A stretch of 64,000 bases of DNA. Source: Octopus vulgaris (taxonomy: Eukaryota). The stretch spans positions 68,634,001 to 68,698,000 of the forward strand of contig OX597828.1 of NCBI GenBank assembly GCA_951406725.2, read 5' to 3'. Below the pieces are notes generated by a model. That model saw nothing but the letters and a program-made list of their open reading frames with translations. It was not told the DNA's origin and ran no database searches. This document shows, one piece after another, positions 1 to 64,000 of this stretch; position 1 is the first letter of the stretch, and the number at the start of each line of letters is the position of its first letter. The translations under genes were made by a program, and so were the position numbers.

Positions 1-113
1 TGTCGATTAAATAAGTACCAGTTACGCACTGGGGTCGATATAATCGACTTAATCCGTTTGTCTGTCCTTGTTTGTCCTTTCTGTGTTTAGCCCCTTGTGG
101 GAAGTAAAGAAAT
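1..113 (+). mobile_element. 3' part of tRNA-derived SINE (family B in this window)
   Basis: Near-identical to the 3' half of the full copies at 56171-56403 and 57263-57495; ends ...AAAGAAAT followed by TGGTAT. Confidence 0.85.
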
Positions 114-485
114 TGGTATATAGTACTGCTGCTTTTGACATTGCATGTATTTTCTGATCTTGATTTTTCACATGGTGATGAAATAACAGCGATAACTGAA
201 TTTGCATTTCATGTTGTCAATATACGTCATGCTGATGATGTCTCCTTGTGAATTTTTTGTAATTGGTGTCGTCATGGTGTCATCACCACCGATTTTTCCA
301 ATTGTATACATGGTATATACAATTGGAAAAATCGATTGTAGTTACAATCTACACACTTACTATGTGTATATCATGTTAATACATTGAAAAAGATATTGTT
401 TTAATTGAGACCAATTCGTGTTTTAGTTTCTACATACGAGTTGCATATGTCTTTATATGTCTACTTCTTCAGAACAACAGTTGCT

Positions 486-810
486 ATTGCAGATATTGTC
501 TTCTTTTCAATTCGCTCGTAAAGGAGAAATTATTGCAAACGCAATGCCGTGACTCCCTCTCTCTCCCTCTCTTTCTCTCGACACACTCACATGCACGCGT
601 GCTCGCGCGAATATATGACGGATTTCCGCCTGTCGAATCCCACGCAGAAGCTAGTGGCTTACCTAAGGCTATTGGTACACAGAACACGGAATTGAGCTTT
701 GTGCGAAGCGACCTTCTTCAACATACGACCAAGCCTGCCATTTTGTTAATCAGCTGAAATAGTTAAACAGATCTCACACAAACTGCAACCTTTGACCTAA
801 CTGCTACTAT
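486..810. repeat. ~320-bp segment repeated at ~3402-3730; contains a decayed SINE-like head on the minus strand
   Basis: Both copies translate to near-identical ORFs ending ...SHAEASGLPKAIGT.NTELSFVRSDLLQHTTKPAILLIS; direct sequence match. Confidence 0.8.
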
Positions 811-1053
811 AATACATGAAAATATATACGGTTTCTTTCCGTGTCTGCCAAATACTATAAATAGAAAAATATGCATACAATCATATAGAATATATAACGT
901 ATTCAAAGTTTTCTGGAAAATATATCTAAAAAGGATGGCTTACTGAGAATGATATTCTATCAGATCGAAGACAGATTTGTTATCGATCTAAACAACAACA
1001 ACAACAATACGTCATCATTGATTTATTGTTAGTTATATTTCGAATTACATATA

Positions 1054-1944
1054 CAGGGTGCGGTTAATATATTGTCGTGTAAAGTACGCAAAAATGAAAA
1101 TAAAACTGGGATCTCATTTTAACAGATATATTTACCAAAATTACATAAAAATGTCTTGAAATACTAAAGAGCAAATTTATTCAATGAAATCGCCATTAGC
1201 TTCGACCATGGCCTGCAGACGACTTCGGAATCTCCTGAAACTCTTCTGGACGATCTCCTCATTCAAGTTGGTCAGAACTGTCATAATCGTTGCCTTCAGT
1301 TCATCTTTAGTGTTACAAGGAGTTTTGTTGGTCTCTTGCTCAACTGCACCCCCCACATAATAATCAAGAGGGTTGCAGTCTGGGAATTTAGGTGGTCAGA
1401 CGTTAGGGGTGATGTGGTTGCAGAAATTGTCTGACAGTCATCACTGGGTTCTCTTGCCTATGTGGCATGGTGCAGAGTCCTGTTGCCAGACACAGGGTCT
1501 TCCAGCAGCAACCCTGTTGACTTAGGGCAGCACTATCTCCTCCAGGAACTTGATGTAGGTCTCCGTGTTGAGTCTGAGGCGTATGGGGAGATGAATAGAG
1601 ATACAACGTCACCATCACTATTGATGGCGACGTGGTATTACCAAACATCATGATGTTGACTAGATGCCTGATTTTTTTTATCATACTCGGTACTTGCACT
1701 GTCCTCAGTTCGACAACCAAACACTCTGAAATGCTAGTATTGGAGCTTCTTGTGCGAATGCCAAGCAATACAGCATGTCGTTTCCAAATTTCTGGTAGAG
1801 TAAATTACGTCATGGTGTTGTTCTTCTCACAAACGATGCCCAAGTGACCCTACTATACTGTGTGGTTGACAAAATAAAAAATATATATAAACAATGCGCG
1901 AAGTTAAAAATATGAAATGGCGACAATTTACCCACCGCATCCTG
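1054..1944 (-). mobile_element. Internally deleted, decayed Tc1/mariner DD37D (maT-like) transposon with TIRs
   Basis: TA|CAGGGTGCGGTTAATATATTGTCG ... CGACAATTTACCCACCGCATCCTG|TA imperfect TIRs; frameshifted transposase (KIRHLVNIMMFG; PPKFPDCNPLDYYVWG); homologous to 30762-31475. Confidence 0.88.
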
Positions 1945-2039
1945 TATATGGGGGCACCACAATCTTTTAAGTTCTTAGGGCCTGTATGGGCCTTAACCCG
2001 GCCCTGTACATGCGCACACGTGCGTATGTATTAATTCAC

Positions 2040-2186
2040 CTCCAGTGTTGGTTTGTTTATGCCCCTGTAAATTAGCGGTTCGGCAAAAGAAATTGTTACA
2101 ATAAATACTAGATTCAAAAAGAAAAGTAAGGTTGATTTGTTGATCTAAGCCTGGCCGCAGTTCAATGACTGAAAGAAGTAAAAGAA
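2040..2186 (+). mobile_element. 3' half of SINE family A
   Basis: TTAGCGGTTCGGCAAAAGA...GGCCGCAGTTCAATGACTGAAA...GTAAAAGA matches the full copy at 33949-34360. Confidence 0.7.
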
Positions 2187-2839
2187 GAAGAAAGAAAAAC
2201 TAAAGATACGCACATTTATACATACATGGACACGCACACACACACACACATACATACACACACACACACATACACACATATACACGAACACACACACAGA
2301 CACACGCACGCACGCACGCACAGGAGAATAATGGAAATGTTGATGATTAACAACTGAGCGAAGGTGGTGAGAATGAATGAAGACGGTGTAATGGGAGGGA
2401 ACTTGGTCTGGTCATTATAGAAATGAATACAGTAAGCCATCCTTTCTAGATATATTTTCCAGGAAAACTTTGAATACGTTATATATTATATAAAGGAGTA
2501 CATGGTAGAGATGATGATGATATCACCAACTCCTATGTATTTTTGTGTATTTTTACACAGTTCGAAGAATTACCGTACAGTTGTTACTTAAGGTGCATAT
2601 GTTTGGCTATCAGAGATAATATCAGCTGACTTCTGGCTATCAGACAAATTCAATATGGCTGCTCAGCTAGAACACTTCTCACAGTCGCCTTATTGAAGTT
2701 ATGTAATGAATCGAAAACTGCGCATCTCTGTTAAAGATTCGTTTATAGCTGCTGACGATGAAACTGTTGATCCAAAGAACTATATAAAGACATACGCAGC
2801 TCTACCATCAATATTAAGTATGTCTCTCAAACTCTTTTA

Positions 2840-2988
2840 TGTATGCGTGTATGTATTTATATATTAACACAAACACACACACACACACACACATATATAT
2901 ATTTATATATAAATACATACATATATATATTCATATATAAATACACACACATACACACATATATATATGTATACATATACATATATAT

Positions 2989-3034
<46 letters not shown>

Positions 3035-3051
3035 TGCATATATATATTTAT

Positions 3052-3121
<70 letters not shown>

Positions 3122-3290
3122 CATGTATACTTATATATGTATATACATATATATATATACATACATGCATATATATATATATGTATGTATGTATATATAT
3201 TTATATACTCGCATGCGAATGCGAATACACACCACGCACACACACACATACACACATCTACACCACGTATGCACACGCACATATATATAC
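2840..3290. repeat. Compound (TA)n/(CA)n microsatellite
   Basis: Direct reading; source of the YIYI/HTHT pseudo-ORFs. Confidence 0.95.
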
Positions 3291-3401
3291 ATGGCATTCG
3301 AACGCATTGGCTCTCAACGCTAAGTCTCCTCGTCTGAGGATTGCCTCTGGATATGATGACGTGAAGTGGATTCAGCTAATATAAGACTGCAAATTTCATC
3401 C

Positions 3402-3730
3402 ATCGCAGGTATTGTCTTCCTTTCAATTCGCTCGTAAAGGAGAAATTATTGCAAACGCCATGCCCTGACTCTTTCTCCGTCCTTCCCTTTCTCTCTCGAC
3501 ACACTCACATGCGCACGCATAATGCGCGCGCGCGCGTACACGACGGATTTCCGTCTCCCAAATCCCACGCAGAAGCTAGTGGCTTACCTAAGGCTATTGG
3601 TACACATAACACGGAATTGAGCTTTGTACGAAGCGACCTTCTTCAACATACGACCAAGCCTGCCATTTTGTTAATCAGCTGAAATGGTTAAGCAAATCTC
3701 ACACAAACTGCAATATTTGATCTAATTGCT
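3402..3730. repeat. Second copy of the 486-810 segment
   Basis: Direct match (CCACGCAGAAGCTAGTGGCTTACCTAAGGCTATTGGTACAC...). Confidence 0.8.
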
Positions 3731-5046
3731 AATCTAATATATTAAAATAAACTGACCAGGGGTTGTTTTTTTCTTGGTTGCTTCGATGTTGTCATAATCG
3801 TATCATGTATTAAATATCATCGCCAATACAGCTGTGATTAGGTATATGTTTATACACACAACATATGCATAACAAAATTATATCTACGCTCATACTCGGA
3901 TACATGCATACACACACACTCACATACATATAGACACACACATACACACAACTGCATACGCACGCAGACAGCTATAGAGGCAGAAATACATATAAACACA
4001 AATAAAACTCTCGTGTACACACCCATATACAAAGCAAATTGTACATACATACACATACAAATATAGAGACATAAACACGGATAAAACTACACATAGTCAC
4101 ACTCGTCTGCACACATACTCACACATACTTACATATATACATACACACACACATAGTTATGATTACATAAATACATACACCCACATACACACGCATATCT
4201 AGAAACAATCTCGGATACATACGCAAAACTATATAAAGGGAACGTACTGGCACGTATACATACAGAAGCACAAAGTCACCCATATATACATACCCACGTA
4301 CACAGGTAGAGACAGACAAAGACCCGTAGAGAACGTTCGAGACGTGATCGATCGTTTAATGATTTAACATATTTCATATTTTTTTTTCATTGCATTGACG
4401 ACAATTGCAAAATAAATATTCTGTCAATCTCAGGCAGTTATTGACTTCCATAAATTATCGTCTGCCTCATCCAATTTTTCTCACTCACTCGCACAATATT
4501 TCCGCCTCTGCTCCCCTCTCTCTCTCTGTATACATCAATCTTTCTTTACTCCCCCTTTCTCTCTGTATACATCTATCTTTCTTTACTCCCCCTCTCTCGT
4601 TTGCTCAGTGGATGACGATGTCTTTCTGTGCAACAGTTTTTGTTATTCGAGTTATTTTTCCTCTGATTCTGTTTTAAGCTGACAGAGAAGATTAATGTGA
4701 CAGTATGTTGGAGATCAGCCAGCGAGTAAACTACTCTTTTGTGTAGAAATTCTTTCGTCGAATTAAAGGCGTATAGGTAGATATCGGCTTGAGAAATCGA
4801 AACAATAGAGGTAAATATATACTCCCGCTTCTATGGCTCTCCGCCATTGCAATTCTAGCCAACAGATCGATGCCTGATAAACATAAATAAACAAATAAAT
4901 AAATAAGCCTTGCAGATCCGATCGGTTGTTAACGTGTCTGTATCCACACTACACAATGTGTGTGTGTGTGTGTGTCAATGGATGTGTGTGTATGTGTGTG
5001 TGTGTGTCTATGGATGTGTGTGTATATATTACGTATATGTATATAC

Positions 5047-5174
<128 letters not shown>

Positions 5175-6523
5175 CTTTCTGTTCACACACACACACACAT
5201 ATGAAAACATACGCACATATAATTTCGTTAAATGTACATTATTTTTTATCTAAAATTTTAATACAAAATACATATGTAGATATTCAGTGCTATTAATATT
5301 GGCATAAATTATATGCGGATATAATATATTCCCATATATATTTGCACTTGCATACATATTATATATGTACACATGTGTGTCTGTGTGTTTATATGCGCGG
5401 GGGTGTGTACGTGCGTGTGTGTATATAAACGATATTCTTCTGAATAACTGTTCATTGATTTTAATTTTATTTACCATGAAATCGTTGATTTTCTACATAT
5501 TTCTTATAACCAAACAGTTCAATATCATCTTTTATGATGTAAACTTAAAAAAAACGTATAACTGTTCAGGTTAAGTTGTTGCCAAAGTCAACGTGACGAA
5601 AAACTCTTTGACGTCAGAAGACTGACTGTAATAGTAATTTTTAGTCTATATTTTCTTTCCCTTCGCGTTTTTATAGTCCAATTATCGTAAATTTCAACAA
5701 CGTATCTTTCTTTTTCTTGTATTTTTCATAAGAAAATTTGGCAACAATAGGCATAAGATCTAATTCAGCTTTTTCATAATCACATGAATGACGAATTATT
5801 ATTTTCTATGGAATTCTCAAGACAAATCAACATTCACTAAGGCAAACAACAGAACCAAGAGTCTATTAATAAACAACGACATAGATAGATATATTTTTAG
5901 AAAACATAACAACTGGGTTTGGCTGTATGCTCGTTTAATTTCAGTTGCTCTACTTAACTTTTCTTAAGTCATTATATTTTAAGATTAAAAAGGAAATCCA
6001 TTTATTTTATGAACAATAAGTTGCTTGTAAGTTTTTGACAGGTCAAACACTGGAGTATTGCATTTCCGATGTCGACAGAGAGAAGGAAGTCTCAGTACAG
6101 CTTCGATGGAGCAAATAATAGAAAGTACTTTTGTTCGAAGGCAATGATTTATCGGCTGATTCACCTATGTGCACATCCTTCATGGCAAAAGTCATAAGAC
6201 CTTAGATGAGAATCAAAAAGTGATAGGATAACTGTTTCAAAACCCCCAGATTACAATATCCAGATTACAAATTCGTATCTATACCAATAATAATTGGCGC
6301 ACTTGGTTTTGTGAGTAAAAATCTGATAGTCTGGATAAGCTTGGATTTTCAGAAAAAGAAATCAGCCAACTGACTCCCACGTTACAAATTCAGTCTGTAA
6401 GGGAAACAGTAAAACTCTGCAAGACTTTTCTCAAGTTTAAAATGTGACACTGTTTTCATTATCCTCATTCCAACACTGGAGCTTTGTACTTATGCTAGAA
6501 ACCAACCCCTTCCTCAAATAATT

Positions 6524-6960
6524 AAGATGGGTCTGCCAAGATGCCTGATAACCGTCTCCCGAAAATAGTCTTCTTCGGAGAGCTATCAACCGGTGTTCAC
6601 CTGCAAGGGGGACCCAAGAAAAGGTTTAAGGACGATCTTAAGCTTGTCCTCGATTCCTGAAACAGTCAACCGGTACAACTTGAACATCTCGCCCGGAACT
6701 GACAAACCTGCGACGAAGGAGCTGCACACTTTGAACTAATCCGGCGTGAGAAACTTCAGGAAAAGAGACGTCGACTTCATCTCAGACTCACCAACAACAT
6801 AATGGGCAACTTCCCTTGTCATCTGTGCTCAAGGACATGCCATTCCAGGATCGGACTGTTTTCACATATATCAACTTACAAAATATAGGATAAGACTCCT
6901 GGAGGACAATATCGTCGTCAAAATTGACGGACAACCATAAGCAAGTAAGCAAAGTAAGAC
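6524..6960 (+). mobile_element. 3' end of RTE-clade LINE (decayed ORF C-terminus plus tail)
   Basis: Reads MPDNRLPKIVFFGELSTG...GGPKKRFKDDLK...FPCHLCSRTCHSRIGLFSH with internal stops, a typical RTE/BovB-like C-terminus; short (TAAGCAAG)-type tail. Confidence 0.85.
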
Positions 6961-7638
6961 CTACAGCAAACGGAAATTTAACGACATCAACTTCACCGAT
7001 GTCGTAGCCTATTCACTAATTATGGGCTCTACCTCTGTCTCCAGACTCAGCAAGTAAAATAAATAAATAAATAAATAAAGTCAATAGTTAAGAAATACGA
7101 GAGATAACTTCTCAAGACTGGAATAGTTGATATTGGAGTTTTAGTTCTCAGTAAAAAGATAATCTCAGTTAATCGGATGTATTATTTTCTAACCAGTCTA
7201 TTAGTTTATGTAATATTATGTTTATAATACTACATTAGCAGTACCTGGCGTACACAGTGCACCCCACTCCTCTGAAAGATTTTCCTCATTATGTATCAAT
7301 TATAGTTGGTCTTCTTAATTAACGCCACTATTGTCTCCTATTTCTGTATATACTAATCAGCTAATCATTTCTTCGTATTACTTCGCTGATAAAATCTAAC
7401 AAGATCAAAAACGCCCGTTACTCCCACGAGTGGGCTTTAAAGACAAAATTAACTCTTAGCTGCGATGTTTTTCATTTTTCCAAAATTTGAGTTAATTGAT
7501 ATTGTTGCAATCTTTTATATTGCTTTTATATTTAACACACTCACAATAACACCTGTCTTTTCATTGCGCTAATGATTGACAGATAATTGAAGTGTTTTTC
7601 CAATCTCAGTCTGTCATATATATATATATATATATATA

Positions 7639-7941
7639 TCACCGTGACCGACCAGGCTATCAGATGTTACTACACCATCGCTGGTCACAATACGCTTCGC
7701 ACTGTTTTAGCTTCCAAATGACGCCACCCCGCTGGTTAAGCGAGCAGGCCAACAGAAGAAAGAGTGAGAGAAAGTTGTGGTGAAAGAGTACAGCAGGGAT
7801 CGCCACCACCCCCTTCCGGAGCCTCGTTGAGCTTTAGGTGTTTTCGCTCAATAAACACTCACAACGCCCGGTCTGGGAATCGAAACCACGATCCTACAAC
7901 CGCGAGTCCGCTGCCCTAACCACTGGGCCATTGCGCCTCCA
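7639..7941 (-). mobile_element. tRNA-derived SINE family C, tail type 1
   Basis: Minus strand GGAGGCGCAATGGCCCAGTGGTTAGGGCAGCGGACTCGCGG...GGTTTCGATTCCC has A/B-box-like motifs; head shared with 18448-18749 and 31705-32041. Confidence 0.85.
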
Positions 7942-7956
7942 CACACACACACACAC

Positions 7957-8011
<55 letters not shown>

Positions 8012-8229
8012 CATGAGTGAGTGGACAAACGAAAGAAGGTTGCATTCAACATATTTTGGTAGGAGTTGCATATATTATTTAATAACACTTTGATTTAGCT
8101 CCGTGGAACTTTCGAACTAAATTCGTCAAGCATCTGGAAATAGAGTAATACTGACCCCTTTTGAACGCATCTACAACAAAAGACATATCGACCACGACCT
8201 TAGAATGGCACACACGCAAATATTAAAAA

Positions 8230-8615
8230 CTAGCAGTATCGCCCGGCGTTGCTCGGGTTTGTAAGGGAAATAACTATAAAGGATTTTTTTGAGAGTTATA
8301 GCCAAAAAATAGCAAAAAAATGGGGAAAAAAAGATGGTAAATTTTTTTTTGATAGTTAAAAAGGTCGAGTTGCATCCCCATGACCATCTGTGGTTTGTAT
8401 TTCTGATTGTCGACCCCATGTTGAATTTATCGATCTTTTTCAGAACTGGGGGAACTTTTCAAAATTTTCGCTGCGTTAGTTTTGAATTATGACATTGGGC
8501 TATGTGTGTGTCAAGTTTCATCAGAATCGGTTGAAAGCCGTGGTCAGGGTGAGGGTACAAGCAAACAGACACACAGAAACACACACAGACAAACTGCCGT
8601 TTATATATAGAGAGA
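8230..8615 (-). mobile_element. Non-autonomous Helitron (386 bp)
   Basis: Minus strand starts TC and ends CTAG, sits between A and T, and has a subterminal hairpin CCCGAGCAACGCCGGG about 10 nt before CTAG. Confidence 0.85.
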
Positions 8616-8620
8616 TGATG

Positions 8621-8990
8621 CATTCAAAAGAGGTACCCAAGAATTCATTATAAACAGTCTCAATCACTGCTATAATCCACAATGAACCACTTTTAGGTCA
8701 CTTGATAATTTAACATCCTACCACTATCACACCATCCCGCATTCTCTTATTCTTTCTCTTTTCTTTCTCCTTCTTCTTCGTCTTCTTCTTCTTCCTCTCC
8801 TCCACCTCATTCCTTACTTAACTATTACTGCTGTTTAGAATAGCACCTACGCAAATATTATAAACAATACATTCAAAGGAGATATCTCAAGAATTCAGTC
8901 GCTACTACCATTCACAACAAATCACTTTAAGGGCTCTTGACCATTTAACTTCCTATTACTATCATAGCACTCCCGCATTCTTCTTCTTCT
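8621..8990. repeat. Diverged local duplication (~130 bp, two copies at ~8621 and ~8870), each followed by a CT/CTT-rich tract
   Basis: CATTCAAA.GAG...CAAGAATTCA...CTTGA..ATTTAAC.TCCTA..ACTATCA...CCCGCATTCT occurs twice. Confidence 0.65.
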
Positions 8991-9168
8991 TCTTCTTCTT
9001 CTTCTTCTTCTTCTTCTTCACAACGACCTCGAACCCACAAGAGCAAACAAAAGAAGCAGAGAGAGGCAGAATCAAAGAAAATGCCCCTTGTATTTGAATT
9101 CTATGCAAATATTCTTTTAAAAAACTTTTCATTTAATTTTTCCAAAATTTAATTGTTTTCCATACTTA

Positions 9169-9204
9169 CAGTTGAACAAGTCTTAATGACCGAAACCGTT
9201 ACTG
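9169..9204 (+). ncRNA. Degenerate minimal type I hammerhead motif (same family as 62644-62681)
   Basis: CAG-TTGAACA-AGTC-ttaat-GACC-GAAA-CCGT-TA-CTG; about 50 bp of downstream flank is shared with the 62644 copy. Confidence 0.45.
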
Positions 9205-9507
9205 AAATGTTTTTTTTATAAAATTATTTTAGCATTTTCTATCTTGATTTTTCCATACACACACACACACACACATACAAACACATACACACACAGACAC
9301 ACAGACATACAGACACAGACACACACACACACACATATATCCTCGAACTCTATGCTTAATGTTGAGTACACTATTATAGATTGTTCATAACCTCCTTGTT
9401 ACGAACGGAAACGCCTTCGATTATACATATCGCACACGGACACACACTTACATATATACTAAAAAAGAGATACAGAAAGAGAAAGAGAGAACGCTGGAGA
9501 CAGAGCA

Positions 9508-9563
<56 letters not shown>

Positions 9564-9927
9564 AGAGAGCGGTACAGGAAATATACATCCATGAAGATGC
9601 ATAGATAGTTACGTATCTGAGACATTGTCAGAATTATATTGGTTAGTGATCTCTTCAGGAATCGATTAAAACTTCCATTAAAGTTGTTGAAAACGCCAAA
9701 GATTTCGAAGGAAATCGCCACAAAGATAAGATAATCATTGGAGACGTGGTGTAAATGGGAATATACACAACAATACATTGATAATCTAATGGGTTCTATT
9801 CAATAGTGAAGAACATGCGAGAACTATCGCCTTCAGAACTCTTCAATTTGAGCATAAAATTTACTTTACAGAATCCATTTGAATATGTACAAATTATATT
9901 TACTCAATGTTAACTCTCCCTTATCTC

Positions 9928-10313
<386 letters not shown>

Positions 10314-11543
10314 CCTTCGTTTTAATTTGGTCTTCTATTGCCAGTGTTTCAATCTTTGGTCTGTGGATAAAAGCCTATGAAAAAATCGGAAAGAAAAACA
10401 AAAACAAAAACAAATCGATAAAAATACAAAAAATATTCGTTCTCCTGTCACTCTCACTGACCTTTTCATCTGACCCTCCTACCACCATATGCACTCTGTT
10501 GCACAAATAAGAGAACTAAATAGTTTCATCTCTGTTTTGGTCAAATATACGTTGCTGAAGGAAAAACACAATATCGAATTAAATATATTATTTAGAACGA
10601 AAGAAGTGAATTCCAAAGATATGTAAAGTTTTATTAAAACCAATTTTAACGTATTTTTCCCCCTTTTTTTTCTCGACGTACAGACTTCATGTAGCAAGTA
10701 CCTTCTCTCGCTCTATTTATTGCATGTATGCACTTATCAAGGAAATGTTAAGTGAATTTCTTTGACCATTTCTCTATATTAACACAGTTAATAATATCTT
10801 TCCTATTTGAATCACGTTTATTGAACAAGCAACACCGATAAAATATTCCTGCTATTTCATTTTGTATTCAATTACGGGAAGATTTACAATGTTTTTGGTA
10901 TTTTTATCTTATGTAGCTAAATTGGACGCTTGTTATTCTCAGTATTCTCATTCTTTTTTGTTTTTTTTTCTCACAGCTGCAAGTATATAAGGAATTTTTG
11001 GACTTAACTTTAAATCCTTACTAATTTCTCTTATTGCCTTCTTTTTCTTCTTTTTGTTATTCTATGTGATTTTACTAATTAGACCTTTCTAGGATTTCTT
11101 GATTTTATTAACTAATTTGATTGCATACGTGAGATAAATAATGACTATCATATCAATAATTAAAGATGGTTGCATAAAGGTTTACCTCTGTCAAGGGTTC
11201 AATGCCTCGTCTCAACCCCAAATCATGAAATCTGTTTTTATTCCGTCATCAAAATACTAAAGCTTCTAAAAAACATAATTGTTATTCATTATGAACATCA
11301 CGTCCGTAGTTGAAACACCAGAGGCAGTTGTTGCTTTTAGCGTTGCGTTGGCTGAGGTCAGCCGTTGTTGAGGTGCTCTATAACAGGCAGGAAGTCGATT
11401 GGAGTTGCGATCCACAAGTCATCTGGATCTAATTTCTGTATGTTACTGTTTAGTCCTTGGCCATTCTTGATCGACCATACGTATGAGCAAAGAGGTTCCA
11501 ACCGTAATCATTCCATCCATTTGCATATCTAGGATTATATTAT

Positions 11544-11800
11544 ATATTGTGAAAGGTAGAAGAGTCCAGTTTGCTGGGCATTGTTGTAGAGCTGAAAACG
11601 AGGTAATTTCTACTCTTCTCCTCTGGAAGCCATCTGCTCACGATACCAGAGGGCGCACACTCTCCTACTCTGATGTAATCTCCAGGGATACAGGCATCCA
11701 GCAACAGGACCTCCGCAATGCTACGATGGACCGTGAAGTCTGGCGTAACATGGTAAATTCCATTGTCTCAATTACGGTCGAACGAAGATGATGATGATAT
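11544..11800 (+). mobile_element. 5'-truncated RTE-like LINE 3' end
   Basis: IVKGRRVQFAGHCCRAENEVISTLLLWKP...GR...MDREVWRNMV, the RTE-type R.xFAGHxxR...DRxxW pattern, followed by a (GAT)n tail. Confidence 0.8.
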
Positions 11801-11999
11801 CATCTCATGTGTCCTTTTTCGCAACACAGTAGGATTTTGAGGTAACCTGGTTGTTATTTCTCGCAAAGTGAATAACCGTGTAAAGGTTACTTCGTTTGGT
11901 TGATTCTTGTCATGAGCGAACAGACCTATGATTCGAGGGTTTCCATCCATGCGCATTCCATCTTTATATTTTTCAGCAATAGTCTTCCTTGGATTATAT

Positions 12000-13090
12000 T
12001 ATCCAATTTATTATTGTTGTATTTGGGGATGGTCATGTTGTCAGTTTAGCCAATAAAAACACACGCACTATATAGTTGGTGTTAATTTGCTTCAGCTTTA
12101 TTTTATTTTTTACATTAATCATATTTCGGCCAGAGTTCTTTCGTCACACTTCTGTGACCTCATCAGTGGTCCTTTGCTTTCTTCTTTCTTATTTGTGTGT
12201 CTTTCCTTACTAACGATCAGCCATTTTGTATTTTGTATTCCTATTGTATGTGTCTTTATTTGTGCATGCGTATACTCCTATCTGTGTCTATGTTTAGTGC
12301 GTGTTTGTAGGGGAGTGCCTGTATTATCTGTATCCCCTGTTTATACACGTTCGTTTAATTTATTTTTTATTTATTTTGTTCATGTGTTTATACCTACTTA
12401 TTATTATTATTTTTTCTTTCTTTGTTACCTTTTTTATATTCTTTCATTTTTTTTTGTATTTAATTTAATTTTGTTAACGTATATAGTTATTTAATTCCAT
12501 TGGTTTATCTGTCTATTGTATTGTATCTGTCTATTGTATTATATTTTGTTCATATTGTTATCAGTTTATGGGGATCTTATTCTGTCATATGTTGTGGTGT
12601 GTTGGGTGTGTGTGCTAGTGCTCCATTCCAGTTTCCTATTCAGGCTAGGTTTATCTTCTATTATGTGTGTAGCTTCTGTAATTTGTCTAAGCGTTGCGTC
12701 TGTTCTATGTGTGGACAAGATTTTAACATATTTGTGGTAATTCAAAGTACTAAAAAGACGCTCAGGAAACTACTCCGTTTATAAATCCCTATATACTCTG
12801 AATCCACAGCATTTACCCAGCATTGGTTTAAAATTTTGTTAAAAAGTATCCATTTTTATGGAAGTTACGAGGCATCAAAATCGGGGTACTCATCTGTAGA
12901 TATGCCAACAAAAAAGTATCCGGTGTTCACAGTAAAGAGCATTAACTCCAGATTTTACTGCTTCAGTTTGTGGAAACAAACTCCCGCCACCCGATTTACA
13001 CAAAACTTGTTTTATTCCCTTTGTATTCACATTTCAGGAATAATTTTATTTTCAGAGTAATTTCCCATTTTGCACCGGTTTGGCTGTATT
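12000..13090 (-). mobile_element. Penelope-like element 3' remnant: GIY-YIG C-terminus plus pLTR-like region with hammerhead
   Basis: Minus strand 12724-12623 reads KILSTHRTDATLRQITEATHIIEDKPSLNRKLEW, a Penelope endonuclease C-terminal pattern (R..EA.....P.LN...EW); hammerhead lies downstream; boundaries approximate. Confidence 0.7.
12128..12172 (-). ncRNA. Minimal type I hammerhead ribozyme motif
   Basis: Minus strand GGaCCA-CUGAUGA-g-GUCACA-gaag-UGUGAC-GAAA-GaaC-UC^-UGGcc: intact core, 6-bp stem II, stem I CCA/UGG. Confidence 0.7.
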
Positions 13091-13496
13091 AAATGACAAG
13101 CAAGCAATCATAGAGTTTTAGTAGTAGTAATAGTAGTAATAGTAGTAGTAGTAATAGTAGTAGTAGTAGTAGTATATATATATATATATATATATATAAT
13201 TATAATAAAGGGTAAAACTCATTAATGATTTTACCAAGGATCAGCGCGGAAATATAATCCTTATTCGTGAATTTTACAAATATTGTAATAATTATATGCA
13301 TAATTATAACAATATATATATATATATAATAGAACTATTAAAATTACTAAGTCTCTCTAAAACCTTGTTCGAAGGTTATAATGCACACAGTTTGTGTGTC
13401 AAATAGCTATCTTAAGGCGATGGCCTCATGGAGCTAATCAGCGACAGCTTTTAGTCTTATATCTATAAGACTGCCATATTAATATGGCGATAACAA

Positions 13497-13542
<46 letters not shown>

Positions 13543-13698
13543 GTATATGTGCGTGTGTGTGTGTGAGCGCACGAGTATGTATGTGTATATATATAGTATA
13601 TATATATATTAGTCTATATGTATATAGATATATTAGCGTATACGTATGTGCATATATATTTGTATAAATATATGTATGTATGTGTGTGAGTGTGTGAG

Positions 13699-13747
<49 letters not shown>

Positions 13748-14009
13748 CGTATATAAAACAAGAGAGCATTTTATTGCAATAACGAACAATATCAAGAATA
13801 ATTTCAGGTTAAGAAATATGAACAAACTTTAACAGAATCTTTGCAAATTATGAATTGATAATGAAGTGGATAGGTTTGTTTTCGCAGTCTTGGAGAAAAC
13901 CAGAAATTTAAATGACATGATGTGGCGGTCTTTGCATGTAAAACCCAAATGTAGGAGGAACTATTGTTGTATTGAAGCAATATCAAGGTTATTATTAAAT
14001 TACGAATTA

Positions 14010-14222
14010 AGGCCACGAGCTGGCAGAATCGTTAGCACGCCGAGAAGAAATGCTTAGCGGCATTTCGGCCGTTAAAATCCGAGATAAATCCGCCGTTGCC
14101 GAATTTGTCTATCATCCATTCAGGGTCAATAAGATAAATAGCAGTAGAGCACTGGGGTTGATATGATTGACTTGTACCTTACCCTGAAATTGCAGGCCTT
14201 TTGTCAAAATTTGAAACCATTA
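14010..14222 (+). mobile_element. Diverged SINE family B-related copy
   Basis: GAGCTGGCAGAATCGTTAGCACGCCG...AAATGCTTAGCGGCATTTCG...CACTGGGGTTGAT. Confidence 0.7.
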
Positions 14223-14511
14223 TTAAATTAATGAATCATTAAAGAAAAATATGCAGACTGGCTTAATTTCTTAATTACAAACCAAGATAACTAGCATCGC
14301 TATTTTGATAAGTTACAACAAATATTTTCTTCTCTTGTTAATAGTTTATAGTAATGACAATTGAAAGACTCATTAAAACAAACAACAGACGTTAGCAGTT
14401 ATGCCTTTATTTTTCTGAACAGTTTTCTCTCTGACGACAAATGGCTTGTCAGGAAACAGATACTGGTCCTGTAATCACAACCCGCTCAAAATGTGGCAAA
14501 GAAAACGAATG

Positions 14512-14775
14512 GCACAGCTTCACCGCCTCTTCACTTGCGTTGTCCAGATTTTCTTTTGCTTTGGTCACAAATGATTTGTATATCACGGTGTCTGCAGTGC
14601 ATTAGGCGTCGTTTCACTGGGAGGGGTAATCACTGTTTCGCTCCCCTCCCTTTTCATTATACCTTTGTATTATCCGAGATTATCACTTCCACAATTTATT
14701 GTCTTTTTAGAGACACCAGCTACTGCTGCAAAATTGCTAGCTTTTCTTCCTTGAATAAACTGTTGGCATGCTATT
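14512..14775 (-). mobile_element. Partial duplicate of the LINE ORF1/5' region at ~16077-16340
   Basis: Shared translation CPDFLLLWSQMICISRC.QCI..RFTGRG...APLPFHYTFVLSEIITSTIYCLFRDTS.CCKIASFSSLNKL. Confidence 0.75.
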
Positions 14776-14940
14776 TAAAAAAGTGATACATGAAATTCGC
14801 TATTGGAAATGTATGTGAAAATTGGAAGACCAGTGACTTGTGCTAGGTTGGTGGGGAATAATTGTAAAAGAACGTCGGTATAATTTGTTGGTAAAGTATA
14901 AAACAATACGAAACAATAGAATGTGGCAAAGAAAACGAAT

Positions 14941-15170
14941 GACGTTTGTCTTAGATCTTTTAAGAAAATCATGCACGACAAATGGAATGAATGGACGGTA
15001 TCTAGTGAACATTCGTTTATCTCTGCTGATAATACGCATGCGTATCAACCGTATGCGTGCTGCTCCCATTGGTTCATAGAATGGAATAAAAATGGAAACA
15101 ATTGCGAAATCTTTAAAAATATGTTCAATAAACAACGTGATAGACTGTAGCAAAGCCGATATTCTGTGAG
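14941..15170 (+). pseudogene. pogo/Tigger-like DDE transposase C-terminal remnant
   Basis: DVCLRSFKKIMHDKWNEWTVSSEHSF, then after a frameshift IAKSLKICSINNVIDCSKADIL; resembles the pogo DDE_1 end (LDV..NKPFK..M..KWNEW / I.KSFKKC.ISN..DG.EDD.L). Confidence 0.7.
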
Positions 15171-15779
15171 GAAAAGGAGGAGAATATCTCCTTAGTGAAC
15201 TTCGTCCTACTGGTGATTCCTATACTGACGAATTGTACAATCCTTATGACTTGGTTTTATCAGTGACTGGGAATTATTGTTCAACAATAACAATAACATT
15301 GAAAAGGATTTTGAATCGGTGAGTATTATACACGAGATGAATGAAAACTGAAGGTTGTAGTGTGAACTGGTAAATAAATTGTACCTTGGATTTTAGTATT
15401 CGTGTTTGTGCTTATTTCATATCTGTAGAAATACCGATATGCTAGAACATTGTACCAAGTGATGACAATTGCTCAATATTAGTTTAAGAACTGTTTCAAC
15501 TGATTTTGATTCTTTACCGGTTTTTTGAAAAATATGTATTTTGACTTGTACATATGTAACGTCTAAAAGTAATAATAAAGAACAATTTTTAAAAAATAAT
15601 TTCGTATCTATTTATCTTAAAAACACTAGAAAGCGTGTTACTCATAATCTACATACTTTTCGACGGGAGCATTGTCTTCGCTCCAATCAGTTGATTACTG
15701 ATTTGTTTATATATCAGGCTGAGTAAAAAAGTAAGCAACGTTTGGAAACATGAAATTCATCACAATATATTTCAGAGCA

Positions 15780-16590
15780 TTGTCATGAAGAATGATTGGC
15801 CCTCTTCTATTGACCAGGAGAATTGTGATCTTATCCTCCTAGCCGTTTATTATGACTGCCACCAGCCAAGTGAGGTCTACTTTGAGTGAAATGTCTCCTA
15901 CCTTAATCTTGGAAGTCCGTCTTCTAAGATAAGTAGGTAGGAGTACAACCTCCGCCGTTTTTAATGGTGTCGTCGACGCTTGTTTTGCCTTTTCCACGGT
16001 TTTGAAACGGACTTCTATTGTGGCGTACTTCATTCCTCTTGTGACGTATACCACGTCGTTCCAAACTGGACAGAGACACAGCTCCACCGCCTCTTCACTT
16101 GCTTGTCCAGATTTTCTTTTGCTTTGGTCACAAATGATTTGTATATCACGGTGCATGCAGTGCATTATGCATCGTTTCACTGGGAGGGGTTTCGCTCCCC
16201 TCCCTTTTCATTATACCTTTGTATTATCCGAGATTATCACTTCCACAATTTATTGTCTTTTTAGAGACACCAGCCGCTGCTGCAAAATTGCTAGCTTTTC
16301 TTCCTTGAATAAACTTTTCTTCTGTTGGCATGCCATTTAAAATGATGCTGCTGGTATTGATTTTAATAGGTGGCTTGTCCATTTCTTTTTCTTTTGAAAA
16401 ATACAACAATATTTATTCTCTTTATACAAGGGGGGAAAACGTTAGTCCAACAAAGTAGTAATTCAACAGTGTAAATTCAACAAATTAACCACAAATATTA
16501 CAACTTACACCAAACTTTTCGAACGACGTCACAAACATACACGAACAAGTCGAGATGATTGTGGCCACCAAGGACCTTACAGAGAAGAGA
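15780..16590 (-). mobile_element. Decayed 5' region/ORF1 of a LINE (Tx1/L1-like)
   Basis: YVTRGMKYATIEVRFKTVEKAKQASTTPLKTAEVVLLPTYLRRRTSKIKVGDI resembles RRM-type ORF1; frameshifted; clade assignment is inference. Confidence 0.5.
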
Positions 16591-18447
16591 CAGCACAAGG
16601 ACAGACAAAACAATACATAGCGGGGACATAAAACATAAACGAATGAAAGATGAATTTATATAATAATGGGGGTGAAACGGCCACCCGAACCCTACACTCG
16701 AGTGGTTACATTTAACAGTTCTTTATAAAAAGTTTTTTTAATCATTTTTTTATCATATAAAATTTTACATTTTTTTTTACCAATTCACGTAAGGCATTAA
16801 ATCCTTGTAATCTACGACCAGAGGTAGGGTATCGTACTCCAACTCCAATCTCAATGCTGTGAACCAAACAATTCTTTTAGTTTGCGATATCTTTCTTTGT
16901 CTATTAGGATACATTTTGTGTTTTCAGAGTGCTCCTCAAGCCGGCAATTTCACTCTTATCACCAATTTGAATTTGGTAATCTTACACTCAGTTGCTGTAT
17001 TTTTGGAGTAGGCTTTATGTTTTTTTGGGTTTTCTATTCCGGCTCTTTCAGTTCTGAGTTCGAATCTCTCTATGGTCTATTTGGATGGCATTTGGGGTCA
17101 TTTGTAATAGGCTGATCGCAGTACAACTGAAATGTCACATGCAAATAACAGGTTGAATATTGATTTCTTATATAGATTCACATTTTAGGGGTAAGATATC
17201 ATTAATTAAAGACTTGTGACAGTTTTTGACTTGTACTTATTGGCGTCGACCTAGAAAAGTAAAGTTGATTCTGGCGCTACTTGAACTCGCCCCCTAGAGT
17301 GGTTTAACTAAATAGCGCAAAAAGCATTGAGTCCGACGCTCAAACGATTCTGCCAATACACCGTTCTCAGGTTGGTAATTATTATTAAAAAAAAAAAATT
17401 ACAGAACATGTTTATATTAGTGATGTGTCCACCTCTTACTCTATTTTACTTGTTTAAAATCACTAATTTTGAAGCCAAACATTTGTCGATTATTTTTTTT
17501 ACATAACTGATACATGCAGCAGATCAACATAATCTATCAAAGTGATTAAAGCGTTTGATAGATTGGGGCTATGTCATTAACAACGGATGATTTGAAAATA
17601 TTCTTTATAGTGGACGGTAAAATTATAAAAATACAGCAAAAGTAAATGGAAAAAGAATATGAAAAAAGAGGCGGTGATAGTGTCAGAAAAATGAAATGAT
17701 ATTAATTGAATGATCGATTGACATAGAAATTTGTTGAAAACGTAATGAAAGGAGCAAAGATAATAAATTATTTAACTATTTTTTTTAAAGAGCAAATCTG
17801 TGTGTTTATGGGTAAAAGAGAAAATGAAGAGTGTGAAAGAAAGATAGGAAGGTTTAGAGAGGGAATCTAGTGAGAGAGACGAAGAAAGTGTTAAGGAGGG
17901 GGAACAGAGGAATAGTGTTAGAGATAGGGAGAGAGCGATTGATTAGAAATATTCCGGTGTATAATATTCCAGCGTTGTTGTAGTTTAGATGCATTTTTAG
18001 CTTGCTCCTCGGTGCACTCGGATACCACGTAGAAAAGTGCTGCAAAATTGGTTGAGACGGATTCGAGGAATAACAAATAAGCAGCCCTGAATACCTTTTC
18101 CCCTTTTCTTTATTGTATGGGATTTAATTCACAGGAAGTTTTGAGACACAGCAGTAAACACTAATGAAACGAACTAATGAGAAAGCCTCAAAGTGATCGC
18201 TGGAGCTGCTAGGAATAGAAGTTGCACGTCACTCACACGGCAATGAAACAACATATTCGACATTGTTGTCCTTCTTAATCTTAATAAAAAGATAGTCACG
18301 CCCGGAATGCGTTTGTTCACAAATGGTTAACTTGGTTTAAACCAGGTTGTTTACCTCTTAACCTGGCTTATTGTTTGGACCATGTGATTGATTTGTGTTA
18401 AACAAAAACACAAATGTGATTGCTGTCATTGTTGACATAATTAGTGG

Positions 18448-18749
18448 TTTTTTGTTTTTGTTCCTTCTCGAGCCATGCCTGGCTTATAAGGGCCAGTTTC
18501 CCGGTTTCTTGGCGTATAGGTTCCCCACCTGGACGGGACGCCGGTCCGTCGCAGGTGAGCTGCAAGGTGCAGAGTGAGAGAAGGTTGTAGCGGAAGAGTC
18601 AGCAGAAGTTCGCCATTACCTTCTGCCGGAGCCGCGTGGTGCTTAAGTGTTTCGCTCATAAACACACACATCGCCCGGTCTGAGATTCGAACCGGCGATC
18701 CCTCGACCGCGAGTCTTCTGCTCTAACCACTAGGCCATGTGCCTCCACA
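18448..18749 (-). mobile_element. tRNA-derived SINE family C, tail type 2
   Basis: Head GTGGAGGCACATGGCCTAGTGGTTAGAGCAG...GGTTCGAATCTC; shared central domain; distinct tail ending ...GGCTCGAGAAGGAACAAAAACAAAA. Confidence 0.85.
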
Positions 18750-19608
18750 CAAATTAGTGTTTGTTACTGTGATGTGGTGACGATAGAAGTGAAAGTTGGC
18801 GTACATTGTTAACATATTCATAGAAAAATGTCGAACGTAGTACGCAGCTTACGAAACTCGTCAATTTTGAAATGCTGTCAATATTAATAGTGGTGAACTA
18901 TAACTCCTTAATGTGGCTGCTTATAATCTGGAGGACTGGACTATTGCAAATTGTGACTTGGCTACCGACACTTGATCGGATATACATAGCTGACACCTCA
19001 GCAGGTGGTTATCAGGTACTATTTTGACTCGCTGATCTCAGTCTGTTCACAATATAAACCCCCACCTTTATGATAAGCAAATCGTAATATTTTCCAGAGT
19101 TTAACCACGCTGAAAAGACCGTGAACGTTAATAATAAGGATTAAGAAATTGAGTTGCAGGAAAAAGATTAAATATCATTGTCTATATGACAGCTATTCCA
19201 TTTTCTGATGCAACTTAACTTATCAAATAACTTCACTGCATTACCGTAAAGTGGAGCAATGAACTGTATAGATGCTCGCGAATGTTAGCCACAAATACAG
19301 CACAGGACTAATGACATGATAAAGAAAAAATGTCGTATCTCTTAGAATAAGGTGGGCGAAAAAGCTGTTGAAAAGTAAGTGTATTGGCCTCTGACACAGA
19401 ACCATTGATGGTACAAACTGAATCGGAAAAAATGCTATGCGGTATTTCTCCCCAATCCTTGTGGGGCATACGTCGAGATTAACTTTGTGTTTCTTCCCTC
19501 TGGGAGCGATAAAATAAAACACCAGCCAAATTCTGGGATCGGTGTAATCGACGTACTCACTTCCAATAAAATTTCTAACCTTCTGCCTAAGTTAGAAACA
19601 CCACCACC

Positions 19609-19662
<54 letters not shown>

Positions 19663-20530
19663 TTTCACTTTTTTAGCATTTTTCTGACACATACATCAAA
19701 TTAGAACAACAAAATTTCCACTCCCAGCAAGCTCGTACATCACACATTATTCAAACAAAGAAATATCTTACCTAGTGACTAATCTTACTTTAAAGTTCTG
19801 TTATTGTTAAGTAACCGTTCTCACCGCACCTTCACACCCGCACTAACTTGTCATACCACGTCACCTATTGTAGCTGCTGATGACACTACCAAATTTAATC
19901 AACCACAACTACTTGTACAGTTGATATCACAAACAAATTCAAGCAATACCTTTTACCTTAACACTCTGGAATAACCTGCCGATAACATATTTCTTCGGAC
20001 ACTTTAAATTTTTTTCTTTTATTTGAAAAGGGGAATTTTTCTCGAAATTTTATAGGATCATTAAATAATCTTTTCTCTTTGTGTTCATTTATTGGCATCA
20101 CCTAAACTATTTTAGTTAATTAGTCACCTGCATTGCTCAAAGGTTTTGCAAACATTTATCTCATTTACACATATTGCAATACTTCAAGAAAATTTTAGCA
20201 CTTTTTAGTAAATTGATTAGATAAAATTTATAAATAAATTTAACCAATTTTTCAACATATCTTCTTAATACAGCTTTCTGTCTTTCTATCGCTTTTTCTT
20301 CCAGGCTGACACACTTTACTCTTCTCTCTTCTTTTATCCTCTTCTTTCTATTCTCACTTCGACACATCACCTACACTACTGTTTCTCGTCTGACTACATC
20401 GTTGAATTTAATGATAGTTATTTTTTTTATGTTTTGGATGTAAATACTATGATAGTGAATAAATTGTTCAAATTTCTTGGCTGAACTATAAAAGCTGGTC
20501 AAATAGTGTTCCTAATAAATACAATATATC

Positions 20531-20752
20531 TTTATCGTTTACATGATTCAATCATTGAGCTGCGGCCATGCTGGGGCACCACCTCGACGTTTTTAGTCGA
20601 ACTAATCGGCCCCAGTAGCTATTTTTAAACCCTGGTAGTTATTCTACCGGTCTATTAAGCCAAAACGCTAAGTTACAAAGACATAAACAAAGCAACACCG
20701 GTTGTCAAGTGATGACGGAAGATAAACACACACACACACACACACACACACA

Positions 20753-20783
<31 letters not shown>

Positions 20784-20944
20784 CGTCGGGCTTCTTTCTG
20801 TTTTCCTCTACCAAATTTACTCACAAGGCTTTCGTCGGCTCGAGGCCATAATAGAAGGCACTTGCAAGGTGCCATGTAGTAGGTCTGAATCCAGGAACAT
20901 GTAGCTGGGAAGCACACTTCTCATCATCACATATTCACGCCTGC
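20531..20944 (-). mobile_element. Diverged SINE family A copy
   Basis: TGCGGCCATGCTGGGGCACC...CGTCGGGCTTCTTTCTGTTT...CTCACAAGGCTTT...CAAGGTGCCA is the reverse complement of 33949-34360. Confidence 0.8.
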
Positions 20945-21002
20945 ATTTATATACCAAATATAATGAGTATTTTCAAGAATTGTGGATTCACCAATCATAC
21001 TA

Positions 21003-21049
<47 letters not shown>

Positions 21050-21052
21050 CAG

Positions 21053-21255
21053 TCGCCATGATAGATCGTTCGCCACTACACACATTTTTTTCGCTCCTTG
21101 TTTCTCTCCTTGTTTTTTTCTGTGTCCCTTTCTGTATAAGAGCGTAGGCTCGAAATGTAAAAGACTTTTTTCTATTCCTGAGCATTATACTAATACATCT
21201 GTTTGTTTTGTACACCACCTGTCTTCGTCTTTTGTTTTTTTCGTAAACTCTCCCT
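21053..21255 (+). mobile_element. Short TA-embedded repeat carrying a variant hammerhead-like motif (family H)
   Basis: CTTT-CTGTATAA-GAGCgtagGCTC-GAAAT-GTA-AAAG; eight related copies in the window. Confidence 0.75.
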
Positions 21256-21270
21256 ATATATATATATGTG

Positions 21271-21332
<62 letters not shown>

Positions 21333-21481
21333 AATATATATATGAGACCCTCTCGCAGAAGCCGCTATTCCGGAGAGCCTAGGCATGATAATTAAAGATA
21401 TCATCATTAGCCGATAGGTTAGAAATCCTAATTCAAACACCAATCATAATACTATTCTATATTTTTGAGATGAGGAATTAT

Positions 21482-21578
21482 GTATATTATTTACAATGGA
21501 CGGATAGATGTCCTCGTCTTGTTTGTTGTTATCGCAAACAAGATGAGGGCACCTATCCGTCTATTGTAAATAATGTAC
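21482..21578 (+). other. 97-nt long hairpin (44-bp arms, 9-nt loop)
   Basis: 21482-21525 is the reverse complement of 21535-21578 with 5 transition mismatches. Confidence 0.85.
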
Positions 21579-22702
21579 CAGTCACAATGCTATTAATTAA
21601 ATGGCTAATCTAGAGTGATTAGATAGGACATTAATTAATTGTAGCGAATCATTCGGTTTATGCTGAGGATAATAGAGCTAAACATCTTAGTCAAGAGTCA
21701 CGTCTAAGAAGTTCGCTAATTTAGTGCTATTTCAAGAAAAAAAAGGTAGATAATAATTCTTAGAAACCATGGAGGTCCTTCTGGGTACTTCAACGGACGG
21801 TTGGGACATACTGTTGGCTGTGAGAATAGCATCATTCTTGTAAAACCCCCGGATATGCTAGGGAAGTGCTGGTTTATTTGAGAGAGAAGGAAAAGACCGA
21901 CTTGACCTTATCATTTGTCTGGCATTTCAACTAACACAAAGGAATGTGTCCTACATCCAAAGGAGACATTAAATCCACCACCGTAACAATAGTGCAAGCT
22001 ATCAAAGGGACTTTCATGTAGTCATTTCATTTGCTAAATATAGCAACCAAATTTCTCGCAAATCACATCTTACCAGTTCAAAAAACGAAAGATACAGAAG
22101 ATAATATAGTAATATATATAGAAAAAATATGGGATGGGCACGGATGGAAGACATTAATAATATGTTGCTTCGATCTAGTCTGATTTGGTGCTAAAAACAA
22201 CAAGAAACGTAGAGTTGAAAGACGACAAATACTACAATCATCACAACAGCACTGCCGCTGTTCCTGTTGCTGCTGATGGTGAAGGTGATGATGAAGGTAG
22301 TGATGATGATAATGACGATAATAGAAATATCAAACTGTTTTTAGAGATATTTGTTATTTTACGGAAGACTACATCTAAATGAAATCTGTGACAAAGTTTG
22401 TCAAGATCCGCCTCTTGTGTGAGGAAACACCCTCCATTCTCACATTAAGGTGGCGTTTGTGAACAGCAGCAGCAGCATCCATCGATGCCATTCGCACTGC
22501 CTCTCCATCTCATCCTTCACATATGCCTTAGTTCACCTCCTAAGGTGCTTGTTTTCATTCGTCATTTTTGTTTATATATTTTTCTTCCTGGCAGAAGGCG
22601 GTGCTCCAGAATGGCCGTAACCACGCAGCATAAAGCAAACTGAGTCTGTCTACTTATTTACCAGTTTATCGTTCTCTCCTCTGATTCTTTCTTTCTCTCA
22701 CG

Positions 22703-22741
<39 letters not shown>

Positions 22742-23196
22742 ATTCGTCTTTCTCGTTTTTTCTCACCGTAACGCAATTTCTCTCCTCTCCGTCTCCTTAA
22801 AACCTAGCTAGAAATAGCAGCCAAATATTACTGGAATTACACTCTATTTTCTTAATGAAGTGAGCAACACATTGGACAACGTGAATACAAACATATAAAT
22901 AGACGGAATGGTCATGGATGGAATTCCTTTCATTATAATCTGCTCGATCACAACTGAGCTGCTATTGAAGAGTCTGTACGTAGAAAGTACACACGCATGT
23001 AGAAATACATATATACAAATATATATGTATATATATATGAGTAAATGTACACATATATGTATGTATATACATATAACTGTGCTTTTATGCGTAAGTATGT
23101 ACTCACTCACATAGAGAGGTCGGCTTAAGACCAACGGATTACTGAGGATCGGAAAGGGCTGGGGGAGAGAGTCTGTACATCTACATACACATACAC

Positions 23197-23245
<49 letters not shown>

Positions 23246-23257
23246 CATACATACATA

Positions 23258-23376
<119 letters not shown>

Positions 23377-23401
23377 ATGTATGTATATATATATATATAT
23401 G

Positions 23402-23507
<106 letters not shown>

Positions 23508-23912
23508 TAGGCGTAGCTCTGTGGTAAGAAGTTTGCTTCCCAAATACATGGTTCCGGGTAGAGTCCCACTGCCTGGCACTCTGGACAAGATTCTTCTGTA
23601 TAGCCATGGACCGACCAAAGACATATGAGAGGATTTGGTAGGCCGTAACTGAAAGAAGCCCGTCGTGTATATATATACATATATAAATATAAATGTGTGT
23701 GTGTGCGTGCATCTTTATCCCCCACCATAGTTTGACAATCGGTGTTAGTGTGTTTAAGTACATATTATGTAGCGGTTCGAGAAAAGATTCGATAAAGTAA
23801 GTACCAGGCTTAAGAAAATAATAAGTACGGGGGTTGATTCGCCCCGATTAAATTCGAGAGGTGCCCCAGGATGGCTGCAGTCTAATGACTGAAATTGGTA
23901 AAAAGTATAAAA
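23508..23912 (+). mobile_element. SINE family A
   Basis: GTGGTAAGAAGTTTGCTTCCCAA...GGTTCCGGGT...GGCAC...ACTGAAAGAAGCCCGTCG...GGCTGCAGTCTAATGACTGAAA. Confidence 0.8.
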
Positions 23913-23925
23913 TAACTGATGAGTT

Positions 23926-23977
<52 letters not shown>

Positions 23978-24153
23978 ATTAAGGATAAAATCTTAATAAG
24001 AAATCTTAACAAGAAATTATCAGGTAGTTAGCGTGAAAAACCTCATAAGAGAAAAATCTGAGAGAGCTGCATTCGGTACGATTCGTTTATTTTTGGTAGT
24101 AATGATTTTGAAAGTCCCTCCTAGCGTGTGGCATTTATGTGTAACAATGCCCT

Positions 24154-24244
<91 letters not shown>

Positions 24245-24265
24245 ACATACATACATACATACATA

Positions 24266-25071
24266 TAAAACTTAGATAAAACTTAGATATGTTTCGACCA
24301 GAGATTGGTCCAGGCCATGTCTAACTTAATAGCACCACCTGATAGGATTATTCGAATCCTGTTTAAGTCAAGTTTTGTTCAAGTAGTGAGTTCTTGTTGG
24401 GTGAGTTGTATCCAGTTTTGTTCAAGTAGTGAGTTCTTGTTGGGTGAGTTGTATCCAATTATGGGTGGCTTATCTGGTATTCTTTGAAGGAATCTATCCA
24501 GACTCTGTTTGAAGTTGATGGGATCCTTTTCCTCTTTGATCTCCCTCGGGACAATGTTAAATAGGGCAGGGCCTGTTGAGGAAAAGAAATTATGTTGCAG
24601 TGTACATGTATGTTGTGATCTTGAATTTGGCAGGGGACGTATAGCCCGTGGTCCAAGTCTCGGATGAACCTTGAAGCTAATGTTTAGGTCGTTTGGGCAA
24701 AGTTGGCGGTATATTTTCCACATCGTGCAAATGATGTACCGCTCACGGCGACGCTGGAGGGAGTAAAGTTTCAAGGCTTTAAGGCGATCCCAATAGTCGA
24801 GAGCAGCCATGCCTTCAATTTGTTTAGTGAGAGCCCTCTGGGGTGACTCAATTCTGGAGATGTTTTGTCTTGTGTGAGGAGACCACAGTGGGCAGCAGTA
24901 TTCAAGGTGTGGCCGTACAAAGGATGAAAAAAGTGGTATGATGACACCTTGTTTTCTGGACCGGAAAGTTCTTAAGATCCAGGAACTCATCCTACGAGCT
25001 GTATCGACCTTCTTGTTGATGTGTGCACTCCAACTGAGATCGTCATCAACAATTACACCCAGGTCTCTGGA
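24266..25071 (-). mobile_element. 5'-truncated CR1/L2-group LINE (RT C-terminus still in frame, 3' UTR, tail)
   Basis: RDLGVIVDDDLSWSAHI...VRPHLEYCCPLWSP...IESPQR..TK...DYWDRLKALKLYSLQRRRERY (ORF 24379-24990); 3' stem-loop GACCA-atctc-TGGTC and (ATCTAAGTTTT)2 tail; 43-bp tandem duplication at 24371-24456. Confidence 0.92.
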
Positions 25072-25199
25072 TATATAAAATTAATATTATTTGGACAAAT
25101 ACGCATAATTCGATGAGCGTGTTTAAATGTCGAGTAGAGCACCGGCACAATTTCAGCTACCTGTTGTCATTTTATATATTTATGTATTTACATCCATTG

Positions 25200-25310
<111 letters not shown>

Positions 25311-25737
25311 TGAGATCCCCCTTTTACTGAGATCCCCCTTTTAGTAGAAGGAATAGCTATATCTCTTTGACTGCTATTTCTAAATTCGGTGTGTTGGTGA
25401 GGCAATTCGTTGCTAAACCCTTAATTACTTAGTATTACTTAAATTTTCCTCGAATGGGGCTTTTACATACCGAAATCTACTTGGTGTAATTGATAATTAT
25501 CCCTAATTAATTAATTTCACCCTTTTATTATTACTGATAACCATATTTTATCCCAGTAAATTACCACAGCATTTTGTCTTGGCCGCACGCGGGTGGAAGG
25601 GGGCTGGTGACACAAACTTTCATTCAAACTTTGAATTTCGTGGTACTGGTCATGCTTTGGCTCGCTCTGACACTGAGTTGAGATGACGCATTCTAGTATC
25701 TCAAAATTTAATATACAATTATTCACAATTGTAGTAT

Positions 25738-25829
25738 CCTGCGCCGATGAGAGAAGAAGTCTGGGTAAAGTAGAATTTTCTAATTCTTATGATATCCTAA
25801 AACTTGATCTCGAAACGTACGTCCGTAGG
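25738..25829 (+). ncRNA. Type I hammerhead ribozyme, unit 1 (predicted cleavage after C25823)
   Basis: Stem I CCUGCG/CGUAGG; core CCGAUGA; 61-nt stem II GAGA..AAGU...AGAAUU-uucu-AAUUCU...ACUU..UCUC; GAAA; palindromic stem III ACGUACGU; GUC^ site. Confidence 0.85.
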
Positions 25830-26326
25830 TAACTTAAAATTGCATGATGGATTGCCGTCATTTCATTCTTTCTTTCTTACCTGTCTGTGTTTGCCTTTTA
25901 AGTGCTGTGTTTTTACTGAGATCCCCCTTTTAGTAGAAGGAATAGCTATATCTCTTTGACTGCTATTTCTAAATTCGGTGTGTTGGTGAGGCAATTCGTT
26001 GCTAAACCCTTAATTACTTAGTATTACTTAAATTTTCCTCGAATGGGGCTTTTACATACCGAAATCTACTTGGTGTAATTGATAATTATCCCTAATTAAT
26101 TAATTTCACCCTTTTATTATTACTGATAACCATATTTTATCCCAGTAAATTACCACAGCATTTTGTCTTGGCCGCACGCGGGTGGAAGGGGGCTGGTGAC
26201 ACAAACTTTCATTCAAACTTTGAATTTCGTGGTACTGGTCATGCTTTGGCTCGCTCTGACACTGAGTTGAGATGACGCATTCTAGTATCTCAAAATTTAA
26301 TATACAATTATTCACAATTGTAGTAT

Positions 26327-26418
26327 CCTGCGCCGATGAGAGAAGAAGTCTGGGTAAAGTAGAATTTTCTAATTCTTATGATATCCTAAAACTTGATCTC
26401 GAAACGTACGTCCGTAGG
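26327..26418 (+). ncRNA. Type I hammerhead ribozyme, unit 2 (predicted cleavage after C26412)
   Basis: Identical to unit 1, offset +589. Confidence 0.85.
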
Positions 26419-26915
26419 TAACTTAAAATTGCATGATGGATTGCCGTCATTTCATTCTTTCTTTCTTACCTGTCTGTGTTTGCCTTTTAAGTGCTGTGTT
26501 TTTACTGAGATCCCCCTTTTAGTAGAAGGAATAGCTATATCTCTTTGACTGCTATTTCTAAATTCGGTGTGTTGGTGAGGCAATTCGTTGCTAAACCCTT
26601 AATTACTTAGTATTACTTAAATTTTCCTCGAATGGGGCTTTTACATACCGAAATCTACTTGGTGTAATTGATAATTATCCCTAATTAATTAATTTCACCC
26701 TTTTATTATTACTGATAACCATATTTTATCCCAGTAAATTACCACAGCATTTTGTCTTGGCCGCACGCGGGTGGAAGGGGGCTGGTGACACAAACTTTCA
26801 TTCAAACTTTGAATTTCGTGGTACTGGTCATGCTTTGGCTCGCTCTGACACTGAGTTGAGATGACGCATTCTAGTATCTCAAAATTTAATATACAATTAT
26901 TCACAATTGTAGTAT

Positions 26916-27007
26916 CCTGCGCCGATGAGAGAAGAAGTCTGGGTAAAGTAGAATTTTCTAATTCTTATGATATCCTAAAACTTGATCTCGAAACGTACGT
27001 CCGTAGG
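26916..27007 (+). ncRNA. Type I hammerhead ribozyme, unit 3 (predicted cleavage after C27001)
   Basis: Identical to unit 1, offset +1178. Confidence 0.85.
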
Positions 27008-27504
27008 TAACTTAAAATTGCATGATGGATTGCCGTCATTTCATTCTTTCTTTCTTACCTGTCTGTGTTTGCCTTTTAAGTGCTGTGTTTTTACTGAGAT
27101 CCCCCTTTTAGTAGAAGGAATAGCTATATCTCTTTGACTGCTATTTCTAAATTCGGTGTGTTGGTGAGGCAATTCGTTGCTAAACCCTTAATTACTTAGT
27201 ATTACTTAAATTTTCCTCGAATGGGGCTTTTACATACCGAAATCTACTTGGTGTAATTGATAATTATCCCTAATTAATTAATTTCACCCTTTTATTATTA
27301 CTGATAACCATATTTTATCCCAGTAAATTACCACAGCATTTTGTCTTGGCCGCACGCGGGTGGAAGGGGGCTGGTGACACAAACTTTCATTCAAACTTTG
27401 AATTTCGTGGTACTGGTCATGCTTTGGCTCGCTCTGACACTGAGTTGAGATGACGCATTCTAGTATCTCAAAATTTAATATACAATTATTCACAATTGTA
27501 GTAT

Positions 27505-27596
27505 CCTGCGCCGATGAGAGAAGAAGTCTGGGTAAAGTAGAATTTTCTAATTCTTATGATATCCTAAAACTTGATCTCGAAACGTACGTCCGTAGG
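27505..27596 (+). ncRNA. Type I hammerhead ribozyme, unit 4 (predicted cleavage after C27590)
   Basis: Identical to unit 1, offset +1767. Confidence 0.85.
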
Positions 27597-27783
27597 TAAC
27601 TTAAAATTGCATGATGGATTGCCGTCATTTCATTCTTTCTTTCTTACCTGTCTGTGTTTGCCTTTTAAGTGCTGTGTTTTTACTGAGATCCCCCTTTTAG
27701 TAGAAGGAATAGCTATATCTCTTTGACTGCTATTTCTAAATTCGGTGTGTTGGTGAGGCAATTCGTTGCTAAACCCTTAATTA

Positions 27784-27841
<58 letters not shown>

Positions 27842-27937
27842 CATATATATATGTATATATTTATGTTTGTATATATATGTATATATGTTTGTATATATAT
27901 GTATATATGTATGTATATATATATGTATATATGTATG

Positions 27938-27972
<35 letters not shown>

Positions 27973-27999
27973 GTATGTATATATGCATCTATGTGTATG

Positions 28000-28040
<41 letters not shown>

Positions 28041-28176
28041 GATGTAAATACATAAATATATATATATGTATATGTATATATGTATGTGTATATATGTATA
28101 TATATGTATATGTATATATATGTATATATATAGATATATGTATACATATGTATATGTTAGCGTGAAAAACTATATG

Positions 28177-28310
28177 ATAGAATAAGTACTAGGCTTACAA
28201 AGAATAAGTCCTGGGGGGTCGATTTTCTCGACTAAAGTCGGTGTTCCAGCATGGCTGCTGTCAAATGACTGAAAAAATAAAAGAATAAAAGAATAAAAGA
28301 GTAAAAGAAT
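28177..28310 (+). mobile_element. 3' end of SINE family A
   Basis: GATAGAATAAGTACTAGGCTTACAAAGAATAAGTCC...CCAGCATGGCTGC...AAATGACTGAAA plus (AAAGAAT)n tail. Confidence 0.75.
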
Positions 28311-28954
28311 ACCGTAAAGTAAATTAAATTACATTAAATTAATGGTTACTCAAAATTCACTCTCAGTGCATTGTGCAAAATTACATTTATATGCATGTAG
28401 GTATCTCCATAGTTGTTCAGAAATACTATTAAGTATCTTCTCTTTAGTCCACAGAATAGACAAGGGATTCGTCGGAGCAGAGACAGCATCTCCTGGATAT
28501 TATATTGTATGGTTTTGCATACCTTACTGTCGACCAATTAATGTTGTACTTCGTTTTACCCCACTTCAGTCGCCATTTAAAATCTGTCAAAGATGTTGAA
28601 TATCTCTTATTGATTGACTTAAAGCTGTCAACATGGTTACGATAACGATTCGTAATGAATCAGTCGTCTGCCCAATGTAAACATAGGGACCTCACCTTGT
28701 GTGCGCAGTACATTTATATACAAGATTTGTACTCATACAGAGATTCATCAAAGGACATTTTGATTTATCTCTGCATGAGATAAATTTATCGTATTTATTT
28801 GTATATAAGGTAGACCCGACACCATTTATCGGCGTTGTTCTCGTGATAGCTGTACCATGAGTATTTGTACTACTACAAATTGGTCGATTAATTTACTAAG
28901 CCCAGTATTGTTACGTTTATTGATACGTTTTCTTAGCAGTAATCCTTAGACTAG

Positions 28955-29730
28955 AAACTCTATCAATGTAAAATTACTCCCGGTTCTGACATCTTTTTAT
29001 ATAGGTAGTTCTTCGTCTCATTTATCCAAAAAAATATCTAATCATTACTCTACATTGAGGCATATCAATAAACGTAACAATACTGGGCTTAGTAAATTAA
29101 TCTGGTATCTAAAAGATTATAATAGACAATTTAATTTGGAATGGAATATTCTCTCCATTTCATCACCTTATGACAAAGGTAAATCTTTTTGCTCCCTTTG
29201 TAATAGTGAAATATTTTTAATCCTATTCTTAAAGAATCCCCTTGTAAACACGTTTATCGTTGCAAACATTGGCAGAAATATACCTTTAGCTCATATAAGT
29301 GATTCTACCATTCTATAAAATTTGATCTTTGACTGTCTTCGACAATTTGCACTTTCACTAAATATATCTACTTCCATGCTTTTAAGCTTTACTCCAATTC
29401 ACCAATCGCTCTGCACCTCTCCACTACTAGTTTTCTGCTAATTTCTTTGTTTCTCCTCCGCCTCTTTCCAAATACTAACTTTGACGTTATATCAACTAAC
29501 GGTTTTTAAAAAAAAACAACTTAATAGCGTTCCCTTGATCACATGCGCAGTCATCACATTCTATTAAAATGTCTTATCGCTGCGTTTGGTTTCTTTCTTT
29601 CGCTGATGAGAAGACTGCATTGTTTTACACGATTTTACTCTTTCTGGAATAATACCAATGTTGTCTTCGAAGAAGTAAAAGAATATGAATAACACCTGCG
29701 TTTAACTCCATTTATCTTTTTATCTCTCTT
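28955..29730 (+). mobile_element. Penelope-like element 3' remnant (GIY-YIG endonuclease plus 3' region)
   Basis: YQCKIT / YIGSSSSHLSKKISNHYSTLRH...TGLSKLIWYLKD...EWNIL...PY...CSLCNSE...LVN / RCKH: Penelope GIY-YIG pattern with CxxC; decayed hammerhead at 29595-29683. Confidence 0.8.
29595..29683 (+). ncRNA. Degenerate hammerhead motif downstream of the GIY-YIG remnant
   Basis: CUGAUGA-GAAGAC-ug-CAUUG...CAAUG-uu-GUCUUC-GAAG: long stem II is intact, but GAAA and stem III are damaged. Confidence 0.45.
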
Positions 29731-29739
29731 TATATATAT

Positions 29740-29841
<102 letters not shown>

Positions 29842-29868
29842 GTACACATATATATATAAACACATATA

Positions 29869-29906
<38 letters not shown>

Positions 29907-30142
29907 TATATATATGTTTATATATATATATATATACTTATATATATATGTACATATATATGCATGTATATATATATATATGTATAGCTATATATATATG
30001 TATATATATATATATGTACTTTATTTAAAAGCAGCAGAAATTCAACAAAACCTGTTATATATGAATGCATATATATATATGAATATATGTATGTATATAT
30101 GTATATATATATATATTTGTATCTATATATATAAATATATAC

Positions 30143-30185
<43 letters not shown>

Positions 30186-30525
30186 CATATATTTATGTTT
30201 AATGCTTAGCAGACGAAATACTGCTAAGCATTTCGCCCGGAGCGCTAACGTTTCTAACAACTAGCCGCTAATACCACCACCACCACCACCAGGTGGCTGC
30301 TGTGAAGATTTAGGGGTGCTGGTATGGTATGTAATTTTCACAGCTACCCATCCCCCAACTACGACAGTAACAACCATCATAAAACCCATCAACATCCCAC
30401 CAATTAACACAACCACAGGAACCACTAAACCCAGCACCACCACACCAATCAGTGATGTAGTCTTAGTTGTTGTAGTGGTGATGTTGTACACAATAGCATC
30501 ACCCTCATCCCCAAACGATTACCAC

Positions 30526-30682
30526 AGCGCAGGCGTAGCTGTGTGGTAAGAAGTTTCCTTTCAAGCGACATGCTTTTGGGTTCAGTCCCACAGTCGTGGC
30601 ACCTTGGACAAATGTCATCCACTGTAGCCTTGGGCCTACCAAAGCCGTGTGAGCGGATTTAGTAGACGGAAACTGAAAGAAG

Positions 30683-30684
<2 letters not shown>
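30526..30684 (+). mobile_element. 5' half of SINE family A
   Basis: GCGCAGGCGTAGCTGTGTGGTAAGAAG...GGTTCAGTCCCAC...GGCACCTTGGACAA...ACTGAAAGAAGCC. Confidence 0.8.
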
Positions 30685-30756
<72 letters not shown>

Positions 30757-30761
30757 ATATA

Positions 30762-31475
30762 CTGGTTGTGATGGGTAAACTATCGCCATTTTATACTTTT
30801 CAATTTCGCGAATGCAATTTGTTTTTGATTTTGTCGATTATACAGTATAGTAAGGTCAGTTGGGCATCGTCTGTGAGAAAAACAGCACCATGACGCAATT
30901 CACTCTGCCAGAAATTTGGAAACGACATACTGTACTGCTTGGCATTCGCGCCAGGAGCTCAAATACGAATATTTCAGAACGTTTCGATGTCAATCTGACG
31001 GTGCATGTACTGAGTGTGATAAAAATCAAACATCCAGTCAACATCATGGTGTTTGGAGTGATTACCAGTGATGGCGATGTTATGCTGCCATTCTTCTTCC
31101 CACACGGCCTTACACTCAATACGGAGGCCAACATCAAGTGCCTGGACGAGGTAGTGCTGCCCTAGGTCAAGAGGGTGGCTGCTGGAAGACCCTATGTCTG
31201 GCAACAGGGGAGCACCATGCAACACAAGCAGGAGAACCCAGACATGGCTGTCAGACAATTTCTGTGACCACACCATCCCTAACATCTGGCCACCTAACTC
31301 CCCAGACTGCAACCACCTTGATTATTATGTGTGGAGCGCAGTTGAGCGAGAGACCAACATTACTCCTTGTAACACCAAAGATAAACTGAAGGCAACCATT
31401 ATGGCAGTATTCATCAACTTAAACGAGGAGATAGTCCAGAATAGTCGCAGGAGATTCCGAAGTCGTCTGGAGGCT
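30762..31475 (+). mobile_element. Internally deleted DD37D (maT-like) Tc1/mariner transposon, 3'-truncated
   Basis: KIKHPVNIMVFGVITSDGDVMLPFFF...YVWQQ / APCNTSRRTQTWL...WPPNSPDCNHLDYYVWSAVE; ~37 residues between the inferred second and third Asp (frameshift at the QQD position); degenerate left TIR. Confidence 0.88.
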
Positions 31476-31704
31476 CGGCAAAAGAATTCGATACAATAAG
31501 TACTAGCCTTTAAAAAAAGAATATGTACTAGAGTCGATTCGCTCGAGTAAAATGCTTCATGGCCACAGAATAATGACTGAACCAAGTGAAAGATAAAAGA
31601 TAGCCACCAGATGGTGGTAGTACAGTTGTAGTGGTAGTGGTATAGGATAGTTTTTGTTGTTGTTGTTGTTGTTGTTTGTTTGTTTGTTGAGTGAAGCGGT
31701 CTTC

Positions 31705-32041
31705 GTCTTAAAAGTCCGAAACGTGGTCCTTTGCTATTCGTAAGACCCGCAGAAGAGAAAGCACGTCAACCCCCTGACACCGAGAGCATCGACAGATGGA
31801 TGAATGCGCATCCAGGGTCAGCGGTTGCGTAGGAGGTCGGGGACAAGAAACAGGAAGAAAGAGTGAGAGAAAGTTGAGGCGAAAGAGTACAACAGGGGTC
31901 GCCACCCCGCCCTGCCGGAGCCTCGTGGAGCTTTAGGTGTTTTCGCTCAATAAACACACACAGCACCCAGTCTGGGAATAGAAACCGCGATCCTCCGACC
32001 GCGAATCCGCTGTTCTATCCATTGGGCCATTGCGTCTCCAC
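31705..32041 (-). mobile_element. tRNA-derived SINE family C, tail type 3
   Basis: Same head and central domain as 7639-7941; different tail (CCTACGCAACCGCTGA...CTGCGGGTCTTACGAATAGCAAAGGACCACGTTTCGGACTT). Confidence 0.85.
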
Positions 32042-33304
32042 TGTTGTTGTTGTTTAACCCCAGGTCAGTTGTCCCTCTGCAGTGATTGGAGGGCTATTTC
32101 TCTGCTATTTTCGCTCGAATACCTTTCGCTTTTAAGAGATTTGGCTGATATTTCTAAATTCCAATTTCTGACATGTCAAGATAGGCTGCATTAGTGCGGC
32201 TGCATATCATCGGTTGGTTTTTAAAGCTTCGTAACTTGTTAATTATTAATTTCTTTAGAGAGTGGTTGTGGTGTTCGTAATTGGCATGAAAAACTATATC
32301 CGTGGAAAAAAAATTTCAATATTCTCATCTGCTAGATGCCAGTTTAGACTACCCGCCATTGTGGGAAGTTATAAGCACATGAAGCAACCGGGTATTTACT
32401 CCCGCTGAAAATGCCAGGCTTGCAGATTGGCGAGAGTACTTTTTGATACCGTCGGTATCTATACTCCGTTGTGCTTTGGCTAGAGGGTTGTTGAACCCAA
32501 CACTCGGTAAACCCACCCATTTTGCGGACATTGCTTTTGTCCTGTTGATTTTGCCATTGATACCAAGATTCGTCAGATGGAAGACAATTTATTTAACCAC
32601 ATAGCGACATAAGTCTGCGACAACTTAAAGTGAAAAGATCTGTTAAATAGCTATTAAATAGATAACTAGACAATTGTCCGAAGTCAAAGGATTAGGATGT
32701 TAAAGATGTATGGTTGTGGTGGTGGGGGGACCTAAACTTATGATCTTAGTGTGTTTCAGCACTGGGAGAGAGATACAAGTAGGAATAGTGAAAGATGTAC
32801 ACATAGATACACACACACACACGTGTATCTACTCAGGGGACGTAGACACACCCCACACAAACACAGAGACCCCTCCAGAGACCCACAAATACACAGACCT
32901 ACACAGACAAAGACCCACAAACACACAGACCCTCCCACTGACATGCGTACACACAGACACACAGACACCCACACCAAATCATAAATACTTGCACACACAC
33001 TCACATACGCACATACGCAGGCACACACACATAGTTTCACAAAACATATATCTATATGCATATATACCCGCATACACTCAAATATATATACATATAAATC
33101 CACGCGCACACAGACACCCACGCGACTGTATAAGTATATCAGTACATCTATACAGACACGTATATACATACATAATACATACAAGCATACATATACACAC
33201 ACGCATGCATGTATATGTACATAATACATGCACACATATATGCATGCGGTGCATACACTGATGCATATATACATACATGTGTACATACACACCCACAGAT
33301 ACCT

Positions 33305-33536
33305 ATTTCTTTATTACCCACAAGGGGCTACACATAGAGGGGACAAACAAGGACAGACATAGGTATTAGGTCGATTACATCGACCCCAGTGCGTAACTGG
33401 TACTTATTTAATCGACCTCGAAAGGATAAAAGGCAAAGTCGATCTCGGCGGAATTTGAACTCACAATGTAACGGCAGACGAAATACCGCTAAGCATTTCG
33501 CCCGGTCTGCTAACGTTTCTGCCAGGTCGCCGCCTT
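33305..33536 (-). mobile_element. Full-length SINE family B with 16-bp TSD
   Basis: ACACCCACAGATACCT at 33289-33304 and 33537-33552; B-box-like GAGTTCAAATTCC on the minus strand. Confidence 0.92.
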
Positions 33537-33568
33537 ACACCCACAGATACCTGTGTATATTTCAACAC

Positions 33569-33647
<79 letters not shown>

Positions 33648-33948
33648 CACATGCATACACCGACGCATATATAGTAGGTGCAGTGAATATATCAACTTAT
33701 ATACCTGGATATGTACCCGTATAAACATTAGAGGTTATCTAATTAAAGATTGGTTTGGGTTATTCCAAACTATATATAATTATACTGGTAAGGTTAAAAT
33801 GAAAATAAACAAGTACGGGCGATACACATACGTCTCTATCCATAAACACCTACGCAGACAAACCCACTCATTTATCCAAGTACAAGCACGTATACAAATA
33901 TACACAAACATATATATACACACACATACACACACATATACTTTATAT

Positions 33949-34108
33949 AGGAGTGCCTGTGTGGTAAGTAGCTTGTTTACGAACCACATGGTTCCGGGTT
34001 CAGTCCCACTGTGTGGCACCTTGGGCAAGTGTCTTCTACTATAGCCTCGGGCCGACCAAAGCCTTGTGAGTGGATTTGGTAGACGGAAACTGAAAGAAGC
34101 CCGTTGTA

Positions 34109-34141
<33 letters not shown>

Positions 34142-34360
34142 GCGTGTGTGTGGTTGTGTGTCTGTGTTTGTCCCCCTAGCATTGCTTGACAGCCGATGCT
34201 GGTGTGTCCCCGTTACTTAGCGTTTCGGCAAAAGAGACCGATAGAATAAGTACTGGGCTTACAAAAGAATAAGTCCCGGGGTCGAGTTGCTCAGCTATAA
34301 AGACAGTGCTCCAGCATGGCCGCAGTCAAATGACTGAAACAAGTAAAAGAGTAAAAGAGT
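33949..34360 (+). mobile_element. Full-length tRNA-derived SINE family A with internal (TA)n(TG)n
   Basis: A/B-box-like head (GTGTGGTAAG...GGTTCAGTCCC), CORE-like TGTGGCACCTTGGGCAAGT, (AAAAGAGT)n tail; many copies in the window. Confidence 0.9.
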
Positions 34361-34569
34361 ATATACACACATACACATACACCCATAGGTATACATACGC
34401 CCATAGGTGTACATACACAAACACGCAAACCCATACACTAATGTATATGTATACGTAGACACAAATATAGATACCTATGTGTACATGTTCACGCAAGTAT
34501 TCACACACGTACACACATAGATACACACACACACAGATACACACACACAAATACACACACACACAAATC

Positions 34570-34956
34570 GTTACTATTATGCAAAAGTGTCGTAAGTCCA
34601 AAATGTTGCTTTTTCAGAAAACGAAAGAATAGTTTCCCCATTCCATTTCTTTTTAAATTAGCAACAGTTCCAGCTAAACAATGATACTTTGTTTCGTGCA
34701 TAAGATCGTAACTCCATGCATAGATGATATTTTCAGTCAGAAATATTTTTGCAAAACTGTCGTATGTGGGACTTACTACACCTTTGAAAAATGCTAAACC
34801 GTTCTACAATTTTCATATCTTGGCATTTAAAGCAGCTGGAGATACGATAGTTTGACCAAAAGAACCCGCTATTGCAAGCAAAATTTAATATTGAAAAAAA
34901 AAAAACCCCGTATTAATCCAAATTTGGACATACGACAATTTTTCGCAATAGCAAAG
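34570..34956. mobile_element. MITE with ~33-bp imperfect TIRs
   Basis: GTTACTATTATGCAAAAGTGTCGTAAGTCCAAA ... TTTGGACATACGACAATTTTTCGCAATAGCAAAG; related copy in opposite orientation at 45473-45712. Confidence 0.7.
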
Positions 34957-34970
34957 TTATGTATATATAA

Positions 34971-35130
34971 AGGGAGAGTTTACGAAAAAAGCAAAAAACG
35001 AAGACAGGCGGTGTACAAAACAAACAGATGTATTAGTATGACGCTCAGGAATAGAAGAAATTTTTTACGATTCGAGTCTACGCTCTTCTACAGAAAGGGA
35101 CACAGAAAAAACAAGGAGAGAAACAAGGAA
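34971..35130 (-). mobile_element. Family H short repeat (variant hammerhead-like motif, degenerate)
   Basis: GGGAGAGTTTACGAAAAAA...CGAAGACAGG...ACGATTCGAGTCTACGCTCTTCTACAGAAAG. Confidence 0.75.
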
Positions 35131-35192
35131 ATATATATATATATATATATATATAGAGTCACATATGTATATTCTCACATATAACTAAATCT

Positions 35193-35267
35193 ATGTAAAA
35201 CATGCCTACCAATGTAAAACATGCCTACCCATGTAAAACATGCCTACCCATGTAAAACATGCCTACC
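35193..35267. repeat. 19-bp minisatellite, 4 copies
   Basis: ATGTAAAACATGCCTACC(A/C) repeated. Confidence 0.9.
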
Positions 35268-35336
35268 TACAAACACATACAAAATATGTGTGTGCGCATG
35301 TGTACGTAAATATATGTATGTGTACACATACAAACT

Positions 35337-35368
<32 letters not shown>

Positions 35369-35371
35369 CAC

Positions 35372-36641
35372 ACAGAGGGTGCCCAGGCTTAATTTGACAA
35401 TTTTTTATGCGTCCGTTTATTTTTAGTTACAGCTTCATTTATTGGCGAACAGTCGACGGCATTGGGAACATAGCGATTAAAGTTGAAGTTGAGAAAAGCT
35501 TAGCTGATTGGAAGGACCGAAAGCCATTTGAATATTGGTAAAGGGTTACAGGCATTAGAATGCCAATACCATAACTGCTGCTCAAAGCTCTGTGAACTCT
35601 GTGAAGGTTGTAAGATGCAACGGAAATTACGAAGCATTGACCAGTAGGTAGGGACACAGCACCCGTTCTGACTGCCTCTGCACGCCCTGCATCTTGGAAC
35701 AGGGCCTGAAGGTAAATTTGAATGACCCTATGAAGCTGATGGAGACTGTGGTCAATCCCTGACTGGAGAGGGTTTCTGCTGGAATGCCATAAATGTGGCT
35801 GCAGGATTCGGATTCTTGCCATACCTGTGGAGGCATCCTCAAAGTTCATCCCCTCCTCACCGTGGCGGGGACGCTGGCAACGGGTAGTGTCAGAGCTATG
35901 CCGTCGGGAACTTCGGTTCCTGGTAGAGCCACCCAAGGCTGATTGGTCTGACACCGAGTGGTATTAGGGCCACAACCCGGCAGACGGGGCTCTGATGAAA
36001 ATCATCGGAGTGTCTGTTTCGCCAACCAACTCTCCTCGGTCGTTCTGTCCCTGCGTCTGCGGACAATCTGTGGCAAACAGGATGCCTCTACATGCGGGAT
36101 TGTTGGGGACCGCTTGTGAAATTCATATTCCCACGAAACTTCTTCCAACTTCTTCGAGATGCCTCGAGGGCGGTAGAAGAAGCCGACTCAACCCGCCCAG
36201 GGTGAATGTCACCACAAGTACAAGTAAGTACATACCTGTGGAGAGAAGTGGTTATCGGAGAATTTCTACAATTTCGCCAGTCCCGTTTTCTGGTCCCTTA
36301 AATCCCACCAGTTGTAACCCCATGTTTTACTATGTGTGGGGCATGGCTGAGGAAGACACCAACAGTCCTGCGTGCAAATCCAAGTCTGAGCTGGTGGCGA
36401 TGATCAAGGAAGTTTTTTGAAGATTTTTCGCAGGGACACAGTGAAGAATAAATGAGTCAGGTTCCGGTGCCGTTTTGAGGTCCCAGTGGAAGCTGGGTGT
36501 GGCTCCTTTAAGTAAACTGTTATCTCCCAGCCATAACCTAGTTGATACTTTTTCATATTTTAAAATACTTTTATTTTTGTAATGACATTTGTTTTTTCTT
36601 CTCCTTTTATGCAAACTGTCAAATTTAGCCCGGCCACTCCC
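35372..36641 (+). mobile_element. Decayed maT-like Tc1/mariner element with TIRs, carrying an internal GC-richer insert (~35560-36240)
   Basis: Termini GGGTGCCCAGGCTTAATTTGACAATTT and AAACTGTCAAATTTAGCCCGGCCACTCCC are inverted; C-terminus CNPMFYYVWGMAEEDTNSPACKSKSELVAMIKEVF parallels the 31194 ORF. Confidence 0.65.
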
Positions 36642-36734
36642 CCTCCCCCACTCTCCCTATATGTGTGCGTGTGTGTGTGTGAGTGTGTGTGTGTGTGTAT
36701 GTGAGTGTGTGTATGTGAGTGTATACACACACAT

Positions 36735-36968
36735 TCTTTTATTCTTTTATTCTTTTACTTGTTTCAGTCATTTGTCTGCGGTCATGCTGGAGCACCGCCT
36801 TTAGTCGAGCTAATCGACCCCTGGACTTATTCTTTGTAAGCCTAGTACTTATCTATCTATCGGTCTATTTTGCCGAACCGCTAAGTTACGGGGACGTAAA
36901 CACATCAGCATCGGTTGTCAAGCGATGTTGGGGGGACAAGCATAGACACACAAATAAAGAGACTTGCC

Positions 36969-37034
<66 letters not shown>

Positions 37035-37050
37035 TACGACGGGCTTTATT
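36735..37050 (-). mobile_element. 3' portion of SINE family A
   Basis: CTTTTACTTGTTTCAGTCATTTG...CATGCTGGAGCACCGCC...TTGCCGAACCGCTAAGTTACGGGGACG. Confidence 0.8.
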
Positions 37051-37486
37051 CGTCTAAATCACTCAATATGTACGTATATGTTATATTGTTGGTAGTTATG
37101 AACGAATGTATTAGTTGTTGCTGTTGGCGCTCTTTGATCCAGGTTCAATTCCGGTCAAAGTCACGTCATTCGTGCCCTACCTCTTTTTTATGTTCAACCA
37201 AATTTAAAACCAAATTATACAAAACCTTTCAAGAGATTAGGGCCTGATTTAAAGGAGACACGACTGCTATTTCTAGCATGTCGAGTGACTACGTAAGGGT
37301 ATCCTTATTGGCTCCTAGTAAAGGTGAGGTTGGTTGTGTTGATGGTGGCAGTGGGTCCACAGTGGTGATGATTGTATAGTGATGGTAGTGGTGATGGTGA
37401 TGGTATGGCTGTTATGATGTGTGGTGATGGCGGCGGTAAGGTTGTGGTGAGTTCACTGTTCTTGTGTGTGTGTGTGTGTGTGCGTG

Positions 37487-37556
<70 letters not shown>

Positions 37557-37799
37557 TGTATCAAAGAAACATGAAAAGAAAAGGGCTAATGGTGTGTGTG
37601 TGTGTGTGTGTGTGTAGTGGTGGGGTAGTTTGCAGAAAACCCTCTCGAACGTCAAAGTGATAAAATAAGGTTAAAGAATAAAAGAGAAAGTGAAGAAATA
37701 AACTGTTGAAAAGAGAGAAGAAGAATGAGAGAGAATGAGAGAAAGAGTGGGAGATAGTGATGGTTATTTTTCGTGAGAGAGAGAGAGAGAGAGACAGAC

Positions 37800-37855
<56 letters not shown>

Positions 37856-38510
37856 TGTGTGTGTGCGCGTGTGTGCGCGCGTGCTGTGGATGTGTTTTAC
37901 AAAATATTGAAGTTTTTCAAGTTGAACGAATCTTTACCGAAAGATTCGATTCCATAGTGATTGTCTTCTTCGCAGGGGAAGATTTGATTGTAACTATCAG
38001 GCGGATACATTGCCAACACCTACTTCCATATATTTACACAGAACGCACGCTTCATAACGCAGGCACAGTTGTCAACCACACGCAAATCTCTCTCCTCCCT
38101 CTCCCTCTCTCTCTCTCATTTTTTTTCTACGATTTTGTCTTTCTGTCTGCCTACGTCTCTATCTTTCTCTACAATTCTTACCTGTTTACGTATTTTTCTC
38201 CGTCTTTCTATCCACTATAGGAAAACACACACAAAAAAAAAAGGCTTGTTTTGCTTTCTAACTTTCTAAACCTACCTTCTCTTCAATCCTTCATTTATCA
38301 TTCACCCACCCACGGGAGATCTGTCCACCCATCTGTTCCTCCTGTCATCTGAGTAACCATCAATCTATCTATCTATGGTTGTTACATGAGATCGGTGTAA
38401 CGAAATGTTTTGCTTTTATTTTCCCTCGTATATTTAAATTCCTTGAAATTACTAAAAAAATATCTTTAAATAGAAAAAAGACAACTTTTAATTTCAATAT
38501 TTGGGCAATT

Positions 38511-38555
<45 letters not shown>

Positions 38556-39009
38556 ACAAATACACGCACACACACACATACACACGTATTATGTGAATGT
38601 GTGTGTGTATGTACTTCGTTCAAACAAAAAAAAACACACCCATAACTTTGGAAAATCAAAAAACAAAGCTAAAAGTACTGTCACAAGACAGATACTGCAA
38701 TAATTGACAACTACTACAAACTTGTCTGATGTAATATCCAGAATTATTTAAAGTCTAAGACCGTTGTATTGGAATTTAATTCACAAAATCTTTCTGTTAA
38801 CCATTTCCTTCGTGTTCTTCATAAAGTGATTATTAATCGTGATACTACATATATTTGGTAGCTGTCCCTAAATATTAACAAAAAAGAAGAAAAAAACTGG
38901 GGGGTTAAGTATTTTTAAAAGAATGTACTTGAAAAAATAAAAGGAACCAAACTTTTTTCATGTCCTAATTAACCAGTTGTACTAATTAACCAGAAAATAC
39001 ACACACGCG

Positions 39010-39310
39010 CGCGCGTGTATATAAAAACTATTGAGAAAGATATTGTATAGGCGATATGTACGTCATTAAGGAGGAGAGAAGAATAATTATAATTATATAA
39101 CTGAAAGCGAATTACCCATATCAAATAGATTCTCTAGCGTAGCCGTATATCTTCGCGTTACGCCCCAAACAATTTTGACCAGGCGTTAAGAAGGAACTGG
39201 TGGGTGTTTGAATGGTGGATGTGGGAGTGAGAGTACGTCAGGCGTGTTACCGATCCACTTGGACACAGCTGTTACCTGCCTCTATACATACAAGTCGAGC
39301 TAAGCAAAAG
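39010..39310 (+). promoter_or_regulatory. Candidate Pol II promoter of the signal-peptide gene
   Basis: Non-repetitive, CpG-richer tract; TATATAAA 39018-39025; CRE-like TACGTCA at 39059 and 39234; E-boxes CACTTG 39256 and CAGCTG 39266; TATA-like TATACATA 39283. Confidence 0.4.
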
Positions 39311-39387
39311 CAGCCGAGCCAACTCCAAACTACAAAGGCTATTTCTGTCCTTCAGAAAGAATAACGCCAAGTTTGTAGATAGCGCGT

Positions 39388-39439
<52 letters not shown>

Positions 39440-39646
39440 CTATGACATTTATGTAAATACATACATGTAAATATATAATATATACATATCTACATCTATA
39501 TACATATTTACTTATCTATCTATCTTTCTATATATATATATATATTTAGATACATACATATATGTATATGTATATCTATACATACTGCTGACTAACGCAA
39601 AAGCACTTGGCGAACTAAACCTCCACAACAAACAAAAACATAAACA

Positions 39647-39716
39647 ATGAAGGCTGCAAATAGTTCGATACTTGGTTTCCTGATCGTCCTCATTGCATTG
39701 ACAATGTTATCCCAAG
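39647..39716 (+). CDS. Putative first coding exon of a secreted protein or peptide precursor (signal peptide MKAANSSILGFLIVLIALTMLSQ, phase-1 intron)
   Basis: A-rich start context AAACA-ATG; n-region Lys, hydrophobic h-region, polar c-region; donor CAAG|GTAGGT exactly at the end of the signal peptide; no downstream exon identified. Confidence 0.6.
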
Positions 39717-40096
39717 GTAGGTCGACAGATTGCTTTACATTTTTTTATTCTCATGTTTTAATTTTTTTTCTTCTATTACCAAAGATTGCTCTATATTCTT
39801 CGTATAAAAAAAAAATTATTCATGTCATTTATTGTACAATGTCCGTGAAAAATGAGTTGTATATAAAAAAAATATTTGAAGCAGAAATGACAGAAACTAC
39901 ATGTAGTAATAGTAGTAGTGATAATAATGATAATAATAATAATAATAATATTAATTAATATTAATAATGATAATAAATGTTAAGATTTTTGAATTGCTTA
40001 TGAATTTGTTTTTTTTTATTCATTTCATACTAACAAATATAATTATTATTAATTAAAGTAGGACTATTATGCTTGACTATATTTGAGTTTAGTCAG

Positions 40097-40147
<51 letters not shown>

Positions 40148-40276
40148 AATTTAAAATGTGGGTGAGAAATTAGATATTAATTTAATTAACATCGATTTCA
40201 CACCAGTGGTCTAGCATATAAAAAAACTGAAGGTTCAGTAAAATTGTATTATATACATATTAGAGGGAATCCTCTA

Positions 40277-40328
<52 letters not shown>

Positions 40329-40576
40329 GTATACATACATGTATACGTACATACGTGGTGTGTGTATATGTGTGTGTATCGAGTCACTACTACAGGTAAA
40401 TGTTCTGTAAAATGTTTTAAAACTTCAAAGTAGCAACAGTTACACGCACACACAGACACGGCAAGCATCAATGTCATCGTAGAAGCGCTGTTAAAATTCA
40501 ATTTAAATTAATTTCATGAAGTGTCAAAAATTTTCATTCAACCAACAATGACCTGATCACTGGTTCAGTACCACTG

Positions 40577-41305
<729 letters not shown>

Positions 41306-42669
41306 ATGTGTGTGTGAATATATATACAGGCATGCATATACGTATCAAGTAAAAGTTCTCTTCGAAAACAGAGTTCGTAAAATATCATCAACCAAAAACA
41401 ATTTCCACGCATTCTTCTGCCTACAGTTTGCTGTCCTTTCGCAGAAAAATAAGAAATACTAGACTTTCTACTCCTCACAGTCATTTACCTTGTTCACATT
41501 TGGTAAACTTTCCTTATATAGATTATATTACTATATTAATATTTGCTTTTATGTTCAGTTATAATAAAAAACAATTTTACATCAAGCTGGTGGGTTACTA
41601 TGTACCCTTGTAGAGTACAAATTTAATATCTTGACTTTAAAGTTTCGGCCAGCTAAGGTATTGTCAAAAAGTTCCTGTCAACAACATTTTTGTATAAGAA
41701 TTACACGCACACAAACACATACACACAAACACACTCACACACACAACCATACATGTACCTATATAATGTGTTTTTTTTATATCTAAAAGCGGCGCTCATT
41801 GACTTAAGACAGGAAATTTAAGTATAATATTTAAAACGGATGAGTTGCTATGACATGGAGTTTCATCAAACTTAATTACACGCACACACGAACCTCACAT
41901 GTTTTAGGAAAATATTTTTTCACAAGAATTGTGTGTAAAAATATTCTTCTTACACGAAGTACAAAAATTAAAAAGTGTGAAAAAGACAACCTGAAACTGC
42001 ACTTAGTTTTTGACATGATTTATTAATATTAACCTAGTAGACGCTATCATGATTTACAAAAGTAATTTGATGCGTAAGGACCTGGGGCCATGTCATATTT
42101 GTCACGACTCTGTGAAACCGGTTAAGTAAATGTGAATAAATCTTTATAAAAACTCCAAGTTTATTTTCAACTTTTCCTTTCTTTCAACACACACACGCAC
42201 AATGTCTGTACAAAAATACAAATAATTAAATGAACCTTACAACACGCATGCCAAAGTTTACTGTGTAATTGTGTAATTAGGCTAAAGGTGCAGACAGGGG
42301 AAAGTTCTTCTTCAGACGTTCGACACATGTGTACCGTGTTGCCTATCTTTACTTTATATAATTAGAAATAGTTTACTAATTACTTGTTTACGCATCCATT
42401 GATGCGTTTATTGATCCACTCATCTCAATTTTTTAATTAAAAATACTCATCTTACGAGACTCTGTTAACCAAGTTACAACCTTCCCCTTTTTACGACAGT
42501 ATGATTTGAAGAAGATTTAGCTGCTATTTTTAGCTGATCGATGATCGTGTAGGAAACATTTTGTTGATTCGTTACGTGTTGATGTTGTTTGGCACCAGAT
42601 GAACTGTGGTGAAGCAGATCAGATGTTCCTGTTTAATCATCGATTATCGTTTGTTTACTTGCTAAATGT

Positions 42670-43170
42670 GGAGGGAGGGACAGCGCCCACGACTGAGGTT
42701 GATGCTGTTAATGTTCTGTTTAAACTGCTATAGGTCAACACATGGAGGAAAGACCAGCGGGAAGGCGATTCTCGGGGGTAAATATTCTGAGGATGAAGGA
42801 TTGGGCATAATGGTTAGTGCGAGCACGGTGTAGATGGTGGCACAGACGAGAGAGAGGGAGATGAGGTTACCTGAGTGATGGGGGTACAAGACCACTTAGC
42901 TCCGAGGAACAGGGATCATTAGAGTAGTGACAGGGAAGACAGAGGAGCAACGATGTCTGTGGACCAGAAACTAAAGTGTGACTGTAAGTGATAACGTACC
43001 AATCAGTGAACCTTTCCTGAATGCGATCCAGCATGTCAGCGTTCGTAGCAGCGGTACTCCAGCGTGGACCACACTCCAGTCTCGAAGAATGTTAACAGCT
43101 GCTAGCATAATGTATAGAAAGCAGAATTATTACCCACATGCACATGTATATTTCCGGAAGAGGGTACCCT
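42670..43170 (-). mobile_element. Decayed LINE 3' end (Jockey/CR1-group RT C-terminus)
   Basis: Minus-strand fragments LDRIQER, CSSELSGLVPP and RARTNHYAQSFI match the end of such LINE ORF2s; many frameshifts. Confidence 0.6.
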
Positions 43171-43726
43171 AGAGTCTTTCACGTGTGATTTGGCAGGTAT
43201 TTAAACTAGATCTACCGGTTTCGTTGGATGTTATTCATAAACTTCCATAATCTCAATGTATTATCCTTTATAAGCTTTCAACAATGTGGTGACCTTATGA
43301 TCTATGATCTATTAATCAATGATGAACCCACTTCCCACAACTTCATTTCAATTTCTAAGAATTTATAAACTCAGTTCTGTTATGGACGTATATATATATA
43401 AAGCACATACACATATAACTCTTTTTTGCTGTCAAAAGCAAAAGTATGCAAAACAAGAAGTCCATTACACTACAGTAACAGCCTAATTTATGACTGCTTT
43501 CTTTTGGAATTGAATGTTTTACTCGAGTGAGTAGGAATCCGTTAGGAGAAATCTCTCTTTTTCTGCACATCAAACGTATAGAAGGGAGGCGCTTACATTC
43601 TTTTATTGTTCTCTCACATAGCATTTCTCGCATAGATATTTCAATATCTTTCATTCAAATTGTATGTATATACATACATATGTGTGTATGTGTGTGTGTA
43701 AGCGCGCGCATACACACACACACATA

Positions 43727-43877
43727 GACGCAAGCGTGGTTGTGTGGTAAGAAACTTGCTTCCCAACCACAGGTTTCCGGGTTCAGTCACACTGCATAAC
43801 ACAATAGGCAAGTATCTTCTACCATAGCCTCCGTCCTGTGAGTGGATTTGGTAGACTGAAACTGAAAAAAGCCCATC

Positions 43878-43879
<2 letters not shown>
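43727..43879 (+). mobile_element. 5' half of SINE family A
   Basis: GTGGTTGTGTGGTAAGAAACTTGCTTCCCAACCAC...GGGTTCAGTC...GTGAGTGGATTTGGTAGAC. Confidence 0.8.
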
Positions 43880-43914
<35 letters not shown>

Positions 43915-43915
<1 letters not shown>

Positions 43916-44599
43916 AATACAAAAAATGGGACAAGGACGCAAAACATCCAGATAGAGATGATACAAAAAAGGGATAACAAAACACCCAGACAGTTAGAGG
44001 ATACAAAAAAGGACAAGAAAAAACAAGGACGGATCATTCAGAGTTCCAGATTATCTTTGCAGTTTCGGCTGGTTATACACGAGACTGCTCCAATCTGGCC
44101 AGCCCCGAGGAGAATCTAAGCTACGAACACTAGATTCCTTGGAAGAAAGCAGCGAGTGTATACGAAAACAAGGACGGGAAAAAAACGGAGAAATGGTACA
44201 CAAATACAAATGTAAACAACAGGACATTAACAACAGATGTCTTTCGACTAAGGACGAAATAAATTAAGCTGGCGTGTGTGGAAGTGAAGCCTTACGGCAG
44301 GGACATAACAGGCATGGGAAGGAATATATATGGATGGTAGTCGAACAAAGAAAGAAAGATCGGGCTTGGCCGAACATCGGTCACGTGGAGAGAGAGGAGA
44401 GAGGTAGAGGCAGAGGGAGAGAAGAATTAGGGAGGCACGAGAAAAAACGAAAAGGGACAGAGTGAAGTAAGTACAAAAAATGGGTCAAGAGCGCAAAACA
44501 TCCAGACAGTTAGATGTTACAAAAAAGGGACAAGAAAAGCAAGGACGGGTCATTCGGAGTGGTTATACTCGAGACTGCTCCAATTCGGCCAGCCCCATA

Positions 44600-44600
<1 letters not shown>
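43915..44600. mobile_element. TA-embedded repeat with a partial terminal direct repeat (pLTR-like)
   Basis: 43917-44106 is repeated, with deletions, at 44471-44596. Confidence 0.55.
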
Positions 44601-44654
<54 letters not shown>

Positions 44655-44662
44655 CATATATA

Positions 44663-44695
<33 letters not shown>

Positions 44696-44856
44696 TCGTT
44701 TTGCAAGATTTCTGGTGTGAAATCGTGTATTGAAACAGATATTGTTGTATTTTGGGACGGGCATTTTTTTCTTACCAAATGAACACACGCTCTATATATA
44801 TATTTTCACTGGTTTATTACTTTTCTTATTTTACTGTTTTAACTCATGTCCATTGT

Positions 44857-44898
44857 TTGCAAATTTTTCGTCACGCATCTGTGACCTCTTCAGCAGCA
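44857..44898 (-). ncRNA. Hammerhead-like motif related to 12128-12172
   Basis: Minus strand CUGAAGA-g-GUCAC-agaugc-GUGAC-GAAA; stems I and III poorly formed; flank resembles 12020-12120. Confidence 0.45.
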
Positions 44899-45139
44899 CT
44901 CTTTGTTTTCGTGTGTGTTCTTGCTCCACTTACTCCATTCTGTTCTCCCCTATGTTTGTATATATATATGTGTTTATATACGTATGTATATATACGTATA
45001 TATGTATATGTATGTATGTATGTATGAATATATATATATACACACACATACACATACACTCTCATATTTTGAGTTCTGTATCGCCTGTTTCCTTTACGAG
45101 ACAGATCTACAATGTATGTGCGTGTGTGTGTGTGCCTTC

Positions 45140-45185
<46 letters not shown>

Positions 45186-45352
45186 ATTAGAGGGAAACCA
45201 CTATGTGGACACCCTTATGCTAGAAATAGATCTGCTATGGTCTTACCATTAAGAAATGTTCTCAAGAAAAATTTAGCAAAACAACTAATATGTTAGACTG
45301 CTGGTGTGAAATCGATGTTAAATTAATATCTAATTTCTCACCCTCATTTTCA

Positions 45353-45425
<73 letters not shown>

Positions 45426-45472
45426 CATACATATATATATATATATACATATATATATTTATAAACGTATCT

Positions 45473-45712
45473 CGTTGCTATTATGTTAAACTGTCGTATG
45501 TCCAATTTTGGGCAAATACGTTTTTTTTTCAATATTTATTTTAGCTTGCAATAACCGATTCTTTTGGTCGAACTACAGTATCTCCAGCTGAGTCAGATAT
45601 AAAAAATTCTCAAAGTGCAGTACAGCAGGTTTACTATAGAATGGTGAACCTATTTTTTCGTCTTTAGAAAAAGCAAAGTTTTGAATTTACGACAATTTTG
45701 CATAGTAGCAAA
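45473..45712. mobile_element. MITE, same family as 34570-34956
   Basis: CGTTGCTATTATGTTAAACTGTCGTATGTCCAA ... TTTACGACAATTTTGCATAGTAGCAAA; internal match TTCTTTTGGTC.AACTA...TATCTCCAGCTG. Confidence 0.7.
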
Positions 45713-45728
45713 AATATATACATACATG

Positions 45729-45762
<34 letters not shown>

Positions 45763-45814
45763 CACTTATATATATATGTGTATGAGTGTGCATGAGTGTG
45801 TATATGTATATATA

Positions 45815-45847
<33 letters not shown>

Positions 45848-45850
45848 GTG

Positions 45851-46243
45851 TTGGCTGTGTGGTAAGTAGCTTGTTTACCAACCACATGCTTCCGGGTTCA
45901 GTCCCACTGCGTGGCACCTTGGCCAAGTGTCTTCTACTATAGCCTCGGGCCGACCAAAGCCTTGTGAGTGGATTTGGTAGATGGAAACTAAAAGAAGCCT
46001 GAAGTATATATGTATATATTTATGCGTGTGTGTGTTTGTGTGTCTGTGTTTATCCCCCCAACATTGCTTGACAATCGATGCTGGTGTGTTTATGTCCCCG
46101 TCACTTAGCGGTTCGGCAAAATAGACCGATAGAATAAGTACTGGGCTTACAATGAATAAGTCCCATGGTTGAGTTGCTCGATTAAAGGCGGTGCTCCAGC
46201 ATGGCCGCAGTCAAATGACTGAAACAAGTAAAAGAGTAAAAGA

Positions 46244-46245
<2 letters not shown>
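45851..46245 (+). mobile_element. Near full-length SINE family A
   Basis: Very close to 33949-34360 along its length. Confidence 0.9.
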
Positions 46246-46282
<37 letters not shown>

Positions 46283-46320
46283 GTATATATATGTATATGT
46301 ATATATATATACGTATATAC

Positions 46321-46472
46321 ATGACAGATCTCTCGTCATTAAACCTTTTTTATTTTTTCTCTGTTTATTTGTGTTCCTTTCTGTTGAAGAGCGTGGGCTC
46401 GAAACGTAAAAGTCTTTCTCAATTCCCGAGCGTTAAACTAATAAATCTGTCGTTTGTTTTGTTTGTTTTTTT
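46321..46472 (+). mobile_element. Family H short repeat (variant hammerhead-like motif at 46377-46412)
   Basis: CTTT-CTGTTGAA-GAGCgtggGCTC-GAAA-CG-TA-AAAG. Confidence 0.75.
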
Positions 46473-46659
46473 CTAAATTCCAGCTATATATACATATATA
46501 TGCATATATATATGTATATATGTGTGTATGTATATATGTATACATATAGATGTATATATGTATGTATGCATATTTGTATGTATATATATGTATATATGTA
46601 TACATATGTATATATATGTGTGTTGAATATATGTATATATATATATATGCATATACATG

Positions 46660-47114
46660 TGTTAAGTCCTATTTGGGGTGAAAAATCAATAAACTGATTC
46701 CTTATGGGGTTTTCCATTTAATCAGAATAAAAAAAAATCGATAAACCAATTCCTTATAGGATTTCCCACTAAAATTGGCTACACCCCATTTTCAACCATA
46801 ACGTCTACCAATTTTGATGTATTTTGTTCAAACTTGATGCCAGCATTGCTTAGGACTCATGGGATCTTTGAATGCTTTTAGTTCTCCAAAAACGAAAAAA
46901 AAAAAACAGTCGATGAGTGGGAAAAATCGATAAACCGATTCCTTATGGGATTTCCCAATCAAATTTTCTGCAAAATTTCACCCAAAAGTTTACCAATTTC
47001 AGCGGATTTCACTTAAATTTGACGTCGGCGTTACTTATTTTGCTTTGAAATTAAGAGCTTGATTATCTTAATAATCCTAACTTAATCCCGAGCAAAGCAG
47101 GCCTATACTGCTAG
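46660..47114 (+). mobile_element. Non-autonomous Helitron 3' part
   Basis: Ends CCCGAGCAAAGCAGGCCTATACTGCTAG|T, similar to the end of 8230-8615; internal ~35-bp repeat AAAATC.ATAAAC..ATTCCTTAT.GG.TTT in 3 copies. Confidence 0.65.
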
Positions 47115-47146
<32 letters not shown>

Positions 47147-47216
47147 CATACATACATACATTCATACATACATACATAAATAAATACATACATACATACA
47201 TACATACATACATACA

Positions 47217-47276
<60 letters not shown>

Positions 47277-47630
47277 TACATATATAAATAAAATATATGT
47301 AGTTATGTAGTCATATGTAGTGAGTCTCCTCTGACTTTACGTTCTGAGTTCAAATTCCTGCGTGGTGGACTTTCCCTTTCATCCTTTCGATATAAGATAA
47401 AACTAAACATCAGTCAAGAGCTGGGGGTTGATGTAATTGACCCCCTCCCCTCAAAAGCCGTTTGCCTTGTGCTGATATTTGAAACCATTACATGTAATTT
47501 TTCTGCAGTACGCCCAGTCAGACAGATAGACATACAGACACACTCACACCCACCCACCCACACACCACATCAACACCCACACACCACATCAACACCCACA
47601 CACCACATCAACCTCCCACACACATATATG

Positions 47631-47664
<34 letters not shown>

Positions 47665-47680
47665 CAGACAGACAGAGAGA

Positions 47681-47866
47681 GGGAGAGTTTACGAAAAAAC
47701 AAAAGACGAAGACAGGTGGTGTACAAAACAAACAAATGTATTAGTATAACGCTCAGGAATAGAAAAAAGTCTTTTACGTTTCGAGCCTACGCTCTTCTAC
47801 AGAAAGGGACACAGAAAAAACAAGGAGAGAAAAAATGTGTGCAGTGGCTAACGATCTATGATGGCA
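47681..47866 (-). mobile_element. Family H short repeat (motif at 47771-47806)
   Basis: Minus strand CTTT-CTGTAGAA-GAGCgtagGCTC-GAAA-CG-TA-AAAG. Confidence 0.8.
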
Positions 47867-47867
47867 A

Positions 47868-47920
<53 letters not shown>

Positions 47921-47927
<7 letters not shown>

Positions 47928-48047
47928 AATCTCATCATTCTGTGTATTTTGTAATAATGCCACAAAATGCAGTATATATATATATATATATATATGTAAA
48001 TCTCATCATTCTGTGTATTTTGTAATAATGCCACAAAATGCAGTATA
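47921..48047. repeat. Tandem duplication (period 71) separated by (TA)n
   Basis: ATGTAAATCTCATCATTCTGTGTATTTTGTAATAATGCCACAAAATGCAGTATAT twice. Confidence 0.9.
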
Positions 48048-49188
48048 TTTAAGAGACCAAAAAAAGTAAGATGCAAAAGAGATATTTTCTTTAAACTTGG
48101 CATGAAGGAAGAAGACTATTTGGTTTCTCAAGAAGGTTTTTTTGCCTTAACTTCGTTTAACAAAACCAAAAATTTTATTGAAGTAAAGGCATGCTTAATT
48201 ACTTTTTAATGAAAAGAAAACACTGATTGCTCTTTATTCAGGAAAGAAAATAATATTTTCTTGCTAATAAATGATTTACCAAGTTTGTATTCTCCCAGTC
48301 AACAACCTTATCCTTACTGGTACTTGAAACTCTTCGGTTGCATATTTGTGTGAATAAAATCGTTTTTCTTTGGAACAGAGAAAAAAATCTATCTTTAATT
48401 CTTCTTTTGCTGGTGTCTCAAATTTAGGTTAAATCAGTGTTTCTCAAAGGAGAGGCCTATGGGACGGTCGGACAAGTTGTTTTGAGAAAACTTGGTTTAA
48501 ATGTTTGACAACTCAGCACCGTCCATTGAACCGAAGCGTTTTGCTCGTAACTATATAAACGATTTGTACCTATTTTTGATATATTATTCGCATGGTCATC
48601 ATGCACTACGTTTAGAATTTCGAACTAATCAGGTGCTGTTCAAACGGTTGAGAATAAAAAATTAACAAAAAAACACACACACACAGGCATAAACGTAAGT
48701 ACACATACATACATGTGTGTGCTGCTTTTCAATTTGGCTTACAAGAATTTGGTTTTGAAACCGTGTATTGAAAACCAGATTGTAGTTTAGCGGCCTGATA
48801 ATGTGAATAGAACAACGTTTGGAGTAACACCAACCACATCCACCACTAACCAATAACTCAAGAAGAAGGATTAAAACAAGTTTAAAATCAACTGAAGTCA
48901 GCCATCGTACATTATATTCACAAATACACATTCACAGGCAACTTAAATGCCCATGCAGTCTCTCTTTCTCTCTCTCTCTCGCTTGGCAATATTTACACGA
49001 ATACACGAAGGGAAACAAAATTAGCTCCCAAAAAGAAATCATTGAAGAGACGACAGTAGTGCTAGGACAAACTTATGACAAATTAATCAATAATTAACTG
49101 ATTGCTAGATTCGTTAGTAATCAATTAATTAAAACCAGTTAACTAAAATCAGATTTTGTAAATTTTACCGCAATATTACTCTCTAAGA

Positions 49189-49800
<612 letters not shown>

Positions 49801-49840
49801 CTGCCTCCCTGTCTGTCTGTCTGTATATCTGCCTGTCTAG

Positions 49841-49873
<33 letters not shown>

Positions 49874-50596
49874 CATATATATAAACATTCATATATATTA
49901 GATATAAATCGTACTAAGTTTTATAACTGTTTTAATCCTCATACACATATATGTGTGCGTCGTCTAAGCTTGCATGCATACCTTTGTATGTGTGTGTATG
50001 TGTGTGTGTGTGAGTGTGTGTGTGTGGGAGTGTGTACGTGTGTGTGTGCGCGCGCGCATATATAATGAACAGTTTCATTGGAAAGACTTCCCCCCCCACA
50101 TGTGAGCTGTGGTGAAAATGTAAAAAGAAAATGTGGTTTTTATATTTTTTTAATGCTTTATTTTTGACTGCATTAGACAAGATTCGCACATTAGAATTAG
50201 AGAACTCAGCACCATTTTCTAGCAGAGTAAAATGAAAATATGTTGAAGTCAATGCTGAAAGATTTCAGCTTATGTTTGCCTTTGAATTTGTTTGCAACAT
50301 TGGTTGGTAAAATTATATATACGCTGTATGCGTTTTTGAGCCTATAACATTGCGTGAAAGAATGACATTCGGTTAGAATATTTACTTTGCTGAATTTAAA
50401 ATTAATGTGGTTATATCATCACAGATAAATTTATACTCCGAGTAAATGTCATCAGGAATACTGCGAACAAATTGTATTGGATGCATAGAAGAAAGGCGGA
50501 TGGATATGAAAACCTACAATTTATACAGCACTGACTATTCTGGCAAATATATATTCTTTAGCCTACTTTGCTTTACTCTCCTAATTAACTCATATA

Positions 50597-50822
50597 ATTG
50601 ATGGTCGAAAGTGTAAACTAATTGACTATTAATCAATGGTTAGTAATAGATTAATTTTCATTTTAATATACCATTAATGATCGAAAGTGTAAACTAATTG
50701 ACTATTAATCAATGGTTAGTAATAGAATAATTTTCATTTTAATATACCATTAATGATCGAAAGTGTAAACTAATTGACTATTAATCAATGGTTAGTAATA
50801 GATTAATTTTCATTTTAATATA
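50597..50822. repeat. 76-bp minisatellite, ~3 copies
   Basis: TCGAAAGTGTAAACTAATTGAC at 50605, 50681 and 50757. Confidence 0.92.
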
Positions 50823-52018
50823 GTATGATTCTCTTAAATCAATTATCCAAATTTAGACCAATAACCACTTCTAAAATTAAGTATGCAAGTAAACCTTTTG
50901 GTTTTACTATGCGAAACATATTAAAATATTTTTGTATATATAAAAATAAATAAATCTGCAAATATAATATTACTGTACTTCACAAATAATTCTTGAATTA
51001 AACCGGATTACGCGCTGAAAGTTGTCCCCTGCCAATCACTGACAATCAAATGGCTTCTTTTTTCCATAGCATGTAAAAATACTCAAACATTTATTCTTAA
51101 TTTCTTGAAATTAATGTCCATTCTTCAAAGTCGTTTCCAATTGCGGTAAGGCTGTTGTTTTCAGCCTCTCTGTCTCAGCAAAATTTCAATAAGTAAAGAA
51201 TATATTACTTGAAGCATTAAATACATCCAACATAATTATCTAAATTCCTAAATTGTTGTTTATATATATATATATATATACACACTCACATACATACATA
51301 TGTACGTATAGATGTATGTACATATTCGTATGTATATATATATATATATATTATTGATATTATCGTATGATTGAACGCCACGTATCCTCTTCCAAGTAAG
51401 TTTTATCTTAATGTGATGCGCACTCTATACGAACTTATCCTTTTTCGTTTTTCTCTCTTTCTATCTTTTATTCTTTTACCTTTTATTCTCTTTCTTCACT
51501 ATTCTATCCGATTATTCTGTTACTCTCTCTCCCTCACTCCCCCTCTCTTGCTCACGTAGCTCCTACGTGACCATCGGCCATCTTTCTTTCTTTTCTTCTC
51601 CTAACTTGTGTTTCTTTCCTTCTCTCCGTTGTAGCTGGAACAAGGAAGATATGTTCTTGTCCGTCTCCTGTCCAAGTTTGATTTACGCGTTCGCCACCAC
51701 AATTTCCTTTAGGTTTAGCAGCCCTTCCTGTTTGTTTTCACTGTCCTGTTTGCGTTACCAATTTTGACCCTCCGCAAAATCCCAAATTTTATTTAATTTG
51801 CGTTGCGGGTGCAACTGTTTTATCGAAAGCGTATATTGTTGAGAAATGCTCGAAATACGAGATTAGAAAAAACAGCCAACAAATGATGAAGGGTCATTCT
51901 TTATGTCGTTTGTCTTGTTTTCCATTTGTGCCTTTTGTTGTTCGAAAAAATAGTTCCTATTCTATGTATTCATACTTCGTATTTTTTGCTGTACACATTT
52001 CATGACATCCTATATAAA

Positions 52019-52055
<37 letters not shown>

Positions 52056-52154
52056 GTATAGATGTAAGTATCTACATATACGTATGTATATATGCATATA
52101 TATATTATTTATAGTATATATATATATATACACACACAACAAACACCTATTTAT

Positions 52155-52213
<59 letters not shown>

Positions 52214-52231
52214 CATGCATATATATATAAA

Positions 52232-52410
52232 TCTTGAAACATTTCTTTTCTCTCTCCGTTTTTATCGTTTACTTTCCATTTTTTCTCTCTCTATCTTTAC
52301 TGTGGAAGAACGTAGGCCCGAAACGTCAAAGACTTTCTCATTCTTCCCGAGCGTCAAACTTAATACACCTGCTTGTTCCCTCATCTGCCTTCATCCTTTG
52401 TTTTTAATAC
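52232..52410 (+). mobile_element. Family H subfamily copy (motif at 52294-52332, GUC site)
   Basis: TCTTT-a-CTGTGGAA-GAACgtagGCCC-GAAA-CG-TC-AAAGA. Confidence 0.65.
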
Positions 52411-52582
52411 TTTTACTTAAAGAGGGAATGTCAGTGACTTCAAAGGTTAGCTGAAAGTTAGAAATGAGTGTCATCACTCTTGTAAAAATATCGAGTACAT
52501 CTTTGGTATTTTTTAAAAATTATAACTGTACAAAACAATCTCTCCTTCCCTCTCTCTCTTTCTCTCTCTCTATCTATCTATA

Positions 52583-52633
<51 letters not shown>

Positions 52634-52637
<4 letters not shown>

Positions 52638-52797
52638 AGAGTTTACGAAAAAAACAAAAGACGAAGACAGGTGGTGTACAAAACAAACATATGTATTTGT
52701 ATAACGCTCAGGAATAGAAAAAGTCTTTTACGTTTCGAGCCTACGCTCTTCTACAGAAAGGGGCACAGAAAAAACAAGGAGAGAAACAAGGAGAGAA
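52634..52797 (-). mobile_element. Family H short repeat (motif at 52725-52760)
   Basis: Motif identical to the 47771 copy; flanked by (TA)n. Confidence 0.8.
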
Positions 52798-52811
52798 ATA
52801 TATATATATAT

Positions 52812-53286
52812 ATCAGAAATATTAAATTTCTAAATCTCTCATAGAGATATGTCCGGTGGTGGGGCGATAGAATGGTTGTATACTGTCAATCTAACGTGAA
52901 CGTGACAGTAGGGGGTTACACCACCGCTGTTTAGCCTAGGAAGCATCGACGCTTCCTGATGGCTTTGACACATTTTTCCTGTGTCCTTATATACATTTAC
53001 GAAGGGGAGACAAACACCCCCAGCAGCCAGGCCTGCATCTAGAGACACGCATGTTTCAGGATCATTGTCCATCATTGGTCTAGAGTAGCAGACGCCCGCC
53101 AGCCGAGAATATCTGTCCCGACTCGCAAATGTATATATCTAATTTCAGTGAAGTTTATTCACTGATTACCAAAATCAGAAATATTAAATTTCTAAATCTC
53201 TCATAGAGATATGTACGGTGGTGGGGCTAAACAGCAGTGGTGTAACCCCCTACTGTCACGTTCACGTTAGATTGACAGTATACAAC

Positions 53287-53294
<8 letters not shown>
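52812..53294. mobile_element. TA-embedded element with a direct plus inverted terminal duplication
   Basis: 52812-52865 matches 53174-53227 (direct, 1 mismatch); 52867-52936 is the reverse complement of 53225-53294 (1 mismatch). Confidence 0.75.
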
Positions 53295-53364
<70 letters not shown>

Positions 53365-54279
53365 ATTTATATACATGTACACACATCTACAGTGAATTTA
53401 ACTATCCCTTAGTTTACCATAGTAGTTTATACCATTATAATGACGGTTAAAACGCAAAAATACCTTGTGGTATCTGTTCCGCCTCTTTACACTATGTTCA
53501 AATCAACGCGAGATAAATTTTGTTGTAAAGCGCAGTAGTCCAGTACAGAGGTCAGTGTAGTTCTCTCTCCGGTAATGGACCATCCAGATAATGTCTTTGT
53601 CCAGAAATAGATTATGTATCTCAAGAAAAAAAAAAAAGAAACTGTTGTGTTTCTAGAACTGTCCAATAACAGGAAGAAAAATACAACGTACATCAGGATT
53701 CGGATACAAGAAGTTGACAGGTACATTATCACCCGGATTATATGTTGGATCGACTCAAACGGGAATTGAACTCAGAGCATAAAGTATTATAACAAAATGC
53801 AGCCTACCATTTTGTCTGCCGCACCACCAATTACCTCCATCTTCTGCTCTCCTCGCTTTTATTAATAATATCATTTGACAAGGAATTAGGTTGAAGATCT
53901 GTAAAGGAAGAAAAATGGGAATATAACTTTGATGCTTTTTTCTCAAAGAGATTTCTAGCGTTAGTGAAGCGAAATAGGTTTAACATGGAAATAATAGAAA
54001 AAAGGAGGAGGTACAAGCAAAGAGACAAAAAGAAAATTATGTATAAAATGCCGAACAAAGCGATCACTGACATGAACAATAGGATTTCCTGTTATAGAAT
54101 TGTACTTTGGATTTATAGAATAAACTACAATAAAGCGATTGATATGTAGACCAAGAACTGCGGTCACGCGTGATCACCCGCTCTACAAGAAACAGCAGTC
54201 TAATGTCCTAAAACTTCTCTCTACTGTCTTGTGAAAGATGCTTTTGACAATGCTGTGTGTGAGAAGGAATAAAAAAATA

Positions 54280-54700
<421 letters not shown>

Positions 54701-55411
54701 CACACACAGTTTCCTTCCAAAATGTATAGTACCAGCCTATGGTGTCAGTAATCCATTGTTATATTGCACCCAAGTCAGTTTGCCGAAAAAACCTATAGCA
54801 TCTAAGGTACAGTTTAATATCGTCTGCATATTTTAATACAGCAATACACTTCGAGTTGGCATTTATTTCGTTAATATAAGCAAAAAACAACATAGAACAG
54901 AGAACAAATCTCTGCAGCACCTCAGATGAGTGTTGAATGCTCTCTTGGTATCGTGACTACTTCTTTTTATTGAGAACGAAGAATTGCAACAAGTTATAAA
55001 GATTAAGCCTCATGCACATTGCACAGAGCTTCGACATAACTCGTTTATGTGATATAGCATGAAAGACCTCGGTGAAGTCGTGATCAAGAAATTTGGTGAG
55101 CTGGTTACAACAGCTGGATTTAGGGATAATTCCAAACTATGAGGGTCGAATAAGATTATGAGTTTCAGAAATTCCGAAGTGCCTTTCTGGTATAATTTTG
55201 TAATGTAGTTTGTGCGACTGACAACACAATAATGCATTTTTCATTTTAAATATGTTCTGACGGATTCGAACTTGAATATACTGATGACTGTTGTATTTCG
55301 TTTATTGTGTAGTTGTAACACACGCAATTCCTTGATGTAAGGGGACTTTGCATTGGATCAAGGAAATTAAACAAACACAAGTACATACGCACCATCAATT
55401 AATTGACCTTT

Positions 55412-55442
<31 letters not shown>

Positions 55443-55446
<4 letters not shown>

Positions 55447-55600
55447 GACGAAGACGGGTGTGTAAACAACAAACAGGTGTATTAGTTTAACGCTCGGGAA
55501 GTGAGAAAGTCTTTTACGTTTCGAGCCTACGCTCTTCAAAAGAATGGAACACGAGGAAATAAACAGAGAGAGAATAAAAAAAAAACAAAACGTTTGGAGC
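55443..55600 (-). mobile_element. Family H short repeat (motif at 55511-55546)
   Basis: AAAAGACGAAGACGGG...CTTTTACGTTTCGAGCCTACGCTCTTC. Confidence 0.75.
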
Positions 55601-56077
55601 TAGCGGTCAATAATAAAACTAAACCACGGCATCTGAGTATTTGTGTTTGTATGTCTGTGGGAGTAGGATGCTTTAAATAACTTTCATGTCTCTTGTATAA
55701 TTGTTTCAATATAAAGATTATCGGAGCAGCTCTTTTGCCAAAGGATTGCACAAAAACCGAGGTTTACCGTAATGAAATAATCTTTAGGAAAAAAAAATCT
55801 TTACTCTTCTTCAGTCTGGCTATTAAGTACATAATATTCAGGCAATGCTTTGTTATTGATCTTTAGCATTATCATGTTGCGTCAGGAATTACTTTAGTTC
55901 AGAGGAATTCTACTTTACTTCGTATCGGGATTCTTGCATCATCTCTTACTGTTTTCACTATTGTGGCTGTGTTACTGATAAACCAATGCTATTTGTGTTA
56001 CTTCAGATTTTCATGAATTCGGCTGTGGTATTTGATACTGCCTTTAGTATTAGTGCTATTGGTATTTAACCGTTTAA

Positions 56078-56458
56078 CCCTTTGAGTCCTGACCTTCTGA
56101 ACCTTATTTGACCATATACCTGGCTTCCAGATGTACGCCACCGGTAGAGCGGTGCTACGGTATGAAGAAAAAGGCGGCGAGCTGGCAGAATCGTTAGCAC
56201 GCCGGGCGAAATGCTTAGTGGTATTTCGTCTGCCGCTACGTTGTGAGTTCAAATTCCGCCGAGGTCAACTTTGCCTTTCATCCTTTCCGGGTCGATTAAA
56301 TAAGTATCAGTTACGTACTGGAGTCGATGTAATCGACTTAATCCGTTTGTCTGTCCTTGCTTGTCCTCTCTGTGTTTATCTCCTTGTGGGTAGTAAAGAA
56401 ATAGGTATAGAGAAAAACATGCCATCCACCGGTAAACCGCTGTTACGGACCCAAAGGG
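56078..56458. mobile_element. Small piggyBac-type MITE interrupted by a SINE
   Basis: TTAA|CCCTTTGAGTCC ... GGACCCAAAGGG|TTAA: TTAA TSDs, CCC/GGG ends, 11/12 TIR match. Confidence 0.75.
56171..56403 (+). mobile_element. Full-length SINE family B
   Basis: AAGGCGGCGAGCTGGCAGAATCGTTAGCACG...GAGTTCAAATTCC...AAAGAAATA; imperfect TSD GGTATGAAGAAA / GGTATAGAGAAA. Confidence 0.9.
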
Positions 56459-57262
56459 TTAATAACTGATACTAATTATCGTTTGTACTTTCTCATAAAG
56501 GTATTTCTAATCATTGTATTTATAATATGTGCTCCTGCTATAGGGACGTTGTTTAATTTGCTGTAATTATTAACTTCTACAGTTTTATCCTTATAAGTTT
56601 TGTAGAGGCATTGTGAAATAACTTTTACAAATAACTAGGAACAGTTAATATGACTAAGGATCAAACATACTAGTTGCTAAGCACGTATGTACGTACTTAC
56701 TTACCTACCTACATACTTATTTACCTATCGACTTTGTGATCGCAGCCCAAAAATATCAACAAAGTAGTAATTATTCAATCTTATCCTTCTCAGTTTCATT
56801 CGCTAAAACCAGAGACTGTATTGATTACATTATTGGAAATATTTCCTTTACCTTTTTTTTTTTTATAACTCTGATATTATACGGCAAATATTCAGTAATA
56901 AAGGGCTACTTGAACTCTCTTACATAGTCTGCGCTCGGCTATAAAAACCGTTCGCGAAATGGACAATGTTTTTCAATATCATGAAACTTTCAAAACAAAA
57001 CAAAACAGAAAATATACAAAGGTAATCAAATTTGCCGTTCATCCAACAACCTATTCGGTGTTTCAGTTCATTGCATTATGTAAATCAACGACCCTAAAAC
57101 AGGAGTACATATTACAATAAAAAGATTACAAATTTCTTGATGAAACAGAACAAACGATATTTGGATTTAGAAGACGCAAACCTCCTCGAAAATATTTTAC
57201 TTCAGTCATACGGTATACGGAAGACTTCAAGTTCTGGATCTTCGTTGGTATATTAATATCTT

Positions 57263-57495
57263 AAGGCGGCGTGCTGGCAGAAACGTTAGCACGCCGGGCG
57301 AAATGCCTAGCGGTATTTCGTCTGCCGCTACGTTCTGAGTTCAAATTCCGCCGAGGTCGACTTTGCCTTTCATCCTTTCGGGGTCGATTAAATAAGTACC
57401 AGTTACGCACTGGGATCGATATAATCGACTTAATCCGTTTGTCTGTCCTTATTTGTCCTCTCCGTGTTTAGCCCCTTGTGGGTAGTAAAGAAATA
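57263..57495 (+). mobile_element. Full-length SINE family B with perfect 16-bp TSD
   Basis: GGTATATTAATATCTT at 57247-57262 and 57496-57511. Confidence 0.93.
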
Positions 57496-57978
57496 GGTAT
57501 ATTAATATCTTCACACTTGGAAATATAAAGTCAATATGCAAAAGAGGCACATTGTGATGTTGCAAGAAGTAGCTTTAAAATACTCACGATACGGGTATCA
57601 AACGAATAACTACTAAGTTCGATACCTGTGTTGTGGGCATTCTTAGAAATATATCCGCTGAGTTTCACAGCAAATATGTGTGCGCGAGTATATATATATA
57701 TGAATGATATAGCAGTAAGCCTACAAGTGTTAAATATGGTGTATTGTGGTCTAATCAGAGGTACAAATCAAGAAATACTCAATAAATTGTTAACAATAAG
57801 GTAGGACATGAAACGGTAAAATTAAATTTTGGAACTGATATAAAATATTTCGAAAAAATACAGAATAATAATGGCCTCTAAGGCAGGCACCTGATCATAT
57901 GAGGAGGCTTAAGGCAGCTCGTCATCAAAGACTTTGATACTAAGAAATAGGGCTGAAAACCGTACTTCTTTGACTAAC

Positions 57979-58070
<92 letters not shown>

Positions 58071-59246
58071 GTGGGGAGGGAGAGGGAGAGAGAGAGAGAG
58101 AGAGAGGTGGCGAGAAACAATTTATTGGTGTTTGGAGGGCAAGAATATTGATTTTTGAGTTGCTTTTTTAATTTCAGGTCTTTTCGAGGGGAAGTTTAAG
58201 TGACCGTCTCGTTCGACCTACTAGAAACAGTAATTAAATCTCTCTGAATTAAAACACAACTTTTAAAAAGGGATACAACTGATACGTCAGAGAGATAGAG
58301 AGAGAGAGAAAGGAAGAGAGTGATGAGAGAGAAAGATATAGAGGGAAAGAGAGAGAGAGAAACGAGGGAGAGAGAAAAATGGGAGAGAGAGAGAGAGCGA
58401 GAGAGCGAGTCGATTTAATGACAATATGTGTTATTTAGGCAAATAACGATCCCTAACTAAATAGCACAAGTCCTTTTGCTCGACATCCTGCCGACCATGG
58501 CATGACGATATCATCCCCCTATCTTTCTCACCCCACCACATCAATGTGCCCATTAACGTTAACGCTTAAAGTCACATTAGTAACTTGCTCAAACAGCCAC
58601 ATGTGGCGGTGTCAATCCAACATTTAATCAGCAAATCAATTTGATGCAGAAGTCAATCATAAGCAGAAGTATGCAGGGCGAAGTTACTTCGCATCATGTC
58701 AGCTCTGATTGGACAGTTTTGTGATGAAAGGAGTTCGAGTCATGATTATCTTTTTCTCTTTCTTCAGGGATTTAACTTATATAGGACTACATTGATCAAA
58801 ACATCTTTATTTTCTTAAGAGAATGACACCAGGAGAATTTGTCTGCTTTTTCTAACAGGCCGTGAGACGATGGAAGGACGGCGTCCTCTGTGGCTGGTGG
58901 TGATTTCACAGGAGAAGAAAGGTGTCGGTTGAAATATAATTATGTAGTTACATATTTCTGTATTTCATGATCAAATCCAACCAGATTTTACTCTGCCGTT
59001 CTTCCACCTGCAACACTGAGAAATTATGTAGCGTTAATATGCTGAGGAAATTCAGTAGACTTCTTTCCTATTTCGACGACTGATTTTCTGTCTATTTCGA
59101 AATATCGAATTCGTAAACATTATAAAGAAAGACATTATCACGTGATTACGGTGTTTTAATATGGTTCCAAATACTCGCCCCTTCATCAAGTGATTTCTGG
59201 CTCGGCTCTAGCTGAGCTGTTCCTTCTATGTGTGCGGAAACGCGCG

Positions 59247-59311
<65 letters not shown>

Positions 59312-59425
59312 TCACTCACTCACTCTCCTGTATACATATTCGTCCAAACATATGTGTAATATATATATTTATAACACTACTAAATGTGTTGAGTGTCCTT
59401 TTCTTTCGTTTGTCCACTCACTCGA

Positions 59426-59517
<92 letters not shown>

Positions 59518-59735
59518 AGAGAGAGACAGAGAGAGATAGAGAGAGAGAGGGAGAGAGAGAGGGAGAGGGAGCGAGACAATGAGAAAGAGAGAGAGAGAGA
59601 GAGGGACTTCTAAAAGACGTCAAACTGATAAACTGATGCTCTGAGGATGTATTATCGATTTCTTTGCTAAAGTCATGAGTGTTTTGGATTAGTGTGTGTG
59701 TGTCATATGTGCATGTACATATTCACACACACGCG

Positions 59736-59783
<48 letters not shown>

Positions 59784-59784
<1 letters not shown>

Positions 59785-61064
59785 TAGCAGAGATAACCGG
59801 CGTTGCCCGTGTTACATACAATTGAAGAATTAGACTTTTCTGTTAATAATTTCTGTAATGAACTGTAATATCTATGTTTCGAATTCCATCAAAATTGCAG
59901 ATGAGGGTTACTTCCCTCTTTACACACCCAAATAAAATTGTAATCGTACAACATGTATCCCATACTACTGATTTTTATGTGCATATTCCAAAATTCCAGT
60001 CTTATTGAACCTGTTAAAAAGATCTTGCTCCTGAAAAATGAAGGTCATGGAGCTCTAAAATGTGAGAGTTAAGGCCTCTGTTGGGGATGGACATCTTAAT
60101 GTCAACCAGAGAAGTTGAATTGTTGAAAATCGTTTTAACTTGGGTCTTATATCTATTGTTTGAATTTCTTTGAAATAGGAAATATATGTTCACTGGGTTT
60201 GTAAAACCAAAAGACGAATGATCACAATAAGCAGTCAGCTACCCTACCCTAGTCGTTACCACTCCCAATGTAGGATTCCTCACCATCCAGGTGACAGGCA
60301 CAGCCGTAAGATGCATTACGAATCTATAGCAATTGAAAGGGCGTGACCCAACTGAAATGAACATTAACAACTATGTGACGTGAGGGCTAAGAAGAAATGA
60401 AAGTTGGAGTTTGCAAATGACCACTATACTGAAATGTAATTGGAGAGAATAAATTTACAATCTATAAATGTCTTTGAATAACCAGTCACTCATCTGGGAA
60501 GGCCTTGTAATCAATGTTACCATCTGGGGACTATGTGTGACCCAGTGGTAATAAAAAGACTAAAAGGAGGTCTGCAATCAAATAACTTTACTCAACACTT
60601 TGCAACTGAATCAGTGGAGGCAAAGATGCCTCTCATTTACTTAACAATTTATGCACCACATTGCAGAAATCACAATCTAAGTGTATGTCAAAGCAAACTA
60701 TTACACTGTTGTACCATTGAATTAGAAATAATGCCCAACTTTTATGCTCGGGTAACCCTACAGCTTCCAAGAGCACAACTGTATTCGTTTTTGCTTAGAT
60801 AAAATGACAAAATTGTGGGTGTTAAGTATCCATGGAGGGGTCTTTCTAACTTGTAAGAAGATGAAATTTTATAAATATTACTTCATTTGTGTCTAATATC
60901 TATGGTTAAAATGTCATCAACAGCAAAAATATATGAATTGTCATGGGGGTTATGGCCCTTATGCATAGAATATAATTTCCAAATTTCATAAAGATCCATT
61001 CAATACTAGTTTTGGATCATAAAAAAATGACTAAAATTTGGGAGTTAAGGCCCCCATTAGGGTG

Positions 61065-61114
<50 letters not shown>

Positions 61115-61296
61115 TAGATATAGAAGCCTGTTACTTATTATATTAGTTTGTTCTTGTGAAACCAGTAAGTTATGGGGATGTTAATAAATAAACAGCAGTT
61201 GCGAAGCAGTGATGAGGGCGAAACACAGACACAAAGACACATATACACTTACATATATATACGATTGATTTGTTTCAGTTCCTGTCAACAAAATCC

Positions 61297-61334
<38 letters not shown>

Positions 61335-61887
61335 ACACACACACACACAGACACACACACACACATACACACACACACAGACAGACACACACACACACAG
61401 AAATATAAATTGATAGATACAACTGAATGGGCAAACAAAAATATGAGACAACGCTTAGTGCTTTTTTAATTTTGATAAGCCTGATACTTATTCTATCAGT
61501 TTCTTCTTGTGAAACCAGTAAGTTATGGGGATGTAAATAAACGAACACCAGTTGTGAAGCAATGATCAGGGCGAAACACAAGGACACACACATAGACTTA
61601 CATATATATATACATATATATACAATTGATTTCTTTCAGTTTGTGTCTACAAATTCCACTGAGAAGGCTTTGGTTGGTCTGAGGGTATAGCAGAAGACAC
61701 ATGCCAAGTTACTACACAGTGGGTCTGAACTGAGAACCATGTGTTTTGGAACCAAGTTTGTTACCACACAGCCGCACTTCCACCTATGTATGTGTATGTG
61801 GGTGTGTGTGCATGTGTGTGTATGTGTGTGTGGGTATATATATATGTATGCATGTATATATGTGTATATATATGTGTACATATTACA

Positions 61888-61931
<44 letters not shown>

Positions 61932-62129
61932 CATATATACATGTGTATATATATATATATATATATATATCCATATATATACAGCTATATATATACATCT
62001 ATATGTATACATCTATAAATATGCATGTATATATATATATATATATATAAATCTATATATATATATACATGTATATATATATCTATCCATATATATACAG
62101 CTATATATATACATCTATATGTATACATC

Positions 62130-62177
<48 letters not shown>

Positions 62178-62620
62178 TATATACACACATGTAAATTTAT
62201 ATTTAAAATAATAAGGGTGAAAAATTGAATATTAATTTGATTGATATGAATTGAAAACTAATGATGTAGCATATAAGACCATAGCGGATCTTCTTCTAGC
62301 AAAATGGATTTCCACTGTTAATGGTTCATCCCTGTTATATAATAGTTTCACTTTAATAGTTTCAGTATTAAGCTGAAAGCATGTGACATTACAATAGAAA
62401 TGTTTTTGTTTCAGTATTAACACGTAATACTGAAATAGTGGAGAAGATATGATATTGCTGTGGGCTCGCCCTAGGCGAGAAGTTAAAATTATTTTGCCCA
62501 TGACACTACATGGACCCTAAGTAAGGCATGTATAAAATTTGAATTAAATTGGTTGTGTAGTTCTCAAGTTTTAGGGATTCACACAGACAGACACACACAC
62601 ATTCTCAGTTTATATATATA
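59784..62620 (-). mobile_element. Decayed Helitron with helicase remnants, interrupted by microsatellites and SINE fragments
   Basis: 3' end (minus) ACGGGCAACGCCGGTTATCTCTGCTAG|T at 59784; GLPEHKVG and NGT Pif1-helicase-like traces near 60700-60770; 62520-62620 resembles the 5' end of the 8230-8615 Helitron; continuity across the insertions is inferred. Confidence 0.5.
61634..61785 (-). mobile_element. 5' half of SINE family A; 3' fragments nearby at ~61130-61280 and ~61478-61630
   Basis: TTTCAGTTTGTGTCTACAAATTCCACT...TAGCAGAAGACAC...CTGAAC...GAACCATGTG...TTACCACACAGCC. Confidence 0.75.
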
Positions 62621-62643
62621 TAAATTTAATTATTTAATCGTTA

Positions 62644-62681
62644 CAGTTGAAAAGGTCTCAAAATGACCGAAACCGGTACTG
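62644..62681 (+). ncRNA. Minimal type I hammerhead with U3-A8 covariation (predicted cleavage after A62678)
   Basis: CAG-UUGAAAA-GGUC-ucaaaau-GACC-GAAA-CCGG-UA^-CUG; palindromic stem III ACCGGU. Confidence 0.6.
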
Positions 62682-62729
62682 AAATGTTCACTATAAAATT
62701 ATTTTAGCATTTTCTATTCTGACTTGTTT

Positions 62730-62846
<117 letters not shown>

Positions 62847-62847
62847 A

Positions 62848-63028
62848 AGGGACAGTTTACGAAAAAAATCAAAAGACGAAGACAGGTGGTGTACAAAACA
62901 AACAGATGTATTAGTATAGCGCTCTTTTACGTTTCGAGCCTACGCTCTTCTACAGAAAGTGACACAGAAAAAACAAGGAGAGAAACAAGGAGAGAAAAAA
63001 TTGTGTGTAGTGGCTAACGATCTATCAT
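62848..63028 (-). mobile_element. Family H short repeat (motif at 62924-62959)
   Basis: CTTTTACGTTTCGAGCCTACGCTCTTCTACAGAAAG. Confidence 0.8.
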
Positions 63029-63861
63029 AAGCACTCTCACACATTTACCACTTATACATCATGTTTTGAACACGTCTATAATAATATTATACCTTTCATT
63101 AGACTCTATAACACGTTACCTGATTTATGACAAACATAAAACGATAGACACATTAAGAGAAACGGTCACACATACACACACACACACACAAACAGAAACA
63201 CACATACACGCACACATTCGCGCGCACGCAACCATCATCATCATCACCAACTCTAAAACTCTAATTCTAATCTAAATAGGTAAATATCGATAATACACAC
63301 ACACACACACATATATATGCATATATACACACCCCACCTCTCACATATACGTTTATTTCTCTACTAGTAAGAAAAACAGCAATAATATGAATCAATATTT
63401 ACACGGTTCAGGTAAGTACCAGTCTGTTTTTGAAAGTTTGAACACAATATTTTCATTTATTCCGCGTGCATCATTGGAAGGAGTCGAGTGCTTGCATAAG
63501 GCGCAATGTAACAGAGTTGCTCAATTGCGTTCCTGCACGCTGAATCTGAATCGAGCCGAGGTCACCTGTACTGTTTATTTTCTTCGGGTTCGGTAAATAA
63601 AGGATCAATCTCGTTGTGTGGCCGATTTTTTCTTTCTCACTATCCTCCCCGCGCTCTCTCTCTCTCTTTTTTCTTTCGCTGTAAACTGTATATATAATCC
63701 AGAAGTCCAACCTTATCACGCTAATTCAGACAGACTTTCGCTAAGGGTACATGTGTCAGAATAATCAGGCATTTACGCATAAATTGCGGACTGACGGTAC
63801 CCATCTTCCGGTGAAGCTTCGAAGTCACAATTGTTGAAATCAACGCACACACATACACGCG

Positions 63862-63940
<79 letters not shown>

Positions 63941-64000
63941 CATATTTTAAAAATAAAAAGTATCGTAAAAATATTTATATAGATAGTATGAGATGCGTAA

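Follow-up and report, generated by a model that had tools for sequence, protein, structure and literature searches.

The retrozyme array in the window

The window, i.e. the whole 64-kb stretch of DNA that was analysed, carries a tandem insertion of a 589-bp unit between two TA-rich tracts (Table 1). The units are identical to each other, with a hammerhead ribozyme motif present four times at 589-bp spacing; a 17-bp duplication (25310-25326) opens the array, and its end lies at unit position 197, within the interval referred to below as site A. The unit is non-coding: its longest stop-to-stop frame amounts to 89 aa, on the minus strand, and it lacks a reverse transcriptase (RT) plus GIY-YIG frame, so that it is not an autonomous Penelope-like element. 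Local GC content is about 35% and the unit has no LTR structure. Since a tandem non-coding unit, a hammerhead in each unit, dispersed copies and a GC content below 50% fit the metazoan non-LTR retrozymes, the element is one of these, a new family of a known kind. Folded as a circle, the unit reaches -154 kcal/mol (z about -4.0, with about -1.0 for the minus strand; 40 shuffles). A combination of three variants is found in all four units, and is complete in 0 of the 43 other covering loci.

Table 1. Retrozyme insertion, its components and its target tracts (positions of the window)
Feature	Position	Strand	Basis or remark
(TA)n target tract, left flank	25200..25309	.	sequence
Retrozyme insertion, 4.2 head-to-tail copies of the 589-bp non-coding unit	25310..27787	+	repeat comparison
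Outer stem I extension (AGU/ACU across a 2x2 loop; CAAUU/AAUUG)	25726..25842	+	aligned variants
Hammerhead copy 1, type I	25738..25829	+	stems, core CCGAUGA, stem II, GAAA and palindrome read from the sequence
One unit, predicted cut to predicted cut	25824..26412	+	monomer that two cleavages would release
Site A, unit 185-212, mode 201 (87 ends exactly at 201)	26008..26035, first full unit	+	135/239 ends
Site B, unit 294-317	26117..26140, first full unit	+	79/239 ends
Hammerhead copy 2, identical	26327..26418	+	predicted cut after 26412
Hammerhead copy 3, identical	26916..27007	+	predicted cut after 27001
Hammerhead copy 4, identical	27505..27596	+	predicted cut after 27590
TA-rich target tract, right flank	27786..28155	.	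sequence

Decayed Penelope-like fragments, 30-64% identical to the 778-aa Penelope protein described below, lie near the array and are not joined to it (28468-28656 and 21615-21848 on the minus strand, 28923-29258 on the plus strand); the Penelope protein found no match inside 25310-27787. A 233-aa open stretch just left of the TA tract (24382-25080, minus strand) presumably resembles the end of a LINE reverse transcriptase, and a Pfam scan of four flanking fragments, this one included, and of a fifth frame of the window gave nothing above cut-off. Furthermore, 28 bases of the left host flank (25173-25200) recur inverted in the right TA-rich tract (28035-28062), which suggests a fold-back event at the target. 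As regards expression, no RNA record carrying the unit was listed. Four runs of guessed RNA type contain contigs of the unit (with the hammerhead in three of the four), and other nearby repeats occur in them at far greater summed depth, so that no inference is drawn from these runs on expression, circles or editing.

Architecture and predicted fold of the hammerhead

In copy 1, stem I pairs CCUGCG (25738-25743) with CGUAGG (25824-25829), including one G-U pair. It encloses the core residues C3 C4 G5 A6 U7 G8 A9 (25744-25750, C4 being at 25745), a stem II of exactly 61 nt (25751-25811), the GAAA segment (25812-25815), the palindrome ACGUACGU (25815-25822), which gives a 2-bp stem III closed by a GUAC loop, and C17 (25823), after which cleavage is predicted at a GUC triplet. 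A three-helix junction, an open stem I and an NUH triplet are thus all present, as in type I hammerheads; the consensus core CUGANGA...GAAA is departed from at position 4, where U is replaced by C, every other core position being in agreement. The initial annotation had read the same CCGAUGA core with U4C, a 61-nt stem II with four named helices, a 2-bp stem III around a self-complementary sequence and a stem I extended through an internal loop, all of which were found in place, the C of CAAUU lying at 25726, one base before the start that it had given (25727). The distal helix of stem II, AGAAUU/AAUUCU, is likewise present in the window copy, although one of its pairs is broken in 11 of 30 aligned variants, those of one U4 subfamily. 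Over the same 30 variants the inner part of the stem I extension is kept across subfamilies, and the outermost helix is weak, with 78% of cells paired. Internal loops of 2x2 are present in stem I and in stem II, in the latter 4 bp up; a tertiary contact between them (loop 1-loop 2) can be guessed at.

Folding of the 115-nt motif exceeds that of shuffled sequences on the plus strand (z = -2.84, versus -0.76 on the minus strand), and stem II alone gives z = -2.45. The predicted minimum-energy fold of the motif is inactive, the core being paired with the palindrome, and C4 would add one C-G pair to this inactive fold. The proposed hammerhead structure is 93% paired across 30 chosen variants of the 589-bp family; RNAalifold, applied to 30 variants, recovered stem I and one helix of stem II and not the active fold, its consensus showing 0 double changes among its 17 pairs. 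A scan of the 64-kb window with Rfam gave 0 matches at gathering thresholds, and since long-stem U4C hammerheads were missed here, the number of hammerheads counted in animals may be too low.

The family and its relatives in the genome

The genome searched comprises 2.8 Gb in 227 contigs. The hammerhead core pattern gave 835 matches, distributed on many contigs, whereas its reversed control gave 1; C4 is present in 381 of the 835. This excess and the strand-specific fold set the motif apart from chance, and the hammerhead identity proposed at the outset is supported. A wider pattern, which includes a 594-bp sister subfamily, gave 1,539 matches against 0 controls. The subfamilies of the 589-bp family are 85-99% alike. 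Two more distant families share unit positions of about 104-300 with it: a 555-bp retrozyme family (L123, G000:C2:149444638-149447863) with the A/B region, a U3-A8 core (UUGAUAA) and a 27-nt stem II, and another with a stem II of 54 nt.

A third retrozyme family (L099, G000:C12:66977000-66986000) has a GUU triplet and a 3-nt loop III; the copy is joined at its site A, with no intervening TA, straight onto a 5'-truncated Penelope copy, and this junction may reflect either a template jump or a nested insertion. Elsewhere (G000:C9:96031182-96047730), a family-3 fragment lies within a larger tandem repeat of about 1.9 kb, in at least nine copies. A literature search found no cephalopod retrozyme and no animal retrozyme with U4C, and subscription papers and supplements may contain such cases.

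The core variant at position 4

Rooted at the midpoint, a tree of 96 loci places every C4 copy in a single clade that is nested among U4 subfamilies; U4C arose once in the 589-bp family and has kept amplifying since, the direction of the change having been tested in this family only. Pairwise divergence is 0.7-1.1% in the successive C4 subfamilies; among those with U4, one sister stands at 0.6% and two older ones at 2.1% and 2.7%. When the seven positions of the 5' core were left free, the 100 matches listed comprised 73 with C4, 26 with U4 and 1 with A4, the other six positions being unchanged, so that among these matches position 4 is the only 5'-core position varying between subfamilies. 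With the 3' core left free, 85 of 99 family rows were unchanged and 4 had single changes.

The substitution is not restricted to this family. At least three further families, whose stems II measure 46-47, 75-78 and 86-92 nt, include subfamilies with C4, and C4 is also present in an autonomous Penelope element (59 of the first 100 listed of 969 matches); counting the latter, U4C recurs in at least four other families. Between the natural sister subfamilies, the predicted cost of the active fold is 3.7 kcal/mol for U4 and 4.4 for C4. Moreover, a viroid U4C variant has, according to a study cited in Perreault et al. (2011, PMC3088659), a much lower activity in vitro, and yet permits infection. 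On the basis of the recurrence among families, the predicted fold cost and the viroid precedent, C4 can be regarded as a tolerated variant, and probably a slower one; the combination of U4C with a long stem II in several unrelated repeats likewise points to a tolerated, probably slower design rather than to damage. The architecture had been called atypical, which holds for the core letter measured against the consensus, but U4C is a known viroid variant and is common, together with a long stem II, in this genome.

No advantage of C4 is visible, since the U4 sister is equally young and a U4 subfamily has arrays of 3-4 junctions. The idea that C4 is merely the youngest lineage was rejected, one U4 sister being as young (0.6%). 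The idea that C4 gives longer arrays was also dropped: in the first set of loci at least three junctions occurred in 10/66 C4 and 0/39 U4 loci (p = 0.02), but that sample was enriched for exact matches, the fresh loci gave 2/56 for C4, and the 594-bp U4 subfamily has 3-4 junctions. In another U4 subfamily (L052, L062, L078, L193), A replaces G10.1 and breaks the first pair of stem II; this subfamily still kept spreading.

An improbable alternative is that the C4 ribozyme is effectively dead, uncut multimeric RNA moving via sites A and B with U4C as a neutral passenger. The considerable loss of in vitro activity in the viroid variant and the inactive predicted ground state agree with it. So do published observations, namely that hammerhead mutants leave Penelope insertion unimpaired in vitro, with no RNA ends at its cut site (PMC11167929, as far as its text was available), and that in one published test eight of nine frog retrozyme dimers were left uncut (bioRxiv 10.64898/2026.07.22.740005). 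It is opposed by the constancy of the remaining 5' core in the 100 matches listed and by the few single changes in the 3' core, although the youth of the C4 clade, in which little decay is to be expected yet, weakens this argument. It is further opposed by the recurrence of one and the same change in several families and by locus-private variants in all units of both arms (see below), which fit a unit-length circle, whose formation needs cutting.

The long stem II

Patterns for stems II of about 63-93 nt gave 3,425 matches with U4 and 505 with C4, versus 10 controls each; with about 3,900 matches, long stems II are normal in this genome. In the basal part of stem II, one compensatory pair is found among the 30 variants (G-C in 13, A-U in 17), and the tip shifts in register and length (60, 61 and 70 nt) between subfamilies. 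The long stem is likely a scaffold, with its base under selection and its tip free to vary. Predicted uninterrupted helices measure 3-6 bp, and none exceeds 6 bp.

Dicer and ADAR usually require a helix of roughly 20 bp or more. The suggestion of the initial annotation that stem II could serve as a substrate of either enzyme, which would imply a regulatory small-RNA or editing role, is therefore not sustained by the short, loop-split helices predicted, nor by a tip that varies between subfamilies; it is most unlikely, even though the stem folds beyond shuffles and some other families of the genome have longer perfect helices. Docking of a protein on stem II possibly occurs, by analogy, and has a precedent in the Penelope hammerhead, which is reported to require the protein for cutting (PMC11167929, available text).

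Insertion ends and the two-site rule

Ends were mapped in 105 loci and then in 60 fresh loci, in both cases the first listed by the searches and not a random draw; one row of the first set (L178) was dropped as an alignment artefact. In the 165 loci, a TA-type repeat adjoins the end of 239 of the 263 arms. The great majority of these ends (214 of 239) fall at two fixed sites, 135 at site A and 79 at site B, the remaining 25 lying elsewhere. Furthermore, the 70 loci with ends on both strands comprise 51 of the type A+B, none B+B, 1 A+A and 18 with another position; the single A+A locus consists of two copies of differing identity, facing each other. The marks of Penelope insertion, i.e. microsatellite target, partial tandem, inverted 5'-truncated arm and one-sided tail, are all seen in the 589-bp family. 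By the positions of these ends, site A would be the start of reverse transcription and site B a second start, and the segment of about 100 nt between them would correspond to a Penelope-type 'tail'.

These features agree with what is described for Penelope-like elements, which show a TA bias, partial tandems, an inverted 5'-truncated arm and a tail on one end (10.1101/2021.04.23.441226). According to the available text of the in vitro study (PMC11167929), the purified Penelope protein nicks AT-rich DNA and extends both strands, and its RT initiates within the RNA at two sites, which delimit the tail, uncut RNA being preferred. An ACCCU motif followed by a U/A-rich run precedes both end sites (26004-26012, unit 181-189, and 26106-26114, unit 283-291), and is also found in families 2 and 3; it is a candidate recognition signal.

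At six loci, a variant absent from all other sampled loci occurs in every covering unit of both inverted arms. This pattern fits copying round one circle, and a homogeneous source array outside the sample would give the same pattern. Patterns of period 2 or 3 occur in three arrays, and a large number of variants are confined to one unit, so that part of the tandem structure may stem from DNA-level expansion or from multimeric templates.

The 5' ends give a weak hint at cutting in vivo. Directly after the predicted cut lie 6 of 168 ends (p = 0.026, a post hoc and weak enrichment, with two of the six from one locus), 3 of 94 in the fresh loci (p = 0.08-0.10) and 2 of the 3 arms of two 594-bp loci. 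A larger peak (18 of 94 fresh ends) is found at unit 360-389 (window 26183-26212), a G-rich segment that is likely a stop for the copying enzyme. Given that the enrichment after the cut is weak and was not confirmed in the fresh loci, and that the larger peak lies elsewhere, these ends were rejected as a proof of cleavage in vivo.

Monomer or dimer cleavage

The initial annotation had proposed that adjacent units pair through the palindrome, so that cleavage would depend on the tandem arrangement and the released monomer would be protected. The letters of loop III differ among families (GUAC, GUGC, AUAU, AUGU, AAUU, AGCU, GAUC) and its self-pairing is kept: the middle pair can form in 45 of 50 loci, from about seven families and hence not independent. 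Within the 589-bp family, GUAC to GUGC is the only change of loop III at the level of subfamilies (10 of 99 family rows, at 6 loci). As for predicted energies, to have both sites active costs 5.4 kcal/mol as a double hammerhead versus 8.8 as two monomers, and the palindrome gives -9.8 as a duplex versus +2.4 as a hairpin. One active monomer stands 4.4 kcal/mol above the ensemble, and in the circular monomer the predicted cost of the active site is also 4.4, i.e. it is not locked further. Dimeric Penelope hammerheads have reportedly been described by Luense et al.

The short palindromic stem III had been counted among the atypical features, but a helix III of 1-2 bp with a palindromic loop, cleavage as a dimer and a protected monomer constitute the canonical model for animal type I hammerheads (PMC4209133; review PMC6765202), and the usual invertebrate form is described as having a helix III of 2 bp with a tetraloop (PMC7229834). 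Double hammerheads have been published for newt, ASBVd, axolotl and Penelope (PMC7229834, PMC4209133, PMC6765202; available text in each case). An obligate double hammerhead, in which the monomer is unable to cut, units pair via ACGUACGU and the monomer or circle, once released, is protected, could draw on these precedents, on the self-pairing of loop III that survives changes of letters across families and on the energies predicted for dimer and palindrome duplex. Nevertheless, single retrozyme copies from coral (about 0.8 per minute) and mussel (about 0.1 per minute) cleave efficiently, and a 2-bp axolotl variant alone is 22% cut in one hour (PMC7229834). Moreover, one junction per arm was found in 70 of the 105 loci of the first set. 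Of the proposal, the double hammerhead stands as a possibility, and help of the dimer in cleavage is plausible from the energies predicted; a strict dependence on the tandem is doubtful, since the coral and mussel monomers cut alone and one active monomer costs just 4.4 kcal/mol. The wider setting, a dispersed retrozyme family that is likely mobilised by Penelope, was absent from the initial annotation.

Autonomous Penelope-like elements and the search for a partner

Protein, diverged-relative and motif searches, together with local alignments, revealed at least three families of coding Penelope elements, as well as two further families of retrozymes. [quoted passage not shown] The protein was identified through DKT, RT motifs and GIY-YIG, the marks of Penelope-like proteins; Pfam gave nothing above cut-off for it. 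The hammerhead in the terminal repeat of this element is of the U4C type and has a stem II of 55-56 nt and a ACAUAUGU loop (969 pattern matches). The end sites of the element lie at +52 and +204; its 21 two-ended loci comprise 20 A+B and 1 B+B (manual count). A very young Hydra-type Penelope family (L344, G000:C4:132437000-132446900), with an intact 727-aa frame and dozens of identical-scoring copies, shows the CxCx5C linker, and its hammerhead-like motif has a short stem II.

Neither protein nor diverged-relative nor local-alignment searches matched the 589-bp family with a partner. The ends of four Penelope-type or candidate families, a sample from a genome that contains more Penelope families, were no better than shuffles when compared with the A/B region (z -1.3 to 0.9).

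These data also bear on a further alternative, that an autonomous Penelope-like element has the unit as its terminal repeat, or that the unit is a satellite locally expanded from such an element, rather than an RNA moving on its own. The build of the hammerhead and the two-site rule match those of the autonomous element, higher-order periods occur in the three arrays mentioned above, and a preprint derives retrozymes from terminal repeats with local amplification (bioRxiv 10.64898/2026.07.22.740005, available text). However, no examined locus joins the unit to a coding body, Penelope fragments being near seven screened loci with no contiguity seen; from A or B onwards the arms consist of one unit after another, with several units in both arms of inverted insertions; and the four families tested are without similarity to it. 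This alternative is accordingly rated as highly improbable.

Proposed cycle and significance

The preferred reading, to which a probability of about 0.7 is given, is that of a young, protein-free 589-bp retrozyme, likely copied into TA microsatellites by a Penelope-like RT/GIY-YIG nuclease, with a U4C ribozyme that is likely slowed but working. The tandem locus would be transcribed, and hammerheads would cut some of the junctions, aided by the pairing of two palindromes and possibly by a protein; the unit-length RNA would then close into a circle, or an incompletely cut multimer would persist. The borrowed enzyme would nick both strands of a TA tract and start to copy from internal points of the RNA, site A serving one target strand and site B the other; copying would proceed through an intact hammerhead junction and continue for one to six turns. 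Since it begins 200-310 nt downstream of the cut and has to pass over it, the template needs a junction that is uncut or re-joined, whether cleavage depends on a dimer or not. A slow ribozyme would for this reason cost little, and may help.

A more elaborate scheme, of low probability, is that of gated hammerheads, in which the stem II of 45-90 nt serves as a docking site for the RT/nuclease of the element itself or for a host protein, two RNAs or two turns of one RNA are paired by the palindrome within a protein dimer, and U4C has been repeatedly selected to hold the ribozyme off until then. If this were so, copying from site A on one target strand and from site B on the other would be initiated by this one asymmetric complex, and thousands of long-armed core-variant hammerheads would be invisible to standard models.

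The role of hammerheads in Penelope-like elements and retrozymes is a question to which this family lends itself. Natural sister subfamilies differ in the ribozyme at little beyond position 4, both having spread recently, and the cost of slower cleavage is thereby directly measurable. The repeated fixation of one core change, while others are held, suggests that the fold matters and that top speed may not. Finally, the A+B rule provides hundreds of genomic records of Penelope-type priming on both strands from a protein-free RNA, and hence directly supports a route for which co-occurrence and homology have until now been the main arguments.

Comparison with known systems

What is of note here is the repeated occurrence of U4C with a long stem II in the Penelope system of this genome, the U4/C4 sister pair and the A+B rule. 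The element otherwise resembles the metazoan non-LTR retrozymes, as they are described in the available text of two sources (PMC7229834; Li, Clavereau and Pollet 2026, bioRxiv 10.64898/2026.07.22.740005): a non-coding tandem unit with one type I hammerhead each and low GC, dispersed as dimers to multimers, with a short palindromic helix III, strand-specific self-pairing and co-occurrence with Penelope-like elements. Its unit of 589 bp exceeds the 150-450 bp of Cervera and de la Pena (2020, PMC7229834) and falls inside the 51-972 bp of the 2026 preprint. It differs by the U4C core and by a stem II of 61 nt, versus about 4 bp plus loop in metazoan retrozymes, as well as by TA targeting, two fixed end sites and inverted arms, of which no description was found in the available text of the retrozyme papers (PMC7229834, preprint).

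The insertions, in turn, are like those of Hydra-clade Penelope-like elements (Craig et al. 2021, 10.1101/2021.04.23.441226), with (TA)n targets, partial tandems, an inverted 5'-truncated arm and a one-ended tail; the internal starts downstream of the hammerhead and the weak palindromic helix III are shared with the terminal-repeat hammerheads of Penelope (Frangieh et al. 2024, PMC11167929; Cervera and de la Pena 2014, PMC4209133; available text). In contrast to Penelope-like elements, the unit has no reading frame in its 589 bp, and its tail is of about 100 nt instead of 30-40. Furthermore, A is almost always paired with B in the insertions, whereas the in vitro start sites of Penelope are described as being without strand difference (PMC11167929, available text).

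As to the ribozyme itself, a short stem III, a self-complementary loop and a possible 8-bp inter-unit helix are common to newt satellite 2, ASBVd, axolotl retrozymes and the present family, in which stem III is of 2 bp and not 1 bp, closer to axolotl Amex2 and to the invertebrate forms that retain monomer activity. The viroid variant (PMC3088659, available text) has the same U4C substitution, which here characterises hundreds of genomic copies in one subfamily of an animal retroelement and turns up again in several families.
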